A stretch of 64,000 nucleotides of DNA from a virus (IMGVR_UViG_3300032167_002310); one strand, 5' to 3'; shown: positions 1 to 64,000, counted from the first letter of the stretch. Numbers and translations: made by a program. Notes: generated by a model from the letters alone, not told the origin.

Positions 1-199
1 CACCGAAATCTAAAGCTGCAGGATTAACTGCACCTACTGGATTTTTAGGACAGGTCATAGAAATAGCAATCTGAATTTTCTCGCCGTTCTCTTGTGCCCA
101 CACATACACTTTCTTATCATATTCACCAACAAAATCTGCTCCAAAAGCAGCTTGGATTTTCTTGACTACATTAGCCTTTGCTTCTGCACCCTTTGCCAT
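1..199 (-). CDS. hypothetical protein, 3' end truncated by window edge (MAKGAEAKANVVKKIQAAFG...)
   Basis: Manual translation from ATG at 199 is open to position 1; AAGGAG RBS upstream. Confidence 0.75.
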   Translation of the reverse strand, partial: MAKGAEAKANVVKKIQAAFGADFVGEYDKKVYVWAQENGEKIQIAISMTCPKNPVGAVNPAALDFG

Positions 200-214
200 A
201 TGCTCTTTCTCCTT

Positions 215-364
215 TTACTTTCTCTTGATTATATTAACACCATCAAACTTGACTGAGTAAACGGCAAACCAGAACGCCGCAATCAACCAATATGAAGTTT
301 GACGTTGCGCTTCAATTCCTCTATAAGGATAATTGAAGCCGTCAATTATATATTTCATACCCAT
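215..364 (-). CDS. small hypothetical protein (49 aa)
   Basis: Manual translation MGMKYIIDGF...IIKRK fills the gap between adjacent minus-strand genes. Confidence 0.4.
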   Translation of the reverse strand: MGMKYIIDGFNYPYRGIEAQRQTSYWLIAAFWFAVYSVKFDGVNIIKRK

Positions 365-366
365 AT

Positions 367-1779
367 TTAGAACGGTAGCAATGAGCTAAAAAACTCTTGC
401 ATCCTTTCTTGTCTATCGTCATTATCAGAGTGACAATGCTCACAACGATAGTCATGATTTTTCTTGTCATACACTATATCGCTATTCCAATAAAGTTCTC
501 CGCAATTATCACAGGTTCTACATTCTCTATTGGCACATTCTTCACAAACATTTTCTCCTGAAGATTCGACGTACCAAGAATCATCATATAAAATTCTTCG
601 TCCACAACAAGAGCAGGTGATGTAGGCTTCATCTTCAGAACTCCCATACTCGAGTTCGCAATCTCGACAAAGCATATCATCTGTCTGAGCGACCGGATAT
701 TCGCCGCAGCGCAAACAAGGAATTTCGCCACCAATCAAAAAGTGAATCTCTTTATGACCACTGAAATATGATTTATTCCAACAGTAATATGGAATATAAC
801 AAGAACTTCTCAACAAATCATTGAAGTGCATCGGATTTTCACAGTCTTCAATCAGCTCTTCTTTAGGATACAATCTCCCTCGAATTGGAAGATATGGACT
901 CCTGAAGTACATCTCATCTTCATGTTCCTCATCTCCAGCAAAATTGAAGTTGCGCAATTCATCATTATGCCACTTACTCCACTGTCCGTGGAACTTAAAC
1001 ACATTCATAGAGTGATACAATACTGATTCTAAAGCAGTTTCACTAAAGAATGGATATTGCCTGCCCGCAAACATTGCATTCCAAGCATCGCTAAGGAACA
1101 ATAACATTCTCCATTTCTTAGAGTTCCAAGGAACATCACTTGGGAAATTCGGCAAATGGTTATCGTCTTTGTCACTCTTTAAGTAACAAATAACAGTAGA
1201 CTTATCCATCATATAAGATAAATTGCCGCAACGATATTCGCCATCAAGCGCATGACAAGAGCGCCAGTTGTATGTGTTTTCACTCGTACTTAAAAAGTCC
1301 AAAGGATGAACTGAAAAACACAACCAGCCTTCTACCTTATCCTCTTGGATAATCATACTTGCACGATTCTGAATTTCTTCCAAAGTAATCTTGTCATCTT
1401 CAAAGAACTTAAAAGCCTTAACGAGCTTCATGCCCTTCGGAATCTTTTCACCCCTTGGCGCAGTAAAACTCTCAACGACAACATTACTGAAAAAACCGTC
1501 TTTATTTTCATCAATGAAACAAGCCAAATCATTGTTTCTCCAAGTCATAGAAACAGACTCGATAAACTCATTAACTCGATTCATTTTCTCTTTATAGCTC
1601 AGTTCAAAACTGACTTTTTGTGGAATGGTATAAATAAGACGCCCATCCATCGCTTCAATAATGTCTCTCTTAGCCTCAAGCCATCTGCTAAAAAGCTCGT
1701 CAGTTTGGGGTTCATTAATGCCCTGAGAATGTGAAATAACTTTATTAAATTGCTCTTGGATTTCTTTAATATTAACCAT
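367..1779 (-). CDS. phage protein with SxHPxD...WxSC core domain and C-terminal CxxC zinc-ribbon repeats (paralog of 6088-7689)
   Basis: 470 aa ORF; motifs FSVHPLDFLSTSEN, WRSCHALDGEY; several CxxC pairs at C-terminus. Confidence 0.75.
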   Translation of the reverse strand: MVNIKEIQEQFNKVISHSQGINEPQTDELFSRWLEAKRDIIEAMDGRLIYTIPQKVSFELSYKEKMNRVNEFIESVSMTWRNNDLACFIDENKDGFFSNVVVESFTAPRGEKIPKGMKLVKAFKFFEDDKITLEEIQNRASMIIQEDKVEGWLCFSVHPLDFLSTSENTYNWRSCHALDGEYRCGNLSYMMDKSTVICYLKSDKDDNHLPNFPSDVPWNSKKWRMLLFLSDAWNAMFAGRQYPFFSETALESVLYHSMNVFKFHGQWSKWHNDELRNFNFAGDEEHEDEMYFRSPYLPIRGRLYPKEELIEDCENPMHFNDLLRSSCYIPYYCWNKSYFSGHKEIHFLIGGEIPCLRCGEYPVAQTDDMLCRDCELEYGSSEDEAYITCSCCGRRILYDDSWYVESSGENVCEECANRECRTCDNCGELYWNSDIVYDKKNHDYRCEHCHSDNDDRQERMQEFFSSLLPF

Positions 1780-1781
1780 GT

Positions 1782-2837
1782 TTATTTATTCCCCTTGCCT
1801 TTTTTCTTTTTATCGGACTTAGGCTTTGGATTCTTTGCGCAGTCGGGGCAAACATCCACAAGACTAATATCAGTACCAGGTTCAACCTCAAATGGCTCTT
1901 GACAATATTTACACCAAGATACATTATCAACTAAACAGTCAGGACAATACCAGCCTGTCTTACCATCTAAGAGTTTAACTGGAAATACTTCTTCTTCGAG
2001 GAAGGTCTTATGACACTTCGTACAAACGACTTCATCATCATATGGATAGGAGTAACAACCGTACCCATACGCTTTAGAGTAGTAGTTTTCTTCCCACCCA
2101 TCTTTCTTCCAGTTTTTCCAATTCCAAGCGTAGGGACTGGGAATATACTTGAAGAAAGGAATTTCTTCCTCGTCCAACATCTTTTTAACTTTTTCGATTG
2201 TTGCGAACATAGGGCTTACAAACAAAAGTTCTTGATGACTGTGTTCATCACGGTATCCAATAGACAGATTTACACCAGCAACTCCCCATTCAGGACAAAA
2301 CTCACAGATGTCAGAAAAGCTACCATAGGCCTCAGTAAAGCCGAACTGCTCAACATAATCAACAAACTGAGGGTTCTCACAATCATAGAATACACAGTCA
2401 TTTGTACCACGTCTATCCAGTTCAATAACATACTTCAAATCCTCAAAAGGACAGCTTAATTTTGCAAGTTCTCCAGCACCCAAACAACCTTTTTCTTCAT
2501 CGGTGGTAAGGATTACATGAGGACGGTAACCTGCACGCAGAATCTGAATAATTGCATACACACCAGCTCTATCATCTGCACCCAATCCTTCAGGACTCCA
2601 AATTACATTCTTGCGAGTATCATAAAACATTTCAGAAACTGGCTTGTCAAAGACAGTATCCATATGCGCCGTCAAAGCAATCGGAATCTCACCAACCGCA
2701 ACAATATAATCCTTGGTTTCAATAACCTTGCTATACTTCTTTCTGAGGAAATTGGACATTACCTTTTTCAAAGCCGGTTGCTTTAAAGATACGATTTGTT
2801 CAAAAGTCTTCAATTCATTTTCTCGTAAAATTCTCAT
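1782..2837 (-). CDS. M28/M20-type Zn-dependent peptidase with C-terminal zinc ribbon
   Basis: Metal-ligand motifs AHMDTV, GADDRAG, DEEKG, ELDRRG, SDI, EH; CxxC pairs at C-terminus. Confidence 0.85.
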   Translation of the reverse strand: MRILRENELKTFEQIVSLKQPALKKVMSNFLRKKYSKVIETKDYIVAVGEIPIALTAHMDTVFDKPVSEMFYDTRKNVIWSPEGLGADDRAGVYAIIQILRAGYRPHVILTTDEEKGCLGAGELAKLSCPFEDLKYVIELDRRGTNDCVFYDCENPQFVDYVEQFGFTEAYGSFSDICEFCPEWGVAGVNLSIGYRDEHSHQELLFVSPMFATIEKVKKMLDEEEIPFFKYIPSPYAWNWKNWKKDGWEENYYSKAYGYGCYSYPYDDEVVCTKCHKTFLEEEVFPVKLLDGKTGWYCPDCLVDNVSWCKYCQEPFEVEPGTDISLVDVCPDCAKNPKPKSDKKKKGKGNK

Positions 2838-2900
2838 TCACAACAACCTACCTCTCTTCATATTCTTATATATATATTATATCAAAAATTTAATAAAAAA

Positions 2901-3677
2901 TCAAGATTGGTCGGTAGCTTCCATATAGTCTCTAATTTTTTCCGGGTCAGCCAAATCAAAAGCACGATAACATATCTTACAATGCCTATTCATTTGACAC
3001 TTCTGGCCGCAATTTAAACGACTTCTTGCCATATCTGGAAGAATCATACGATTCACAGCTGGATATTCTAAGTTTGTAATAACCATTGATAAATCTCCGG
3101 GCCAGCTCTTTTGTTCTGCGTATAATCTATATAGAGCTTGTTCTTTGCGATTATCACAATCCTCAAACTCAATTGTTTCAACATATGGAGCATATGTATC
3201 TACATCTTCCGGACGAATCCATGTGCCGCAAACCCCATCGGGATGAGGAAAGGTATCTGTAAATGCAATGTTTGGAATTGCTCTAACAGGAATATTAAAC
3301 AACTTAACTTCATCCATTTGGAAGAATAAAGGTTCGGCCAGGCGCACATAACAAACGCCCAAATCTCTTAAAGCGTTCAATTCATAAAAAGTTTTAATTG
3401 GATAACCAATATAAAACTTTAATTCTTTTTCTTTACATACTTTAGCATCTTCAAAAGAAGATAAACACATAATAAAATTACCTTTAGCTAAAACATTCCA
3501 ACGAACGCAATCATTCCAGTTAATCTCTTCTCCAGAGTAACACATTAAAATAATTGTTGCGTCTGGATAATTATCAATTAAATCCGGAATAATCTTTCTA
3601 TCTCTAAATTCAACTTTAATTTCATCTGCCTTTTGGAGATATGCTTTTTCTTGTCTGCAATTTAAGCAATATTTCAT
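2901..3677 (-). CDS. peptidase U32-like (putative Fe-S) protein
   Basis: WIRPEDVDTY motif and C-terminal CxxxC-CxxC cluster resemble the U32 family; recognition by eye only. Confidence 0.5.
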   Translation of the reverse strand: MKYCLNCRQEKAYLQKADEIKVEFRDRKIIPDLIDNYPDATIILMCYSGEEINWNDCVRWNVLAKGNFIMCLSSFEDAKVCKEKELKFYIGYPIKTFYELNALRDLGVCYVRLAEPLFFQMDEVKLFNIPVRAIPNIAFTDTFPHPDGVCGTWIRPEDVDTYAPYVETIEFEDCDNRKEQALYRLYAEQKSWPGDLSMVITNLEYPAVNRMILPDMARSRLNCGQKCQMNRHCKICYRAFDLADPEKIRDYMEATDQS

Positions 3678-3844
3678 CTTAAACTCCTCCTTTTACTTAT
3701 ATTGTACCATTTTTTTGTAAGAAAGTCAATAAAAATTACCCAATGGCAATTTTATTCTCGCCTTACGATTTGCACGCCCCTCAGCGCCCGGAGCAGCTTT
3801 GTGAAACAAAAAACCCATCTCAAAATTTGAGATGGGTTTCTATA

Positions 3845-4108
3845 TTATTCAACGCTACGAGCGTAACACATAATTACCGGCCAAATTGTTTCGACCAGAC
3901 CGGGATACTTACAGGCCGCAGCCAAAGCTTCAATTTTTCTTTTCTCTACTTCTGGGACATAAATAGGAGCATTATATAATTCTTTAATTGCACCAACTTG
4001 CTTTACAGCGTCGATGCGCTCCTCCAATAAATGCAAAATATCAGTATCAATTAACTGAATTGTCATTCGTAAAGTGTCCAACATAGCTTCATCTTCTGGT
4101 TTCATCAT
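3845..4108 (-). CDS. AroQ-type chorismate mutase-like protein (partly degenerate active site)
   Basis: LRxxIxxIDxxIxxLLxxR-x10-K spacing matches R11/R28/K39 of AroQ; ATGA overlap with upstream gene. Confidence 0.7.
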   Translation of the reverse strand: MMKPEDEAMLDTLRMTIQLIDTDILHLLEERIDAVKQVGAIKELYNAPIYVPEVEKRKIEALAAACKYPGLVETIWPVIMCYARSVE

Positions 4109-5529
4109 ATAATACCTCCAAATATGAATCCAAAACCTACAACGAATACAATCGAAATAACCGTTGCAATACCACCATATATCAACATATCTTTGGAATC
4201 ACAATATTCAGACCCTGCCGCAAGTGCTACATGAGCGATAGCTGGTGGAGTTGCATAAGCCATTGATGCGCACATACCAATCAAGATAGTAGACAAAACA
4301 GGCGAAATAACTCCAGTTGCAATTACTATTGGTGTCAGTAAATTATATGAAACGGTAGTCGTAACAATATTTGACATTAAATTAGTCATTACTACAGTGA
4401 AGCATACTATTGCAAAAATCAAACCTAACATTGAAGGTTGACCAATAATTGCTCCAAGACCCTCGCCAATCGCCGCGGTAATGCCGAGGTCCGCAGAAGT
4501 TAACCATTTACCAACTGCAAGAGTTGATGCACACAAAATAATTGCTGTCCAAGGCACGCCATTCTTCATTGCATCATTGAATTTCAAAATGCCAAACAAA
4601 CAAAGAACAATGACGCCCAGCATAGGAGGAACAGTTGTGGTCCAAGTTTTTAATATTGGAAGCCAATCTGGGAATAAACCAGAGACCATCCACATTGCCA
4701 CAACAACCAAGAAAACAATTAAAGCAACAATCTCTTTTCGAGTAATCTTAGTCGTATTTTCAGAAGCAGCGACTTGAACATGAGCCACTTGTTTCCTAAA
4801 ACCTAACCATAAAGCGCCAAAGGTTGCCCCCGCCGCACACAATCCAGCTGGAATACCAATCAGCATATAATCAATCCAGTTAATAACTTCCTCAGTCGCA
4901 GATTCATAAAAGCCAATCGCCATGAGCGGGAAGGTGTGAGCAATAGGAGTCATCGCGCAAGATATTGAAGTCATAATAGCCGTACCAATCATTAACATCT
5001 TTGCATATGCGTTGCCCTTTTGGAATCCATTAATGTCGTAAATTTCCTTCGCCAAAGCAAAGAATAAAACGAATAAAACGGTCGGGGAAATGAAGCTTCC
5101 GATTACCAAAATGGATACGAAATACATTGCCGCAAATGCCCATTGGGATTTCTTTGCTATTGGTGTATTAACAAACCATAATGCGATTCGTCTCAAAAGT
5201 CCAGTCGTGGAGAGCGCATATGTCAGCGCGCAACTGAAAATGAGGAAGGCAATAGTATTATTACCCAATGAATTCGCCATTACTATCGATATGGTCACAT
5301 CAGTCAACTGCGTCAATGAAAATAGCACCAGTAAGCTCGGCCAGCCTACATCCACAAAAAGCCACATAATGATAGCACCAATGAATATGCCAATCATTGT
5401 AATTGCATCGCCACTTAACCCAGCGAACGCAATGTCCAAACTTGGGAACAATGTCGTAAAGAACATGCATATGCACCCAAGCCAAAATGCAAACATCTTT
5501 TTACCAGACATAATAACCTCCTTATTCAA
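4105..5529 (-). CDS. SLC13/DASS family anion:Na+ symporter
   Basis: 474 aa, many hydrophobic segments; motifs SCAMTPIAHTFP, TNLMSNIVT, YATPPAIAH typical of DASS hairpins. Confidence 0.85.
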   Translation of the reverse strand: MNKEVIMSGKKMFAFWLGCICMFFTTLFPSLDIAFAGLSGDAITMIGIFIGAIIMWLFVDVGWPSLLVLFSLTQLTDVTISIVMANSLGNNTIAFLIFSCALTYALSTTGLLRRIALWFVNTPIAKKSQWAFAAMYFVSILVIGSFISPTVLFVLFFALAKEIYDINGFQKGNAYAKMLMIGTAIMTSISCAMTPIAHTFPLMAIGFYESATEEVINWIDYMLIGIPAGLCAAGATFGALWLGFRKQVAHVQVAASENTTKITRKEIVALIVFLVVVAMWMVSGLFPDWLPILKTWTTTVPPMLGVIVLCLFGILKFNDAMKNGVPWTAIILCASTLAVGKWLTSADLGITAAIGEGLGAIIGQPSMLGLIFAIVCFTVVMTNLMSNIVTTTVSYNLLTPIVIATGVISPVLSTILIGMCASMAYATPPAIAHVALAAGSEYCDSKDMLIYGGIATVISIVFVVGFGFIFGGII

Positions 5530-5530
5530 T

Positions 5531-5565
5531 TAAAAAAGAGGGAACAGGTTTCCCTGTCCCCTCAA
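5531..5565 (-). terminator. intrinsic terminator
   Basis: GAGGG-AACAGG/CCTGTC-CCCTC stem with an A-tract on + (U-tract on -). Confidence 0.7.
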
Positions 5566-5575
5566 ATCGCCAATC

Positions 5576-5989
5576 TTACTCAGCGTCAGCAACCTGTGCG
5601 ATTCTGTAAGACTGAACCTTACGAGCCTTAACGCCCTCGCCGCCAGGGATAGTCTTCTCAGCCTTTTCAGCCACACCAGCCTTAACGAGTGCGTTCAAGC
5701 GATATGCAACCTTAGCAGTAGTCACATCTTCGCCCTCGATGCAGGCAGTAACCTCGGCGATAGTCTGATACTCATCAGTGAGAACATTCTCAACTGCGAT
5801 AGTGAGCTCGTCAGCCTCAGCCTTCTTGTTAGCAGCGGCTTCCTTAGCCTTAGCAGCCTTCTTCTCGAGCAGAGCAATCTCGTTGCCCACGAACTCAGTG
5901 AGCATATCAGCATCTGCATGGTCGGAAGTGGCGAGAATGTCGAGAATCATTGCGAACTTGTCTTTCTTAGTAATCTTAGCGTTAGTCAT
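5576..5989 (-). CDS. winged-HTH DNA-binding protein (distant paralog of the 19972/20833/24558 family)
   Basis: N-terminal KITKKDKF...EIALLEKK helix plus C-terminal YQTIAEV...KVAYRLNALVKAGVAEK wHTH pattern. Confidence 0.65.
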   Translation of the reverse strand: MTNAKITKKDKFAMILDILATSDHADADMLTEFVGNEIALLEKKAAKAKEAAANKKAEADELTIAVENVLTDEYQTIAEVTACIEGEDVTTAKVAYRLNALVKAGVAEKAEKTIPGGEGVKARKVQSYRIAQVADAE

Positions 5990-6087
5990 AGTCTTTGTAC
6001 CTCTTTCTATAATTTTTTTTGATTTTGAGTTAAGGTTTTTTCTTTACCTTACATATATATTATAACATTTTTTTTTGAAAAAATCAA

Positions 6088-7689
6088 TTAGTTCTTATGA
6101 TGCTTTAGGAACCATTCCATATCAGCCTCATCACAGAGGTCGAACAATTCTCGACCTCTCTCGGTCAGCTCCCCAAGTCGTACATAGTACAGCTCACGCC
6201 AGAAGCTACCATAACGATGGAACTCACGATTTTTAGGGTCAATGGTGAAGAACTTGCTGAACTGTTCATCACTCACATTAAAGTCGTCATAGATATCATC
6301 CAGACAAACTCGAACGGAGTAAGGACACTCACGGTCATTCAGCTTCTCTTCGGGGAAGTCGTCCGGAATTACATTCAGAGTCACGAAGTTGGAATCGTGA
6401 TGTTCCCTGCCGGACACAGGGCACTCTGCGACGTGCTCGTCATAACAGTAGTCACAGTAGCAGCTACCATCAACTTCGACTGCATCGTCAGGGTTGATGC
6501 GGTTGTCACAGCAGCAGCAGTAGACATAGTCAGAGCAGCTGTTGCAAGTCAGAGGCTCTTCACCATCGAAGTCCACATCGGAACGGCCGCAGTACATACA
6601 TACTTCCGGACCGGAGTAGTTGAACTGGTACTTGTGCTCATATACACTCTCCGGATTAGCAGTCACACGAATCTGGTGAGAGCAAGAGCCGAAGTCATTG
6701 TACATAGTGTCGCACCAGAACTGGAACTTCCAATTCTCGCCATCCACCTGGAACCAGTTTTCGTGTTCCATAGTGTAAACCTGCTCCTTGTATTCCCAAC
6801 CGAGGTTCTTCTGAGCCAGAGCGCAGAGCCAGTTGATAACCTCGTTAGCCAGACCGTCGTGGCAGTAAGGGTAACCCTTAACACCAACAACGCACTCGGG
6901 CTGAACGATGAAGAGCTGACGCCACTTCTTGTTGTTCCAGTACTTGTCGTAGAAACGCATATCTTCCTTAGCACGGAGATAAGCAACCACGACACACTCG
7001 GAGTTCATCATCTCAACAGTACCACGGCGATAGCAACCCGTATTACGCCAAGACATACAAGAGTCCCAGTCGCAATCGTTGTCGCTCATGGTCATATAGT
7101 CCATAGGATGGATAGAGATGCAGAGTTCGCCTTTCAGCATCTTCTGGTTCAATACACGAGAGTGGCACAGACGGAACTCTTCAAAGCCGTCCACATTCCA
7201 CGCCTGTGCAATCTTGCCGAGAATCTTAACTGGCTTGCAACCACGCTGAACCTGAATAGGCTTGCCATCATTAGGCACATTGACAGTGAAGCTGTCGCCC
7301 TCATAACTGTTGCGAGCGAGGTAGTAAGAGCTGAACAGGTCCATGATGCACCAACGATTGACGCCCATTTCACGCCAGTTGCGGTCAACGCAGTTGCTCA
7401 GATTCATATAGAAAGGACGCATGGAAGGACCGTCCTCACGGAAGCTGAGCAGTTCGCCAATCTCACGCTCCATATCGCCGGCTTCCTTGACAACGGTGAT
7501 GTCCTTGGAGAGAATGAGATTTTCGCCCATCAGCTTGAACAGACGAGCCTTATTGGAGTTCCAATAACGAAGAATGTACTCAAGGGAGGCTTTGGAGCCG
7601 CCACAGTTTACTTCGTCGAGTGCGTAGTCAGAAATCCACGCTTCAATCAGTTCCTTATCGGCCGCAGCCAAAACTTCCTTAAATAACAT
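6088..7689 (-). CDS. phage protein with SxHPxD...WxSC core domain and zinc ribbons (paralog of 367-1779)
   Basis: 533 aa; ISIHPMDYMTMSDN, WDSCM, CxxC repeats. Confidence 0.75.
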   Translation of the reverse strand: MLFKEVLAAADKELIEAWISDYALDEVNCGGSKASLEYILRYWNSNKARLFKLMGENLILSKDITVVKEAGDMEREIGELLSFREDGPSMRPFYMNLSNCVDRNWREMGVNRWCIMDLFSSYYLARNSYEGDSFTVNVPNDGKPIQVQRGCKPVKILGKIAQAWNVDGFEEFRLCHSRVLNQKMLKGELCISIHPMDYMTMSDNDCDWDSCMSWRNTGCYRRGTVEMMNSECVVVAYLRAKEDMRFYDKYWNNKKWRQLFIVQPECVVGVKGYPYCHDGLANEVINWLCALAQKNLGWEYKEQVYTMEHENWFQVDGENWKFQFWCDTMYNDFGSCSHQIRVTANPESVYEHKYQFNYSGPEVCMYCGRSDVDFDGEEPLTCNSCSDYVYCCCCDNRINPDDAVEVDGSCYCDYCYDEHVAECPVSGREHHDSNFVTLNVIPDDFPEEKLNDRECPYSVRVCLDDIYDDFNVSDEQFSKFFTIDPKNREFHRYGSFWRELYYVRLGELTERGRELFDLCDEADMEWFLKHHKN

Positions 7690-7921
7690 AGTATCTACCT
7701 CGCTTTATTGTTCTTTCTTTATCTTACATATATATTATAACATATTTTTATAAAAAAATCAAATAAGCTCTTTGGTGCCCAGTAGGCTTACCTTTTAACG
7801 CCTTGAGTACCGCTCGCACTCATTTTGATTTCTTTATCACTTTCTATAAATATTATAACATATTTTTTATAAAAAATCAAAAAGGCTCTCTGAAGCGAGT
7901 CAGAGAGCCTTATGGAATTTA

Positions 7922-9136
7922 TTAGTCGTGATGGCCGCAGTGGCACTCGTGCTTACCAGTCTGCATATTCATCATCATCATAGGCAGCATCCAGTCGTTA
8001 GACTTGCCATCCTTACCCATCATGAAGTAGAGCATCATAGGATTGTTCATATCGAAGTTACCGTTGCCCTGATTCATCAGGAAGAACATCATCATAGGGT
8101 CGATATCCTTACCCTCGCCCATCATAATGAAAGGCAGCATATTACCGAAAGGCTGGTCGGCAGTAGGAGCGCCAGTGAAGGCGTCGAACATAGACACAAT
8201 CTTGGTAACGAAGTTGAAACCGAACATATTGGTAGTAGGAATGATAGTCTTAGCCTCGCCAGCGCGCACATCCACAGCAGAGATGGAACCACCCTCAGTG
8301 GAAGTTACGAACATAGGCACACGGTTGTGGATGACGATATCGCCAACCTTAATGTCCTTGATAGCAACAGGCATCTTGAACATATACTGGCGACCATCGA
8401 AGTTGAACACATCAACATCGACAATCTGACCGTTGTTATAGGACACCCAGATACCGGCGTTGTTCTGAACAGCCAGGCCGTAGATGCTCATTCGGATATT
8501 ATCATTGCTGCAAGGACCGAAATCAAAATTGAAACCCTTCATATCAGTTTTCTCCTTTTCATTTTTCAGAATTTCGTCAATAGGTTTCTTTAGACTACAG
8601 CTCATATCGAGATTTGCATGGTCTAAATCAATCTTATAGTTTTTTACGGGATAGCAGTTGCTTGAAGTGCATTGCACAGAAACATCTTCGGGACGGACTT
8701 CTATCCAATCCCCATCAGGAGCCTTAATACGCATCCCAATCGCATCAGGCATAATTCTGCTCATATTTTTGTTTACTTCGCTTGAAGCGATATTGCACTT
8801 GACCTTAACTAAGTCTTGACCAAATGCGTGTTCTTTGTCAAATTCGGCGCTCATTCCATACTCTGAGTAGTCTTCGCAGAACTCGGACCAAAGGAATGTA
8901 CCCAATGACTGGTCGCAAGGGTCAAGAGTCATACTCTTTCTGTCATTGGAATGAATTTCGATTTCATAATCGTCACCCTCAATCTCAATGCACTTGCCCT
9001 TAAACTTGCTGACGAATTCCTTCCAGCGGTCATATGGGAATTTCTTGTAGGTTTTATCCTTGACCAGGTCCGCAAAGTCTGTCAAAGCGAAATCCAGCTC
9101 TCGAGAATCAATAGCCGTATACAAGTCGCTTTGCAA
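7922..9136 (-). CDS. hypothetical protein with Met-rich C-terminal repeats
   Basis: 404 aa ORF; NMLPFIMM/DPMMMFFLM/NPMMLYFMM/LPMMMMNM tail; start codon uncertain. Confidence 0.75.
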   Translation of the reverse strand: MQSDLYTAIDSRELDFALTDFADLVKDKTYKKFPYDRWKEFVSKFKGKCIEIEGDDYEIEIHSNDRKSMTLDPCDQSLGTFLWSEFCEDYSEYGMSAEFDKEHAFGQDLVKVKCNIASSEVNKNMSRIMPDAIGMRIKAPDGDWIEVRPEDVSVQCTSSNCYPVKNYKIDLDHANLDMSCSLKKPIDEILKNEKEKTDMKGFNFDFGPCSNDNIRMSIYGLAVQNNAGIWVSYNNGQIVDVDVFNFDGRQYMFKMPVAIKDIKVGDIVIHNRVPMFVTSTEGGSISAVDVRAGEAKTIIPTTNMFGFNFVTKIVSMFDAFTGAPTADQPFGNMLPFIMMGEGKDIDPMMMFFLMNQGNGNFDMNNPMMLYFMMGKDGKSNDWMLPMMMMNMQTGKHECHCGHHD

Positions 9137-9395
9137 CCTCGCTTTCTATATATTGTACCTCTTGGTCGGTAAAAGTATCACTATCGATGCCGACCTCATC
9201 GTATATATCACACTGAGTGGCGAAGTCGTTACACATAGGCCCGGCCGCAACCATCAGATTGATAACTTGATTGATTTTACCCTGTCGAGTAGGAAGCATT
9301 CCCTCACACTCCATCGCATAAAGGTTGAATGCTTCTCTTTCTATTGGGCTTTCTCTATACCAAGGCGGGTCAACGCCAAATTTTCCATCAAACAT
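9108..9395 (-). CDS. hypothetical protein
   Basis: 95 aa ORF with AAGGAGG RBS. Confidence 0.75.
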   Translation of the reverse strand: MFDGKFGVDPPWYRESPIEREAFNLYAMECEGMLPTRQGKINQVINLMVAAGPMCNDFATQCDIYDEVGIDSDTFTDQEVQYIESEVAKRLVYGY

Positions 9396-9406
9396 GACAC
9401 GCCTCC

Positions 9407-9661
9407 TTACTTACTAAACTTAGAAACGCTACCGTCGACCAGATAAGCCAGCACATCTACATCATGGTAGCCGCCGTCTTCATCTTCAACTTCAACATCG
9501 TAACTCACATAAGGGAACTCAGTTTTCAGAGCCTTGACTGCATCCAGCACACCAGACGCCAGCTCACGAAAACGGATATCCTTACGCTTTTTCAGTTCAT
9601 GGCTGATATCCTCAGCCAGAATGGACAGTTCCTCAAGGGACATAGACTTAATATCTACCAT
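9407..9661 (-). CDS. hypothetical protein
   Basis: ORF-track ORF, start moved to the ATG (MVDIK) after GAGGT RBS. Confidence 0.7.
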   Translation of the reverse strand: MVDIKSMSLEELSILAEDISHELKKRKDIRFRELASGVLDAVKALKTEFPYVSYDVEVEDEDGGYHDVDVLAYLVDGSVSKFSK

Positions 9662-9680
9662 AAAAATACCAACCTCTTTC

Positions 9681-9878
9681 TTATAAATCTGCAAGTACCT
9701 TGTTCAGTCTTGCGAGTTCATTTTCCATCAGCTCATTCAGAGCGTTTTTGAATTCTGGATTAAAAAGTGCGAAGTCTTCAGCATCCTTAACCGCCTTATC
9801 AACTTCGTCCATAAACGCCTGGAAGCCATCAATCGCATCCAGTGCACGGGAAGCCTCTAACGCCTTAGTTCTTGTCAT
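9681..9878 (-). CDS. hypothetical protein
   Basis: Start moved to MTRTKALE after AAGGAGG RBS. Confidence 0.7.
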   Translation of the reverse strand: MTRTKALEASRALDAIDGFQAFMDEVDKAVKDAEDFALFNPEFKNALNELMENELARLNKVLADL

Positions 9879-9888
9879 ATGAACCTCC

Positions 9889-10200
9889 TTACCACCAGTT
9901 ACGATTTGCAGATTCCCAGAACAGATTGAAGACATCTTCAGGAACCATATCTTCGCTATATCTGCAAGTGCCAGCAAGAGCGTCGAACATAGCATTGATT
10001 TCTTCTTCCTCATACTTTTCGAGTTCAGTAGACCATTCGTCTACGATAGCGAACATCTTAACTTCAACTTCAAACTGATGAGGACGGGACAGGAACTCAA
10101 CCAGCTCCTTGAAAGTATTGTAGTGACCGTGACCACCTTCGCACACAAACATAGGAGAATGATTATCGTCGTCCAGACCAAGAATTCTATATTTAGACAT
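9889..10200 (-). CDS. hypothetical acidic protein
   Basis: 103 aa; directly downstream of a repeated promoter with GAGGT RBS. Confidence 0.75.
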   Translation of the reverse strand: MSKYRILGLDDDNHSPMFVCEGGHGHYNTFKELVEFLSRPHQFEVEVKMFAIVDEWSTELEKYEEEEINAMFDALAGTCRYSEDMVPEDVFNLFWESANRNWW

Positions 10201-10391
10201 AGTATCGACCTCTTTCTTTTTTCTTTCTTTCTTTATCTTACATATATATTATAACATATTTTTTATAAAAAATCAAAGAAGCCTACTGGTGACCAGCAGG
10301 CTTCCTTATATTATCTATCATAAAATATGCCTACAACGAGGCAAACAATGTATATGCCTATGATTAGGCAACTGAAAAACGCTCTCATATG

Positions 10392-10664
10392 TTACTCCTG
10401 GTTGCAAAACGGGCAATTCTTACCATACTCAAACAGTGCATATGTGCCCTCGCTCAGATAAACATTGCCAAACTCTTCGGTATGCAGCTCGATGCCTCGC
10501 TCATTATCGTGCCAGCTCTTGATAGTGGCACAATAGCCATCAACGCCGTCGCTCACATGGACGTGGGTGAAGTTGTAGTTACCGAAACCCCAGTTCTCAT
10601 TACCGCAGGCCGTCAAACCCAGAACCATCACCAGCACCAAAACAATCGCAAAAATTTTCTTCAT
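10392..10664 (-). CDS. lipoprotein
   Basis: MKK + hydrophobic stretch + LTAC lipobox. Confidence 0.8.
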   Translation of the reverse strand: MKKIFAIVLVLVMVLGLTACGNENWGFGNYNFTHVHVSDGVDGYCATIKSWHDNERGIELHTEEFGNVYLSEGTYALFEYGKNCPFCNQE

Positions 10665-10682
10665 ATTCCCTATCTCCTTTTC

Positions 10683-11399
10683 TTAGTTGAGGACCATGCA
10701 ACGAGTAAGCACGGTCTGCTTTTCGTTTTTATAGACCTTGTGGTCTTTAATCGTACCTCGCAGAGTATACTCGTTACCCTCTACGAGCTGCTTAGCAGAA
10801 GTGGTCCACATGATGACATTACCCTCGTAGTCATGCATCACATGCATCGTGGAACGACCATAGTAGCCATTCATTTCGATTGCTTTCTCAACCGTAACAA
10901 CCACTTCGATTCGGTCGCCGATATTGCCAATGAACTCGGAATCAGAAGGCTCATACAGGAACTGAGCACACCATTCCTTAACCGCAGTTTCATTTTTCAG
11001 GCAAATCTGATCCTCGGCGCAGACATCAGACCAACGAATTTCGATAGGGTCAATGCCAATAGGAATATCCTTAGGCAGCTCTTCAGTAGAAGGGCAATAC
11101 CAACCGAAAATCTTATTGTATTTGCAAACAGAGGCACGGAACCATTCCAGAGCCGCATAAGTATCGCCCTTGAAGATATGAATGAAGCCATTGGCAAAGC
11201 CGAGAGCTTCCTTTTCAGTCTTAGGCTTAGCACGCTCAGTAGGAGCTTCACCATACATCTTGGCATATTCAGCATCGCTATACCAACGAACCTGGCGGGT
11301 GCCGCCCTTGACAGTTTCCACTTTTACATACATTTTTCCGTTTACCGCATAAGGCTGACCCAGCTGTTTCAGACCCTGATAGCTCTTTGCTACTGCCAT
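10683..11399 (-). CDS. phage protein with C-terminal OB-fold-like domain
   Basis: C-terminal beta-rich pattern FIGNIGDRIE...LRGTIKDHKVYKNEKQTVLTRC. Confidence 0.55.
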   Translation of the reverse strand: MAVAKSYQGLKQLGQPYAVNGKMYVKVETVKGGTRQVRWYSDAEYAKMYGEAPTERAKPKTEKEALGFANGFIHIFKGDTYAALEWFRASVCKYNKIFGWYCPSTEELPKDIPIGIDPIEIRWSDVCAEDQICLKNETAVKEWCAQFLYEPSDSEFIGNIGDRIEVVVTVEKAIEMNGYYGRSTMHVMHDYEGNVIMWTTSAKQLVEGNEYTLRGTIKDHKVYKNEKQTVLTRCMVLN

Positions 11400-11508
11400 A
11401 GTATCGACCTCTCTTTTCTTAATTTCTTTTCTTACTTTATATATATATTATAACATATTTTTTTATAAAAATCAAAGAAGCCCTTGTGTCTCCACAGGGC
11501 TTCATATA

Positions 11509-11775
11509 TTAGTAGCCGCATTCCTCTCGGAAGGTCTCGTACGAAATCTCCTCGAAGCCATAGCCGCACTCTTCAAGGTATTCCTCTTCATCCATGCCGC
11601 AAGAAGTATCCCACCATTCAGCTGCATTATCTTCTGTCAGCTCCTGAGCGAACTTGTGCATATTAGCTTCACTTGTGCCGCTGTAATATGCGATTTTATC
11701 CTCACCGCAGAACGGCGTATAGGCAGTTATCCTCCAGTATCGCTTAACCGAGGATGCCGCAGTCGTGTCGGTCAT
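11509..11775 (-). CDS. small acidic protein
   Basis: Start at MTDTT after GGAGGT; D/E-rich. Confidence 0.7.
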   Translation of the reverse strand: MTDTTAASSVKRYWRITAYTPFCGEDKIAYYSGTSEANMHKFAQELTEDNAAEWWDTSCGMDEEEYLEECGYGFEEISYETFREECGY

Positions 11776-11977
11776 ATCCGAATACCTCCTTGAATGCTTC
11801 ATCTACGCTGGCCCACATCTTATCATAATCCTCATCTTCATCACCGTGTTCAGGATACAGCTCGAAGAACAGAGTATCAGAAAAGTAATCCTTATCAATC
11901 GCAGTATTCACCGCGTCGGCGAAAGCCAATTTCCATTTTTCAATCGGAATTCCTCCGACAACTTTACCATGCGACAT
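11744..11977 (-). CDS. small acidic protein
   Basis: ATG 8 nt after GGAGGT RBS. Confidence 0.7.
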   Translation of the reverse strand: MSHGKVVGGIPIEKWKLAFADAVNTAIDKDYFSDTLFFELYPEHGDEDEDYDKMWASVDEAFKEVFGYDRHDCGILG

Positions 11978-12251
11978 TGACAATTACCTCCTTATATCTG
12001 GGGAAAGTATCAGCCAGAAAGCTGATGATGCAGTTTTCCAGACGAATGTGCTCTTCGTTCTGCCAAGAAGCGCCGGTGTATTCAACGGGACCATCTTCCC
12101 AACTGTAACGCTTATACACATCGTTCATATACTGGTCGCCAAACATAATCTGGCGCAAATCGCAGACACGGAAATCATTTCCATAATGAGAAACCATCGC
12201 GTCCTGCAGGTCATAAATATCAATTATCGGCAGAATCTCGTACTTCATCAT
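11964..12251 (-). CDS. hypothetical protein
   Basis: 95 aa ORF; AAGGAG RBS. Confidence 0.7.
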   Translation of the reverse strand: MMKYEILPIIDIYDLQDAMVSHYGNDFRVCDLRQIMFGDQYMNDVYKRYSWEDGPVEYTGASWQNEEHIRLENCIISFLADTFPRYKEVIVNVAW

Positions 12252-12444
12252 TTTCCTTCTCCTTCAGTTCGTCGATAGCCTGTTGCAGGAAATAACCTGC
12301 GTATCTGCGACCCTCGGGGTCACTATTGCCGTCATATACCAGCTGAACCAACTCAATGTGTTCGCAGGTATCATATGCGGGGTGGTCGCGCATGAACTTG
12401 CAAGCCTTGCGGAAGGCAAGCTCAATTACCTTATTTCTGTCCAA
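12220..12444 (-). CDS. hypothetical protein
   Basis: TTG start after GGAGGT RBS within ORF-track ORF 12220-12540. Confidence 0.6.
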   Translation of the reverse strand: MDRNKVIELAFRKACKFMRDHPAYDTCEHIELVQLVYDGNSDPEGRRYAGYFLQQAIDELKEKENDEVRDSADN

Positions 12445-13009
12445 TTTTCTTACCTCCACGCTTTTTCTTTCTCTTGGTTGCTTGGTCGATAGTCTGGCGG
12501 TGGATAGACTCAGTCTTGCTGAGAATACCAGTCTTTGCAAGCAGGTTGTTCATATGAACAGGCTTGTAACCGATAACATCGGCACAGACATTGAGATGAC
12601 CCTCTCTCTTGGTACCCTTGTGGTCGTGACCGTGAATGTTGAACGCCCAAGGAATTTCCACAGGCTCGTGAGAGAGCAACAGCTTCTCACCAATCATCAG
12701 AGGACCAGAGTAAACCTCATCGAATACTTCGTTGTAAACAGTATGACCTACATCGTGGTTGCCGCAAATGAGAACCTTGTAGCCACGAATCTGACGAGCA
12801 TATTCAATGTCGCCAATGTCACCGAGGAAGATGATGGTATCCTTACGACCAACGCAAGCGTTAATCATCTTTACCATTTCCTCGTCAGAAGGACGGTTAG
12901 GCATGCCTGCGCGCAGGTCTTCATCACCGAAGTGAGGGTCAGAATACAGCCACACGGTCTGCTTACACCATCTCTCGTTAAAAATTTCATAAACACCACT
13001 CAGAGCCAT
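12431..13009 (-). CDS. calcineurin-like metallophosphoesterase
   Basis: Motifs SDPHFG, LGDIG, GNHD, SHEP, HGHDH. Confidence 0.9.
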   Translation of the reverse strand: MALSGVYEIFNERWCKQTVWLYSDPHFGDEDLRAGMPNRPSDEEMVKMINACVGRKDTIIFLGDIGDIEYARQIRGYKVLICGNHDVGHTVYNEVFDEVYSGPLMIGEKLLLSHEPVEIPWAFNIHGHDHKGTKREGHLNVCADVIGYKPVHMNNLLAKTGILSKTESIHRQTIDQATKRKKKRGGKKIGQK

Positions 13010-13026
13010 ATTCAGACCCTCCTTTC

Positions 13027-13287
13027 TTAAATCTTAATTCCGTCTCCCTCGTCCTCTCGCAGTTCATCGAGAACAGACTTAGAAATCTGAATGATACAGC
13101 CACTGCAATCCCACTCACTCAGACGAACATCAATTACTGCGTCCTTACCGTAGTAGTCAATGACCTTGGTGATGGCATCGGGATAGCTGTCGGCGCAGAT
13201 AACGCCGCAATAAATCATTTTATCGAGCTGGTTCTCAACAACCATAGACTCTTCGTAAACACGAACTTCATACTCGAAATAACCCAT
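13027..13287 (-). CDS. hypothetical protein
   Basis: 86 aa; TAATG coupling with upstream gene. Confidence 0.7.
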   Translation of the reverse strand: MGYFEYEVRVYEESMVVENQLDKMIYCGVICADSYPDAITKVIDYYGKDAVIDVRLSEWDCSGCIIQISKSVLDELREDEGDGIKI

Positions 13288-13583
13288 TATTCAACCTCCT
13301 TAGGCTCATAACCCCAGTTCTCACACCATTCAACATACTCTTCATAGGTTGCATCGTACCAGTCGAAATCAACATAGTTCTCCAGATAGTCTTCATAGTC
13401 CTCATCAGAGTACTCTTCACCCCAACCGAAGTGAACATATGCATAGGATTCTGCGTTATCGCGAGCCCAGTCGCAAACAGTTTCGTTGATAATCGCTTCG
13501 GCGGTTCCATCTTCGAAGAAGAAAACCTCCTCAGAGTCACAGCCGCAGTAACCATTTCCACAATGAGCTAAAATAATCATCAT
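13287..13583 (-). CDS. small highly acidic protein
   Basis: 98 aa, E/D/Y/W-rich; first gene after a repeated promoter. Confidence 0.75.
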   Translation of the reverse strand: MMIILAHCGNGYCGCDSEEVFFFEDGTAEAIINETVCDWARDNAESYAYVHFGWGEEYSDEDYEDYLENYVDFDWYDATYEEYVEWCENWGYEPKEVE

Positions 13584-13695
13584 ATTATCAACCTCGCTTT
13601 TATCTCTTTCTTTATCTTACATATATATTATAACATATTTTTATAAAAAAATCAAAGAAGCTCTCTTGAATTCACCAAGAGAGCTTCCTATATCA

Positions 13696-14490
13696 TCACT
13701 TAGACTCTGAAGCCACGAGCTCGCTCGCCTTCTTCGTCATAAGGTAAACCATCATATCAGTGCCTACGCCACTGCTTCGCAGACCAAGAGCATAATCGGC
13801 AACAACTTTTCCCTTGTGTTTATATTTGAAGTCATCCCAGATTACTCTTGCAAGTACTTCAGAGATTCCGGCTTGTTCCATCAGCACTTTGTAGCGCTGG
13901 AAGTACCACTCATTCATTTCTTTTTTGTCGGCCATCCACTTGATGAAATCCAAATACTCTTCATCAGTAGTGACATAGTCCACATCGTAGAAATACTCAC
14001 GAGCCTCTGCGACAGGAACTTCCTCGATGAACTTTACCGCTTTTGCAGCCATCTTCATATAGGTCGGGCCCATATGGTACAGACTGTAGCCCCATTCCGG
14101 TCCATAGGGGTGTTCGCGCACCCACTCTTCAGCTTTTATCCATTCGCTTTTACGAATCAAAACTTCAACTCGGAAAAGGCGTCCATAATGATAAAACTGT
14201 CGCACGTACTGGGGTTTAGGGCAGAAATGAAATCCTTTAGAGCAGACATCTGGTTCTTCACCATCGGCAAGCTCGTAGGTCTGTCCAATCTCGAACTGAA
14301 ATTCTCCGTATCCACGCATATAATAGTCGGTGGCTTTCCATCCGGGAACCCAAATCCATTCGTCCCCTTCATCCTCGATAAGTTTATCAACTTGTTTCTC
14401 ATAAATCTCCTGTTGGTTCATAGTGCATGCAGCGAGCGCACGTTCTGTGTCGATCGCGCCTTGTGCCGCCTTTTTTATAAATCCGAACAT
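13696..14490 (-). CDS. phage hypothetical protein with KATD...FQFEIGQTY...CSKGFHFC domain
   Basis: 264 aa; GGAGGAG RBS; motif is familiar from other phage hypothetical proteins. Confidence 0.7.
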   Translation of the reverse strand: MFGFIKKAAQGAIDTERALAACTMNQQEIYEKQVDKLIEDEGDEWIWVPGWKATDYYMRGYGEFQFEIGQTYELADGEEPDVCSKGFHFCPKPQYVRQFYHYGRLFRVEVLIRKSEWIKAEEWVREHPYGPEWGYSLYHMGPTYMKMAAKAVKFIEEVPVAEAREYFYDVDYVTTDEEYLDFIKWMADKKEMNEWYFQRYKVLMEQAGISEVLARVIWDDFKYKHKGKVVADYALGLRSSGVGTDMMVYLMTKKASELVASESK

Positions 14491-14503
14491 CGTGCGCTCC
14501 TCC

Positions 14504-14532
14504 TTGACTTTTTGTCGAAATTTTGGTATAAT
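14504..14532 (+). promoter_or_regulatory. rightward sigmaA-type promoter antisense to surrounding genes
   Basis: TTGACT-N17-TATAAT with extended -10 TG. Confidence 0.7.
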
Positions 14533-14574
14533 ATATGTAGGAAACTTCAGAAAGGACTGAAAATCGTGACAATT

Positions 14575-15054
14575 TTACTTTGGTTTCTTTTGGTTATACT
14601 TGGCGCAAGTACCGAAATCGCGTCTCGCGCAACCTTCGCCATCCCAGCATTTGCACTCTGCCTTGCAGATTGCATCAATGCGCTCCGGGTTAACAATCTG
14701 CGTGCGGGCTCTCATATTGCCCTGTTGGATAGTCTTGATGACCGTAACCGGAATCTGTGGTTTATAAGATTCATCTGTCAGTTTACACTTGGTGAAACCG
14801 GTGCACATCACGCAGGTTCCAAACTTTTCGTTACAGGAAGGACACAGTTCAATGAACGAACCGTCTTCCGTTTGCTCCAAAATTGCGGGTCCAAGATACA
14901 TTTGGCCGCAGTACGCGCAAGTCCCAAGCTGGTCCTCAGTTGTGTGTCTTGAGCAAAAGTCTTTATCAAGGTCGATTCTCATTCGGAGAAGCTGACATAC
15001 AAGATTCTCAGGGTCGGCCAGGGCGCAAGTTCTACAAAATTTTTGAGTATTCAT
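14575..15054 (-). CDS. Cys-rich (zinc-binding) hypothetical protein
   Basis: 159 aa with multiple CxxC; AAGGAG RBS. Confidence 0.75.
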   Translation of the reverse strand: MNTQKFCRTCALADPENLVCQLLRMRIDLDKDFCSRHTTEDQLGTCAYCGQMYLGPAILEQTEDGSFIELCPSCNEKFGTCVMCTGFTKCKLTDESYKPQIPVTVIKTIQQGNMRARTQIVNPERIDAICKAECKCWDGEGCARRDFGTCAKYNQKKPK

Positions 15055-15146
15055 AGACTTGTACTCTCCTTTTATTTCTGTTAAAATTTTTCGGCATTTT
15101 TAAAGTTTGTCAATTTTTCGTGACGGAACGAAAATTGACGGCACCG

Positions 15147-15458
15147 TTAGGAAACTCTGCAATATACATATAGTGACGGATTAGGATATTTTGCTATGAT
15201 GTCGGGTATTGCAGCGAGGATTTTTGCAAAGTCTTCGAAAGGCAATGCGATTTCATCGGTATTCATCTCGTCAGACTCGCCGCAATCACAACCATACTGC
15301 TTTACACCGACAAAGTAATCTCCGCCGTAACCATAACAGTCGGTCTGAATGCCGTATTCATCTTTGATTTCGTCGGGGAGTTCATCATATCGTCCCTGCT
15401 TCAGTTTCCAACCGTAAACAACACCTGCTGAATAATCTACTGACATATTATCTACCAT
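15147..15458 (-). CDS. hypothetical protein
   Basis: 103 aa immediately downstream of a repeated promoter. Confidence 0.7.
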   Translation of the reverse strand: MVDNMSVDYSAGVVYGWKLKQGRYDELPDEIKDEYGIQTDCYGYGGDYFVGVKQYGCDCGESDEMNTDEIALPFEDFAKILAAIPDIIAKYPNPSLYVYCRVS

Positions 15459-15711
15459 CCTTTTACTTTATATATATATTATAACATATTATTTTGTAAA
15501 AATCAACTGCGGAGATTTTTGTTAAAATTTTGTACATCTTATTGAGTTGTTAAAATTTTGTACATCTCTATAATTGTTAAAAAAATGTGTTAAATTTTTA
15601 GACACCTTGATATTTTGTTAAAATTTTGTACATCTATATAAATGGGTAGATTCTGTTAACCCATTAACAACTTTGTTCATATATTATGTATGGCAAAGGA
15701 GGAATAGTTGC

Positions 15712-16326
15712 ATGCTTGAAATGAAAAGGGACTCTCGTCAGGTCCCGAAGGTAAAACAGATTTGTGCTGATAAGAGATATTATGACATTCTCTATGCTCA
15801 CCTTCAGTGCATTTCTTCTTATGACGAAAAGACTGGTGAGAGAACTGTTGGGAAGAAAGAGATTAACTTCTCAAAGTTATCTGCCATGTTTAATATGAGC
15901 CGTCAGACAGTTTCTAAGAAGTTTAACAATCTCGTAGATTTAGGGCTCGTCACGAAGAAAGACGAGAATTCGTTTTTAATTCTACCTTTGGCGAATGATA
16001 TCGCTTCACTCGTGCCATATAAGACTTTGAAACTGATTACTGATACATTAAGTGAGCACAGTATTAATACATATGTGTATCTATTTAATAGATACTATGC
16101 AACTGGTTGTAAAGCATTCCAGTTCACATTGGCTCAAGTGAAAGAGAATATTGGAATTTGTTCTACAACAAGAAGTAACGATGATACTATTACGAATATT
16201 CTTTATGTATTGGAGAAATTGGGACTGATTAAATACCATATGACTACAAAGGAACAGGACGATACTTCATTTAAGAATATCAAGACAATCTATGAATTAG
16301 AATGGCTTACGAATGAGATTTGTTAA
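15712..16326 (+). CDS. tandem winged-helix DNA-binding protein, putative replication initiator or regulator
   Basis: ATG after AGGAGG; HTH FSKLSAMFNMSRQTVSKKFNNLVDLGLV and a second wHTH FTLAQVKENIG...ILYVLEKLGLIKY; flanked by iteron-like repeats. Confidence 0.6.
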   Translation: MLEMKRDSRQVPKVKQICADKRYYDILYAHLQCISSYDEKTGERTVGKKEINFSKLSAMFNMSRQTVSKKFNNLVDLGLVTKKDENSFLILPLANDIASLVPYKTLKLITDTLSEHSINTYVYLFNRYYATGCKAFQFTLAQVKENIGICSTTRSNDDTITNILYVLEKLGLIKYHMTTKEQDDTSFKNIKTIYELEWLTNEIC

Positions 16327-16571
16327 AAATTTAGACACCTATATAAAAGTGTTAAAATTTTGTACATCTAAGCAATGTGTTAAAAATTTTCGGCAATAGT
16401 TGTTAAAAATTTTCGGCAAAATCGGCATTTTTGTTAAAAAAATAGTATCCTATTAAATAATAATAGAGAGTGGCTCAATAGTGGGGAAGGATTAAAAATC
16501 CTTCGGACCTTCGGTCCTCAGGCTTTTATAATCCTTCCTTAGCGAGCTCGTTTCGCGTGGGAGGATCGGCG

Positions 16572-16787
16572 ATGCAAGTTAAGTTTAAATGGGGAACAAA
16601 GGAACAGATTTTAGACCTTATGAAAGTAAGACCAAGTATTACTGAAGCCGAGGTATACTTTGATAAGGAAGATGGTAGCCTTTATGTTGTATCTTTCAAA
16701 AGGAAAAATGAAAATCCTGTCGGATTTTCTACAAAAACTTCGTTTGAAGATTATATATATCAACAGTTAAATGAAATTGAAAACTGA
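16572..16787 (+). CDS. hypothetical protein
   Basis: ATG after GGAGGA RBS. Confidence 0.6.
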   Translation: MQVKFKWGTKEQILDLMKVRPSITEAEVYFDKEDGSLYVVSFKRKNENPVGFSTKTSFEDYIYQQLNEIEN

Positions 16788-16801
16788 ATTGAAAAATCGG
16801 T

Positions 16802-16830
16802 TTGATTTTCAAATGAAAATATGATATAAT
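16802..16830 (+). promoter_or_regulatory. sigmaA-type promoter for 16913-17335
   Basis: TTGATT-N17-TATAAT. Confidence 0.7.
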
Positions 16831-16912
16831 ATAAGTAAAGAAATAGAAAAATGAATTGAAAATTCATTCCCATTTCGAAAAATGAAATGAAAAAAACGAA
16901 AGGAAAAATGAG

Positions 16913-17335
16913 ATGGAACATATTGGTAAGTATAAAGGATATAATGTATATAAGACTCCAAAGAGTGAGATGAAGAAAGACCAGGAAAAAGGAGTGCTTT
17001 ACGCAGTTGCTGAGACTGGTGAACTGATTCTTAATGGAGAAGTTGTTGGTAAGGTGGCGTTTGCGTCTGGCTCTGTTACTGAGTATGATGACCATCGTTG
17101 TTATGCTTATAAATATCCAGTTGAACGCGAAGCGGTCAAGACTTATAAATATGAAGATAATGTACCAGTAAGTAAGCCTGGTAGGGGTAAGCGCAGAGAA
17201 GTTGCAGTTGATGATGTGTTGAAGAGCACGGTTGTTGACCCTACAGATTTAGATAAGATGATTAATGATTTCATCATTGCCGCACGTAATATGGAGATTA
17301 CCGATTTAGTTGGTGAGTTTAAGGCCGAGGTTTAA
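16913..17335 (+). CDS. hypothetical protein
   Basis: 140 aa ORF with own promoter and downstream hairpin/U-tract. Confidence 0.75.
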   Translation: MEHIGKYKGYNVYKTPKSEMKKDQEKGVLYAVAETGELILNGEVVGKVAFASGSVTEYDDHRCYAYKYPVEREAVKTYKYEDNVPVSKPGRGKRREVAVDDVLKSTVVDPTDLDKMINDFIIAARNMEITDLVGEFKAEV

Positions 17336-17402
17336 CCCTCGGCTTTTTCTTTTGCTCTTGGTTATGAATGGTGAAAATCCAGTAAAATCCAGTGGAAGTG
17401 GT

Positions 17403-18420
17403 GGCCGATCGGCCCGCGACATGCTGATCAAAATTCCATCGTCACCGTCTTCGTTACCCTGTGCGTTTAAATTCTTAAACGCACATATAATATAAAAAGG
17501 CCCTCTCCATTTCTGGAGAGAGCCTCTTCTTTTTTGCCTCTTGGGCTATGTTCTTGTTCAGTCTACGGAGCAAATTTTTAGTCCAGTGAGGACGACTTCA
17601 CCTTAAGCCAAACCGTTGGCTTTTAGAAATGCTCCAAGCGCATCTACATTAGGCTCAATCTTGCCGCCTACAGGTGCCTTAGGAGCGTGATCTGCATGGT
17701 CCATGATACCTTTCAGCATCTTCTCAAACTCTTTGAGCTTGCGCACCTCGGCATCAAGCTGCTCGAAAGCGGCGTCAATCATTTCAACAATCTCAGCTGC
17801 ATCGATCTCCTGATCAGCGATTGCCTCGGCGACAGCAGAACCAGCGTGGAACTCGAGGATGTAATCTTTAATGAGCGCGCCAATTTCCTCAATGTACTCG
17901 GCCTTAGCCTTTGCAGTGCTTGCCTTTTCCTGCTCAGCGGCGAACTCGGCATTAGCTGCGTTGAGTGCGTCTACCAGCTCCTGGGCAATAACATCTGCGC
18001 TCTCACCAGCCTGCAGTCTGGCAAGAATATCTTTCTGATTTACCATAGGTAATTACCTCTCTTTCATATCTTATGTATATATTATACCATATTTTTTTAT
18101 AAAAATCAAATGCGGTCGGTGCGCGTCCCGATCGGCAATGACTCCTTTTTTTATATTATATCAAATTTAATTCAAAATGTCAAATTTTTCTCGGGCTGAA
18201 CACAAACTCGTGAGAAGATGTAAACGCGGCGATATGAGCCCGAAACCAGGCATTTTGAATTAAGATTTTGCGGCCAGGATGGTCATATGGTGCGAACCGA
18301 TCGGGAAAACAAGAACCGATCGGCGGCCGGGTTTTACGGGAAATTGAACGCATATGGAAGGGCCGCACTTTCCACCGAAAAAATCGCATATGGGGGTACC
18401 GATCGGAAATTCGGTACCTG
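17403..18420. repeat. palindrome island: CCGATCGG x5, GATC x9, CATATG x3, GGTACC x2
   Basis: CCGATCGG at 17405, 18128, 18297, 18316, 18399; other GATC at 17426, 17689, 17804, 17812. Confidence 0.85.
17603..18046 (-). CDS. acidic helical hypothetical protein
   Basis: 147 aa; GAGGT RBS; promoter at about 18075-18109. Confidence 0.8.
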   Translation of the reverse strand: MVNQKDILARLQAGESADVIAQELVDALNAANAEFAAEQEKASTAKAKAEYIEEIGALIKDYILEFHAGSAVAEAIADQEIDAAEIVEMIDAAFEQLDAEVRKLKEFEKMLKGIMDHADHAPKAPVGGKIEPNVDALGAFLKANGLA

Positions 18421-18517
18421 GCCTCCGTCCAGGGCCCGCTCTACCTACTATTATTATACCATACCCGGGCGCACTTGTCAAGTGTTTTTTGAAACAAAAA
18501 TAAAAAATCCGAGGTTT

Positions 18518-18784
18518 TTACACCTCGGACGCAGGGGAATAAAAGGAATGGTTTTCACAGCAGTTACAGCAAGCCACCTTGTCGGTCGTATCTTGGTCGG
18601 CATTGTGGCAAGTAGAACAACCTCGGCACTCATCGTGACAGATGTAATCATCATCGGGGTCCCAGAAGACAGCGAAGTCGTCGCACTCATTCATAGGGTC
18701 ATCCAGTGTACACTGGCAGGGGATGGGACTGTCGCTGTAGTAAGGACAGTCCCAACCATTCATAGGGCAGTGGATGTGAGCCAT
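18518..18784 (-). CDS. Cys-rich small protein
   Basis: HCPMNGWDCPYY...ECDDF; TAATG coupling. Confidence 0.75.
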   Translation of the reverse strand: MAHIHCPMNGWDCPYYSDSPIPCQCTLDDPMNECDDFAVFWDPDDDYICHDECRGCSTCHNADQDTTDKVACCNCCENHSFYSPASEV

Positions 18785-19032
18785 TACTGCTTACCCCCAC
18801 AAATCGCCATGATGTTCGCCATCACTTCCATCATAGCCAGACCTGCTTCGATTTCCTGCTTTTCACCATAGGAAATGTGGTCGATAGTGACAGTACCCTC
18901 AACGAGGTCAACAGTCATGCCAGACGCATAGCGAATTTCACCAGTCGCATCATTCACAAGGATAACTTCCTTGTCACCATGGTCAGCCATAACCTCAGAC
19001 AGCATTGCAATCATCTCAGAAATCTTCATCAT
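18784..19032 (-). CDS. hypothetical protein
   Basis: 82 aa behind promoter and GAGGT RBS. Confidence 0.75.
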   Translation of the reverse strand: MMKISEMIAMLSEVMADHGDKEVILVNDATGEIRYASGMTVDLVEGTVTIDHISYGEKQEIEAGLAMMEVMANIMAICGGKQ

Positions 19033-19090
19033 AGTATCTACCTCTTTCTTTGTTTTGTTGTATTTATTATAGCATACTTTGTGGGGTTTG

Positions 19091-19291
19091 TCAAGGGGTT
19101 TCAGAAATTATTTTCCAAAATGTTTGTTGCCATTCTTCCCACATCGGAATGAGCATTTCTTCATCTTGGGGGTTCAACTCACAATGGTAAACCAGTGCCC
19201 CATAGGCTTGTGCTTCAAACACGCTCGCAGAAACAGGGCGCTGTTCAGCAAGTTGTAATCGTGATAGTACAAACTTCGTAACTTGTTCCAT
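19091..19291 (-). CDS. hypothetical protein
   Basis: Start moved to MEQVTKF behind GAGGG RBS and promoter. Confidence 0.65.
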   Translation of the reverse strand: MEQVTKFVLSRLQLAEQRPVSASVFEAQAYGALVYHCELNPQDEEMLIPMWEEWQQTFWKIISETP

Positions 19292-19355
19292 TTTGTTTCC
19301 CTCACTTTCTATACATAGTATACACCATTTCGGGAGAAATGTCAACAGGTAATTT

Positions 19356-19433
19356 TGCACAATTTTCGCTCCAAAACTTTGTGGAATCTGCTAATTGACG
19401 AAATTCCGGCCCGCCGCAGGCGAAAACGGCCGG
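19356..19433. promoter_or_regulatory. dual-box module 1 (N14) plus GC hairpin
   Basis: TGCACAAT 19356, TTTGTGGA 19378, hairpin 19406-19433. Confidence 0.8.
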
Positions 19434-19479
19434 TTTTTGTGCAAAATGACGAAAAAATCGCCCTTTTGGGGCGATTTTT

Positions 19480-19848
19480 CTACTTTTTCGGCTTTCTTTT
19501 CTGCACAAGGGTCAATTCATAGTCATTTTCACCAACTTTGAAGGCGATTTGGCGCTCTTTATTGGTGATTTCGACCATTTCGTAGCCTTTTTCGCTCAAA
19601 AATGCCGAAATTTCTGCAATTATCTGCGATTTTGTCGCATTTTCCTTGCGAACTGGCGCTTTTCGTGGGGTTTTCACAGTTTTTTCGCCCACATTTGCGT
19701 ACTTCTTGGCGGCTTTCTCTTCTTCTTTGGAAAGGTCGAAGGACATTCGCTCGCCCCTGTCGATTGCCTTATCGTCTGCGATGACTTGCAGAGCCTCTTC
19801 TTCGCTGATACCCAAATTTTTCATCAGCTTTGCAACCTGTTCTGTCAT
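19480..19848 (-). CDS. hypothetical protein (paralog of 24089-24469)
   Basis: Shared LGISxEEAxQxxADDxAIDxG and EITNxERQ motifs. Confidence 0.8.
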   Translation of the reverse strand: MTEQVAKLMKNLGISEEEALQVIADDKAIDRGERMSFDLSKEEEKAAKKYANVGEKTVKTPRKAPVRKENATKSQIIAEISAFLSEKGYEMVEITNKERQIAFKVGENDYELTLVQKRKPKK

Positions 19849-19971
19849 AGTTATCAACTCCTTTACTGTACCCTTATTATAGCACAGTTAAGGCTATCTG
19901 TCAAGGGGTTTTGCAAAATTTTTTTCTACCGCCCTTTTAGGGGAGGGGGCATTTCTGCCCCCTTGGGGGAG

Positions 19972-20331
19972 TTAGGCTACTTTGGAGAAGTAAGCCTTTC
20001 TCTTTTCCTCTGTTCTCTCAACAGAGCCATCAGTTACCAACTGTCTGACAAGGGCAGACACTCTCTGATTGGACAACTCTGCACACGCAGGCACAGACTT
20101 CATCAAATCTGTGATAGTGTACTTCTTGCCGACTTCCATACCTTCAAGGATTTCAGCCTTGATGCCTTCGTTGGCAACCTGTACAGCAGTAGGTTTCTTT
20201 TCAGCAGAGTTTTTCTTTGCGAGCAATTCCAACTCGTGGTCGATGAACGCAATCTCGTCTGCGTTCAAGGCATAGTTTGCCTTAATCTGTTCAAACATTT
20301 CTCTCTTAGTCATCTTCTTAGTATTAGCCAT
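19972..20331 (-). CDS. winged-HTH protein, paralog 1
   Basis: YTITDLMK...LSNQRVSALVRQLV...VERTEEKRKAYF. Confidence 0.75.
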   Translation of the reverse strand: MANTKKMTKREMFEQIKANYALNADEIAFIDHELELLAKKNSAEKKPTAVQVANEGIKAEILEGMEVGKKYTITDLMKSVPACAELSNQRVSALVRQLVTDGSVERTEEKRKAYFSKVA

Positions 20332-20619
20332 AGTATCAATTCCTTTCTGGTTTGTTGGGTTTTCCTTCCCTTTGATGATTTAATTATATCATAGGTTGAG
20401 CGATTTGTCAAGAGGTTTTTTGAAGTTTTTTTATTTTTTTTCTCAACTCTCTGTTGACTTCTCTCTCCCTTTGATGTATTCATTATAGCACATCTTGGGG
20501 GATTTGTCAAGAGGTTTTTTGAAATTTCTTAAAAACTTTTTTTGACCTCTATCAATTCGGCTCTCCCTTACTGACAATAATAGTATACCACAGACCAAGA
20601 GAAAATACAAGTGTCAAAA

Positions 20620-20755
20620 TGCACAAATTTTAGGAAAATTATTTTTTATTTTTTGTGCAACTTTTCTCTTGACAAAATTTGCGGCCGGTGGTATAATGGA
20701 AAATTCCGGTCACGCTGGCCGTGACCGGGCCGGCGCTTTGTGCAAAATGCACAAA
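20620..20755. promoter_or_regulatory. dual-box module 2 (N24) with rightward promoter, hairpin and an extra TTTGTGCA-AAA-TGCACAAA palindrome
   Basis: Boxes 20620 and 20652; TTGACA 20669, TATAAT 20692; 9-bp stem 20706-20728; palindrome 20737-20755. Confidence 0.85.
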
Positions 20756-20832
20756 ACCCCCAGGGGAGCGAATCACCCCAGGGGTCAAGTGAAAATTGAG
20801 AGAGGGGAGGGAGGGGCTTGCGCCCCTTGCCC

Positions 20833-21192
20833 TTAGTCCACCTTGGAGAAGTAAGCCTTGCGCTTCTCCTCAGTGCGCTCCACAGAACCCTCAGTAACCA
20901 GCTGGCGCACCAGTGCGCTCACTCGCTGATTGGAGAGGTCAGCGCACGCATCGACACTCTTCATGAGGTCAGTAATGGTGTACTTCTTGCCACTCTCCAT
21001 GGCTTCGAGGATGTCAGCCTTGATACCCTCATTTGCGACCTGAACCGCAGTCGGCTTCTTCTCTGCGGAGTTCTTCTTTGCCAGAAGCTCCAGCTCATGC
21101 TCAACGAAAGCCTTTTCGTCAGCAGTGAGGTTGTAGTTTGCCATAATCTGGCGGAAGTAGTCAGCCTTAGTCATCTTCTTAACATTTGCCAT
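20833..21192 (-). CDS. winged-HTH protein, paralog 2
   Basis: Highly similar protein to 19972-20331. Confidence 0.75.
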   Translation of the reverse strand: MANVKKMTKADYFRQIMANYNLTADEKAFVEHELELLAKKNSAEKKPTAVQVANEGIKADILEAMESGKKYTITDLMKSVDACADLSNQRVSALVRQLVTEGSVERTEEKRKAYFSKVD

Positions 21193-21319
21193 AGTATCGT
21201 CTCCATTTCTCGCTATTGGTTGCGACCCTTTTTGAAGTTTCGTTCCTCTCTTGGAACATCTTAATTATACCACATGGGGTTTGATTTGTCAAGAGGTTTT
21301 CGAAAAAAATTCGCGACTT

Positions 21320-21512
21320 TTTTTCTTATCTTCGCTACTCGCCCACTTCTCAGCCTTGTTGCTGGCCCAGCCCTAAGTCTACCCTCACCACGCAATCGCT
21401 TTGCCACGCTCTGTGGGGGCTACTGGGATTCGTGTATCCTTTGGGTTTCAGTTCGCTTCGTGTCTGTTTCCACTGTCCTTGGTGGCTTTCGCTGTCAAGG
21501 TTCCCCTCTTGA
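21320..21512 (-). ncRNA. candidate structured ncRNA A
   Basis: Own promoter at 21519-21549; no credible ORF; GNRA-capped mini-hairpins (gcGAAAgc, tgGAAAca) and several stems. Confidence 0.45.
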
Positions 21513-21559
21513 CTGTAATCATTATACCACACTTTGCGGTATTTGTCAAGACCTTTTTT

Positions 21560-21755
21560 CAAGATTCTTGACTTTTTTGTGTGAGGTATTGTATCGCGCA
21601 TAATCCCCTATTACTTCAACCTCTGGGGCACTGGTTCACACTTGTATACCGCAAACGCGAACACCTTGCGGTCAGAAGCAAGAGCCTTGGCTCAAGGGGG
21701 AAGTCTTACATCGCTCTCGTGGGCTTCCCTCTTCGGGTCGCTTCCCTTAACTTCT
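21560..21755 (-). ncRNA. candidate structured ncRNA B
   Basis: Own promoter at 21761-21790; no credible ORF; stems accGCAAggt, gagcCAAGgctc, gggaag/cttccc. Confidence 0.45.
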
Positions 21756-21896
21756 GTATTTATTATAGCACACTCGGCGCTATTTGTCAAGAGGTTTTTT
21801 AACTTTTTTCAAAGTTTTTTTGAGCTCCTCTTGGGTGCTCCCCTCACCTGACATAGATAGTATACCACATCCAGAAGCAGATTGCAATAGACAGAA

Positions 21897-22016
21897 TGCA
21901 CAAATTACAGGATTTTTATTTCTCGATCTTTGTGCACATTTTCTCTTGACAAAAATGCCGGGGTATGGTATAATGGTAAATTCCGCGCGCTACGTTCGTG
22001 CGCGCGGCGCTGAAAT
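21897..22016. promoter_or_regulatory. dual-box module 3 (N24) with rightward promoter and hairpin
   Basis: Boxes 21897 and 21929; TTGACA 21946, TATAAT 21969; stem CCGCGCGC/GCGCGCGG 21983-22007. Confidence 0.85.
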
Positions 22017-22037
22017 CTCAAACAAAAAAGCGAGGGA

Positions 22038-22196
22038 TTAACCCTCGCATTCCTCGTTGCGGTCTTCAATTCGTTCCTTGATTGCCTGGATGGTAGTACC
22101 AATCAACAGACCAAGCATCTGCACACACAGACAGCCAACAACACCAACGAGCACCCAACCGATGTGGTCAGGAATTTGACAAATAAGTTCTAACAT
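22038..22196 (-). CDS. small membrane protein (52 aa)
   Basis: Manual translation MLELICQIPDHIGWVLVGVVGCLCVQMLGLLIG...; promoter and GAGGT RBS. Confidence 0.7.
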   Translation of the reverse strand: MLELICQIPDHIGWVLVGVVGCLCVQMLGLLIGTTIQAIKERIEDRNEECEG

Positions 22197-22253
22197 AGTA
22201 TCAACCTCTTTCCTTAATTTCTGTATTCATTATACCATGGGGGAGGGCTTTTG

Positions 22254-22991
22254 TCAAGCCCTTTCCCCACTATTTTTGAAAACTTTTTTCAAGTCCATTT
22301 CCTTGCGTGTTCTCTGGGGGATTCTCCAACACGCAGGGGAAATTTTAGTTTCAAGTTTTCTGTGCATTGCGTAACACTTTGCGAGAATTTCAACTTCAAT
22401 TCTCACATCCTCAAGTCCTGTGTGGCTTTCCACAAAATCAACTTGCTTTTTCAGAAACTTGTAACAAGCCTCAGCACTTGTCTGAATGTTGTCGCTTTCG
22501 CTAATTAAACCATTCTGTAAAGCAAATTTTACATAGGAAACTTGATTGAGAACCACTTGACAAGCCATGTTCCAAATGCAAATGTAATCAGTTCCCCAAG
22601 GGAAGAACCAACGCCAGCGAGATTGAGAACAATAGCGAATTGTATTATTCAATGCTCTCTTGTCAAAACCCATGTTGTAAGCACCCACCTTGCGAATGGA
22701 ATACTTTTTCATGTCCTCATGGATTTGCTTGCGAATGTTGAAAATGCTTTTCAAAGTGCGAGTGCCATTTTTAATGTCATCCCAATACTGGGGAATCTTT
22801 TCAGCAAAGTAGGCACTTTGCATCAAGTCTTTGTGGTCGAGGAACATTTCAGAAACCACAAAACTTCTTTCAAGGTAAATCTTGCCTTGTCTGTCACAGA
22901 TTGCATAGCCAATGTCATAGCACAAAGGCTGTTCAATGGTGTTTGCTGTTTCAGTGTCGATGATTAAAAATAATTCTTTCTTGCGAGCCAT
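22254..22991 (-). CDS. DEDDh 3'-5' exonuclease (DnaQ-like)
   Basis: ExoI IIDTET, ExoII AYNMGFD, ExoIII ESHTGLED. Confidence 0.85.
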   Translation of the reverse strand: MARKKELFLIIDTETANTIEQPLCYDIGYAICDRQGKIYLERSFVVSEMFLDHKDLMQSAYFAEKIPQYWDDIKNGTRTLKSIFNIRKQIHEDMKKYSIRKVGAYNMGFDKRALNNTIRYCSQSRWRWFFPWGTDYICIWNMACQVVLNQVSYVKFALQNGLISESDNIQTSAEACYKFLKKQVDFVESHTGLEDVRIEVEILAKCYAMHRKLETKISPACWRIPQRTRKEMDLKKVFKNSGERA

Positions 22992-23097
22992 GGGTATCAA
23001 ATCCTTTCGTATCAACTGTAATTATTATAGCACTTTCATTTTGATTTGTCAATAGGTTTTTGAAAAATATTTTGCGCCCGGGCGAAAAGCTGACCCA

Positions 23098-23571
23098 TTA
23101 AAGGGTCTTGCTTTCGCTCACAAAATACTTCACTTCATACTGTGCGAGAATGTCACGCACCTTTGCACTCTCTTTCTGTGTTGCACAGTAGAAATTGAAA
23201 AGGGTATATTTTCCAACATTTTCCACATAGTTGTGGGGAATGTCTTTCAAATCAAAATGTACTGCGTCAGTCCATTCGTGGGGAACAGTTGCTTCAACTT
23301 TCCAAAGTTTGTCCTTGCGTGCCTTTTCTTCGCACCACTTAACAACATACACACCAACAAGGTTGCACAGAGCCACAATGCCAGCCTTTAAGTAAAGGTC
23401 AAGTTCACACATTAAGTAAACAGTGACAATTGTGTAAAGACCAAAAGCAACAGCATTTACGATTGCGGCGACCCCTTTACCGCACTTCACAGTGGCGATA
23501 CTTTTCACTGTCTGAATGATAACATTCAGAATGTTAAGAATGATAAATGTAATAAGTAACTGTGTATTCAT
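23098..23571 (-). CDS. membrane protein, DUF2179/UPF0316-like
   Basis: Three N-terminal hydrophobic helices (NVIIQTVKSI...GxxxxAAIVNA) plus a soluble C-terminal domain. Confidence 0.6.
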   Translation of the reverse strand: MNTQLLITFIILNILNVIIQTVKSIATVKCGKGVAAIVNAVAFGLYTIVTVYLMCELDLYLKAGIVALCNLVGVYVVKWCEEKARKDKLWKVEATVPHEWTDAVHFDLKDIPHNYVENVGKYTLFNFYCATQKESAKVRDILAQYEVKYFVSESKTL

Positions 23572-23614
23572 AGCGTTTACCTCTTTCGTTTCTTTCTGTA
23601 ATTATTATAGCACA

Positions 23615-23860
23615 TCAATGCTCGTTTGTCAATACCTTTTTTTCACTTTTTATCATATTTTTTGTAAAAGCATCGGAGAACTCATCCCCATACTCATCGC
23701 TGACAAGATAGGCGAGGTATTCCATTACAGTGCTCACCCCATACATGAAATGCTCATTGCCATTCTTTGCATCGTACCGACCGCAGAACAGACCGCATTC
23801 TGTCATTCCGTCAACTACCTTTTCGATTACTTTCTTTTCCTCTTGGTTCAGTTCTAACAT
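23615..23860 (-). CDS. hypothetical protein
   Basis: Start moved to MLELNQEE behind AGGAGG RBS and promoter. Confidence 0.7.
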   Translation of the reverse strand: MLELNQEEKKVIEKVVDGMTECGLFCGRYDAKNGNEHFMYGVSTVMEYLAYLVSDEYGDEFSDAFTKNMIKSEKKVLTNEH

Positions 23861-23922
23861 CGTTCTATCCCTCCTGACATTATTAGTATACCACGTTTCG
23901 GGAGATTTTGCAATAGGCAATT

Positions 23923-24086
23923 TGCACAAATTTTCGCCCGCATTTTTGTTGAAATTAACTATTGACAGGAATACCGGCCCGCGCACTTGTGCACGGGCGG
24001 CCATTATACCACAGCCGGCCCGATTTGTCAAGTGGTAAAAATGCACAAAAATTAGGGCGAAAGTTTGTGACTTTCGCCCATTGACA
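23923..24086. promoter_or_regulatory. dual-box modules 4 and 5 (both N14) with intervening hairpin
   Basis: Boxes 23923/23945 and 24042/24064; TTGACA 9 bp right of each right box (23962, 24081); hairpin 23977-23998. Confidence 0.8.
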
Positions 24087-24088
24087 AG

Positions 24089-24469
24089 TTAGGAACGAGG
24101 GGCAGACAGTACCACCTTAAACTTTCGCCCATTGCAGTGGAAAAGCATTTCCCTCTCGGCGTTCGTAACCTCAATTCCCTCAATGCTTTCCAATCCCTCA
24201 AGGGCTTGCTTGATTTCGTCAATCAGCATTGCCTTGTCGTTGTCGGCTTTGCGTTCTCTCTTGGTTGTGGTCTTGGTTGTGGTGGTGGTCTTTGTTCCAA
24301 TGGCTCTTGCCTTTTTGCTTGCCTTTTCTTGCTCGGCACTCAACTCAAAGAGTTTTGCTCCCTTGTCGATTGCTTCATCATCAGCGACCAACTGTTCGGC
24401 TTCCTCTCGGCTGATACCTAACAGACCCATGTGCTTGGCAATCAGTTTTTCTCTCTCGGATGCTGTCAT
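24089..24469 (-). CDS. hypothetical protein (paralog of 19480-19848)
   Basis: Shared motifs; sits downstream of a wHTH paralog as at 19.5-20.3 kb. Confidence 0.8.
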   Translation of the reverse strand: MTASEREKLIAKHMGLLGISREEAEQLVADDEAIDKGAKLFELSAEQEKASKKARAIGTKTTTTTKTTTKRERKADNDKAMLIDEIKQALEGLESIEGIEVTNAEREMLFHCNGRKFKVVLSAPRS

Positions 24470-24557
24470 AGGCAATCCCCCTTTCTGTAATTACATTATA
24501 CCACACATCAAAGGGGTTGTCAAGGGGAAATTTGCATTTCCCCTTGACTTTTTTCCC

Positions 24558-24917
24558 TTAGTCAGCGAGGGAGAAATAAGCCTTACGCTTTTCCTCAGTT
24601 CGCACAACCACGCCATCAGTGACGAGCTGACGAACAAGAGCAGACACACGCTGGTTGCTCAGTTCGGCACAGGCAGGAATGGTCTTCATCAGGTCAGTGA
24701 TGGTGTAGGACTTACCCTGCTCCATACCTGCGACAATGTCGCCCTTAATGCCCTCATTAGCCACCTGCACAGCGGTAGGCTTCTTCTCGGCACTGTTCTT
24801 CTTTGCGAGCAGTTCGAGTTCGTGGTCAATGAACTCAACCTCAGCCTCAGTCAGAGGGTAGGAAGCCTTAATCTGCTCGAACATCTCACGCTTAGTCATC
24901 TTCTTAGTGTTTGCCAT
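24558..24917 (-). CDS. winged-HTH protein, paralog 3
   Basis: MANTKKMTKREMFEQIKA identical to the paralog 1 N-terminus. Confidence 0.75.
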   Translation of the reverse strand: MANTKKMTKREMFEQIKASYPLTEAEVEFIDHELELLAKKNSAEKKPTAVQVANEGIKGDIVAGMEQGKSYTITDLMKTIPACAELSNQRVSALVRQLVTDGVVVRTEEKRKAYFSLAD

Positions 24918-25308
24918 AGTATCAATCTCCAATCTCGTGGTAGGTCACGACCCAAGTTTTTATTCTGTAAGAGGTGTCCCTCTTTACATTCTTATTATAG
25001 CACATTGGGAGTTGTTTGTCAAGAGGTTTTTTCAACTTTTTTTTTATTTTTTTTGTTGACCTCTCAGTAGGTTTTCCCTTACCTTGTATAACTATTATAG
25101 CATACTCTTTAGGATTTGTCAATACCTTTTTCAAAACTTTTTTAGAAATTTTTTGGTAATGGCTTTTTCCTTTTTTCTATAATAATTATAACATAATTTT
25201 TTTATTTTGTCAATAGGTTTTTTCAAAATCTTTTTGATGGGATTTTGTTCTCTCCCTTACTGACAATAATAGTATACCACATCAGCCACCAAAATACAAG
25301 TGGCAAAT

Positions 25309-25419
25309 TGCACAAAATTACAGGAAAATCTTTGTGCATTTTGCCTATTGACAAATTGCTCGAAAAATGTTATAATGGAAGGTTAGGCCAAAACACCGGT
25401 CCGCGCGCACGTGGACCGG
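25309..25419. promoter_or_regulatory. dual-box module 6 (N14) with rightward promoter and hairpin
   Basis: Boxes 25309 and 25331; TTGACA 25348, TATAAT 25371; stem 25396-25419. Confidence 0.85.
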
Positions 25420-25474
25420 CCGATGCATTTTGGATTTTGAAATGGAAAAAGCGAGGGTTTCCCCTCGCTCTTCC

Positions 25475-25627
25475 TTATCGCGTTCTCTGCTTCGTTGTCA
25501 GCGAATAGGCAACCCCATTCTCAAAAATGACTTCGTCCTTTGTGATGGACGCAACCACCATACCTTCGGGGTTGCTCATGTTTGCGCGAATCTCATTCAG
25601 TGCATTTGCTACTTCTCGAATACTCAT
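25475..25627 (-). CDS. small hypothetical protein (50 aa)
   Basis: Manual translation MSIREVANALNEIRANM...; own promoter, AAGGAG RBS and terminator. Confidence 0.7.
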   Translation of the reverse strand: MSIREVANALNEIRANMSNPEGMVVASITKDEVIFENGVAYSLTTKQRTR

Positions 25628-25701
25628 AGTATCATTCTCCTTTTCTTTTGGTTTGTACTTGTATTATAGCATAGGTTTGGGGGTTTGTCAACCCCCATTT
25701 T

Positions 25702-25947
25702 TTACTTTTTTGCGCTTACGCTCTTGGGACTGTCATTGGTCAAGGGCATCTGCGGAGTGGGAGCTTGTGCTTTGGTGATGATTGCATCAACCTGCTCATA
25801 GAGTTTGTAAGCCTTGCTCGCCTTGCGATAGACTTTCTTCAACTCGGAGTAGGTAAGAGCATTGAACTGCTCGTCACTCATTGTGACCCCAACCTTTGCC
25901 AACTTGTTGCGGATAGATTTCAAACTCATTTCGGAAAACATTTTCAT
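25702..25947 (-). CDS. basic hypothetical protein
   Basis: 81 aa with own promoter and GAGGT RBS. Confidence 0.7.
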   Translation of the reverse strand: MKMFSEMSLKSIRNKLAKVGVTMSDEQFNALTYSELKKVYRKASKAYKLYEQVDAIITKAQAPTPQMPLTNDSPKSVSAKK

Positions 25948-26221
25948 AGTAACAACCTCTTTTCTTTATTTTCTATAATTATTATACCACATTTTTATTT
26001 AATTGTCAATAGTCTTTTTCAATTTTCTTGAACTTTTTTCTATTGTACGAGCCTTTGCCCTTTTTGTTCTCGACTACCGACCCACGCTTGCGAAAGTGCA
26101 AATACTGTTGCAGTTCTTCGCCCTCTTTCTTAAAAATGCGATTGTCAATGGTTTTCTTCTTTTTCATTTATCTCACCTCTTGGTATTATTATAGCATACC
26201 TTTGGGGGTTTGTCAACCCCC

Positions 26222-26710
26222 TTAGGCAACTTTTTTCTTTCTGCCACGCTTAGGCACATAGTTTTTGTAGTCCTTGCCACACTTCTGCAAATTGTGGAGA
26301 GTGTCGAAAGTGACAATCTGTGCGCCGTTGAATTTGATTTGATACTCAATGCCGTTCACATTGACATCACCACCAACCCAAAAGCCGTCATTATCCCAAT
26401 CTCTTGCGACCTGACCGAAGTATCTCTGTACCCACATTTCAAAGTTTCTGCCGTTGTTGCCGTTGGTTACTTCGTAGTCGATTTCGATTGCGCCCTTGCG
26501 AATGAGCTGTTCCATGTGCTGATTAGTCAGTCGAAGCTGAAGCTTTTCCTTGCCACCCTTTTTGCTTGCTTCTTTTTCTACTCGAATGAAGCGAGGCATG
26601 ATTTCATCAACGATTGCCATGTAGTTCTTCTTCTTGTAAGTGAAACCGAGGATGTAACCCTGTGCGCCACTAAACTTTCTGTAGTATCTGATTGCGTTTC
26701 CCTTAGTCAT
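26222..26710 (-). CDS. putative PD-(D/E)xK nuclease-fold protein
   Basis: GRNFE...GGDV...YQIK motif spacing; start moved to MTKGNAI. Confidence 0.5.
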   Translation of the reverse strand: MTKGNAIRYYRKFSGAQGYILGFTYKKKNYMAIVDEIMPRFIRVEKEASKKGGKEKLQLRLTNQHMEQLIRKGAIEIDYEVTNGNNGRNFEMWVQRYFGQVARDWDNDGFWVGGDVNVNGIEYQIKFNGAQIVTFDTLHNLQKCGKDYKNYVPKRGRKKKVA

Positions 26711-26803
26711 TGTTCCTGTCTCCTTTTCTGTTCCGTTCTTTGTATCTTTATTATAGCACCGCATTGACCGTTTGTCAAGCACTTTTTTTATTTTTTTTGA
26801 AAA

Positions 26804-26890
26804 AGATGAGGGGCTTTTAGGGGCGTCCCCCAAGGGGTTTGAACCCTTTCTGCTTGAGCGGCTCAGCATTAAACCTCACCCCTCATCTGT
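26804..26890 (-). ncRNA. small RNA containing a tRNA-Glu-like T-arm and 3' acceptor strand
   Basis: Promoter at 26897-26925; 10-bp closing stem AGATGAGGGG/CCCCTCATCT; AAGGG-TTCAAAC-CCCTT-GGGGGAC-G-CC. Confidence 0.55.
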
Positions 26891-26934
26891 AAGTACAGTA
26901 TAACACACTCCCCAATAGAAGTCAATAGTCAAAA

Positions 26935-27046
26935 TGCACAAATTTCAGGAATTTGACCTCTCGCAACTTTGTGCAAATTGCCTATTGACAAAATGCTGAG
27001 GAAGTGTTATAATGGAAATTCGTGCCGCCTGGGTCGTGGGCGGCGC
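26935..27046. promoter_or_regulatory. dual-box module 7 (N25) with rightward promoter and hairpin
   Basis: Boxes 26935 and 26968; TTGACA 26985, TATAAT 27008; stem 27022-27046. Confidence 0.85.
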
Positions 27047-27064
27047 GCCAAAAAGGCGAGAGCG

Positions 27065-27283
27065 TCAAATTGCTCTCGCCCTGATTTGGGTGGGCTTGAT
27101 GTCTGCGTGACCCTTGTAGGCGTAATACTCAACCCATTCATAGGTGTTGCCACAGTGGTCACAGCCACCGACCACGCTCATTGCGATTGTGCCTGTGTCG
27201 AGGTCTTCAACATCGTAGTGTGAGATAGAAATGAGGGAGCCGCCGCAAGTGGGGCAAGTGGGTTCATTCGTGTTAATCATCAT
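27065..27283 (-). CDS. zinc-ribbon protein
   Basis: CPTCG...CDHCG. Confidence 0.75.
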   Translation of the reverse strand: MMINTNEPTCPTCGGSLISISHYDVEDLDTGTIAMSVVGGCDHCGNTYEWVEYYAYKGHADIKPTQIRARAI

Positions 27284-27356
27284 GGGGTATCAGTTCCTTT
27301 CCTCTTGGTGTAATTAAATTATAGCACAACGGTTTGAAAATGTCAAGGGGAAATTC

Positions 27357-27806
27357 TCACATTTCTGCGAGAATTTCCAAGATGTTCTGCACATCATAAG
27401 CCTTGCCAGTCCAGTTTGTTCTGTTGCGTTCTTCATCATCGAAAAGCACATCGAGAGGAGTTTTGCAGAAGTTCTGCTTTGGTGTGCCGTAAGGTACAAT
27501 GTGGATTTCGTTCCAGTTGACACTTGGCAGATGTTTCTTGAGCCAATCCATTTTGACTTCGGTAACTGCTCTGTTGTATTCTTCTGTGCCACTCTTGCTC
27601 AGCCAAGAGATAACTGCGATGTTGTAGCCATTTCTCTGGAGAGTGTTAAGTCTGCGAGCGAGAGTTGCAAGTCTAAGCAGAGGCTTTGCGTTTGCGTAAG
27701 GGAATGTGTCGCCTGCGATGAGGTATTCGAGCCAGTTTTCTACTCCATAGAGGTCAGCGATTGTGCCGTCCATGTCAAAGTTGATTGTGATGTTCATAGT
27801 CTTCAT
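27357..27806 (-). CDS. HAD-superfamily 5'(3')-nucleotidase-like phosphatase
   Basis: Motif I FDMDGT, motif II ISW, K, motif IV LFDD. Confidence 0.85.
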   Translation of the reverse strand: MKTMNITINFDMDGTIADLYGVENWLEYLIAGDTFPYANAKPLLRLATLARRLNTLQRNGYNIAVISWLSKSGTEEYNRAVTEVKMDWLKKHLPSVNWNEIHIVPYGTPKQNFCKTPLDVLFDDEERNRTNWTGKAYDVQNILEILAEM

Positions 27807-27917
27807 TGTGTTTACTTCCTTTCCTTTTTTGTATCTTAATTATAGCATGGATTTTCGTGTTTGTCAATAGGTTTTTGAAAAGTTTTTTATTTTTTTTGAC
27901 CGGGGAAAGTGGGGGAC

Positions 27918-28592
27918 TTAGTCCACCCACTTCGGAAAGCACTTGTTGTACTCTCTGCCCTTTGCGTCCCACTGGTGAATGTTCTTGTTGAATTTCTTGT
28001 GCATTTTCAGACAAGCCACAAAGATTTCCATTTCGATGAGTGCGTCAGCCAGTGCAGTGTGTTCTTCGATGTAGTCAGCATTTCCAGTGATGAAGCCATA
28101 GACAGTCTGTGCAGTAGTAGAGCAAGACTTCTTGGAAGAGGACTGGAAGCCATTCTCGTGGCAGAAGTTCGCAAAGCCTTTCTTGTGGCAGATGGTCTGC
28201 AAAGCCATCAAGTAAATGTCGATGAACTCAAACTCGTCGAGCAGTTCTCTGCAAATAGTCTTGGTAAAGTCGAAAGCAGAGTTGTAAGCCATTACATAGC
28301 GAACACCATAGAACTTGCAAAGGTTGCGAACGATGGAAAGTGCTTCGGCTTCGGTAGCCACCGCAGACATTTCGCCAGTCATCAGTCTTTCGCGATAGAT
28401 AGGGAAGTTCTTCTTTGCGTAATCGTCCTGTGCGATTTCGTCATAGTGTTCCATTACAAGCAGAGAAGCGGTTGCGAAAATGTTGCCCTCTCTGTCGTGG
28501 ATAGTGCAACCGAGGTTGTACATTCCAGTAGGATTAGAAGCTCCGCCAACAGTTTCAGTATCAAGTGTGCAGTAAATAATTTTCTTGTTCAT
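27918..28592 (-). CDS. DEDDh 3'-5' exonuclease (paralog of 22254-22991)
   Basis: LDTET, AYNSAFD, EEHTALAD. Confidence 0.85.
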   Translation of the reverse strand: MNKKIIYCTLDTETVGGASNPTGMYNLGCTIHDREGNIFATASLLVMEHYDEIAQDDYAKKNFPIYRERLMTGEMSAVATEAEALSIVRNLCKFYGVRYVMAYNSAFDFTKTICRELLDEFEFIDIYLMALQTICHKKGFANFCHENGFQSSSKKSCSTTAQTVYGFITGNADYIEEHTALADALIEMEIFVACLKMHKKFNKNIHQWDAKGREYNKCFPKWVD

Positions 28593-28699
28593 TGTTATCA
28601 ATTCCTCTCTCAATTTCTGTATTTATTATAACATAGGTTCGTGGGTTTGTCAATAGGTTTTTCAAAACTTTTTTAATTTATTTTGTACGGGCGGTTGGC

Positions 28700-29113
28700 T
28701 CACATCGAGCCAACCATTGTAATCCCTCTGTCTTTCAACCATTCGCAGAACTGTTCAGCAGGGAGCAAGTCCGCAAGGTCTTTCATTGTGTACATTCTTG
28801 TAACCTCTTCCCATTCCCACCTGACACGAATGGGCTTGAAAGTCTTTTCTGTCATTTTGCTTTTGTTTCTGTAGAAGTCGCCCCAACCAATTTCGATGGT
28901 CGGACGATTGCGAAATAGAGTGCAACCAGTTTCTGCATTTCTGATTCTGTGGTCACGAACTGCCGCAAATGCTTCTTCAAAGGTTTCGAGTGTGTATTCT
29001 GTCGTGTTACACTCGCCAACTTCCACATAGCGAATGTGATTCCAAATGGAAGTGTCGCAGTAGTCATCATTGCCGATTGCCGCATAGCATCTAAGGTTTA
29101 CTAATTTCTTCAT
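28700..29113 (-). CDS. hypothetical protein
   Basis: 137 aa with own promoter and RBS. Confidence 0.75.
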   Translation of the reverse strand: MKKLVNLRCYAAIGNDDYCDTSIWNHIRYVEVGECNTTEYTLETFEEAFAAVRDHRIRNAETGCTLFRNRPTIEIGWGDFYRNKSKMTEKTFKPIRVRWEWEEVTRMYTMKDLADLLPAEQFCEWLKDRGITMVGSM

Positions 29114-29171
29114 AGTATCAATTCCTCTCTCTTGGTTTCTGTAATTATTATACCACGGCTTAGGGGTTTTG

Positions 29172-29495
29172 TCAACCCCTAATCGTAAATAATTCTGGAT
29201 GTCTTTGACAATTTTTCATTACTCGCTTTTCCATTTTAGGTGACATCTGCCCCTTGCCCGCCATTCTGTAAAGACGATAGCACTGATTGACATTTGCCAT
29301 AAATGCAGTTATCACAATGTCACGATACAAATTCTTAACAATGATAATTCCACTACTGGTTAGCAAGTACCTCTTTTCTTCTTCAATTACTTCAACTTCA
29401 AGCACAGGGTTTGTGAAGCCGAGAACTTCTTCCAATGCTTGCAGTCGGTTTGCTCGTTCCACTCCTGCGTGGAATGTAGTATTCATAGGTTTCAT
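29172..29495 (-). CDS. hypothetical protein
   Basis: Start moved to MKPMNTTF. Confidence 0.7.
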   Translation of the reverse strand: MKPMNTTFHAGVERANRLQALEEVLGFTNPVLEVEVIEEEKRYLLTSSGIIIVKNLYRDIVITAFMANVNQCYRLYRMAGKGQMSPKMEKRVMKNCQRHPELFTIRG

Positions 29496-29511
29496 CTTTA
29501 GTATCCCCCTT

Positions 29512-29694
29512 TCATGCTCTAAGTATACCATACTTTGAGATGTTTGTCAATACCTTTTCGTACCATTTTTTGCGACTTACCAACTTAATGCCGAGAACCT
29601 CAGCAACCTTGTTGTAAGTCTGTTCGTCGATTGCGTTGCGTACTTCCTCAGGCTGTTCGCTCCAAGGTCTGTCAATAGTAATGTTCATCATCAT
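29512..29694 (-). CDS. small hypothetical protein
   Basis: 60 aa with promoter and GAGGGG RBS. Confidence 0.6.
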   Translation of the reverse strand: MMMNITIDRPWSEQPEEVRNAIDEQTYNKVAEVLGIKLVSRKKWYEKVLTNISKYGILRA

Positions 29695-29762
29695 AGTTAT
29701 TACCCCCTCATCTTTTGTACCTTAAGTATACACCATTTCGGGATGTTTGTCAAGCACAAAAT

Positions 29763-29840
29763 TGCACAAATTTTCCACGAGATTTTTGTGCAGATTACCT
29801 CTTGGCAGAAACACCGCGCGCCACAGCCGACAGCGCGCGG
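29763..29840. promoter_or_regulatory. dual-box module 8 (N14) plus hairpin
   Basis: Boxes 29763 and 29785; stem CCGCGCGC/GCGCGCGG 29814-29840. Confidence 0.8.
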
Positions 29841-29874
29841 CCGAAAAAATAAAAAGAGAGGGTTTCCCCTCTCC

Positions 29875-30084
29875 TTAATTGCTCTTGGAACTCGATTTGA
29901 AAAAGCCACCTACAAAACTGAGCAGAGCGCAGATGCCGAAAGCCTGCCAAAATGTTAGAGCAAACGCACAGCCGAACAGGCTCATCACCCAGTTAAACAG
30001 AAGCATCCCAATCCATGCCTCGAAACACACAACGCCGAACACCAGTGCCAGCGCGAGAATTACCATCAAACAACCTTCACCCAT
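29875..30084 (-). CDS. small membrane protein
   Basis: Two hydrophobic helices. Confidence 0.75.
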   Translation of the reverse strand: MGEGCLMVILALALVFGVVCFEAWIGMLLFNWVMSLFGCAFALTFWQAFGICALLSFVGGFFKSSSKSN

Positions 30085-30156
30085 TGTATCTATCTCCTTT
30101 TCTTTTCTTTGTATTATTATTATACCATAATTTTAATTGATTGTCAAGGGGAATTT

Positions 30157-30489
30157 TTACATTCCCCTCATTGTTGTTATTGCTTCCATTACCCACTCTT
30201 GAAAGTGAGATTTAATAAATTCTACTGTATCAAGATCAGCGCAATTAAAATAATCTTTGCGAATGCGCCGAGCCTTTTGTGTTTTTAGAATTTTCATTCG
30301 CAAAAAACTTTCTACAAATAGCCTTTCGCATTCTCCGCCGCCAATGTCTAATGATTGAAGAATTAAATAATCTTCTTGGAGCAACTGATTACTTCTACGC
30401 CTTGCATTAGTCGTTTCCCCAATTTTGATTGCCGTTCTAATTTCTAAATGTTCTGCGTAATACACTTCTGAATAACATCCGTAAGCCAT
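30157..30489 (-). CDS. GIY-YIG/T5orf172-like small protein
   Basis: IKIGETTNARRRSNQL motif; AT-richer than neighbours. Confidence 0.5.
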   Translation of the reverse strand: MAYGCYSEVYYAEHLEIRTAIKIGETTNARRRSNQLLQEDYLILQSLDIGGGECERLFVESFLRMKILKTQKARRIRKDYFNCADLDTVEFIKSHFQEWVMEAITTMRGM

Positions 30490-30568
30490 TTTTACCACTT
30501 CTTTCTGTTTCTTTCTGTAATTATTATAGCACAAGGGGTTGAGTTTGTCAACCCCTTTTTGCATTTTT

Positions 30569-30994
30569 TTACTTTACTTCAACAATCAGTTTGTAAGCTC
30601 GGCAAGAGCCAAAACCATAGCGATTGTAAGTAGTTTCTTCCCACCTTACAGACAGACAATGCTGAGCAAGATACTCTTCAATGAAAGTCTTGTGATAGTT
30701 CTTGTCAGTGCAAGGAGAATAACTCCAATCTCCATTTGCATACTTCTTGCCATCGAAACGAATAGGACGCAGTACCTCGTTGCCGTAAGCATCGGAAGCC
30801 ATAGCGAGGTCAATAGAAGTTGAAATCAGTCCACCCTTAGGGTTGAGAGCCTGCTTCTCAAGGGCAGGTCCAATCTCAGTTTCACAGAATTCAACACTCG
30901 CACCCAACAGACGAGCAAGACTTTCTGCCTTTTCTTTTTCCCACTTCATTACGCTTGCATTTCTCACAATTGCCAGTTCACTTGCACACATCAT
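30569..30994 (-). CDS. hypothetical protein
   Basis: Start moved to MMCASEL behind AAGGAG RBS. Confidence 0.7.
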   Translation of the reverse strand: MMCASELAIVRNASVMKWEKEKAESLARLLGASVEFCETEIGPALEKQALNPKGGLISTSIDLAMASDAYGNEVLRPIRFDGKKYANGDWSYSPCTDKNYHKTFIEEYLAQHCLSVRWEETTYNRYGFGSCRAYKLIVEVK

Positions 30995-31082
30995 AGTTAT
31001 CAGTCTCCTTTTGTTTTCCTTTTTTGTATCTTTATTATAACATGGAGGGGGCTTTTTGTCAAGCCCCTTTTTTAATTTTTTT

Positions 31083-31337
31083 TTAGCAATCATAAGTGTA
31101 ACATCCTTCGTAAGGGTCAAAGCCAAAATCGTCATCAATGTCAGCAGGCTCTTCGTAGTCCTCTTCCTCAGGGTCGTAGAAGGCTACTACTTCGCCAGTT
31201 TCATCCCACACAAGGGAAGCAGTCTGGCAAGTCATCTCTGCGATGGTCTTAGCTGCTTCGTAGCAAGCATAGCAAGCTTCAGTACCACTAATAGTAGCGA
31301 TAGCGTTGTTGTTAATGTAGATAGTATAAGTGTTCAT
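31083..31337 (-). CDS. small acidic protein with DDDFGFDPYEGCYTYDC tail
   Basis: Start moved to MNTYTIY behind GAGGT RBS and promoter. Confidence 0.75.
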   Translation of the reverse strand: MNTYTIYINNNAIATISGTEACYACYEAAKTIAEMTCQTASLVWDETGEVVAFYDPEEEDYEEPADIDDDFGFDPYEGCYTYDC

Positions 31338-31420
31338 AGGTTGTACCTCTCTCTCTTTCTTTGTATCTATAGTATACCATGCGCGCAGGTATTTTGTCAA
31401 GGGTTTTGGGAGATTTATTT

Positions 31421-31508
31421 TACACAAATTTACGCCGATTTTGCAAGCCTTTTTTGTGCAGGTTTTACAATAGCACCAATCAGGCGCGCCAGGACCGTGC
31501 GCGCGCCT
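31421..31508. promoter_or_regulatory. dual-box module 9 (N24, degenerate left box) plus hairpin
   Basis: TACACAAA 31421, TTTGTGCA 31453; stem AGGCGCGC/GCGCGCCT 31482-31508. Confidence 0.75.
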
Positions 31509-31567
31509 ATGGCGGTCTTTCTGTATTAGTGTAGTATTAGTAGTAGTGTGTAGTAGCACACACTGCA

Positions 31568-31858
31568 TTAGTGTGTGCTTACTCCTACTACCTCATCATC
31601 ATAGATGTATCCATCAGTGTGTGCTGTGTACATGTGTACATCTACCACTGTGCCTACGCTTGGTGCTGTGCCCTCTACCTCATAGCACCACACATGTCCT
31701 TGCTTGTCCTCTACCTCTGCAAGCTGTCCTTCTGTGTGTACTACTACGCAGTCCTTGCGTGTGTAGTGTGTCTCTACGTAGCCGCACAGCCCCAGCATGC
31801 CCATGAACACTACTACTACCAACAGTATAGTCATCATCTCTGTTACTCTCTTACTCAT
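31568..31858 (-). CDS. membrane-anchored/secreted small protein
   Basis: N-terminal hydrophobic helix; own promoter and GAGGT RBS. Confidence 0.75.
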   Translation of the reverse strand: MSKRVTEMMTILLVVVVFMGMLGLCGYVETHYTRKDCVVVHTEGQLAEVEDKQGHVWCYEVEGTAPSVGTVVDVHMYTAHTDGYIYDDEVVGVSTH

Positions 31859-32015
31859 TGTATCTACCTCTTTCTTTACTTCTTTCTTTGTATCTTTATT
31901 ATACCATTACAGGAGGTTTGTGTCAAGCTTTTTTTACACGTTTGTGCAGACTTTTTTCTGTGCCTCCTGGCTCTGTGGCAGTTAGGGATAGCAGGGCCGC
32001 ACACGGTAGCTACCC

Positions 32016-32351
32016 TTACAGAGTAGCTATTACCTTAGCCAGTGCCTCAGTATCCATTGCCTCATAGTGTGTCATGATAGTAGCAAGCATAGCCTTTCTC
32101 TCTGCTTCTCTCTGTCTCTTAGCTGCTTGTGCTTCTTTGTACTGTGCTACCTCTGTTGCGTCGTAGCTGTAGCTCTTCTCTCCGTACATGTATGCTGTGC
32201 GCACTGTGCCATCCTCTTGGTGTACGTTGATAGTCTTGCTTGTGTGGTAAAGCATAGGTCTTGCTTCAGCAGGTGCGCATTCCTTAGTATAGTAGGTGTG
32301 TCTGTGTGTCTCATTGTTTCTTACTACGTAGATTGTGCTGATGTGTTTCAT
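32016..32351 (-). CDS. hypothetical protein (first gene inward from the putative genome end)
   Basis: Start moved to MKHISTIY behind GAGGT RBS and promoter at 32385. Confidence 0.75.
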   Translation of the reverse strand: MKHISTIYVVRNNETHRHTYYTKECAPAEARPMLYHTSKTINVHQEDGTVRTAYMYGEKSYSYDATEVAQYKEAQAAKRQREAERKAMLATIMTHYEAMDTEALAKVIATL

Positions 32352-32424
32352 TGTGTGTACCTCTCTCTTCCTTTGTTGTACCCTTAGTATAACACGTTTC
32401 GGGAGGTTTGTCAATAGGTAGATT

Positions 32425-32500
32425 TGCACAATTGTTGCGCCCTTTATTTGTGCAAGATGTATACCATGCCAACCAGGGCCGCGCCATCCATGCACGGCCC
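32425..32500. promoter_or_regulatory. dual-box module 10 (N14) plus hairpin
   Basis: TGCACAAT 32425, TTTGTGCA 32447; stem GGGCCG/CGGCCC 32476-32500. Confidence 0.8.
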
Positions 32501-32732
32501 AGCGTATGTATTAGTATGTACATCATTGTGTTGTTTATTATTTATTATTATTATCTATTGTTGTATGTATAGATAGATGTGTATGTGTTATGTACTCATT
32601 ACCTCTTGGTCATTGTGTATGTATCTCTTTGTATGTACATGTGCGTAGCTCTGTAGGGCGTAGAGAGGGGCGTACCTCTCTGTCTGTGTGTGTGCCTGTG
32701 CTGTGTATGCCAACATACCCGGGGGGGTGTAT
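32501..32732. other. non-coding low-complexity TG/TA-rich tract ending at ATACCC-G7-TGTAT; candidate physical genome end
   Basis: Dinucleotide bias stops abruptly at about 32720. Confidence 0.45.
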
Positions 32733-32867
32733 TTCGGGAAAATTTTTTTTTATTGTTGATGAAATGTTATTTCCTGGACAAACCTCCCACTAAATCAATT
32801 TCAGATTTCGGTTTACGGGAAAAATAAGAAATGGGTCCCATACCGAATGGTACGGAACCCAATCTTT

Positions 32868-33206
32868 CTAAACTCTTTCTACGGCGACTCCAAAAATATT
32901 GTTTCGCCCAATAGTGCCATTAATGTGTCCATGGTTGTTTCCAATCGTATACCGATTTCCATTCTTAATAGCTACTATCTTGTGCAGGTAGTAATGCCCA
33001 CCCACTCTACATAGAACAATATCATTCTTATGCAATTTCGTATCCTCGGTTACAGGAATACAAATAACACTATCTCCACTCTCCAAAATGGGAGTCATGC
33101 TTTGTCCATACCCAGTTACCAAACAACTGCGACCCTCACGCAATTTCTGCGCGGTAATCGCATTTTCTTTTCCATGAAATAGTTCTGCTAAATTGCGCCC
33201 TGCCAT
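32868..33206 (-). CDS. S24/S26-family serine peptidase-like protein
   Basis: GQSMTPILESGD...DIVL...YLHKI. Confidence 0.75.
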   Translation of the reverse strand: MAGRNLAELFHGKENAITAQKLREGRSCLVTGYGQSMTPILESGDSVICIPVTEDTKLHKNDIVLCRVGGHYYLHKIVAIKNGNRYTIGNNHGHINGTIGRNNIFGVAVERV

Positions 33207-33208
33207 AA

Positions 33209-33472
33209 TTAGTCCTCCAACCCAACCTTGATTGCGAGTTCAGCTGGAACAGCAATATTCAATTCTTGGAGCAATTCTGCGGCAAGGCGATATTTATCAG
33301 CTTCAATGCGGGCTGAGCGCAAACAAATGTACTCGCATCCGCCGCTTTCCATTGTGAACAATTCCATGTCATCATTTTCATGGAGTCCCATTCGGTCACG
33401 CAAGCCCTTAGGAATCGTGACACGTCCGAGCGCATCAATTTTTCTTGTTGTGTTTTCTGGTCTAATTCTCAT
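33209..33472 (-). CDS. AbrB/SpoVT-family transcription regulator
   Basis: RKIDALGRVTIPKGLRDRMGL signature. Confidence 0.9.
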   Translation of the reverse strand: MRIRPENTTRKIDALGRVTIPKGLRDRMGLHENDDMELFTMESGGCEYICLRSARIEADKYRLAAELLQELNIAVPAELAIKVGLED

Positions 33473-33474
33473 TT

Positions 33475-34332
33475 TTATTCTCCTAATTTAATTGGAATTT
33501 GCGCCTCGTCAAGCCGAGGATTTTCAAACAACAGCTTGGCTACCGCCATATTTTCCAAGAGTGCGCATCTGGTTAAAAGACCAACTCCACCCGGAACTGG
33601 GGTTACCAGTCTATTCTCGGTATTAATACAGTCTCCAACCATTTTACCTTCTTCATTAAAATTAATACCTACATCAATAACCGGTACGTAGATCGGATAG
33701 CAGTTCAGGAATCCGGCCTTACCCACCGCGCAAATTATCAAGTCTGCGCTATCAATAAAGGTATGCAAATTCTTTGTTTTACTATGGCACAATGTAACTG
33801 TGCAATTCAAATCTACCAACATTTCTGCGACGGGTTTCCCTACAATCTCAGAACGTCCAATTACTACCGCATTTGCCCCCTCAAAATTGAAATTGCATGC
33901 TTTCAGATATGTGATAATACCAAGAGGAGTGCAAGGGAAATAAGGACTATCATTCTTAAATCCATCTACATCCATGCGGCTTGGGATAAGTCTTGTAATT
34001 CTATTTTTATCCAAATGAATTGGTAATGGCAACTGCACAATAATGCCAGCTGGATTTTCAGCATTAGTCTGAACAATTTGAATAATGGATTGTTCGACAG
34101 TCTCTTGGGTTACTGATTCTGGAAAATGAATAACCTGCGCTTCGATGCCCACTTCCTGTGCGTCCTTCACTTTATTGCGAACATAGCGTGTTGATGCGGG
34201 ATTGTCACCAACTTGAATAATATGAAGGATTGCGCGCTGCCCGCTCAGCCGATCTTTAAGACTGGCTTTCCAATCGGCACAAAACTCTTTAATATTTTTT
34301 AGTTCAAAATTAGTATTTGTTGAAGAAATCAT
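33475..34332 (-). CDS. folD: bifunctional methylenetetrahydrofolate dehydrogenase/cyclohydrolase
   Basis: YVRNK, GIIVQLPLP, DVDG, PCTPLG, IGRSEIVGKP, VIDVGIN, TPVPGGVG motifs. Confidence 0.95.
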   Translation of the reverse strand: MISSTNTNFELKNIKEFCADWKASLKDRLSGQRAILHIIQVGDNPASTRYVRNKVKDAQEVGIEAQVIHFPESVTQETVEQSIIQIVQTNAENPAGIIVQLPLPIHLDKNRITRLIPSRMDVDGFKNDSPYFPCTPLGIITYLKACNFNFEGANAVVIGRSEIVGKPVAEMLVDLNCTVTLCHSKTKNLHTFIDSADLIICAVGKAGFLNCYPIYVPVIDVGINFNEEGKMVGDCINTENRLVTPVPGGVGLLTRCALLENMAVAKLLFENPRLDEAQIPIKLGE

Positions 34333-34543
34333 CGTCGTCTCCTCCCCAACCAGGTGGCATAATGCAATTTAATAATTCTTCAAGAATATTAGATATTGCA
34401 AAAAATGGCCCTCCGATTAAAAATATGACCATAACTGTAAATTTATCTGCGCTGCTAAGCTCTTTGCATGCAGGCATATGTGGAATAAATGTAATTGTGG
34501 AAATAACTCCCCACAAGATTATTGCAATCCAAGTTCCCGCCAA
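34310..34543 (-). CDS. small membrane protein
   Basis: Two hydrophobic segments. Confidence 0.65.
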   Translation of the reverse strand: MAGTWIAIILWGVISTITFIPHMPACKELSSADKFTVMVIFLIGGPFFAISNILEELLNCIMPPGWGGDDDDFFNKY

Positions 34544-34866
34544 AAGTATCTCCCCTCCAACTCAATAACTTGTGCTTTATGTATTTCCCTTGGGACTCCG
34601 TCCCAAGGAGATTCTTCTGCGCTCGGCGCCCTCTTGTGGCAAATAACCAATTGCATTTTTGCATTTAAATGCTCATAGTGATTTTCACAATAAAATAATT
34701 CACTATGTTCTGTTTGATTAAAATGTTCAACAAGGGTTAAAGAACCAATCCACTTGTCATCGTAAAACTCTTGACCTTTATTTTTACTTACCGCAATACA
34801 ACAATATATAATTCCAACCAAGAGTGAAAGAAGGAAGAATGCGAGGATATAAAGTAATACTTTCAT
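34519..34866 (-). CDS. membrane-anchored hypothetical protein
   Basis: N-terminal TM helix; behind leftward promoter 34899-34927. Confidence 0.65.
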   Translation of the reverse strand: MKVLLYILAFFLLSLLVGIIYCCIAVSKNKGQEFYDDKWIGSLTLVEHFNQTEHSELFYCENHYEHLNAKMQLVICHKRAPSAEESPWDGVPREIHKAQVIELEGRYFWRELGLQ

Positions 34867-34898
34867 ATCTCCAATATCCTTTCCTCATATTTACTAAT

Positions 34899-34976
34899 AT
34901 TATACCAAAAAATTTTTAATTTGTCAACATTCGGTTTCCAGTGCGGGTTGACTTTTCGAAAATTTTCTGGTATAAT
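34899..34976. promoter_or_regulatory. divergent sigmaA promoters (left operon / packaging operon)
   Basis: Minus: TTGACA 34927-34922, N17, TATAAT; plus: TTGACT 34948, N17, TATAAT 34971. Confidence 0.8.
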
Positions 34977-35001
34977 TATAGTATAAGACTGGAGGTTAAA
35001 G

Positions 35002-36054
35002 ATGATTAAATTAGATTACAGTTTAACAACTCCAGAAGAGCGAAAGGCATTGGTTGAGAAGATTCTCGCAGAGAATCCAGACCCAGGTGATAAATACCTG
35101 GAAATTCTCGCTGATTACCTAATCCTCTGCATGGAGAAACAAGAGAAAAAGGAGCGCAAGATTTTAACTGAAAACCGTATGGCTACAGTTACAAAGCGCG
35201 AAACGTCTTTTGAAGGTCTTGTTTCCCAATTTGAAAATGGCGAAGATGGTATTTATGGATTAATAACAGAAGACAAGAATCAAATTTTTAGACCTAAAGT
35301 TTCAATCACAAAGAAAGATTTAGAAGAAATCCCAGAGTTACAGCAAATTAGAGAGGCCATTCAGGTTTGGGAAAATATCTTGAAGAAAGCGACAGGTCGA
35401 GACGCTTTCATTGCCAAAAAGGCTATTATTGAATTGCGTAAGGACCAGTACTTGGTTAAAGATGCTTTCCGCAAACCAATTGTTTTAAATAAAGTAATGC
35501 ATGGCAGAAATCCAATTCAATTGGATGGCGAAATTACTTTAGATGAAAATGGGTATTGCGTTTCTAAAGGAGTTACTTTGGTGGACCCAAAAGTATGCGA
35601 AGCCATCCTATGTAACTATTCAAGATTAAAACAAGACAGTTGGGGAGTCTTTGATTCGAACACTTGGTATTTAATGGAGGACTTTGACAATATTGCTACA
35701 AAAGCATTAGCAGATTATCCACTTTATGAGCGAATTGTTGAATGTAAAATTGATGGACTCCAAAATGTTCAGATTCAAGAGATTCTGAAAGATGAATTTG
35801 GTATTACTCATTCTCTTGAGTATATTAGTAGCCTCTGGCGCAAGAAGATTCCAAGTTTGATAGCTTCTGCGGCCGAGGATGAATATTTAGATTGGTATTT
35901 CCTCAATGAGGAAAAAGGTAAGTACAAGAGATGCTCTCGATGCGGGCAAATTAAACTTGCTCATAATAAATACTTCTCTAAGAATAAGACCAGCAAAGAT
36001 GGTTTTTACTCTATTTGCAAATGTTGCAGAAATTCAAAGGGCAAAAAGTCATAA
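35002..36054 (+). CDS. putative DNA-binding protein with C-terminal CxxC-CxxC zinc finger
   Basis: 350 aa; HTH-like IQEILKDEFGITHSLEYISSLW; CSRCG...CKCC. Confidence 0.6.
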   Translation: MIKLDYSLTTPEERKALVEKILAENPDPGDKYLEILADYLILCMEKQEKKERKILTENRMATVTKRETSFEGLVSQFENGEDGIYGLITEDKNQIFRPKVSITKKDLEEIPELQQIREAIQVWENILKKATGRDAFIAKKAIIELRKDQYLVKDAFRKPIVLNKVMHGRNPIQLDGEITLDENGYCVSKGVTLVDPKVCEAILCNYSRLKQDSWGVFDSNTWYLMEDFDNIATKALADYPLYERIVECKIDGLQNVQIQEILKDEFGITHSLEYISSLWRKKIPSLIASAAEDEYLDWYFLNEEKGKYKRCSRCGQIKLAHNKYFSKNKTSKDGFYSICKCCRNSKGKKS

Positions 36055-36100
36055 TTGCGGCCAGGTATTTTTATAATAAATTAGAGAGGAGGTAACGAGC

Positions 36101-37330
36101 ATGGCAGATAACCGTACGTTCTACTGCGAAAAATGTAATAGAACGATGAGTGCAGAACAATTTTATGGTTCAAATAATTTAGAAAAATATCCAGAAGGAA
36201 AATTGAAACAATGCAAGAAATGTATTTCAATGCATGTTGACAATTTTAACCCTGATACATATTTATGGATTCTGCAGGAATGCGATGTACCTTATGTTCA
36301 AGATGAATGGAATAAGCTACTTGCGTCCTACGGAAAAGACAAATCTAAATTAACTGGCATGACAATTCTTGGTAGATACTTATCTAAGATGAAGTTAAAA
36401 CAGTGGCGAGATTATCGTTGGGAACACACTGATTATCTACAAGAAGTCGCTAACAAAAAAATTGAAGAAACTATGAAGCGTCAAGGCTATGACGCAATAC
36501 AAATTAATGAAGCTGTTACGAAGGCGACTTTTACAATCCCGGATGAGATTTTAAAAGAACCTGAGTACACTCCTTATACTGGACCGACTGGTTATTTTGA
36601 AGAAGATGATTACTTCGCACAGCAGTCCGGAGAGGATACTTCTTTTGATGATGATTTAACAGAAGAAGATAGAACATACTTGCGATTAAAGTGGGGCAAA
36701 ACCTATAAACCAGAAGAATGGATTAAGTTGGAACAGTTGTATGAAGAAATGATGAGTTCTTACGATATTCAAACTGCGGGACATATTGATACATTGAAAT
36801 TAGTTTGTAAAACATCTTTGAAAGCTAATCAGCTCTTGGATATTGGTGATGTTGATGGTGCTCAGAAGATGATTAAAATGTATGACGGACTTATGAAGTC
36901 TGGTAAGTTTACTGCGGCTCAGAATAAAGCAGAATCTGGTGAGTATGTAGACTCCATTTCCGAACTTGTGGCAATTTGCGAAAAGGATGGGTTCATCCCT
37001 CGTTATTATACAGACGGGCCACAGGATAAGGTTGATAGAACATTACAAGATTTACAAAGTTACACTTATAATCTGGTAACTGAGGAAATGAACCTTGGTA
37101 ACTTGATTGAAAGTGCTATTAAACAGATTGAAGAAGAAAAACAAAGAGAGGCCGATGGCGCATCTGAGGCAGCTGATGAGGAAGAACTCATGGAAGCCGC
37201 ACTATTTGAGGATGGTGCTACTAAGGTTCTCACAGATAGTGATTTCGAAGAATTTAGAGAATTTGAAGAGGATGTCGAAGAATACGACACCGCTTACATT
37301 GAAAAACTCTTGAATGGAGAGGAAGACTAA
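36101..37330 (+). CDS. putative terminase small subunit / terminase-associated protein
   Basis: Directly upstream of and coupled (TAATG) to the large terminase; N-terminal zinc finger; positional inference. Confidence 0.55.
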   Translation: MADNRTFYCEKCNRTMSAEQFYGSNNLEKYPEGKLKQCKKCISMHVDNFNPDTYLWILQECDVPYVQDEWNKLLASYGKDKSKLTGMTILGRYLSKMKLKQWRDYRWEHTDYLQEVANKKIEETMKRQGYDAIQINEAVTKATFTIPDEILKEPEYTPYTGPTGYFEEDDYFAQQSGEDTSFDDDLTEEDRTYLRLKWGKTYKPEEWIKLEQLYEEMMSSYDIQTAGHIDTLKLVCKTSLKANQLLDIGDVDGAQKMIKMYDGLMKSGKFTAAQNKAESGEYVDSISELVAICEKDGFIPRYYTDGPQDKVDRTLQDLQSYTYNLVTEEMNLGNLIESAIKQIEEEKQREADGASEAADEEELMEAALFEDGATKVLTDSDFEEFREFEEDVEEYDTAYIEKLLNGEED

Positions 37331-39069
37331 TGGCTCTTCAAGACCTATTAGACCTCTCTACCAAGAGAAAGAAAATTGGACTATCTGAAGAGCGTATCGA
37401 AGCTATTAAGCCTGCGGTGCGCCAATATATTGCCTATTGGCGCGAATATCCAGACATGTTCATTGATTTTCTCCAAGATGGCGGAGACCCTACAAAGGAA
37501 AGGAAATTAAAGTTTTTCTTCTATCAACGAGTATTTTTGCGTGCGGCTATGCGTTACAAATATGTATACATGGTGTTCCCTCGTGCGTATTCAAAATCAT
37601 TCTTATCTGTTATGGTACTGATGTGCCGTTGTATCTTATATCCACGTAGTAAATTATTCGTTACTTCTGGTGGTAAAGAGCAGGCTGCAGGTATCGTAAA
37701 AGAAAAAGTTACAGAAATTTGCACGCTGGTTCCGGCCTTTGACCGAGAACTTGACCGCCGACCGGGTAAGACGCGTGAAGGTAAGGACTATGTTTGTTAT
37801 GTATTCAAAAATGGCTCTTATTTCGATAATATTGCGGCGTCCGAGAAGTCGAGAGGTAAGCGTCGACATGGCGGTCTCGTAGAGGAGTGCGTTGGTGTTG
37901 ACGGCGATATTCTTTCTCAGGTTATTATTCCTACCATGAACGTTTCTCGTTTGTGTATGGATGGCACAACTCAACCTGATGAGACTTTGAATAAGTCGCA
38001 GATTTATGTAACTACTGCCGGATTTAAAAACACATTTGCATATGATAAATTGATACAGCTCTTGGTTTGGATGATTACTGAGCCTCACAAGGCAATGGTA
38101 ATGGGCGGAACTTGGAGAATTCCTGTTTTAATGAAGTTGCTGGATAAAAACTTCCTGCAAGACCTGAAAAAGGACGGAACCTTCAATGAAGCTTCTTTCG
38201 ACCGTGAGTATGAATCAAAATGGACTGGTACTGTAGCTGACGCTTTCTTCAATGGAGAAATCTTTGATAGAAACCGCAACTTACAGAAACCTGAATTGGA
38301 ACATTCTGGACGCTCAAGTGCGCAGGCTTTCTATGTATTGTCTGTTGACGTTGGTCGTAAGGGATGTGATTCTGTAGTATGTGTATTTAAAGTAACCCCA
38401 CAATCAATGGGTGCGGCATACAAATCATTGGTAAATATTTATACATTCTCTGATGAACACTTTGAAGACCAAGCGATTCGTATCAAGAAACTGTTCTACA
38501 AGTATAAAGCTCGTAGAGTCGTAATCGACGCCAATGGTCTTGGTATTGGTTTGGTCGACTATATGATTAAATCTCAGATTGACCCAAATACAGGAGATAC
38601 GTATCCTGACTTTGGTGTTTATAATGATGATGAGTTATACTATAAAAAGTATAAGACCAACATTACCGAACAAGATGCTATGTATTTGATTAAAGCAAAT
38701 GCGCCAATCAATACAGAAGCACATGCAAATGCGCAAGCTCAGTTATCTTCTGGTAAAGTTAAACTTCTTATTGACGAGCGTGTTGCTAAGACTAAGTTGC
38801 TTGGCACCAAGGTTGGTCAGAATATGAAACCTGAGGAAAGGGCAGAATATTTAAAACCATTTACCCTAACTTCCATATTAAAAGAGGAAATGATGAACTT
38901 ACGAGAAGAAAATGAAGGCGTAAACATTATTTTGAAACAAGCGAACAAAGGTATCCGCAAGGATAAATTCTCCGCTTTTGAATATGGATTATACTATATT
39001 AAACAAGTAGAAGAAAATAAGAAACGTAAAAAGAAATTCAATGCTAAAGACTGGTGCTTTATGAATTAA
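37330..39069 (+). CDS. terminase large subunit
   Basis: ATPase motifs PRAYSKS, RG.RRHGGLVEE, VTTAG; RNaseH-like SVDVGR and KDKFSA. Confidence 0.92.
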   Translation: MALQDLLDLSTKRKKIGLSEERIEAIKPAVRQYIAYWREYPDMFIDFLQDGGDPTKERKLKFFFYQRVFLRAAMRYKYVYMVFPRAYSKSFLSVMVLMCRCILYPRSKLFVTSGGKEQAAGIVKEKVTEICTLVPAFDRELDRRPGKTREGKDYVCYVFKNGSYFDNIAASEKSRGKRRHGGLVEECVGVDGDILSQVIIPTMNVSRLCMDGTTQPDETLNKSQIYVTTAGFKNTFAYDKLIQLLVWMITEPHKAMVMGGTWRIPVLMKLLDKNFLQDLKKDGTFNEASFDREYESKWTGTVADAFFNGEIFDRNRNLQKPELEHSGRSSAQAFYVLSVDVGRKGCDSVVCVFKVTPQSMGAAYKSLVNIYTFSDEHFEDQAIRIKKLFYKYKARRVVIDANGLGIGLVDYMIKSQIDPNTGDTYPDFGVYNDDELYYKKYKTNITEQDAMYLIKANAPINTEAHANAQAQLSSGKVKLLIDERVAKTKLLGTKVGQNMKPEERAEYLKPFTLTSILKEEMMNLREENEGVNIILKQANKGIRKDKFSAFEYGLYYIKQVEENKKRKKKFNAKDWCFMN

Positions 39070-39084
39070 GAAAGGAGGGAGCCT

Positions 39085-39441
39085 ATGCGAGCTTCAAGAG
39101 GAGAAATCAAGATTGAAGAAGTTTTGACAGAAGCTGGATTACCATTTAGAATGGAATATAGCTTTCAAGACTTGAGAAGTCCCAATGGCAGACCTCTGCG
39201 TTTTGATTTCGTTGTTTTTGATGATGATGGCAAAATTGATTTTATTATTGAGTATCAAGGTAGACAACATTATGAACCAAGTCAAAAGTTTGGTGGTAAA
39301 AGAGGTTTCTACCAACAGCAGTATAATGATAATAACAAGAGAAGATTTTGCGCCTTGCATGACTTTAAGTTAATAGAAATTCCATATACTGATGAAAATC
39401 TGATTTCTTATGATTATATCATGGAGAAAGCGGGTTATTAA
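39085..39441 (+). CDS. DUF559/Vsr-like PD-(D/E)xK endonuclease
   Basis: GEIKIEEVL...LRFDFVV...IEYQGRQHY. Confidence 0.8.
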   Translation: MRASRGEIKIEEVLTEAGLPFRMEYSFQDLRSPNGRPLRFDFVVFDDDGKIDFIIEYQGRQHYEPSQKFGGKRGFYQQQYNDNNKRRFCALHDFKLIEIPYTDENLISYDYIMEKAGY

Positions 39442-39453
39442 GGAGGTAAGGTT

Positions 39454-41124
39454 TTGGAAGAGATTAGAGAAAATCCTCTCTACGAGCCAAGTAGACAGGA
39501 CGCTATTCACTCCAAAGGCTTTGATATGGGAGGAACTACTCGTTACGGTAAGATGAAGGTCGGAGTAAAATCGCTCGATGATGCCGTATTGAATCTGGGC
39601 AGTTTGAAACATGCAACCCGCTTCAGAATTGATAAGGCTGCGATTTATCGTGCCTTGTACGATAATGACACCGAGCAATTAAGAGAAATCTCAAATTACT
39701 TTTATAAAACAAGTGGTATCTATAAACGCGTTTGTGAATATTTCGCAAATATGTACAGATGGGACTGGTATATTGTTCCAGAGATTTTTGATGATGCTGT
39801 CAAGGAAGATAAGATTATTAAGGATTTCCAAAAGATGCTTGACTTCCTTGACTCCACTCACATCAAGTTGATGTGTGACAATATTGCACTTAGTGTAATC
39901 AAAAATGGTTGCTATTATGGTTATATTGTCCCAAGTGGAAATGGTATCATTCTCCAGGAACTTCCTATTAAGTACTGTCGAGTAAGATACTTTATTGGTA
40001 ATAAGCCGGCAATTGAATTCAATATGAAATTTTTCGATAATGAATTCCCCGACACTGTTTACCGTATGAAAGTTCTAAAAATGTTCCCAGAAGAGTTTGC
40101 TAAGGGTTATATGGCTTACAAACAGGGAAGATTAAAGCCTGATTATAGTGAAACAAGAACCATTGACAGTAGATTGCGCACCGATCTTCTCGGCGACACT
40201 GGCTGGTATCTTCTTGACCCAGACAGCACTGTCAAATTTAGTTTTGGAAATGGTGGAAGTGGTAACGGAAATGATATTCCTTTGTTTATCAATGCTATTC
40301 CAGCCATCCTTGACTTAGACGCGGCGCAGGATTTAGACCGCCGCAAGCAGATGCAAAAGTTGTTGAAAATTATTGTTCAGAAACTTCCTATGGATAAAAA
40401 TGGCGATTTGATTTTCGACGTGGATGAAGCAAGAGATATCCATAATAATGCAGTACAAATGTTACGTAATGCTATTGGTGTTGACGTTTTGACAACATTT
40501 GCGGACATCGACTCCGTGGATACTTCAGACAAGACTACAAGCACTTCTACCGATGAACTTGAGCGTGTAGAGCGTGCGGTATATAACTCTTTCGGTGTTT
40601 CAAATAACTTATTTAATACTGATGGTAACTTAAGTCTTGAGAAATCAATTTTGTCAGACGAAGCAAGTATGAGAACATTACTTTTGCAATTCCATATATT
40701 TTTCAATGATGTTGTGCAACAGCTCAACACTCAAAGGAAGAAATATAAATTTAAATTCTATATGTTAGAAACTACTCAATACAACTATAAGGAACTTTCC
40801 AAGTTGTATAAAGAGCAAGTTCAAATGGGCTATTCTAAGATGTTGCCTCAGATTGCTCTTGGTCATACCCAGAGTGCGATTTTGGCTACTGCTAAGTTTG
40901 AGAATGAGATTTTGAAGTTGAGTGAAGTTATGATTCCTCCACTTATGTCTTCTACTATGAAAATGGAAGATTTAAAAGGCGGGGGCGAAAATAATAAATC
41001 AGTCTCAAACAATTCTCAAAAAGTATCAGAAGGGAATTCTTCAGAAAAGCAAGCCGGTCGACCAGAAAAGGCAGACGACCAGAAAAGTGAAAAAACCATT
41101 CAAAATAAAGAATCTATGAGTTAA
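39454..41124 (+). CDS. portal protein
   Basis: 556 aa after terminase; TTG start behind AGGAGGT; position and size. Confidence 0.8.
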   Translation: MEEIRENPLYEPSRQDAIHSKGFDMGGTTRYGKMKVGVKSLDDAVLNLGSLKHATRFRIDKAAIYRALYDNDTEQLREISNYFYKTSGIYKRVCEYFANMYRWDWYIVPEIFDDAVKEDKIIKDFQKMLDFLDSTHIKLMCDNIALSVIKNGCYYGYIVPSGNGIILQELPIKYCRVRYFIGNKPAIEFNMKFFDNEFPDTVYRMKVLKMFPEEFAKGYMAYKQGRLKPDYSETRTIDSRLRTDLLGDTGWYLLDPDSTVKFSFGNGGSGNGNDIPLFINAIPAILDLDAAQDLDRRKQMQKLLKIIVQKLPMDKNGDLIFDVDEARDIHNNAVQMLRNAIGVDVLTTFADIDSVDTSDKTTSTSTDELERVERAVYNSFGVSNNLFNTDGNLSLEKSILSDEASMRTLLLQFHIFFNDVVQQLNTQRKKYKFKFYMLETTQYNYKELSKLYKEQVQMGYSKMLPQIALGHTQSAILATAKFENEILKLSEVMIPPLMSSTMKMEDLKGGGENNKSVSNNSQKVSEGNSSEKQAGRPEKADDQKSEKTIQNKESMS

Positions 41125-41134
41125 GGAGGATACT

Positions 41135-42856
41135 ATGGCTCAACATACAAGTATTAAGTTGGAAACTCCTTGTGAGTTTATTAATGTCACTCCTCTTAAC
41201 CCACTGATTTCTAAATGTCAAATTAAGGTTTGCTATGTAAGTGACGAGCCTAATCGCAACAAAAGTATTATTACTAAAGATGTTGCGCGCGACATGGCTA
41301 ACTCACTTCCAGGCAGTCCGATTGTTGGTTATTTCAATGAGGCAAAAGGTGACTTTGAAGAGCACAATCGAGTTATTGATATTTCCAATGGAAAATTTAC
41401 TATTAAAGATAAAACACGACCATATGGCTTTGTCGATTTAGGTGCAAAGGTTTGGTTCCAGAAGTTTTTAGACGATGGACAGATTGAGCGTGAATATCTA
41501 ATGACCGAAGGCTATATTTGGACAGGTCAGTATCCTGAAGCGCAAAGAATCATTGACGAGGGTAATAACCAGTCAATGGAATTAGATGAAGATTTAATTG
41601 ATGCGTTTTGGACAAAAGATAGTAAAGGAAAGCCTCAGTTTTTCATTATAAATGAGGCAATTATTTCAAAACTTTGTGTTTTAGGTGAAGATTGCGAACC
41701 TTGTTTCGAGGGGGCCAATATCACTTCGCCACAAATCACATTCTCATTTGAGGATGGCTTCAAGGAGCAGCTCTTCTCAATGATGAATGAAATCAAGAAA
41801 GTTCTAAATGAAGGAGGAGCGCCTACAGTGTTTACAAGATATGCTGTTGAAATTGGCGATTCCTTATGGAGTGCTATCTATTCTTATTTAGAGCATACAT
41901 ATCCACGTGCTAATGACGAGGGTTATGTGTATGATTCTATTTATAGAATTGAAGGCATTTATGAGGAAGGTAGTCAAAAGTTCGCTATTCTTCAGAATCG
42001 TTCTAATAGCAAGTACTTTAGAATGAATTTCTCTTTGGATGACAATACAGGTTTTGCTGCTTCTGCCGAATTGGTTGAAGTAACTAAGACTTATGTTCCT
42101 GCGGCTCAGCCACAGTTCGCTCTTGAGGATGTTGAAGCTTTCGAGCTTGAATATGCTAAGAAGAAGAAAAAGGCTGAAGAGGATGAGGACGATGATGAGT
42201 CCAAGAAGCCTGGCGAGGAAGGTAAGGAAGACCCAGAAGACAAGAAGAAGTCAGGCGAAGAGGATGATGAAGATGATTCTGATGACGACGACGCCGATGA
42301 TGACGAAGATAAGAAGAAGAAAAAGAAGACTAAGTTTGCTAAGTCCGAGGATGATGACGAGGACGAAGAGAAGTGTCCTAAGTGCGGCAAGCCTATTTCC
42401 GAGTGTGAGTGCGAGGATGAAGAGGATGATGACGAAAACAAGGGCAAGAAAGGCAAATACAACTTGGATGAAATTGAAGAGTATGTAGAGCTTAGTCAGA
42501 AATATTCTGCTCTTGAAACCGACTATAACAACATGAAAGCTGAAATGGCTAAGTTGGTCGAGTTCAAGAAATCTATTGAAAAGAAAGATAAAGAAGCTAT
42601 GATTGCAAGTTTCTATATGCTTTCTGATGAAGAGAAGAAAGATGTTATTGACAACATTGATACTTATTCTCTTGATGAAATTGAAGCAAAGCTTTCAATT
42701 ATTTGTGTTCGCAACAAGGTCAATTTCAACCTTGATGAAGATAAAGATGATAAAAACAACAAGCCTACCACATATAGCTTAGATGGTGGTATGGGGGACG
42801 AAAACGTTCCTGCTTGGGTTAAGTCACTTCGCAATGTTGCGAAATCTATGAACTAA
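41135..42856 (+). CDS. prohead protease / scaffold fusion
   Basis: Position between portal and capsid genes; N-terminal protease-like domain (QSMEL), acidic low-complexity linker, coiled-coil C-terminus. Confidence 0.75.
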   Translation: MAQHTSIKLETPCEFINVTPLNPLISKCQIKVCYVSDEPNRNKSIITKDVARDMANSLPGSPIVGYFNEAKGDFEEHNRVIDISNGKFTIKDKTRPYGFVDLGAKVWFQKFLDDGQIEREYLMTEGYIWTGQYPEAQRIIDEGNNQSMELDEDLIDAFWTKDSKGKPQFFIINEAIISKLCVLGEDCEPCFEGANITSPQITFSFEDGFKEQLFSMMNEIKKVLNEGGAPTVFTRYAVEIGDSLWSAIYSYLEHTYPRANDEGYVYDSIYRIEGIYEEGSQKFAILQNRSNSKYFRMNFSLDDNTGFAASAELVEVTKTYVPAAQPQFALEDVEAFELEYAKKKKKAEEDEDDDESKKPGEEGKEDPEDKKKSGEEDDEDDSDDDDADDDEDKKKKKKTKFAKSEDDDEDEEKCPKCGKPISECECEDEEDDDENKGKKGKYNLDEIEEYVELSQKYSALETDYNNMKAEMAKLVEFKKSIEKKDKEAMIASFYMLSDEEKKDVIDNIDTYSLDEIEAKLSIICVRNKVNFNLDEDKDDKNNKPTTYSLDGGMGDENVPAWVKSLRNVAKSMN

Positions 42857-42886
42857 GTGAAAAAATTTTAAGGAGGAAATATAGAA

Positions 42887-43729
42887 ATGCTTAGAGAATT
42901 GCTTAAAAAGAGCATTAAGTCTCAGGCTTCCTACGTTGAAGTAGGCTATGGTCAGGTTGAGCCTAACCACTTGTCTGCACAGCGTACAGCTCAGATTTAC
43001 GCTCAGCTTCCTGCAGCTTCCGATATTGAAGTTCTCGAGCAGGGACAGTTTGTTAAGTATGACTATGCAAACGGCCTTGTTAACTTTACCGGTAAGGGCG
43101 AATGGATGCTCGTTTATAATGAGACAAAACTTTATCGTGAAGAGCAGTTAGATTGCGAGTTCGCACTCGTTAAGGAGCATTATGGTGCTCGTGTATACAG
43201 CCCACTTGATGGCGAGAAGGCTCAGGAGATGTACGGTCCTACTCGTTTCTTGCAGGGTGTAAGAGAAGTTTATGACCCAGTAACCAAGACTTTTAAAGAC
43301 CTTGGCGATGCTTTCCCTGTTTATGGTAAAGATGGTAAGCCAGTTCTTGATGCTGACGGTAATCAGGTAGTTGCTGACTTCTCTGTTGCTGCTAAGTATC
43401 ATGATTATTATGAGCTCTCTGATATTAACAACCCAGATATCGCTGAGGAAGATAGAAAGAGATTGTTTATGAAGCTTCGTGAATACGAAGAGAAAATGAT
43501 GCCTACTGGCACAACTATGGTTCCACGTGTCTTCAAGACTAACGTTGGTGACATTATGACTACTAACACAATCAACGCAACTGAATTGGCAGTTGGTGAC
43601 ATTCTTACTCCAGGTGCTAAGGGTATCCTTGAGCCAACTGAGGCTGAAACTGGTATGCTCTGGCAGGTAGTTAAGGTATATACTATGCCTGACCATCAGC
43701 GTGGCGTTAAGATTATGAGAATTCAGTAA
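42887..43729 (+). CDS. head decoration / capsid-associated protein
   Basis: Position between scaffold and MCP; highly expressed-type codon usage. Confidence 0.6.
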   Translation: MLRELLKKSIKSQASYVEVGYGQVEPNHLSAQRTAQIYAQLPAASDIEVLEQGQFVKYDYANGLVNFTGKGEWMLVYNETKLYREEQLDCEFALVKEHYGARVYSPLDGEKAQEMYGPTRFLQGVREVYDPVTKTFKDLGDAFPVYGKDGKPVLDADGNQVVADFSVAAKYHDYYELSDINNPDIAEEDRKRLFMKLREYEEKMMPTGTTMVPRVFKTNVGDIMTTNTINATELAVGDILTPGAKGILEPTEAETGMLWQVVKVYTMPDHQRGVKIMRIQ

Positions 43730-43748
43730 GAAAGGAGAGTATTGAGTA

Positions 43749-44858
43749 ATGGCTTTAGATAGAAATAACTTAGTACAGTTGATGAAAACTGTAGCAAAAG
43801 CTGACCCTTCCGCTCCTGTTTCTTACAGCTTTAATGGCGAGAATTTCAGCTATGATGCCCTGAACGAATGCCTTCGTCAGGAGCTTAATGAATATGCTGG
43901 TACATATTCACTTTATAGAGAGAACAAGAATTTAATCTTCTCTATTATCGAAGAGACTTTGGATGAAGTCCTTCCTAAGAAGGTTGAGCAGGCTTATATG
44001 CAGTTTGCTGAAACCAAGACCTTTGCACAGGGCGACAAGCCTATGTTCAAGCGCAAGAGAGATGCACGTCAGCGTGCTAAGCAGTTCGTAACTCGTGTTG
44101 GTCTTACTGGTATTTACGAAGTATTCAAGCTTGGTAAGTCCGAAGACGAGAGCTTCGAAGTTCGTACATCTGCTATCGGTGGAGCAGCTCAGATTGGATT
44201 TGAGGAGTTCCTTGATGGTCGTGTAGACTTCGCTGAAGTTACTGCTATTATCATGGAGGGTATGGACGAACTCGTATTCAAAGAGGTTGGTCATGCTCTT
44301 AAGGCTTCCGTTAACCAGTTGCCACCTGCAAATATTGTAGTTGCTAATGGTTTCGACGAGAAGGAATTCGATAGACTCCTTGTTATTGCTTCCGCTTATG
44401 GTGAGCCTTCTATTTACTGTACTTACGAGTTCGCAGTTAAGATGGTTCCTACTGAGGGTTGGAGATATACTGAGGCTATGAAGCAACAGTTGTGGGATAC
44501 TGGTCACCTTGCAACTTACAAGGGACGTAAGGTTATTATCCTTCCTCAGGGTCTTGAAGATGAGACCAATACTCGCAAGGTAATCGATCCTGGTTACTGC
44601 TACATCATCCCAGCTGGTGCTGATAGCAAGCCTGTTAAGATTGCATTCGAGGGCGGCACAATCGTTGATGAATATGTTAACGCTGATAGAAGCCGTGAGA
44701 TCCAGGTATACAAGAAGGTTGGCGTAACTGCTATGTTGGCTAACAACATCTGCGCTTATGCTGATACAAGCTTGATGGGTCAGATGAATATTAAGGGTTC
44801 TACTTGGGATAGCTCTTTCTTCGTAAATGAAGTTGCTGCTTATCACAAGGGTGAATAA
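43749..44858 (+). CDS. major capsid protein
   Basis: 369 aa; position; followed by a strong terminator. Confidence 0.85.
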   Translation: MALDRNNLVQLMKTVAKADPSAPVSYSFNGENFSYDALNECLRQELNEYAGTYSLYRENKNLIFSIIEETLDEVLPKKVEQAYMQFAETKTFAQGDKPMFKRKRDARQRAKQFVTRVGLTGIYEVFKLGKSEDESFEVRTSAIGGAAQIGFEEFLDGRVDFAEVTAIIMEGMDELVFKEVGHALKASVNQLPPANIVVANGFDEKEFDRLLVIASAYGEPSIYCTYEFAVKMVPTEGWRYTEAMKQQLWDTGHLATYKGRKVIILPQGLEDETNTRKVIDPGYCYIIPAGADSKPVKIAFEGGTIVDEYVNADRSREIQVYKKVGVTAMLANNICAYADTSLMGQMNIKGSTWDSSFFVNEVAAYHKGE

Positions 44859-44896
44859 TTCTTGGTTTAACCTAATATAATATAGAAATAGATTAG

Positions 44897-44933
44897 AGGG
44901 GGAAATGGGGAAATCCCCACTTCCCCCTTTTTT
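44897..44933 (+). terminator. intrinsic terminator after MCP
   Basis: GGGGGAA.TGGGG/CCCCAC.TTCCCCC stem plus T-tract. Confidence 0.8.
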
Positions 44934-44963
44934 CACTTTATGAGAAAAAGGAGATTAAATTTT

Positions 44964-45545
44964 ATGGAAAAGACTATTACTATTAAGAATAGAAGTGCCG
45001 GTCAGGTAACTTATATGATTCCTGAAGATGGCATTCGTCGTTCTTTTGCACCAGGTGAAGCAAAGAAAATTACTCAGGAAGAACTTGAGCATTTGACTTT
45101 CCAACCAGGTGGAAAAGAAATTCTTGCAGGTTTCTTGCAGATTATTGAAGAAGAAGGTAGACAGATTGCAGGCCTTCAAGTAGAGCCTGAATATAACATG
45201 AGCGAAGCTGATGTTGTTAGATTGATTCAGACAGGTTCTCTTGATGAATTTCTTGATTGTTTGGATTTTGCGCCAGTTGGTGTTATCGATTTAATTAAGA
45301 AGCTTTCTATTAGCGTTCCTCTTTATGATATGCAGAAGAGAGTAGCTTTGAAGAAAAAGACTGGCTTCGATGTTGATGCCGCTTTGAAAAACATTGCTGC
45401 TGAGAAAGAAGACGAAGATGGAACAATCTTAAAGCAGGCTGCTCCTGAGCGTCGTGTGAAGAAAGATGAGGTTCCAGCAGGTCGCAGAACTACTCCAAAG
45501 TACAATGTGGTAACACCTAAGGTTGAGGAGAAGTCTGCTGAGTAA
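44964..45545 (+). CDS. hypothetical virion-associated protein
   Basis: Start moved to MEKTITIK behind AAGGAG. Confidence 0.7.
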   Translation: MEKTITIKNRSAGQVTYMIPEDGIRRSFAPGEAKKITQEELEHLTFQPGGKEILAGFLQIIEEEGRQIAGLQVEPEYNMSEADVVRLIQTGSLDEFLDCLDFAPVGVIDLIKKLSISVPLYDMQKRVALKKKTGFDVDAALKNIAAEKEDEDGTILKQAAPERRVKKDEVPAGRRTTPKYNVVTPKVEEKSAE

Positions 45546-45566
45546 TTGTAGATAGGAGGATTTAGT

Positions 45567-46163
45567 ATGGCTGAAACAAATCAGACACAATTCTCAGCTA
45601 TCTATAATCGCTTTCTTGGAAAAATTACTGATGATATGTACATGGAACTGACACCAGAAGACACCTTGAAAGATTTGCAAAGTCTTTTGTTAGATGCGAT
45701 TCCTGGCTTTGAGTTTCCACGAGTTGTGCTTGATGGAAACTACACTATCGAAACCGTTGTCCTCCCTGAGAACGAAGTATTGCCAGGTGATTTCATTATT
45801 GGTGTTATTTGGAATGAACTTCCAGAAGATGCTGGTATTCAGACTCCAGATGTAATTGTTGAAAAATCCCATTTCAACACTGAATTAACTTCCGAAGAAA
45901 TCAACATTCTTGCGCTCTTGATGAAACAAGGTTGGGTTCAACGTCAAGTAGCATCCATTGAGAACACTCGTATGAAATACAGTGGCTCAGACTTTAAGTT
46001 TACTTCACAGGCTAATCATTTGGCGAAGTTGTTAAACTTATTGGAAGAAGCTCGTAGAGATTCTTTCCATATGCAACGCTTATATAAGCGTAGAAAGGTC
46101 GACGCAGATGGTCGAATTAGTTCGAACTGGTCTGTGTTAATGGAAACAAGTGCTCTTAAATAA
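45567..46163 (+). CDS. putative head-tail adaptor
   Basis: Position in neck cluster. Confidence 0.55.
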   Translation: MAETNQTQFSAIYNRFLGKITDDMYMELTPEDTLKDLQSLLLDAIPGFEFPRVVLDGNYTIETVVLPENEVLPGDFIIGVIWNELPEDAGIQTPDVIVEKSHFNTELTSEEINILALLMKQGWVQRQVASIENTRMKYSGSDFKFTSQANHLAKLLNLLEEARRDSFHMQRLYKRRKVDADGRISSNWSVLMETSALK

Positions 46164-46455
46164 ATATAATATTGATTTCAGTCAGGAAGATTTAGTTAAA
46201 AATGTTCAACGTTTAACCAACCAATTATGGAAATTAATTCCGATGCGTGAACATGAAGAGGATTGGCAAAAACAATTGGATACTGTAATATTAGAAGTAG
46301 TAGGACTTAATGAGATTTTCATTGGTCCTATTTTTCTACAAATGCTTAGTAAATTAGAAGGATTGCGTGTACAAGAAACCACTTTTGAACTATACCGCAA
46401 AACTATTTTTGAATGCATTAGTATTTTGCAGGAGTTAAGCCATGTCAAGTTATGA
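46150..46455 (+). CDS. hypothetical protein
   Basis: 101 aa overlapping its neighbours. Confidence 0.65.
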   Translation: MLLNKYNIDFSQEDLVKNVQRLTNQLWKLIPMREHEEDWQKQLDTVILEVVGLNEIFIGPIFLQMLSKLEGLRVQETTFELYRKTIFECISILQELSHVKL

Positions 46456-47575
46456 CGATAAGAAACGCAATACTTCTTTAAATTTGATGGCTGGCCGCCT
46501 TGGCGTTTTTAACCTGGGTGACAAAAAACCAATTCCCGTTGAGGGAGACGGTAAGGCTGAGGAAACTTCTCTTGAAGGCTTCCAACATCAATCTACACTA
46601 TTGAGATACAATGGTGGTCATGCGCAACATGACAGAATGGTCTTTGATAAAAGACGTTCTTTAGATAGAGCATTACTGTATTCATATCAAGCCGCAACAG
46701 TTAAAAAAGTTAGTGGAAAAGAAAGCGAAGATGGATTCGTAGAGAATTCAGCAAGCAAAAGAAAAGTTCGAGCTTTGATTAACCCAAATAAATTAAAGCA
46801 AGACTATGATGATAAAATTATTTCCATTCCATACGAAGAGGGCTTCGGATGTGGAGACGTTTTTGAGTGGGAAGGAACACAAACACATTGGTTAATTTAT
46901 CTACAAGACCTTACTGAACTTGCCTATTTCAGAGGGGATATTAGAAAATGTACGTTGAGTATTCAATGGTTAGACGATGGCGTTGTTCACAACACCTTTG
47001 CCGCAATCCGAGGTCCAGTAGAAACAAAAGTTAACTATATTCAGAAACATGGTATTAGTGTAGACGAACCTAACCACAGTCTGAATATTTTAATGCCTAA
47101 GACACCAGAATCTTTGAAATATTTTCAGAGATATTCTAAATTCTATTTATCAAGAAGTATGGAAGAAGAGCCTAATATTTGTTGGCGAGTTGAAGCCACA
47201 GACTGGATTTCTACTCCTGGTATTTTAGAAATTACAGCTGTTGAGTATTATGCCAACGATGATGAAGATGACTTAGAGAAAGGAATTGCGGGCGGCCTCG
47301 TTGTTGTACCGGAGAGTCCAAACCCTGAGCACATTGACACATTGATTAAAGGTGACGTATTTATTAAGCCAAGAATTGCTTATGAGTATAGATGGATTGG
47401 TCCTAATAATGGCAACCTTTGGAAAGTTGATTCTAAATATCCTGTAACCATTGAGGTTGATAGAAATAGCACAGGTGTTTGTCTTGTTAAGTGGAATAGC
47501 TCTTATAGTGGTGAATTTGAGCTGTCTTATGGTAATTATTATACAAAGAAGATTGTTGTTCAGTCTTTGTTTTAA
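46442..47575 (+). CDS. putative head closure / neck protein
   Basis: Position; beta-rich GDVFEW...WLI pattern. Confidence 0.55.
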   Translation: MSSYDDKKRNTSLNLMAGRLGVFNLGDKKPIPVEGDGKAEETSLEGFQHQSTLLRYNGGHAQHDRMVFDKRRSLDRALLYSYQAATVKKVSGKESEDGFVENSASKRKVRALINPNKLKQDYDDKIISIPYEEGFGCGDVFEWEGTQTHWLIYLQDLTELAYFRGDIRKCTLSIQWLDDGVVHNTFAAIRGPVETKVNYIQKHGISVDEPNHSLNILMPKTPESLKYFQRYSKFYLSRSMEEEPNICWRVEATDWISTPGILEITAVEYYANDDEDDLEKGIAGGLVVVPESPNPEHIDTLIKGDVFIKPRIAYEYRWIGPNNGNLWKVDSKYPVTIEVDRNSTGVCLVKWNSSYSGEFELSYGNYYTKKIVVQSLF

Positions 47576-47602
47576 ATAGAGAGTTAAAGGAGTTTAAGAG
47601 AT

Positions 47603-48202
47603 ATGAAAGTTGAAAGATATAAAGCCCCAAAATCAAGTTTCTTATCTGTTGAAAAAGACCTTAGCATTATCGTAAAAGAAATGTTTAAGTCCCCTCGCCT
47701 TCAGAAGCTTCTGCATTATGAAGTTTCAGATGCTTTAAAAAGAGATAATTTAAGCGAGGAAGATAAGTTAGCTTTATTTGGTAAGAACATTAAAATCGTT
47801 CCGAAATTAAGTGTTGATGGAAAATGTCTTAATTATGTAATTATTAGTTTTGATAATTTTACACCAAATGACTCTAATCCGGAATTCAGAGATAATATTA
47901 TTGAATTTGATGTTATTTGTCACTTTGACCAGTGGCCAATGCGTGATTTCCAGTTGCGTCCATATCGTATTGCAGCTGAATTAGATTCTTTGTTTGATGG
48001 AACTCATCTTACTGGAATCGGCACTTTGCAGTTTGTAGGAGCTAATCAAATTATTCTAACAGATGAATTTGCTGGTTTATGTTTAATGTATCAGGCAGTT
48101 CATGGTGAAGAGGATAAGAATAGTTATACTCCAGTAGAAGAGGACCAAATCCACTTTAAACAACTGTTAGAAGAAATTGCGGCCGAGGCTATTGAGGAGT
48201 AA
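47603..48202 (+). CDS. putative tail terminator / completion protein
   Basis: Position; FDVICH...RPYRIAAELDSLF. Confidence 0.55.
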   Translation: MKVERYKAPKSSFLSVEKDLSIIVKEMFKSPRLQKLLHYEVSDALKRDNLSEEDKLALFGKNIKIVPKLSVDGKCLNYVIISFDNFTPNDSNPEFRDNIIEFDVICHFDQWPMRDFQLRPYRIAAELDSLFDGTHLTGIGTLQFVGANQIILTDEFAGLCLMYQAVHGEEDKNSYTPVEEDQIHFKQLLEEIAAEAIEE

Positions 48203-48927
48203 TGGATGTAAGACTTGCTTTAATGGCGGGTTCTGATATTCCTATTCCAGAGTGTCAACTTACTCTTCACCAACCCTCCATTAAAGAGATTTCCTTCTTG
48301 GGGGAAGATGATTTTTTCATTGGGGTCCAATGCTTATGCTTACATAAGAGTATGTTCGTAGAGGACAAAGATGCTCTATCTGATATAAATAATTTTCAAA
48401 TATTTATGACGATGATGATGGATAAAAGTACGGCAGATAAAAAAGTCTGCGTTCAACAGTTGTTAACTTTACTTTTTCCTAAATATAAAGTTCTAATGAC
48501 TCCACGTTCCATACTTTTTCAAAGCGAAGGCGGCTCTCAAATGGTAGACGATTCCAATTTTGAAGCACTTCAAAATGTTTTGAGAATGGTCTTTTGCGCC
48601 AACACTGGCCCTATGGACCAGCAAGCATTCAATCCGGCAAATGATAAGGCTCGAGAGATAGCGCAAAAGCTTATGAGAGGTCGTCAAAGGGTTGCCGCAC
48701 AAAAAGATGGTGGCAATCAAAGCTCGTTTAGTAGATATCTTTCAGTTTTGACTATTGGTTTAAACTCCATGTCATTGCAAGATTTAACGAATTGTACAAT
48801 GTTCCAGTTGTATGATTTATTAGAAAGATATATGCTATATATCAATTGGGATATCAACATCCGCACTCGTCTTGCGGGTGGTAAGCCAGATTCCCAACCT
48901 GAAGATTGGATGAAAAATATCCATTAA
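48202..48927 (+). CDS. hypothetical tail-module protein
   Basis: 241 aa, coupled to the upstream gene. Confidence 0.6.
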   Translation: MDVRLALMAGSDIPIPECQLTLHQPSIKEISFLGEDDFFIGVQCLCLHKSMFVEDKDALSDINNFQIFMTMMMDKSTADKKVCVQQLLTLLFPKYKVLMTPRSILFQSEGGSQMVDDSNFEALQNVLRMVFCANTGPMDQQAFNPANDKAREIAQKLMRGRQRVAAQKDGGNQSSFSRYLSVLTIGLNSMSLQDLTNCTMFQLYDLLERYMLYINWDINIRTRLAGGKPDSQPEDWMKNIH

Positions 48928-48950
48928 ATAAATAAGGAGGAATATGCACT

Positions 48951-49910
48951 ATGAAATTTGGTGTTCGTGAGATTTGCGACGTTGTTTTAAAGGCTAAAGC
49001 AGCGCAGAAGATTGGTAATAAAATGTTCTATGCTAACGAACCTGTAATTTATTTCGATACCCTTAAGACTTCAAGCATGGAAGGTGCAGCAACAACTGTT
49101 TATGCACAGGGTGGTCGTGGTAACTCCCGTTTGGTAGCATGGGAAGGTGAAAGAACTGTTACTTTCACTATGGAAGACGCTTTAATTTCTCCAGAAGGCT
49201 TTATGATTCTTTCTGGTGCCGGATTGGTTGAAGCTTCTACTGATAAGCCTATTTATCAGCATATGACTGAGACTATCGATGCTAAGGATGTTACTTTGGC
49301 AGAAGATGGTGGCAATATTGTTGTTAAGTTGTCTGAGATTCCTTACTTACCAGCAGACAATGCTGATAACTTTGCATATGTAATGTTCATGAAAGATGGC
49401 GAAATCATCTCTGAGCCTTACATTCCTGTTCATGATGGCAATACCAACAATGTTAAGCAGTTGACTGTTCAGACTGTGGATGACCTTCACGGCGAGGCTG
49501 GTGACCATGCTTATACTTTAGGTACTGTTCCTAACAAGAACCAGTTCGATAGCGTATTGGTTGACTACTATGTAGCTCGTACCGGTGGCGCACAGCAGAT
49601 TGAAATTACAGCTGATAAGTTCGGTGGTAACTACTACCTCGAAGCTGCTACATTGTTCCGTGACCAGAGCGGTGTTGACATGCCTGCAGAATTTATCATT
49701 CCTAACTGCAAGATTCAGTCTAACTTCACATTCACTATGGCTTCAAGCGGAGACCCAAGTACATTTACTTTCACTATGGATGCGTTCCCTGATTATACCA
49801 GATTCGACCGTTCCAAGAAAGTTCTTGCTGCTATCCAGGTAATCCGTGACCTCGGAGAGGTTTCTGATGACCATCGTCTTGAGACTCAGTTTGCCGCTAT
49901 TAACGGCTAA
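48951..49910 (+). CDS. major tail (tube) protein
   Basis: 319 aa; position; followed by a terminator; FTFTMASSGDPSTFTFTMDA. Confidence 0.8.
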   Translation: MKFGVREICDVVLKAKAAQKIGNKMFYANEPVIYFDTLKTSSMEGAATTVYAQGGRGNSRLVAWEGERTVTFTMEDALISPEGFMILSGAGLVEASTDKPIYQHMTETIDAKDVTLAEDGGNIVVKLSEIPYLPADNADNFAYVMFMKDGEIISEPYIPVHDGNTNNVKQLTVQTVDDLHGEAGDHAYTLGTVPNKNQFDSVLVDYYVARTGGAQQIEITADKFGGNYYLEAATLFRDQSGVDMPAEFIIPNCKIQSNFTFTMASSGDPSTFTFTMDAFPDYTRFDRSKKVLAAIQVIRDLGEVSDDHRLETQFAAING

Positions 49911-49929
49911 TTGATACATAAGAATTTTT

Positions 49930-49959
49930 AGGGAGAGGTAGAAATACCTCTCCCTTTTT
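49930..49959 (+). terminator. intrinsic terminator
   Basis: AGGGAGAGGTA-GAAA-TACCTCTCCCT plus T-tract. Confidence 0.85.
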
Positions 49960-49985
49960 GTTATTTGTGAAAAAGGAGGAGTGTA

Positions 49986-51266
49986 ATGTCTTTATTTAGA
50001 AATATTATGTATGCAAATGCTCCAATCTTAAAAAAACAGACTGAATTTTTTGGAGAATATTCCTATTTAAATCGTTTTAGTGATATCCCAGATGCAAATG
50101 CAATACATGATTATCAATTAAAGAAGTTGATGGATTTCCAAGCTTCTGCTATTAAAGAAGAAAGTAAAACCAGACAATTAAATTGGTTTTTAATGTATAA
50201 TGGAAATCTTAGTACCAGTTCGGAACCTTATGACCAAATTGTTTATAATAGTGTTAACGAACTTTTTCAGCGAGTTAATATTTTAATTGGGTCTGGTGTA
50301 ATGAGTCAAGAATCTCGTGGTAATATTGCTCAAAATGAACAATTAGCAGCAAAAATTGTAACTCAACTTCAAGGACTTGGTAAAGAATTAAATAAATTGC
50401 GCAAACAAGCTAATATGACTATTAGTAGTACGTATATTGACCAATTAGATGCTCTTATCAAGCAATTGCCACAAGGAAATTTGGATACTGTATTAAGAAC
50501 TTTGTACCATCTTAAAGGCGATATTTTAGAAGAAGTTGGTGTAGAATGGTTAAATAAAAGAATGCCAACTAATATGAGAGTAAATACCAGAGCCTATTCT
50601 ACTGGCGCAATTAGAGGTCGTGGTGGCCAGATGATTCAAGATATTTTAGTTATGGACATGGATAAAGTGAATATTAAATCAGATGTGGAAATTGATTTTA
50701 CATTAGATGGGAAACCTTATTCCATGCCAATTAAAGATTTTCTCCACATGATTGAAAAATATAGCGGGCATAAACAAATATCTATTAGTAGTGAAGCAGA
50801 AGACATTTTAACAGAAGTTAGTGTCATGGGCATCCAGGCAAAGTCTGGTTATAATCAGCTCCCTTGGAATGTCAGCTCAAAGAACACTCATGTTTCTATC
50901 GGAGAAGCTCAAAGTGCAGGAGATTCCAGAGTAAGTCGATATATTGATTTTTTAAATGGTGTACAAGGACTTTATAGGTCCTGGGACGCTGCAGAAAAAA
51001 ATATTAAAAAACAAACCCAAGAGTACACTGCAATGGCAAATTATTGCTTGGCAACTCAATTAAGTAAAGTATTACATTTGTCTCAATTGGGGAATCAATA
51101 TGTTTTAACTCCAAATGGTTTTATGCCTTTTGTGACTCGTATTATTGAATTATATGAAAAAGCGGGAAGTGGCAAATATTTTTTCTCATTTAAAGGTAGA
51201 ATCCAAATGGAAAAACAGGGCGATATTGTTACAAAGTCGCGCCCAGTTACGATATCAGGATATTAA
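49986..51266 (+). CDS. hypothetical protein with possible restriction-endonuclease-like (E...D...QxK) domain
   Basis: 426 aa, AT-rich; KGDILEE...QDILVMD...GIQAKS. Confidence 0.5.
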   Translation: MSLFRNIMYANAPILKKQTEFFGEYSYLNRFSDIPDANAIHDYQLKKLMDFQASAIKEESKTRQLNWFLMYNGNLSTSSEPYDQIVYNSVNELFQRVNILIGSGVMSQESRGNIAQNEQLAAKIVTQLQGLGKELNKLRKQANMTISSTYIDQLDALIKQLPQGNLDTVLRTLYHLKGDILEEVGVEWLNKRMPTNMRVNTRAYSTGAIRGRGGQMIQDILVMDMDKVNIKSDVEIDFTLDGKPYSMPIKDFLHMIEKYSGHKQISISSEAEDILTEVSVMGIQAKSGYNQLPWNVSSKNTHVSIGEAQSAGDSRVSRYIDFLNGVQGLYRSWDAAEKNIKKQTQEYTAMANYCLATQLSKVLHLSQLGNQYVLTPNGFMPFVTRIIELYEKAGSGKYFFSFKGRIQMEKQGDIVTKSRPVTISGY

Positions 51267-51328
51267 ACTTGACAAAAGAAAAATTTTCTGGTATAATATT
51301 TATAAAGAGAGTTAAGGGAGGCTATATT

Positions 51329-51853
51329 ATGGCGAAAGTTAGTTTTAATAAAATGGCTTTAAAAGTAAATACTGAAACTTGCAATTTTGCTTTTAAAGAT
51401 ATGGAAATTGAAGTTAAACAGTATCTTCCAGTTAATGAAAAATTAGAGTTAATTAGTTCTGTTATTAATAATAGTACTGATGATATGAATTTTTATAATG
51501 TTGGCAAGCTTGAAATTTTCTTAACTTTGGAGATAATGTATCATTATACAAATATTAATTTTACAGACACTCAAAAGAAAGACGTTTGTAAATTATACGA
51601 TACAATCGTATCTTCTGGTTTATATCAAGAAGTGATTGAAAGACTTCCTAAAGGAGAATATGATTATTTAAAGAATACTTTGATGGATACTGTGCAAAGT
51701 ATTTATACATATCATAATTCTATTATGGGTATCTTGGAAAGAGTTTCTGCAGATTATTCTAATTTGAGTTTGGAAGCTTCTGAAATTCAAAAGAATTTAG
51801 CAGACCCTGATAATATGACCTTATTAAAGGATGTTTTAACCAAATTAGGCTAA
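51329..51853 (+). CDS. putative tail assembly chaperone
   Basis: ATG after GGGAGG; promoter TTGACA 51269-N16-TATAAT; immediately before the TMP. Confidence 0.6.
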   Translation: MAKVSFNKMALKVNTETCNFAFKDMEIEVKQYLPVNEKLELISSVINNSTDDMNFYNVGKLEIFLTLEIMYHYTNINFTDTQKKDVCKLYDTIVSSGLYQEVIERLPKGEYDYLKNTLMDTVQSIYTYHNSIMGILERVSADYSNLSLEASEIQKNLADPDNMTLLKDVLTKLG

Positions 51854-51888
51854 TCCTATTATTATGAGTTTTAAAGATAAATAGGAGT

Positions 51889-51937
51889 AATGGTGGTGGA
51901 GTATATTTCCTAATACTCCACCACCATTTTTTTTATT
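51889..51937 (+). terminator. intrinsic terminator
   Basis: AATGGTGGTGGAGTA/TACTCCACCACCATT stem plus T-tract. Confidence 0.85.
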
Positions 51938-51979
51938 TGCAAATAAAAAAAATAAGGAGAGAAAGGAGCAAATAAAGAC

Positions 51980-54900
51980 ATGGCTAAACAATTAAATGTA
52001 AGTCTTGCGTTTACTGCTGATACTGGTAAAGCAAAGGCGCAATTACAAGATTTACAAAATCAGCTTGATAAGTTGATTAGTGGTGGCGGTTTAGGTGGAA
52101 AAAGAACTGATTTTATTTTAACCAGAGAGCTTCAACAAGCTACAACTGCCGCAGCAACTTTAAAGACTAATTTACAGGCGGCTATAGATGTAAATACTGG
52201 TAAGTTAGATTTATCTAAATTCCAAGCTCAAATGAATAAGAGTAAAATGTCTTTAGAGGAATATAGAAATCAGCTGGTAGCTCTTGGTCCTGATGGAGCA
52301 AAAGCATTTGCTTCTTTGGCTGATTCCATATACAATGCGGACGTTGTTTTAAAGCGTTCCAACAGGTTGTTAACAGAAATGAAAACAACCTTGATGAATA
52401 CTGCTCGTTGGCAATTATCATCCAGCATGTTGCATGGTTTTATGGGAGCGGTTCAAGGTGCTTTTGGTTATGCAAAAGATTTAAATGAGTCATTAAATAA
52501 TATCCGTATTGTTACGGGTCAAAATATTGACCAAATGGCAAAATTTGCAGAAGAAGCAAATAAAGCAGCTAAGGCTTTAAGTACTACAACCACTAATTAT
52601 ACTAATGCTTCTTTAATTTACTATCAACAGGGTTTGGATGGTCAAGCAGTAAAAGACCGTGCTGATATTACAATTAAACTTGCAAATGTTGCTAAAATTA
52701 GTGCAGAGACAGCTTCCGACCAATTAACAGCTATTTGGAATAACTTTGCTAAAGGGTCTGAAAATCTTGAACATTTTGCTGATGTTCTTGTAAAATTAGG
52801 TGCAGAAACTGCATCAAGTTCAGATGAAATTTCTGCAGGTTTAGAGAAATTTGCTGCTATTGGAGATACTGTTGGATTAAGTTTTAATAATGCAGCAGCT
52901 GCACTGGCCACTGTTACAGCAACAACTCGTCAAAGTGCAGATGTTGTTGGTACTGCATTTAAAACCATTTTTGCACGTATCCAAGGCTTAAATCTTGGAG
53001 AAACTTTAGAGGATGGCACAACTTTAAATAAATATTCTGAAGCTTTAAGTAGAGTTGGCATTAATATTAAAGACCAAAGTGGCGAATTAAAAACTATGGA
53101 TGCTCTGTTAGAGGAAATGGGTACTAAATGGCAGACATTAAATAGAGACCAACAGACTGCTTTGGCGCAAACAGTTGCTGGTGTCCGTCAATATACTCAA
53201 TTGATGGCATTAATGAATAACTGGGATTTTTATAAACAAAATTTAAATACTGCGGCTAATGCAGATGGCGCTCTTGATGAACAGCAGAAGATTTATGAAG
53301 AATCTTGGGAAGCCGCTCATAAAAGAGTCCAAGCAGCAGCTCAAACTATTTATTCAGAGTTAATTGATGATGAATTTTTTATTACTCTTTTAGATGGTTT
53401 TAAAGAAATTCTTGAATATGTAGACCATTTTATTGATGCTCTTGGTGGATTAAAGGGTGTTTTATCAGTAGTTGGTACTTTATTGATTAAATCTTTTAGT
53501 AATGAAATTGCTTCAAAGATTGATAATATTGGAATGGCTATTCGTCGTACTGCAGGTGGAGAGTCTGCGAGTGCAATTGCTATGAAGAAAAAGGCTGTTG
53601 GATTAACTGCCAATATGGGTTCTGATTCTGATACCAACGAAGGTATGGCCATGAATGAGGCTTATAATGCTCGCCAACAAGCTCAGACTTTAATGCTTAA
53701 TAATGCTAATCGTTTAAGCGAAGCTGAAAAAAGTACTTTACAAATCCTCATGGATGGTAATAAAGCACTTGGTGAACAAGTTATTCTTCAGGGAAAATTA
53801 GCTGATGAAGCTGCTCGAGAAGCAGATAATCAAGAGCGTTCTTTGAAATTAAAACATAAAACTTTAAATGGTAAAACCAATAGCAAAAAAGTAACCTCTT
53901 ATAAAGAGGGTATGCAAGATGTTGGTAAAGCTGAAAGTATTAGTGGGGCTATTTCAAACGCAACGAAATCTCTTTCTACAGGAAAAACAAAAGGCTCTGG
54001 ACTTGATGGATTGCTTGAAAATGCAAAAAATTTACAAACTACATTAGGAACCATTTCAAGTAATCCTATTTTTAAGGGTAATAGTAATGTAGAAAAAACT
54101 TCTAAGTCTGTTGAAACTTTACATAGAAAACTTACTGAAATTGCAGGAAAAGATATTATAAGTCAGCAAGATGTAGATGATTTAACCAGAATGGCACAAC
54201 AAGCAGACCAAATGGTTGCCGATCTTTCTATGGATATGCAAGAAAATGGTGCTGAAGATATTATAAAATCAGCAGGTTTAAAAGCTGGCGGAAAACAATC
54301 TCAAGATTTACAAAATCTTGGAGAAACTGCTCGCGATGCAGGTTTGAAAGCAGGTCAAGCTTCTGTTGGTATGACTACCCTTGGTCAAAGTGTTAAGACT
54401 ATGGGCGATTATGTTGATGGAGCTCAGGGAAAAGTAATGACTTTAGGTCAAAAAATCACTGCAGCGGCGCAGACAGTTACTACCACCATTATGGTATTTA
54501 ATATGCTCAAAGGAGCTATTGATACTATTAAAGACCCAGAAATGACTGGATGGGAAAAATTCTTATCTATTATGGGAACTGTAGCAATGGCTATCCCAAT
54601 GGTTGTTTCTACTGTTACCGCTTTAGCTCCGGCGTTTATGGGAGCTGGTGCTGCTGGTATGACTGGTGGTACAATGATGGGTGCTGGCATGACTGCAGCA
54701 ATGGGTCCAATTGGTTGGATTATTGCCGCTGTTACTGCTTTGATTGCTTTGTTTGTTGGATTAGCAATTGCAGCAGAACAAAACAGTCCAGAAGCACAGT
54801 TAGCTAAAACTGCTAAGACAGCAGAAGAATTATCTGAGAATCTTGAAGAAGTTCGCAAAGAAGCCCAAGAAATTAAAGATACTTTTGATAAGTATGATAG

Positions 54901-57900
54901 TTTAATTGATAAATTAAACAATTGTGCGAAGGGTACTAAAGAGTGGTATGAAGCTCTTGAAGAAGTCAATAATTGTGCTTTAGATTTATTAGAAAAATAT
55001 CCAGATTTAGCAAAATATGAAGGTCTTTTCACAAGAAAAGACGGAATGTTAACAATTGACCCCAATGTAGTTGAAAATATAATTAAAGATTTAGACAATC
55101 AAGTAAATAGTGCGACCGCAGCGGCTTTGTTATCAAGCGCTGATGTAGCGCAGAAGAAAGCTGATAATTTAACAGCTGAAACTCGCTCAAGTATTGGCTC
55201 TTTCATTGGTACTGATTATACAATGGTTGGACAGGGTAGAGAAGCACATCGTCAATACGAAACTGTAAAAGCAGGGGAAATTTTAGTAGAACATGCTGAA
55301 GAATTAGCAAATTTAACTGAAAAAGAATACGAAACTAAAATTAAAGCTCTCGTAGATCAAGCAGCCAAAGATGTTTCAATGACTGAAGAGCAATATCAAA
55401 ATATGATTAAAGCTTTAATGGAAGACCAAGAAGCTATTAATCAACTTGTAAGAGCTACTCAGAATGCCGCAACTCAAATGGATAATGCCACTTTAGCTTT
55501 AGCAAATCAAACTTTAGCGAATAAAGGTTATGAAAATGCAGAAGTTATGATGGCATCTATGGGTCTTGAGTCTCAATATCAAACCATTTATGATGAAATT
55601 ATCACAAAAGGTAGAGCGGATTGGCAATCTGAGGGCACTACAACTAATTCTAAGGATATTTGGAAACGTTTTGAAGAAGCTACCGGAAAAGATTATCAAG
55701 AAATTGATAATACTGTACAAGGTAGCGCGGCTAATCGTGTATATGCTTATAAAGATGACGCTGGTAAAGAACAAACCTTTTCATTAGAATATATGGCAAA
55801 AACAATTGCTGCACATGAAGCTTTGCAAGACTTAGAAATGAGTGCAAAAGAAGCTGGTGAAGCGCTTGTAAATGTTGAGCAAGTTAATAGACAATATGCT
55901 GAAACCATGGAAGGCCTTGATGCTGATGCTATAACAGCTGGAGTAAAAGATTGGGTTACTACTGGTAGTTTTGGTGATATGACAGAGGCTGATTTCGCAG
56001 GTCTCCAAGATGTTGTCGAGGGTGCAGGCGGAGTTGATGCTTATTTACAGCAAGCTTTTGGTATGTCTGCAGATGAACTTGCAGTTGCTTTTGGTGATGA
56101 TTATGTAGATAGATTTACCAATAGCATGACAAATTATACTGATGATTTAAGTGAAGTTGGCAAAGATTTATTAGAGAAGGCTCAAGTTGAATTAACTGCA
56201 TTAGATACTTCTAAATTAACTCTTAATCAGAAAAATGCTGTAGGAGAAATGATTAATGCAGCTATTGTTAATACAGGAAGTGCTGACGCTTTTACTAATT
56301 TATTTAATCAAATTCCAGTAGAACAAACTGATGAATTTGCAGAAGTTTTAAGTAATGTTGATTGGCAAACCACCGATATTAATCAATTAAAAGATTCTTT
56401 ATATGAAGCAGGAATTAGTACAGTAGGTTTTGATGATGAATTACAAAATCTTATTGATACTATGGATAATTCTGGTATTCAAGCTGCAGCATCTCTTGGC
56501 GCGAGTTATAAAAATTTAACTGATATTACTGAAGGATTACAAACTGGAGATACAATTTCTGCTGAAGATTATGGTAAATTGGACGAAGGAATGCAACGTT
56601 ATTTTACCATGATGATGGATGGCACTTATGCGCTTACTGGTTCTGCTCAAGAATTCCAAGAATTAGTACATAAACAAGGAATTGCATCTTATCAAGAAAA
56701 TATTCAAAAACTTGGAGAACAAGCAGCAGGCTATAATAGAATTAAAGGTTATGATATTGATGCTTTAAAAGATGCTCAATATGAAAAAGGTGAAGGGTAT
56801 AGTAGTTCTGGAGTAAAACAGCAGTTAGATATTCTTGACGTATTGGGCTATGACCCAGAGCAGCTTGCAAAATGGCGCGAAGATGCATCAGATTTTAATA
56901 TGAGCCATGAAAATCTTGATGCAATTACTGCGGCTGTCCAAGGGTATAGTCATGAATTAGAAAATCTTGATGTACTTATTGAAGAAAATAAACAAGCGGT
57001 ATTTGGACAGGAAATGGCAATTGCTATGTCTTATCAGTCATTATCAGATTTGACTAAGGCATATGAAGAAGGCGTTGTTTCAGTCCAAGCTTATAATACT
57101 GCGGCGATTGCTCTTAATGAAAAAGAAGATTTAGAAGGTCTTGATACAGAAGAACTTGAAGAATACGCTGAGTATTTACAGGAAATTTGTGATGAATCTG
57201 AAGAATTAAGCAGTGAGTTAGATGATAATGATGAAGCAGCTCGAGATGTGGCAAAAACTATTCTGAAAATGAATAAAGGAATAGAGGCTCTTGCTGAAGG
57301 ATATGATGATTGGGCTGATGTTATTAAAAATAGCTCAAAAGAAAGTGAAGAATATTGTGATGCTGTAAATGGTATGCGCGATGCACTTTCTGACGTATTG
57401 GACGTAAGTGAAGATTATATTTCCAGTGATTTTATGGCAGGTCATTTGGAAGATATTAAACTTGCCGCAGAAGGTAATGCAGATGCTATTGATAGATTAA
57501 AAGCTGCTTTAGCAGACCAAATTATTCTTGATATTGTCGGCGTTGATAAATTTGCAGATTTACCAAGTGGATTGCAGACTGCAATTAATGAAATGCAATC
57601 AATTATCAGTTCTACTTCTTTAAAAGTTGGCGACACTTTAGATATGAGTGTTGATGATACTGGTTTCATTGAAGCTTGTAACGAAATTATTAAAAATGCA
57701 AATATGACCGCTGACCAAGCCAACGCTTATTTTGATGCTCTTGGCTTTGAAACTAATTTTGTAACTGAACCTCAATTACAGACTCAGCGAGTTCCAGAGT
57801 ATGTAACTGAAACAATTGATGAAGGTAGTACAACAGTTACTTTAGCTGATGGAACGGAAGTTCCAATGGTTAGAACTCGAACCAGAACTTATCAGGATGG

Positions 57901-60900
57901 ATATTATGAAGCTGAAGGCATGGTTGATGCTATTGCAATGGCAACCAGTACTGATGGTTCTACTCAAGTACCTCAAATTCAATCTATTACAAAGAAGCCA
58001 AGTGGTTCTTCTAATAATTATTCGTCTAAAAACTCTGGTGGCGCTAAGAGTCCTGGTAGTAAAGGTGGAGGCGGCGGAGATAAAAAAGCGAAGAAAGAAA
58101 GCAAAAAATCCGCAAAAACTGAAACTGAAAGATATCATGTTATTGAAAATCAATTAGAAAATTTAAAAAGTCAATATGATGAAATTTCTAAGGCTAAAGA
58201 CAGAGCATTTGGTAAAGCTAAACTTGCTTTAATGGATAAAGAAATTGCGAAGCAAAAAGAAATTATTGCGAAGCAAAAAGAATATCTTAGTCAAGCAGAA
58301 AAGAATTTAAGTACAGATGCAGCAGCTCTTGGCAAATATAATGCTACCATAGTTGATGGCGTAGTTACAAATTATGACTCAATGGTAGCAGCTCAAGTGC
58401 AGAAATATAATGATGCCGTTGAGAAATATAACGCTTTAAGTGCTGAGGCTCAAGAAAAATTAGATGAAGAATGGTCTAATAAGAAAGATGAAAATGGTCA
58501 ATATTATAATAGCTATTTAGATTATTACGAGCGCGAATATGAAAATTTCACTGAAGCATTATCACAATATGAAGAAACTCAAGATTTAGTTCGAGATAAG
58601 CAACAAGAAATTATTGATGCGCAGAATGAATTATATGATTTGCAATTAGAGAAAATTGACTATAAAGTTCAAGTACAAATTGATATTGAGGATGACGAAT
58701 TACAATATTTAGAGTATATGCTTGAAAGAATTGAAAATAAGGCATTTAGCGCAGCCGAAGCTATTGCAAATCTTGGTCAGCAAACTCAAAGCTACATGAC
58801 TAAAAATCAGGTTTATGAACAGGGCGTTAAAGACATTTTTGCTAATCATGGTTTAACAAATGAAGATTTTAATAAGTTTAAAGCCGGTGACGAAGCTACT
58901 TTGGCAAAACTTGGTCAAATGGAGTTTACTGATGATGAAGTTCAAACTCTTCGTGATTATACTTCAAGTTTAATTGACACTAATCAATCTTTAATTGAAA
59001 CTCGTCAAGCGGTTCATGATAAACTCCTTTCTGCTTTTGAGGAAATGAACGAAGAACTTGATAAGGGTATTGATAAGTTAGAAGCTTTATCAGAAATGAC
59101 TGAATCTTATCGAACAATTGTTGACTTGGTTGGTAAAGCTAATTTTGCAGGTGGAAATGAAACTATTGCAGAAATTAATAAGGCAACTGTTGCTCAAGCA
59201 AAAAATATCGCTCAAGCAAAAATCGCTAAGAGAGATGCGCTTGCCGCAGATATTGAATATGCAGAAAAGCAATACGCCCTTCAGAAAGATAATATTTCTG
59301 AAGAAGAGCGTAAGATGTGGGAAGATTCTATTGCTGAAATGAAAGTTCAATTAACTGAAGCTAAGCAAGAGGCAAGAGATTCCATTACCGATTGGATGGA
59401 AGAGATTAATAAAGACTTCCAAGATTCCATTACTGCGGCCCTTGATAAATTTTCTGAAACGGTAGCAGGTCGTTTCAGTAGTATTGCTGAACTTTCTGAT
59501 GCTTTTGGTAGAGCACAAACTAAGAATGATAGATACCTGGAAGATTATCAGAAGATTTATGAGTTTAGTAAATTAACTCGTGATATTGAAAAATCCATAG
59601 ATGATACTGATAATATAAGAGCAAAGAAAGAGCTAAGAAAACTTCTTGAAGAAATTAATGAAATTGAAGAGTCTGGTGCTCAAGTAAGTGAATATCAAGT
59701 TGAAAATCTCCGTAAGCAATTTGAACTTAAACAAGCTGAATTGGCTTTGGAAGAAGTTAAAGATGCTAAGAGTCAAGTTCGTATGACTCGCGACAACAAT
59801 GGTAACTGGGGATACGTTTATACTGCTAATGACCAGGATGTAGCAGCAGCTGAGCAGTCTTATGAAGATAAGCTTTATGAACTTCAAGAGCATAACGCTG
59901 AATATATCAATCAGCTCCAAGAAAGTATTATTACAATGCAACAAGAGATGGCTGATAAGTTAGCTGAAATTGCGGCTGACGAGGCGTTAAGTATTGAAGA
60001 ACGTCAAGCTAAGATGGATGAAGTTCGCAGATTCTATCAAGAGCAAATGGGTTATTATAATTCTGAGTTAAATTTAGCTTTGAATAATAATAAAACACTG
60101 TACGAAGACGATTGGATGGCATATTCTGAAAGAACTGGATATAAAATTTCTGCTGATGAAGATTATGTTGATAGCTTTGAAGAGACTGATTATGCAATTT
60201 TAACTGGTTTCCAGAATATGGAGCAGTCTCAGTTGGCATTTAACCAAGCATCTCAAACCATGTTGGACGAGTCTAATATAGCTTTTATCACCTGGAAAGA
60301 CCAGATGAAAGATGCTTTGGATGAGGCCGATTTAAATTTTGATACTTTGAAAGAAGATATTAAAGAAGACCTTGGTGAAATTGTTGAAGAGTCTAATACA
60401 ACTACTGAAGAGATTAAAGAGGATGCAAAAGAAATGGTTGAGGATTACCAAACAGTTGTAGATGCAATTGTTGAATGGGAAACTCAATATAGCACTTCTG
60501 TTGAGCAAATGATTATTGAAAGCGATAAAATTATTACTAAATTCAATGAAGTACTTAGGCTTTGGGGAGAAGTGAAAAGCGCTGCTGAACAAGGTGTACC
60601 TGAACCTCCAAGCAGTAGTGAAACTCCAAGTAGCACCCCTTCTGGAAGCCCTGATAGTGGTGACGATGGGATGCCACCTGATAACTCAAGTAAAGCTGAG
60701 GGTGTTGCGGCAGCCATCTGGATGGACGGCGGTGCGGCGTCTGGTTGGTATAATGGTAGCGACAGACGTTCTCGTTTGGCTGAAAAGGGTGTTACTGCAG
60801 CACAGGCTTACATCAATGCACATGGTCCAAATGGTGACATTTATAGAACATGGGCAAGTAAGCGTGGTCAGTTAAGAAACTTCTACTATGGCTCATTTGA

Positions 60901-61237
60901 TACTGGTGGTTACACTGGTGAGTGGGGTTCAGAAGGACGTTTCGCAATGCTCCATGAAAAAGAACTCGTTCTTAATCCAGCGGACACTGAAAACTTACTT
61001 TCTGCTGTTAACTTAATCCGTGAGATTAGCTCAATCATTGATTTGAATGCAATGAGTGCAAGCCTCGGATTGACCAGCTTGTTAGGTATCGGTAAGATCG
61101 GAACCTCAAGAGAATCTCTTGAGCAAACCGTTACTATTCATGCTGAGTTCCCAGGAGTTACAGATAGAAATGAGATTGAAGAAGCATTTAGTAATCTTAT
61201 TAACACAGCTTCTCAATACGCAAACCGTAAATCTTAA
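51980..61237 (+). CDS. tape measure protein (3085 aa)
   Basis: N-terminal TP901-like tape-measure repeats (YYQQG, LGAETASSSDEI, VGTAFKTIFARI), long coiled coils, C-terminal FDTGGYTG...AMLHEKELVLN. Confidence 0.92.
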   Translation: MAKQLNVSLAFTADTGKAKAQLQDLQNQLDKLISGGGLGGKRTDFILTRELQQATTAAATLKTNLQAAIDVNTGKLDLSKFQAQMNKSKMSLEEYRNQLVALGPDGAKAFASLADSIYNADVVLKRSNRLLTEMKTTLMNTARWQLSSSMLHGFMGAVQGAFGYAKDLNESLNNIRIVTGQNIDQMAKFAEEANKAAKALSTTTTNYTNASLIYYQQGLDGQAVKDRADITIKLANVAKISAETASDQLTAIWNNFAKGSENLEHFADVLVKLGAETASSSDEISAGLEKFAAIGDTVGLSFNNAAAALATVTATTRQSADVVGTAFKTIFARIQGLNLGETLEDGTTLNKYSEALSRVGINIKDQSGELKTMDALLEEMGTKWQTLNRDQQTALAQTVAGVRQYTQLMALMNNWDFYKQNLNTAANADGALDEQQKIYEESWEAAHKRVQAAAQTIYSELIDDEFFITLLDGFKEILEYVDHFIDALGGLKGVLSVVGTLLIKSFSNEIASKIDNIGMAIRRTAGGESASAIAMKKKAVGLTANMGSDSDTNEGMAMNEAYNARQQAQTLMLNNANRLSEAEKSTLQILMDGNKALGEQVILQGKLADEAAREADNQERSLKLKHKTLNGKTNSKKVTSYKEGMQDVGKAESISGAISNATKSLSTGKTKGSGLDGLLENAKNLQTTLGTISSNPIFKGNSNVEKTSKSVETLHRKLTEIAGKDIISQQDVDDLTRMAQQADQMVADLSMDMQENGAEDIIKSAGLKAGGKQSQDLQNLGETARDAGLKAGQASVGMTTLGQSVKTMGDYVDGAQGKVMTLGQKITAAAQTVTTTIMVFNMLKGAIDTIKDPEMTGWEKFLSIMGTVAMAIPMVVSTVTALAPAFMGAGAAGMTGGTMMGAGMTAAMGPIGWIIAAVTALIALFVGLAIAAEQNSPEAQLAKTAKTAEELSENLEEVRKEAQEIKDTFDKYDSLIDKLNNCAKGTKEWYEALEEVNNCALDLLEKYPDLAKYEGLFTRKDGMLTIDPNVVENIIKDLDNQVNSATAAALLSSADVAQKKADNLTAETRSSIGSFIGTDYTMVGQGREAHRQYETVKAGEILVEHAEELANLTEKEYETKIKALVDQAAKDVSMTEEQYQNMIKALMEDQEAINQLVRATQNAATQMDNATLALANQTLANKGYENAEVMMASMGLESQYQTIYDEIITKGRADWQSEGTTTNSKDIWKRFEEATGKDYQEIDNTVQGSAANRVYAYKDDAGKEQTFSLEYMAKTIAAHEALQDLEMSAKEAGEALVNVEQVNRQYAETMEGLDADAITAGVKDWVTTGSFGDMTEADFAGLQDVVEGAGGVDAYLQQAFGMSADELAVAFGDDYVDRFTNSMTNYTDDLSEVGKDLLEKAQVELTALDTSKLTLNQKNAVGEMINAAIVNTGSADAFTNLFNQIPVEQTDEFAEVLSNVDWQTTDINQLKDSLYEAGISTVGFDDELQNLIDTMDNSGIQAAASLGASYKNLTDITEGLQTGDTISAEDYGKLDEGMQRYFTMMMDGTYALTGSAQEFQELVHKQGIASYQENIQKLGEQAAGYNRIKGYDIDALKDAQYEKGEGYSSSGVKQQLDILDVLGYDPEQLAKWREDASDFNMSHENLDAITAAVQGYSHELENLDVLIEENKQAVFGQEMAIAMSYQSLSDLTKAYEEGVVSVQAYNTAAIALNEKEDLEGLDTEELEEYAEYLQEICDESEELSSELDDNDEAARDVAKTILKMNKGIEALAEGYDDWADVIKNSSKESEEYCDAVNGMRDALSDVLDVSEDYISSDFMAGHLEDIKLAAEGNADAIDRLKAALADQIILDIVGVDKFADLPSGLQTAINEMQSIISSTSLKVGDTLDMSVDDTGFIEACNEIIKNANMTADQANAYFDALGFETNFVTEPQLQTQRVPEYVTETIDEGSTTVTLADGTEVPMVRTRTRTYQDGYYEAEGMVDAIAMATSTDGSTQVPQIQSITKKPSGSSNNYSSKNSGGAKSPGSKGGGGGDKKAKKESKKSAKTETERYHVIENQLENLKSQYDEISKAKDRAFGKAKLALMDKEIAKQKEIIAKQKEYLSQAEKNLSTDAAALGKYNATIVDGVVTNYDSMVAAQVQKYNDAVEKYNALSAEAQEKLDEEWSNKKDENGQYYNSYLDYYEREYENFTEALSQYEETQDLVRDKQQEIIDAQNELYDLQLEKIDYKVQVQIDIEDDELQYLEYMLERIENKAFSAAEAIANLGQQTQSYMTKNQVYEQGVKDIFANHGLTNEDFNKFKAGDEATLAKLGQMEFTDDEVQTLRDYTSSLIDTNQSLIETRQAVHDKLLSAFEEMNEELDKGIDKLEALSEMTESYRTIVDLVGKANFAGGNETIAEINKATVAQAKNIAQAKIAKRDALAADIEYAEKQYALQKDNISEEERKMWEDSIAEMKVQLTEAKQEARDSITDWMEEINKDFQDSITAALDKFSETVAGRFSSIAELSDAFGRAQTKNDRYLEDYQKIYEFSKLTRDIEKSIDDTDNIRAKKELRKLLEEINEIEESGAQVSEYQVENLRKQFELKQAELALEEVKDAKSQVRMTRDNNGNWGYVYTANDQDVAAAEQSYEDKLYELQEHNAEYINQLQESIITMQQEMADKLAEIAADEALSIEERQAKMDEVRRFYQEQMGYYNSELNLALNNNKTLYEDDWMAYSERTGYKISADEDYVDSFEETDYAILTGFQNMEQSQLAFNQASQTMLDESNIAFITWKDQMKDALDEADLNFDTLKEDIKEDLGEIVEESNTTTEEIKEDAKEMVEDYQTVVDAIVEWETQYSTSVEQMIIESDKIITKFNEVLRLWGEVKSAAEQGVPEPPSSSETPSSTPSGSPDSGDDGMPPDNSSKAEGVAAAIWMDGGAASGWYNGSDRRSRLAEKGVTAAQAYINAHGPNGDIYRTWASKRGQLRNFYYGSFDTGGYTGEWGSEGRFAMLHEKELVLNPADTENLLSAVNLIREISSIIDLNAMSASLGLTSLLGIGKIGTSRESLEQTVTIHAEFPGVTDRNEIEEAFSNLINTASQYANRKS

Positions 61238-61246
61238 TTATAGATG

Positions 61247-61275
61247 GGGGATAGACTTCGGTCTATCCCCTTTTT
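61247..61275 (+). terminator. intrinsic terminator
   Basis: GGGGATAGAC-TTCG-GTCTATCCCC plus T-tract. Confidence 0.9.
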
Positions 61276-61354
61276 CTTATTTGGACAATTTGAACTAATA
61301 ATTAAGATACAATTTTCAAAAATAATTAGAATGGAGAGAAAGGAGGCCAAATAT

Positions 61355-64000
61355 ATGAAAGACATTTCAGAAAGTCTGTTTCAAGCGGTAGACATTATTA
61401 TGTCAGCTAAATTACATGACTTGAAATATGATAAAACAATCATTTGTACGATTGAAGATGATACCAATAAAGAAAAAGGCGAATACATTTGTTCAGATGG
61501 TTCATCTAAATTTATTGCGTACTCTGATGTCACTACATATAAAAATGGCATATCAGTCTATGTGACTGTTCCTGATGGAGATTATAATAATAGGAAAATT
61601 ATTATTGGTCGATATGTCGAAGATAATGGTGAGTACTATACATATAGGGCTCCTTTCGAGGACTACATAGATATTACAGAGAATTTGATTGAAGACGATT
61701 TGCCTGCGACGGGATTGTTGGCAAATGGGTCTCTTAAAGAAAAAGTTCTTTGGATGCGAGATTTTGAAAAAGAGCGCGATGCCAGTGGTGATGAAAATTA
61801 TGTTGGCATCGGTAAGGGTTATAAAGTTCTTGGATTAAATGCAAAATTTAAGTCTTGGCTTGCGGCTTTGGCTCCAGTGGTCGGTTCATACGGGCTTCGT
61901 ATTGACTTAGTAGGAAGACAGACTAATACAGCTAAGACAGAAGCAACTGAAAAGTACTATTCCTTCTACTTAACAACAGATGATATGTTTGGTAATGTTT
62001 ATAACTTTGAAACATATTATTCTCAAGAGAAGATTTTTGATATTAGTATGATTGATGAAATTGCGCGCATGCAGCTTGTATTCTACCAGGATGCAAACTT
62101 CGCAACTGCCGCAGGCATACCAATTCCTACAACCCAAGGCAATATTCCTTTAACAGACAATATTTTTGTTAAAGAACCATTTGTTTCTCTTGGTTATTCA
62201 TTGAGTGACTTTGCAGAAGATGCTTTGTTGCTTTATTCATTTGATTCTTTAACTTATACCCCTCAGGCATCCTCAGAGCAAAATACAAAAAGACTTAAAG
62301 CTCGTTGGATTCATTTTGATGAGGAAGGTCAAGTTATTGCGATTGATAAGGAAAATGAAATTCCCGCAGACGCAAAACTACATTGGTATAAATTCAATTT
62401 AACAGAGGGTGTAACTGATACTTTAGCTGGAAACTTTTGGGAGGAATTACCAGACCAGTTAAATAAGTTGAGTTACAAATTTGTTCCAGATATTTCAAAA
62501 CAAAACGAAAAATATAAAATCATTGTTGAAACTCCTAATTTAGAGTTAATTCAAACTGAGATTGATGATGGTTTCACCGAATTAGAAGCTAAAAGAGATG
62601 AGTATAAAACAGAGGAAGATTTTGAGAAAGCAAAGACTGAATTTGAACTACAGCAGTTAGCCAGAGTGAACTATTACTATAGTGAAGTGTTTACTTTTGA
62701 AAATGAGGTCGCTTGTGTAAATGATGCAACAGTAGATTTAATTCAAGCTTTACAAATTGTTTGTGACCCTAAAGAAGATGGTGGTCTTCAAGGTAATTAT
62801 TGTATCTATGATATGACAAACGAACTTTTAAACCCAACCGAAGGTAAGAAAGTGAGAAAACTTGAAGCAACCTATAAGTCTTTGGTTACTGGTGAACCTT
62901 CTTTAGACAAGGCCGCATCTATTACTTGGAAAATTCCAATTTCAAATACAATGATTTATCCTCCAGAAGAAGGCGTGGAATATTTTACTGAGGTTGATGA
63001 AGAGTCTGGCGCAGTTCCTGATGAGATTAGTGGAGATGGAAACTTCTTCTATATTACTCGTATGGGTACTGAAAACTATGATTTGACCCCAGAAGAAGAA
63101 GCTGAAGGATTGCAAATTGAAGTATTACAGAACTTTAGAATTAAAAGTTATTATACTCAAAGCGCAACCAATAATACGATTTATTGTTCTGTTGTAAAAA
63201 ATAATAGAACATATGAAGCGTCAGTTTCTTTAGCTTTTGGTCCTATGGGAACCAATGGTACAGATTCTACTTTAATTCTTTCTTTAGATAAGAATGCCGC
63301 AGCTATTAAGCCAGGTGAAACTTTGAATGTAAATGCTAATTTGTATGACTATGAAAACAATGAATTAGAAATTACTGATATCACTTGGTCTTGGTGGAGT
63401 TATGATAATAATATTGGATTGACTAATACAAGAAGCAATCCTTGTACAATTAAAGCTTCTGCGATAGAAGGAATTAAGATTTATCATAATATCTTAAAGG
63501 CAGTTGTTAAGCATAATGATGTTATGCTTGAAGCTTATTTACCAATTCCAGTAAAAAGCTCTGATAATGTTAAGTATGCTGAACTTCCAAATCGTGTTGT
63601 TTATGATGCGGGCGGTAGTAATGCAGCCTATTATAAAAATCCTTTAAGAGTAATTAAAACTGAAGATGATAGTCAGTTTGATGGCTTTTGGGATGTGGTT
63701 CTTACAGACTACACTGAAGCTAATAGAAAATATTATCCAGTTGTAAAAGAAACAGAAGATGGAGTTAAATTTATTCCTACTTCTATGTTCTTTAATGATT
63801 TGGATAAAGGTGTTACTTTAATTTTTGAAACAGCTGATATGAAAGAATGGTGGTACCAGCCAATTCTTATCATTCAAAACAGATGGCCGAGCGCTATGCT
63901 GAATTCTTGGGACGGCAGCTTGACAATTGACGAAGAAAATGGTACAATATTATCAACGATGGTTGGTGCTGGTAAAAAGGAAAGTGATAATACTTTTACT
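61355..64000 (+). CDS. tail / tail-tip structural protein, truncated at window end
   Basis: ATG behind AAGGAGG; reads MKDISESLFQAVD... and is in frame with ...MVGAGKKESDNTFT at 64000; absent from the ORF track, consistent with no stop before the edge. Confidence 0.75.
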   Translation, partial: MKDISESLFQAVDIIMSAKLHDLKYDKTIICTIEDDTNKEKGEYICSDGSSKFIAYSDVTTYKNGISVYVTVPDGDYNNRKIIIGRYVEDNGEYYTYRAPFEDYIDITENLIEDDLPATGLLANGSLKEKVLWMRDFEKERDASGDENYVGIGKGYKVLGLNAKFKSWLAALAPVVGSYGLRIDLVGRQTNTAKTEATEKYYSFYLTTDDMFGNVYNFETYYSQEKIFDISMIDEIARMQLVFYQDANFATAAGIPIPTTQGNIPLTDNIFVKEPFVSLGYSLSDFAEDALLLYSFDSLTYTPQASSEQNTKRLKARWIHFDEEGQVIAIDKENEIPADAKLHWYKFNLTEGVTDTLAGNFWEELPDQLNKLSYKFVPDISKQNEKYKIIVETPNLELIQTEIDDGFTELEAKRDEYKTEEDFEKAKTEFELQQLARVNYYYSEVFTFENEVACVNDATVDLIQALQIVCDPKEDGGLQGNYCIYDMTNELLNPTEGKKVRKLEATYKSLVTGEPSLDKAASITWKIPISNTMIYPPEEGVEYFTEVDEESGAVPDEISGDGNFFYITRMGTENYDLTPEEEAEGLQIEVLQNFRIKSYYTQSATNNTIYCSVVKNNRTYEASVSLAFGPMGTNGTDSTLILSLDKNAAAIKPGETLNVNANLYDYENNELEITDITWSWWSYDNNIGLTNTRSNPCTIKASAIEGIKIYHNILKAVVKHNDVMLEAYLPIPVKSSDNVKYAELPNRVVYDAGGSNAAYYKNPLRVIKTEDDSQFDGFWDVVLTDYTEANRKYYPVVKETEDGVKFIPTSMFFNDLDKGVTLIFETADMKEWWYQPILIIQNRWPSAMLNSWDGSLTIDEENGTILSTMVGAGKKESDNTFT

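Follow-up and report, generated by a model that had tools for sequence, protein, structure and literature searches.

In the window, a 64,000-nucleotide stretch of a 191,974-bp gut phage genome, all genes between 18 and 35 kb lie on the strand opposite to four rightward promoters that the original prediction had singled out. A pattern search for exact TTGACA-N16–18-TATAAT matches found 35 in the window where 0.16 were expected, all 35 with the extended −10 TG; 30 of them fall in the 18–35 kb interval of the minus strand. Exact plus-strand matches are at 20669, 21946, 25348 and 26985, together with an unrelated site at 51269, and the whole genome has only six on that strand. The four promoters lie at the predicted positions, have the full form TTGACA-N17-TGnTATAAT, and are far above chance. 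They had been described as having no ORF downstream, which agrees with the listed plus-strand ORFs: all start 5′ of the predicted transcription starts, so that none is credible. The GC hairpins proposed behind these promoters were recovered, as were five more, at 19406–19433, 23977–23998, 29814–29840, 31482–31508 and 32476–32500, for which the rightward −10 had been noted as missing. The features of the region are as follows.

19406–19433, no strand assigned: hairpin without −10, 6 nt past TTGACG, adjoining the bidirectional terminator 19452–19480
19972–20331, minus: winged-helix gene (119 aa), gene side of cassette 1, behind stacked leftward promoters at 20411, 20510 and about 20580
20620–20659, no strand assigned: putative operator pair of cassette 1, TGCACAAA-N24-TTTGTGCA, the right box ending exactly 9 bp before the rightward −35
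20669–20697, plus: rightward consensus promoter 1, TTGACA-N17-TGgTATAAT, then GGAAAATT
20706–20728, plus: GC hairpin 1, CCGGTCACG / CGTGACCGG, loop CTGGC, 8 nt past the −10
20833–21192, minus: winged-helix paralogue, gene side of cassette 2, behind promoters at 21292, 21549, 21790 and about 21887
21897–21936, no strand assigned: putative operator pair of cassette 2, N24, right box 9 bp from the −35
21946–21974, plus: rightward consensus promoter 2 (exact promoter search)
21983–22007, plus: GC hairpin 2, CCGCGCGC / GCGCGCGG, loop TACGTTCGT, 8 nt past the −10
22030–22048, minus: intrinsic terminator of the convergent leftward gene 22038–22196, strong minus-strand T-run
23977–23998, minus: hairpin without rightward −10, 4 nt past the −10 of the leftward consensus promoter 24031–24003
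24558–24917, minus: third winged-helix paralogue, gene side of cassette 3, behind promoters at 25022, 25122 and 25213
25309–25338, no strand assigned: putative operator pair of cassette 3, N14, right box 9 bp from the −35
25348–25376, plus: rightward consensus promoter 3 (exact promoter search)
25396–25419, plus: GC hairpin 3, 10 bp including one G-U, loop CGCA, an outlier at 19 nt past the −10
25450–25469, plus: terminator hairpin common to the convergent gene 25475–25627, terminator-like on the plus strand also (terminator prediction)
26935–26975, no strand assigned: putative operator pair of cassette 4, N25, right box 9 bp from the −35
26985–27013, plus: rightward consensus promoter 4 (exact promoter search)
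27021–27047, plus: GC hairpin 4, 11 bp with three G-U, loop region TGGGTCGTG, 7 nt past the −10
27055–27080, minus: terminator of the convergent gene 27065–27283, second hairpin of predicted rightward RNA 4
29814–29840, minus: hairpin without −10, loop CACAGCCGACA, more stable on the minus strand, then TGTTTCTG
31482–31508, no strand assigned: hairpin without −10, family motif in the loop CAGGACCGTG
32476–32500, minus: hairpin without −10, more stable on the minus strand (−18.4 vs −14.3 kcal/mol)

The coupling of promoter and hairpin is far above chance: a GC hairpin follows four of the five plus-strand promoters of the window, against 1/30 on the minus strand (Fisher p = 4.7e-4). The stem starts 7–8 nt past the −10 in three of the units. 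A strictly 5′-terminal hairpin is not universal, unit 3 being offset by 19 nt, which runs counter to the model proposed below. The predicted rightward transcripts of the window have folding z-scores of −3.0 to −5.6, that of RNA 4 (about 27020–27090) being −5.55. The G-U pairs of hairpins 3 and 4 are valid in plus-strand RNA only, and these hairpins fold at −18.7 and −19.3 kcal/mol, respectively, as plus RNA, against −15.2 and −13.2 as minus RNA. Hairpin 1 is called terminator-like on the minus strand too, with the tail AATTTTCC. The convergent gene's terminator at 22030–22048 is the second hairpin of predicted RNA 2 (about 21981–22055), and the one at 25450–25469 is likely to be the 3′ end of RNA 3. 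Strong plus-strand terminators are found about 300 nt further on (22239–22267 and 25678–25697), where they enclose the −35 of leftward promoters.

The centre of each cassette is a helically phased pair, TGCACAAA-N14/24/25-TTTGTGCA, with every box 9 bp off a −35. On the gene side of cassette 3, an additional leftward TATACT-type −10 was seen by eye near 25270–25276. Across related units, the first divergent gene belongs to a single winged-helix family (∼120 aa) in 28/74 cases, a count that includes loci fetched independently of that protein. An AlphaFold2 model of this protein (pLDDT 88.6) is similar to DNA binders of the MarR, ArsR, TubR and MecI types. The convergent neighbour, on the other hand, shows no conservation, with 69 units giving 48 clusters; the promoter-hairpin unit travels with the divergent gene, not with the convergent one. 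In three related loci (L045, L024 and L063) a gene on that side is driven by the same box-plus-promoter, and the hairpin is absent. Hairpins are found only at operator-bearing boundaries; the region's remaining promoter boundaries, roughly 20, have none.

The nine hairpins of the window are not one class, and the five without a −10 behave as elements of leftward transcripts. That 5/9 modules keep the hairpin without a −10 is a further observation counter to the model. At 19406, 23977 and 29814 a TTGACA-like hexamer lies 6–7 nt 5′ of the stem, yet no −10 follows, while no recognisable hexamer adjoins the stem at 31482 or 32476. The 23977 hairpin has a T-G wobble on the minus strand that becomes a C-A mismatch on the plus strand, and folds at −16.3 (minus) against −12.8 (plus) kcal/mol. 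The stem core of the 29814 hairpin, CCGCGCGC/GCGCGCGG, recurs with its loop in a related locus (L246), where it is one base pair longer. In copies without a −10 generally, the minus strand folds better and a T-run is more frequent there, with at least 5 T within the first 7 nt in 13/29. These copies look like leftward terminators or leader hairpins.

I then compared 78 non-redundant promoter-hairpin units from 39 related loci. The anatomy of the unit, its conservation, covariation, spacing, loop-motif orientation and linkage to a divergent gene are observed directly in this set. The stem starts 7–8 nt past the −10 in 51/78 units; with transcription predicted to start usually at about the seventh nucleotide past the −10, this leaves 0–2 unpaired 5′ nucleotides. 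The initial transcribed sequence is conserved as GGAAAtT, and the stem is flanked on its 3′ side by CGC or CCA and then an A-run. A second hairpin lies a median of 22 nt further on in 64/78 units, and 39 of these 64 are preceded by an A-run, the mark of a convergent operon's terminator, giving a predicted RNA with a median length of 76 nt. On the plus strand, at least 4 T within the following 8 nt are found for only 16/64 second hairpins; where the RNA ends is therefore uncertain, and it may read through into antisense. The promoter-bearing hairpins were considered as intrinsic terminators themselves, which calls for a U-tract directly behind the GC-rich stem, and this identity was rejected: their minus-strand tail is AATTTCC, and within 15 nt past them on the plus strand a T-run of at least 4 occurs in 8/78, compared with an A-run of at least 4 in 34/78.

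The stems had been said to vary while pairing is kept, and covariation had been named as a check; both hold. The 117 hairpins fall into 84 sequence clusters, and in pairs sharing the loop and most of the stem, compensatory changes are seen between L258 and L259 (G:C to T:A) and between L198 and L242 (A:T to C:G). Selection thus appears to act on stem structure and not on stem sequence. The loop carries a motif of the CGTG type, in promoter orientation in 34/63 loops and reversed in 6/63 (p = 9e-8), and it occurs in only 3/23 copies without a −10 (p = 6e-4). The asymmetry of folding between strands differs in the predicted direction between promoter-bearing and promoterless copies (Mann-Whitney p = 0.001). 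For all promoter-bearing hairpins taken together, the plus-strand folding preference is weak when flanks are left out (32 vs 25, p = 0.08) and is absent with flanks, and internal G-T and A-C counts (3 vs 1) are too few to decide the strand. Almost all stems pair perfectly by Watson-Crick rules, and this would equally suit a constraint on the DNA or on the two strands together.

In viral contigs searched with a 14-mer only, a hairpin follows 7/8 matches that have a −35, against 0/103 without one (p = 2e-10). In prokaryote genomes searched with an 18-mer, all 9 matches in Clostridia MAGs have a TTGACA/TTGACT-type −35, compared with none of 11 chance matches, and all 9 are then followed by GC-rich self-complementary arms (judged by eye, and truncated in one case where the contig stops). 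Among contigs of close relatives, divergence sets in exactly at the hairpin, leaving loose ends at 21963 and 22024, and the same stem arms or stem core turn up in different phages, where the flanks differ. The only RNA libraries that contain the region consist of assembled contigs of 90–95% relatives, from random-PCR metatranscriptomes without strand or end information.

The closest parallel is with the PeSL cassettes of T4-type phages (Arbiol et al. 2010, PMC2839356; Comeau et al. 2014, PMC4122927). Both are a repeated, intergenic sigma-70-type promoter with a GC-rich stem-loop, and both are concentrated in an early region dense in small genes. PeSLs mark module boundaries where relatives differ, and the units described here may do so too. 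However, in PeSLs the promoter and stem-loop are co-directional with the genes and drive the next one, whereas here the hairpin promoter is antisense and geneless; the co-directional pattern is followed in the window only by the promoter at 24031, which is leftward, and by G5/C5 hairpins enclosing −35 boxes. Unlike a PeSL, the unit forms one half of a bidirectional cassette built around a paired operator, and has an oriented loop motif and a fixed 7–8-nt spacing. There is no sequence relationship between the two, and the PeSL hosts are enterobacteria, as opposed to Clostridia-type hosts here. Racr and other solitary repeat units (Camara-Wilpert et al. 2023, PMC10651486) share a non-coding hairpin directly 3′ of a phage promoter, away from cas genes, but have high identity to the host CRISPR repeat, whereas here every copy has a different stem and a repeat-like tail occurs once. 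5′-terminal stem-loop stabilisers are known from the ompA and papA leaders of E. coli, and RppH of B. subtilis requires at least 2 unpaired 5′ nucleotides (reviewed in PMC3997798). The feature in common would be a stable hairpin 0–2 nt from the 5′ end, predicted here from a predicted start; the ompA/papA-type elements stabilise mRNAs, whereas here no coding sequence follows and any stabilisation would be of a non-coding RNA. Winged-helix regulators of the MarR/ArsR type are known in divergent pairs with their target, with operators in the shared intergenic region. The cassette similarly has a winged-helix gene, a divergent unit, and an inverted-repeat pair symmetric to both −35 boxes, here putative operators; in MarR/ArsR-type pairs the divergent target is a gene, while here it would be a hairpin RNA.

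I propose, with a probability of about one half, that the hairpin and its rightward promoter are the non-genic arm of a conserved, bidirectional, operator-controlled early-promoter cassette, predicted to make short RNAs with a 5′ hairpin. The gene arm would drive early genes, most often the winged-helix protein of ∼120 aa, which would be highly expressed. The non-genic arm would be a maximal promoter for a host sigma-A-type factor, with a −35, a 17-bp spacer, a TG-extended −10 and a GG discriminator. I infer from this architecture that the units are transcribed, and where their transcripts start and end: the rightward transcript would begin 0–2 nt from the 7–16-bp GC hairpin, then pass an A-rich linker and reach the convergent operon's terminator hairpin. 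This would yield a short non-coding RNA of roughly 60–130 nt, structurally closed at both ends. Its 5′-terminal hairpin may shield it from decay that needs a free 5′ end; in Firmicutes, RNase J1 can act only once RppH, with its need for 2 or more unpaired 5′ nucleotides, has done so (PMC3997798). A partner may dock at the loop, as its conserved and oriented motif suggests. Since each unit points at the end of the adjacent operon, the cassette is probably also insulated from leftward read-through. Copies that have lost the −10 would keep a leftward role only, as terminator or leader hairpin. The small-RNA battery of the original prediction is thus a reasonable reading, with indirect support for dedicated short rightward units, because of the fixed spacing, the GGAAAtT start, the oriented loop, the compensatory stems and the downstream terminator hairpin; the accompanying suggestion that the hairpins mimic CRISPR repeats found no support in any test (stem diversity, Rfam, tail motif, host MAGs).

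That suggestion is a special case, of the Racr type, of abundant, trans-acting decoy RNAs that would bind and tie up an RNA-binding protein of the host, for instance Cas6 or Cas5d. Phage solitary repeat units often lie directly 3′ of a promoter, and known RNA anti-CRISPRs are recognised through high sequence identity to the host repeat (PMC10651486). The oriented loop would suit a binding partner, and the sequences that had been pointed out as recalling a type I-C tail, TGAAAT at 22011 and TGGATTTTGAAAT at 25431, are present. They are not a family feature, though: TGGATT(0-2)GAAA follows 0/78 related units and TTGAAA 3/78. The I-C-like tail belongs to one unit only. A mimic of one repeat type was rejected on the four different stems of this phage and the cluster diversity in its relatives. 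No hairpin matched the Rfam CRISPR-DR families at gathering score or even at E <= 10, and the five candidate host MAGs, which are incomplete and weakly linked to the phage, have neither an array with the I-C tail (TGGATTGAAAY) nor Cas1. Decoy RNAs as a whole are rather improbable.

A boundary insulator is unlikely, if less so. Here the unit would block transcription between early operons, the opposing maximal promoter parking or firing RNA polymerase against leftward read-through, with the hairpin as back-up leftward terminator and the short rightward RNA as by-product. In its favour, 69/78 units face a convergent ORF ending at most 220 nt away, the neighbour can be any gene, the hairpin lies directly past the convergent operon's terminator, and PeSL stem-loops of T4-type phages function as terminators (PMC2839356); the terminator-like call of hairpin 1 and the minus-strand stability and T-runs of copies without a −10 point the same way. 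However, strong canonical terminators already end the leftward operons, the AATTTCC tail of promoter-bearing copies is a poor U-tract, a roadblock needs neither a promoter-restricted oriented loop motif nor a fixed spacing, and the restriction to operator-bearing boundaries is not expected of it. PeSL stem-loops are also recombination points (PMC2839356), and it is conceivable, though quite improbable, that the hairpin acts as DNA: as a cruciform or single-strand hairpin bound by protein, a hotspot for cassette-shuffling recombination, or a modulator of promoter escape. The near-perfect stems without clear strand bias in promoter-bearing copies, the shared arms in different flanks and the parting of relatives at the hairpin would all fit. 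Against this, the oriented loop motif goes together with the −10, the G-U pairs in hairpins 3 and 4 of the window would turn into C-A mismatches in the opposite arm of a cruciform, and a fixed distance to the transcription start is simpler at the RNA level. Very unlikely is a cis-antisense brake, in which the rightward RNA passes the terminator and silences the convergent gene by collision or by RNase III cleavage of the duplex. Most second hairpins do lack a good plus-strand U-tract, and strong plus-strand terminators come only about 300 nt on; but the many clusters of convergent genes leave no dedicated target, and the unit co-varies with the divergent gene instead. A nut/put-type antitermination signal was also considered and rejected, as no co-oriented genes lie downstream between 18 and 35 kb.

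The preferred reading remains the non-genic arm of a bidirectional cassette, whose predicted 5′-hairpin RNAs may be stabilised by that hairpin and may dock a partner at the loop. The element is conserved in a whole group of uncultured phages of Clostridia, as a control element not described before, and probably makes short, stable non-coding RNAs.

The window corresponds to the reverse strand of positions 65246-129245 in a phage genome of 191,974 bp. Structural genes, including the portal, lie on the + strand from 35 kb, and short early genes are densely arrayed from 18 to 35 kb on the minus strand. At the end of this early array the phage encodes a methylenetetrahydrofolate dehydrogenase/cyclohydrolase of FolD type (PF02882, PF00763; 33475-34332, minus strand). 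An exact search of the window for TTGACA-N16-18-TATAAT returned 35 sites, against 0.16 expected, and all 35 possess the extended -10 TG. Thirty are on the minus strand, at 18-35 kb, and four + strand promoters are located at 20669, 21946, 25348 and 26985; only six consensus promoters are on the + strand in the whole genome. A GC hairpin follows 4 of the 5 + strand promoters in the window, versus 1 of the 30 on the minus strand (p = 4.7e-4). The original prediction, that the four rightward promoters each run into a GC hairpin, is confirmed, and no credible ORF was found after any of them. The boxes in the list below are the inverted pair TGCACAAA/TTTGTGCA, a putative operator, with a spacing of 14 or 24-25 bp.

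Hairpins, box pairs and winged-helix genes of the window
20706-20728, + strand, hairpin after the promoter at 20669 (hairpin 1)
21983-22007, + strand, hairpin after the promoter at 21946 (hairpin 2)
25396-25419, + strand, hairpin after the promoter at 25348 (hairpin 3)
27021-27047, + strand, hairpin after the promoter at 26985 (hairpin 4)
20620-20659, inverted box pair
21897-21936, inverted box pair
25309-25338, inverted box pair
26935-26975, inverted box pair
29763-29792, inverted box pair
19972-20331, leftward, 119-aa winged-helix gene
20833-21192, leftward, 119-aa winged-helix gene
24558-24917, leftward, 119-aa winged-helix gene

From left to right, the module consists of the leftward promoter of early genes, whose -10 is often TATACT; the boxes TGCACAAA and TTTGTGCA, separated by 14, 24 or 25 bp; a gap of exactly 9 bp; the rightward promoter, TTGACA-N17-TGnTATAAT; the sequence GGAAAtT; the hairpin; CGC or CCA with an A-run; and the intrinsic terminator of a convergent leftward operon. 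The box centres are 22 or 32-33 bp apart, that is, two or three helical turns, and in each of the four promoter-bearing cassettes the distance between right box and rightward -35 is exactly 9 bp. Exact box pairs occur only at these five positions in the genome, and many are present in related phages. The four predicted rightward RNAs each comprise two hairpins with an A-rich linker between them, with folding z-scores of -3.0 to -5.6. Five further hairpins that had been proposed to lack a rightward -10 (19406, 23977, 29814, 31482 and 32476) are also real, and the -10 is indeed absent. A TTGACA-like hexamer is found 6-7 nt upstream of those at 19406, 23977 and 29814, but no recognisable hexamer adjoins the stem at 31482 or 32476. 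Directly to the right of the latter two (31510-31600 and 32500-32590) are odd TA/TG-rich low-complexity runs (TAGTGTAGTATTAGTAGTAGTG...).

Viral contigs were scanned for the box pair and for the 14-mer TATAATGGAAATTC, and a search was made with the neighbouring 119-aa protein. This retrieved dozens of promoter-dense contigs from uncultured phages of 130-200 kb, with 409 non-redundant GC hairpins in 62 loci (1.07 Mb) and, using a slightly relaxed promoter pattern, 78 distinct promoter-hairpin units in 39 loci. These 78 units have GGAAAtT as initial transcribed sequence, with stems of 6-16 bp, loops of 5-17 nt and, in 51, a stem that starts 7-8 nt past the -10. In 64, another hairpin lies further downstream (median distance 22 nt), and for 39 of them an A-run before this hairpin identifies it as the convergent operon's terminator. 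The RNAs are predicted to have a median length of 76 nt.

The coupling of promoter and hairpin was also observed in two retrievals that made no use of the hairpin, and is therefore not circular. Matches to the 14-mer in viral contigs are followed by a hairpin in 7 of 8 cases with a properly spaced -35, versus 0 of 103 without (p = 2e-10). An 18-mer gave 20 matches in prokaryote genomes, nine with a TTGACA/TTGACT-type -35 and 11 occurring by chance; GC-rich self-complementary arms, read by eye, follow 9/9 of the former (one cut by a contig end) and 0/11 of the latter. All nine -35-bearing matches are from Clostridia-class MAGs.

The stems vary while pairing is kept, as originally predicted. Clustering by sequence splits the 117 hairpins linked to a promoter or -35 into 84 groups, 66 with a single member, and compensatory changes are seen between hairpins that share a loop and most of the stem: a G:C to T:A change separates two related loci, L258 (GCGGCCCGCG) and L259 (CTGCCCGCG), both with the loop tcgactgtg, and an A:T to C:G change separates L198 and L242. 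It is thus the structure of these hairpins, rather than their sequence, that is conserved. The loop consensus is near yGGRyCGTG, and the type TGGRYCGTG occurs on at least five different stems, including hairpin 4 of the window and those of L235, L241, L246 and L262.

A loop motif was defined as CGTG, CCGT, ACGT, TCGT, ACCAT or CTGTG at the 3' side of the loop. Of 63 promoter-bearing hairpins, 34 have it in the promoter orientation, against 6 in the reverse reading (p = 9e-8); among 23 hairpins lacking a -10, just 3 have it (p = 6e-4), which ties the motif to an intact rightward promoter. The asymmetry in folding energy between strands also differs between the two groups (Mann-Whitney p = 0.001). 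In hairpins without a -10 the minus-strand RNA is the more stable in 17-23 of 29, and a T-run is present on the minus strand in 13 of 29, more commonly than in promoter-bearing hairpins; in the window, folding favours the minus strand at 23977, 29814 and 32476. Promoter-bearing hairpins lean weakly to the + strand (32 vs 25, p = 0.08), a bias that is absent with flanks. G-U pairing valid only in the + RNA is found in window hairpins 3 (-18.7 kcal/mol on the + strand vs -15.2 on the minus) and 4 (-19.3 vs -13.2 kcal/mol). I propose, with moderate confidence, that there are two classes, with promoter-coupled hairpins acting with the rightward transcript, and promoter-less ones acting on leftward transcripts as terminators or leader hairpins; an example of the latter is the hairpin at 23977, located 4 nt past the -10 of the leftward promoter 24031.

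Since nearly all stems are perfectly Watson-Crick paired, the hairpins may also have a role at the level of DNA. Counts of G-T versus A-C wobbles in stems comprise too few events to be informative, and terminator controls are likewise without signal. Matches in sequencing runs consist of Logan contigs from relatives at 90-95% identity (random-PCR metatranscriptomes, and one run labelled "transcriptomic other"), which carry no strand, start or end information; some of these span the promoter itself, and they are uninformative as to expression.

The gene convergent to the unit is not conserved (48 protein clusters for 69 units), but in 28 of 74 units the first divergent gene comes from a single family, some of them in loci retrieved without that protein. 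This family is that of the 119-aa protein, three copies of which are present in the window; conversely, in 19 of the 28 loci fetched with the protein, an antisense hairpin promoter is found 267-760 nt upstream. An AlphaFold2 model of the protein is confident (pLDDT 88.6), with weak, consistent Foldseek matches to dimeric winged-helix regulators such as MarR, ArsR/SmtB, TubR and MecI; winged-helix matches in Pfam are sub-threshold. In three relatives (L045, L024 and L063) a real gene, driven by the same promoter, is present at the hairpin side of the boxes and the hairpin is absent, which suggests that the hairpin unit forms one of the two arms of an operator-bearing, bidirectional cassette. 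Judged by its layout, this cassette is organised as a regulator and a divergent target, the target here being the predicted hairpin RNA. Before each paralogue in the window are three or four stacked, perfect leftward promoters, 100-250 nt apart (20383-20620, 21264-21890 and 24994-25300); the intervening sequence is non-coding, has a purine-rich transcribed strand, and may represent leaders or small leftward RNAs.

No cultured or named relative was found by DNA match among 50,697 phage records, and the winged-helix protein has a single match in the phage collection, in a faecal contig that lacks annotation. Among named phages the nearest is phAss-1 of the human gut, whose portal is 38% identical. 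Its whole record (OQ749652) possesses 23 consensus promoters, all on one strand with 0 antisense, most of which have the common spacer TTGACAyAAAAAAATTTTTrTGnTATAAT. Two promoters of the window have this type of spacer (34899-34927, minus strand, and 51269-51297, + strand), which may mark a separate, later promoter class. The module is also present in MAG contigs binned as Clostridia (L270, L273, L274, L276, L278, L281, L282, L285 and L288), from Acutalibacteraceae, Ruminococcaceae and Eubacteriales bins. The majority of these contigs are short and densely packed with promoters, and are probably phage DNA; these matches hint at Oscillospirales-type hosts, short of proof.

What, then, would such hairpins do? 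The original prediction of a battery of small RNAs holds in part, as short RNA units are plausible, but its special case, mimicry of CRISPR repeats, is unsupported. RNA anti-CRISPRs (Racrs) are defined by high identity to the host repeat (PMC10651486), and here the stems all differ. None of the Rfam CRISPR-DR families matched even at E <= 10, and a permissive Rfam threshold yielded only chance-level matches. The tail resembling that of type I-C repeats was found after 0 of the 78 other units, and TTGAAA after 3. Neither an I-C-tail array nor Cas1 was found in five module-bearing Clostridia MAGs, which are incomplete and weakly linked as hosts; TGGATTGAAAY occurs in them only as single matches on separate contigs, the eight that were read lying in non-repeat, coding-like sequence. 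A GC hairpin downstream of a promoter does not by itself justify calling an RNA anti-CRISPR. Three other candidates were set aside: a virion RNA polymerase with N4-type hairpin promoters, as the 3085-aa ORF of the + strand structural region is a tape-measure or minor tail protein (PF10145) and promoters of host type abound; antitermination of the Q, nut or put kind, as there are no co-oriented genes downstream; and CsrA-type GGA loops, as GGA is present in part of the loops only.

The closest described system is the promoter-early stem-loop (PeSL) cassette of T4-type phages (PMC2839356), which has the same kind of parts and is similarly placed at module boundaries. It differs in orientation and lineage, and has neither operator nor loop motif. 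Separate G-run/C-run hairpins, with a T-run on the + strand, are found at leftward promoters of the window (22239-22267, 24519-24548, 25678-25697, 30533-30557 and 31044-31071). Four have the promoter -35 (TGTCAA) in the loop, while at 24519-24548 GTCAA is within the stem arms. These resemble composites of promoter and terminator of the PeSL type, which would halt antisense (rightward) transcription.

Host sigma-A polymerase would be expected to start about 7 nt past the -10, so that the RNA of a unit would begin 0-2 nt before the stem. RppH needs two or more nucleotides to be unpaired (PMC3997798); such a 5' end would be a poor substrate for it, and hence for 5'-end-dependent decay. The 3' end would lie at the shared terminator, or ~300 nt beyond, at + strand terminators around the leftward-promoter -35 (22239-22267 and 25678-25697). 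The predicted product is an abundant RNA closed at both ends, its operator common with the winged-helix gene. Beyond the anatomy of the unit, its conservation, covariation, spacing, loop orientation and linkage, all of which are observed, the purpose of this RNA may be docking of a partner by the loop, insulation of the cassette against read-through, or both. A more specific reading, which I consider improbable at roughly one chance in seven, is that each unit is a gene for a phage small RNA of a new, regulator-coupled class: a 5'-triphosphate hairpin RNA that a maximal promoter, controlled by a winged-helix/operator switch, produces in very large amounts, with a conserved loop that docks a specific phage or host protein and a hypervariable stem that hinders recombination between copies. 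By docking, the loop would, for example, sequester a defence sensor or a host factor that binds RNA.

In a large group of uncultured gut and rumen phages, of 130-200 kb, that appear to infect Clostridia, few non-coding features are more strongly conserved than these units, each of which spends a perfect promoter on something other than a gene. They provide a clear annotation marker for the early-region modules of these phages and, on either reading, a compact part for synthetic biology in Firmicutes, combining bidirectional promoter, operator and 5' hairpin. If the units act as insulators, they illustrate how transcription units are separated in a phage that packs ~30 consensus promoters into 17 kb; if the RNAs are real, they would constitute a family of early phage small RNAs that is so far undescribed, unusual in its closed-end design and equipped with a regulator of its own.
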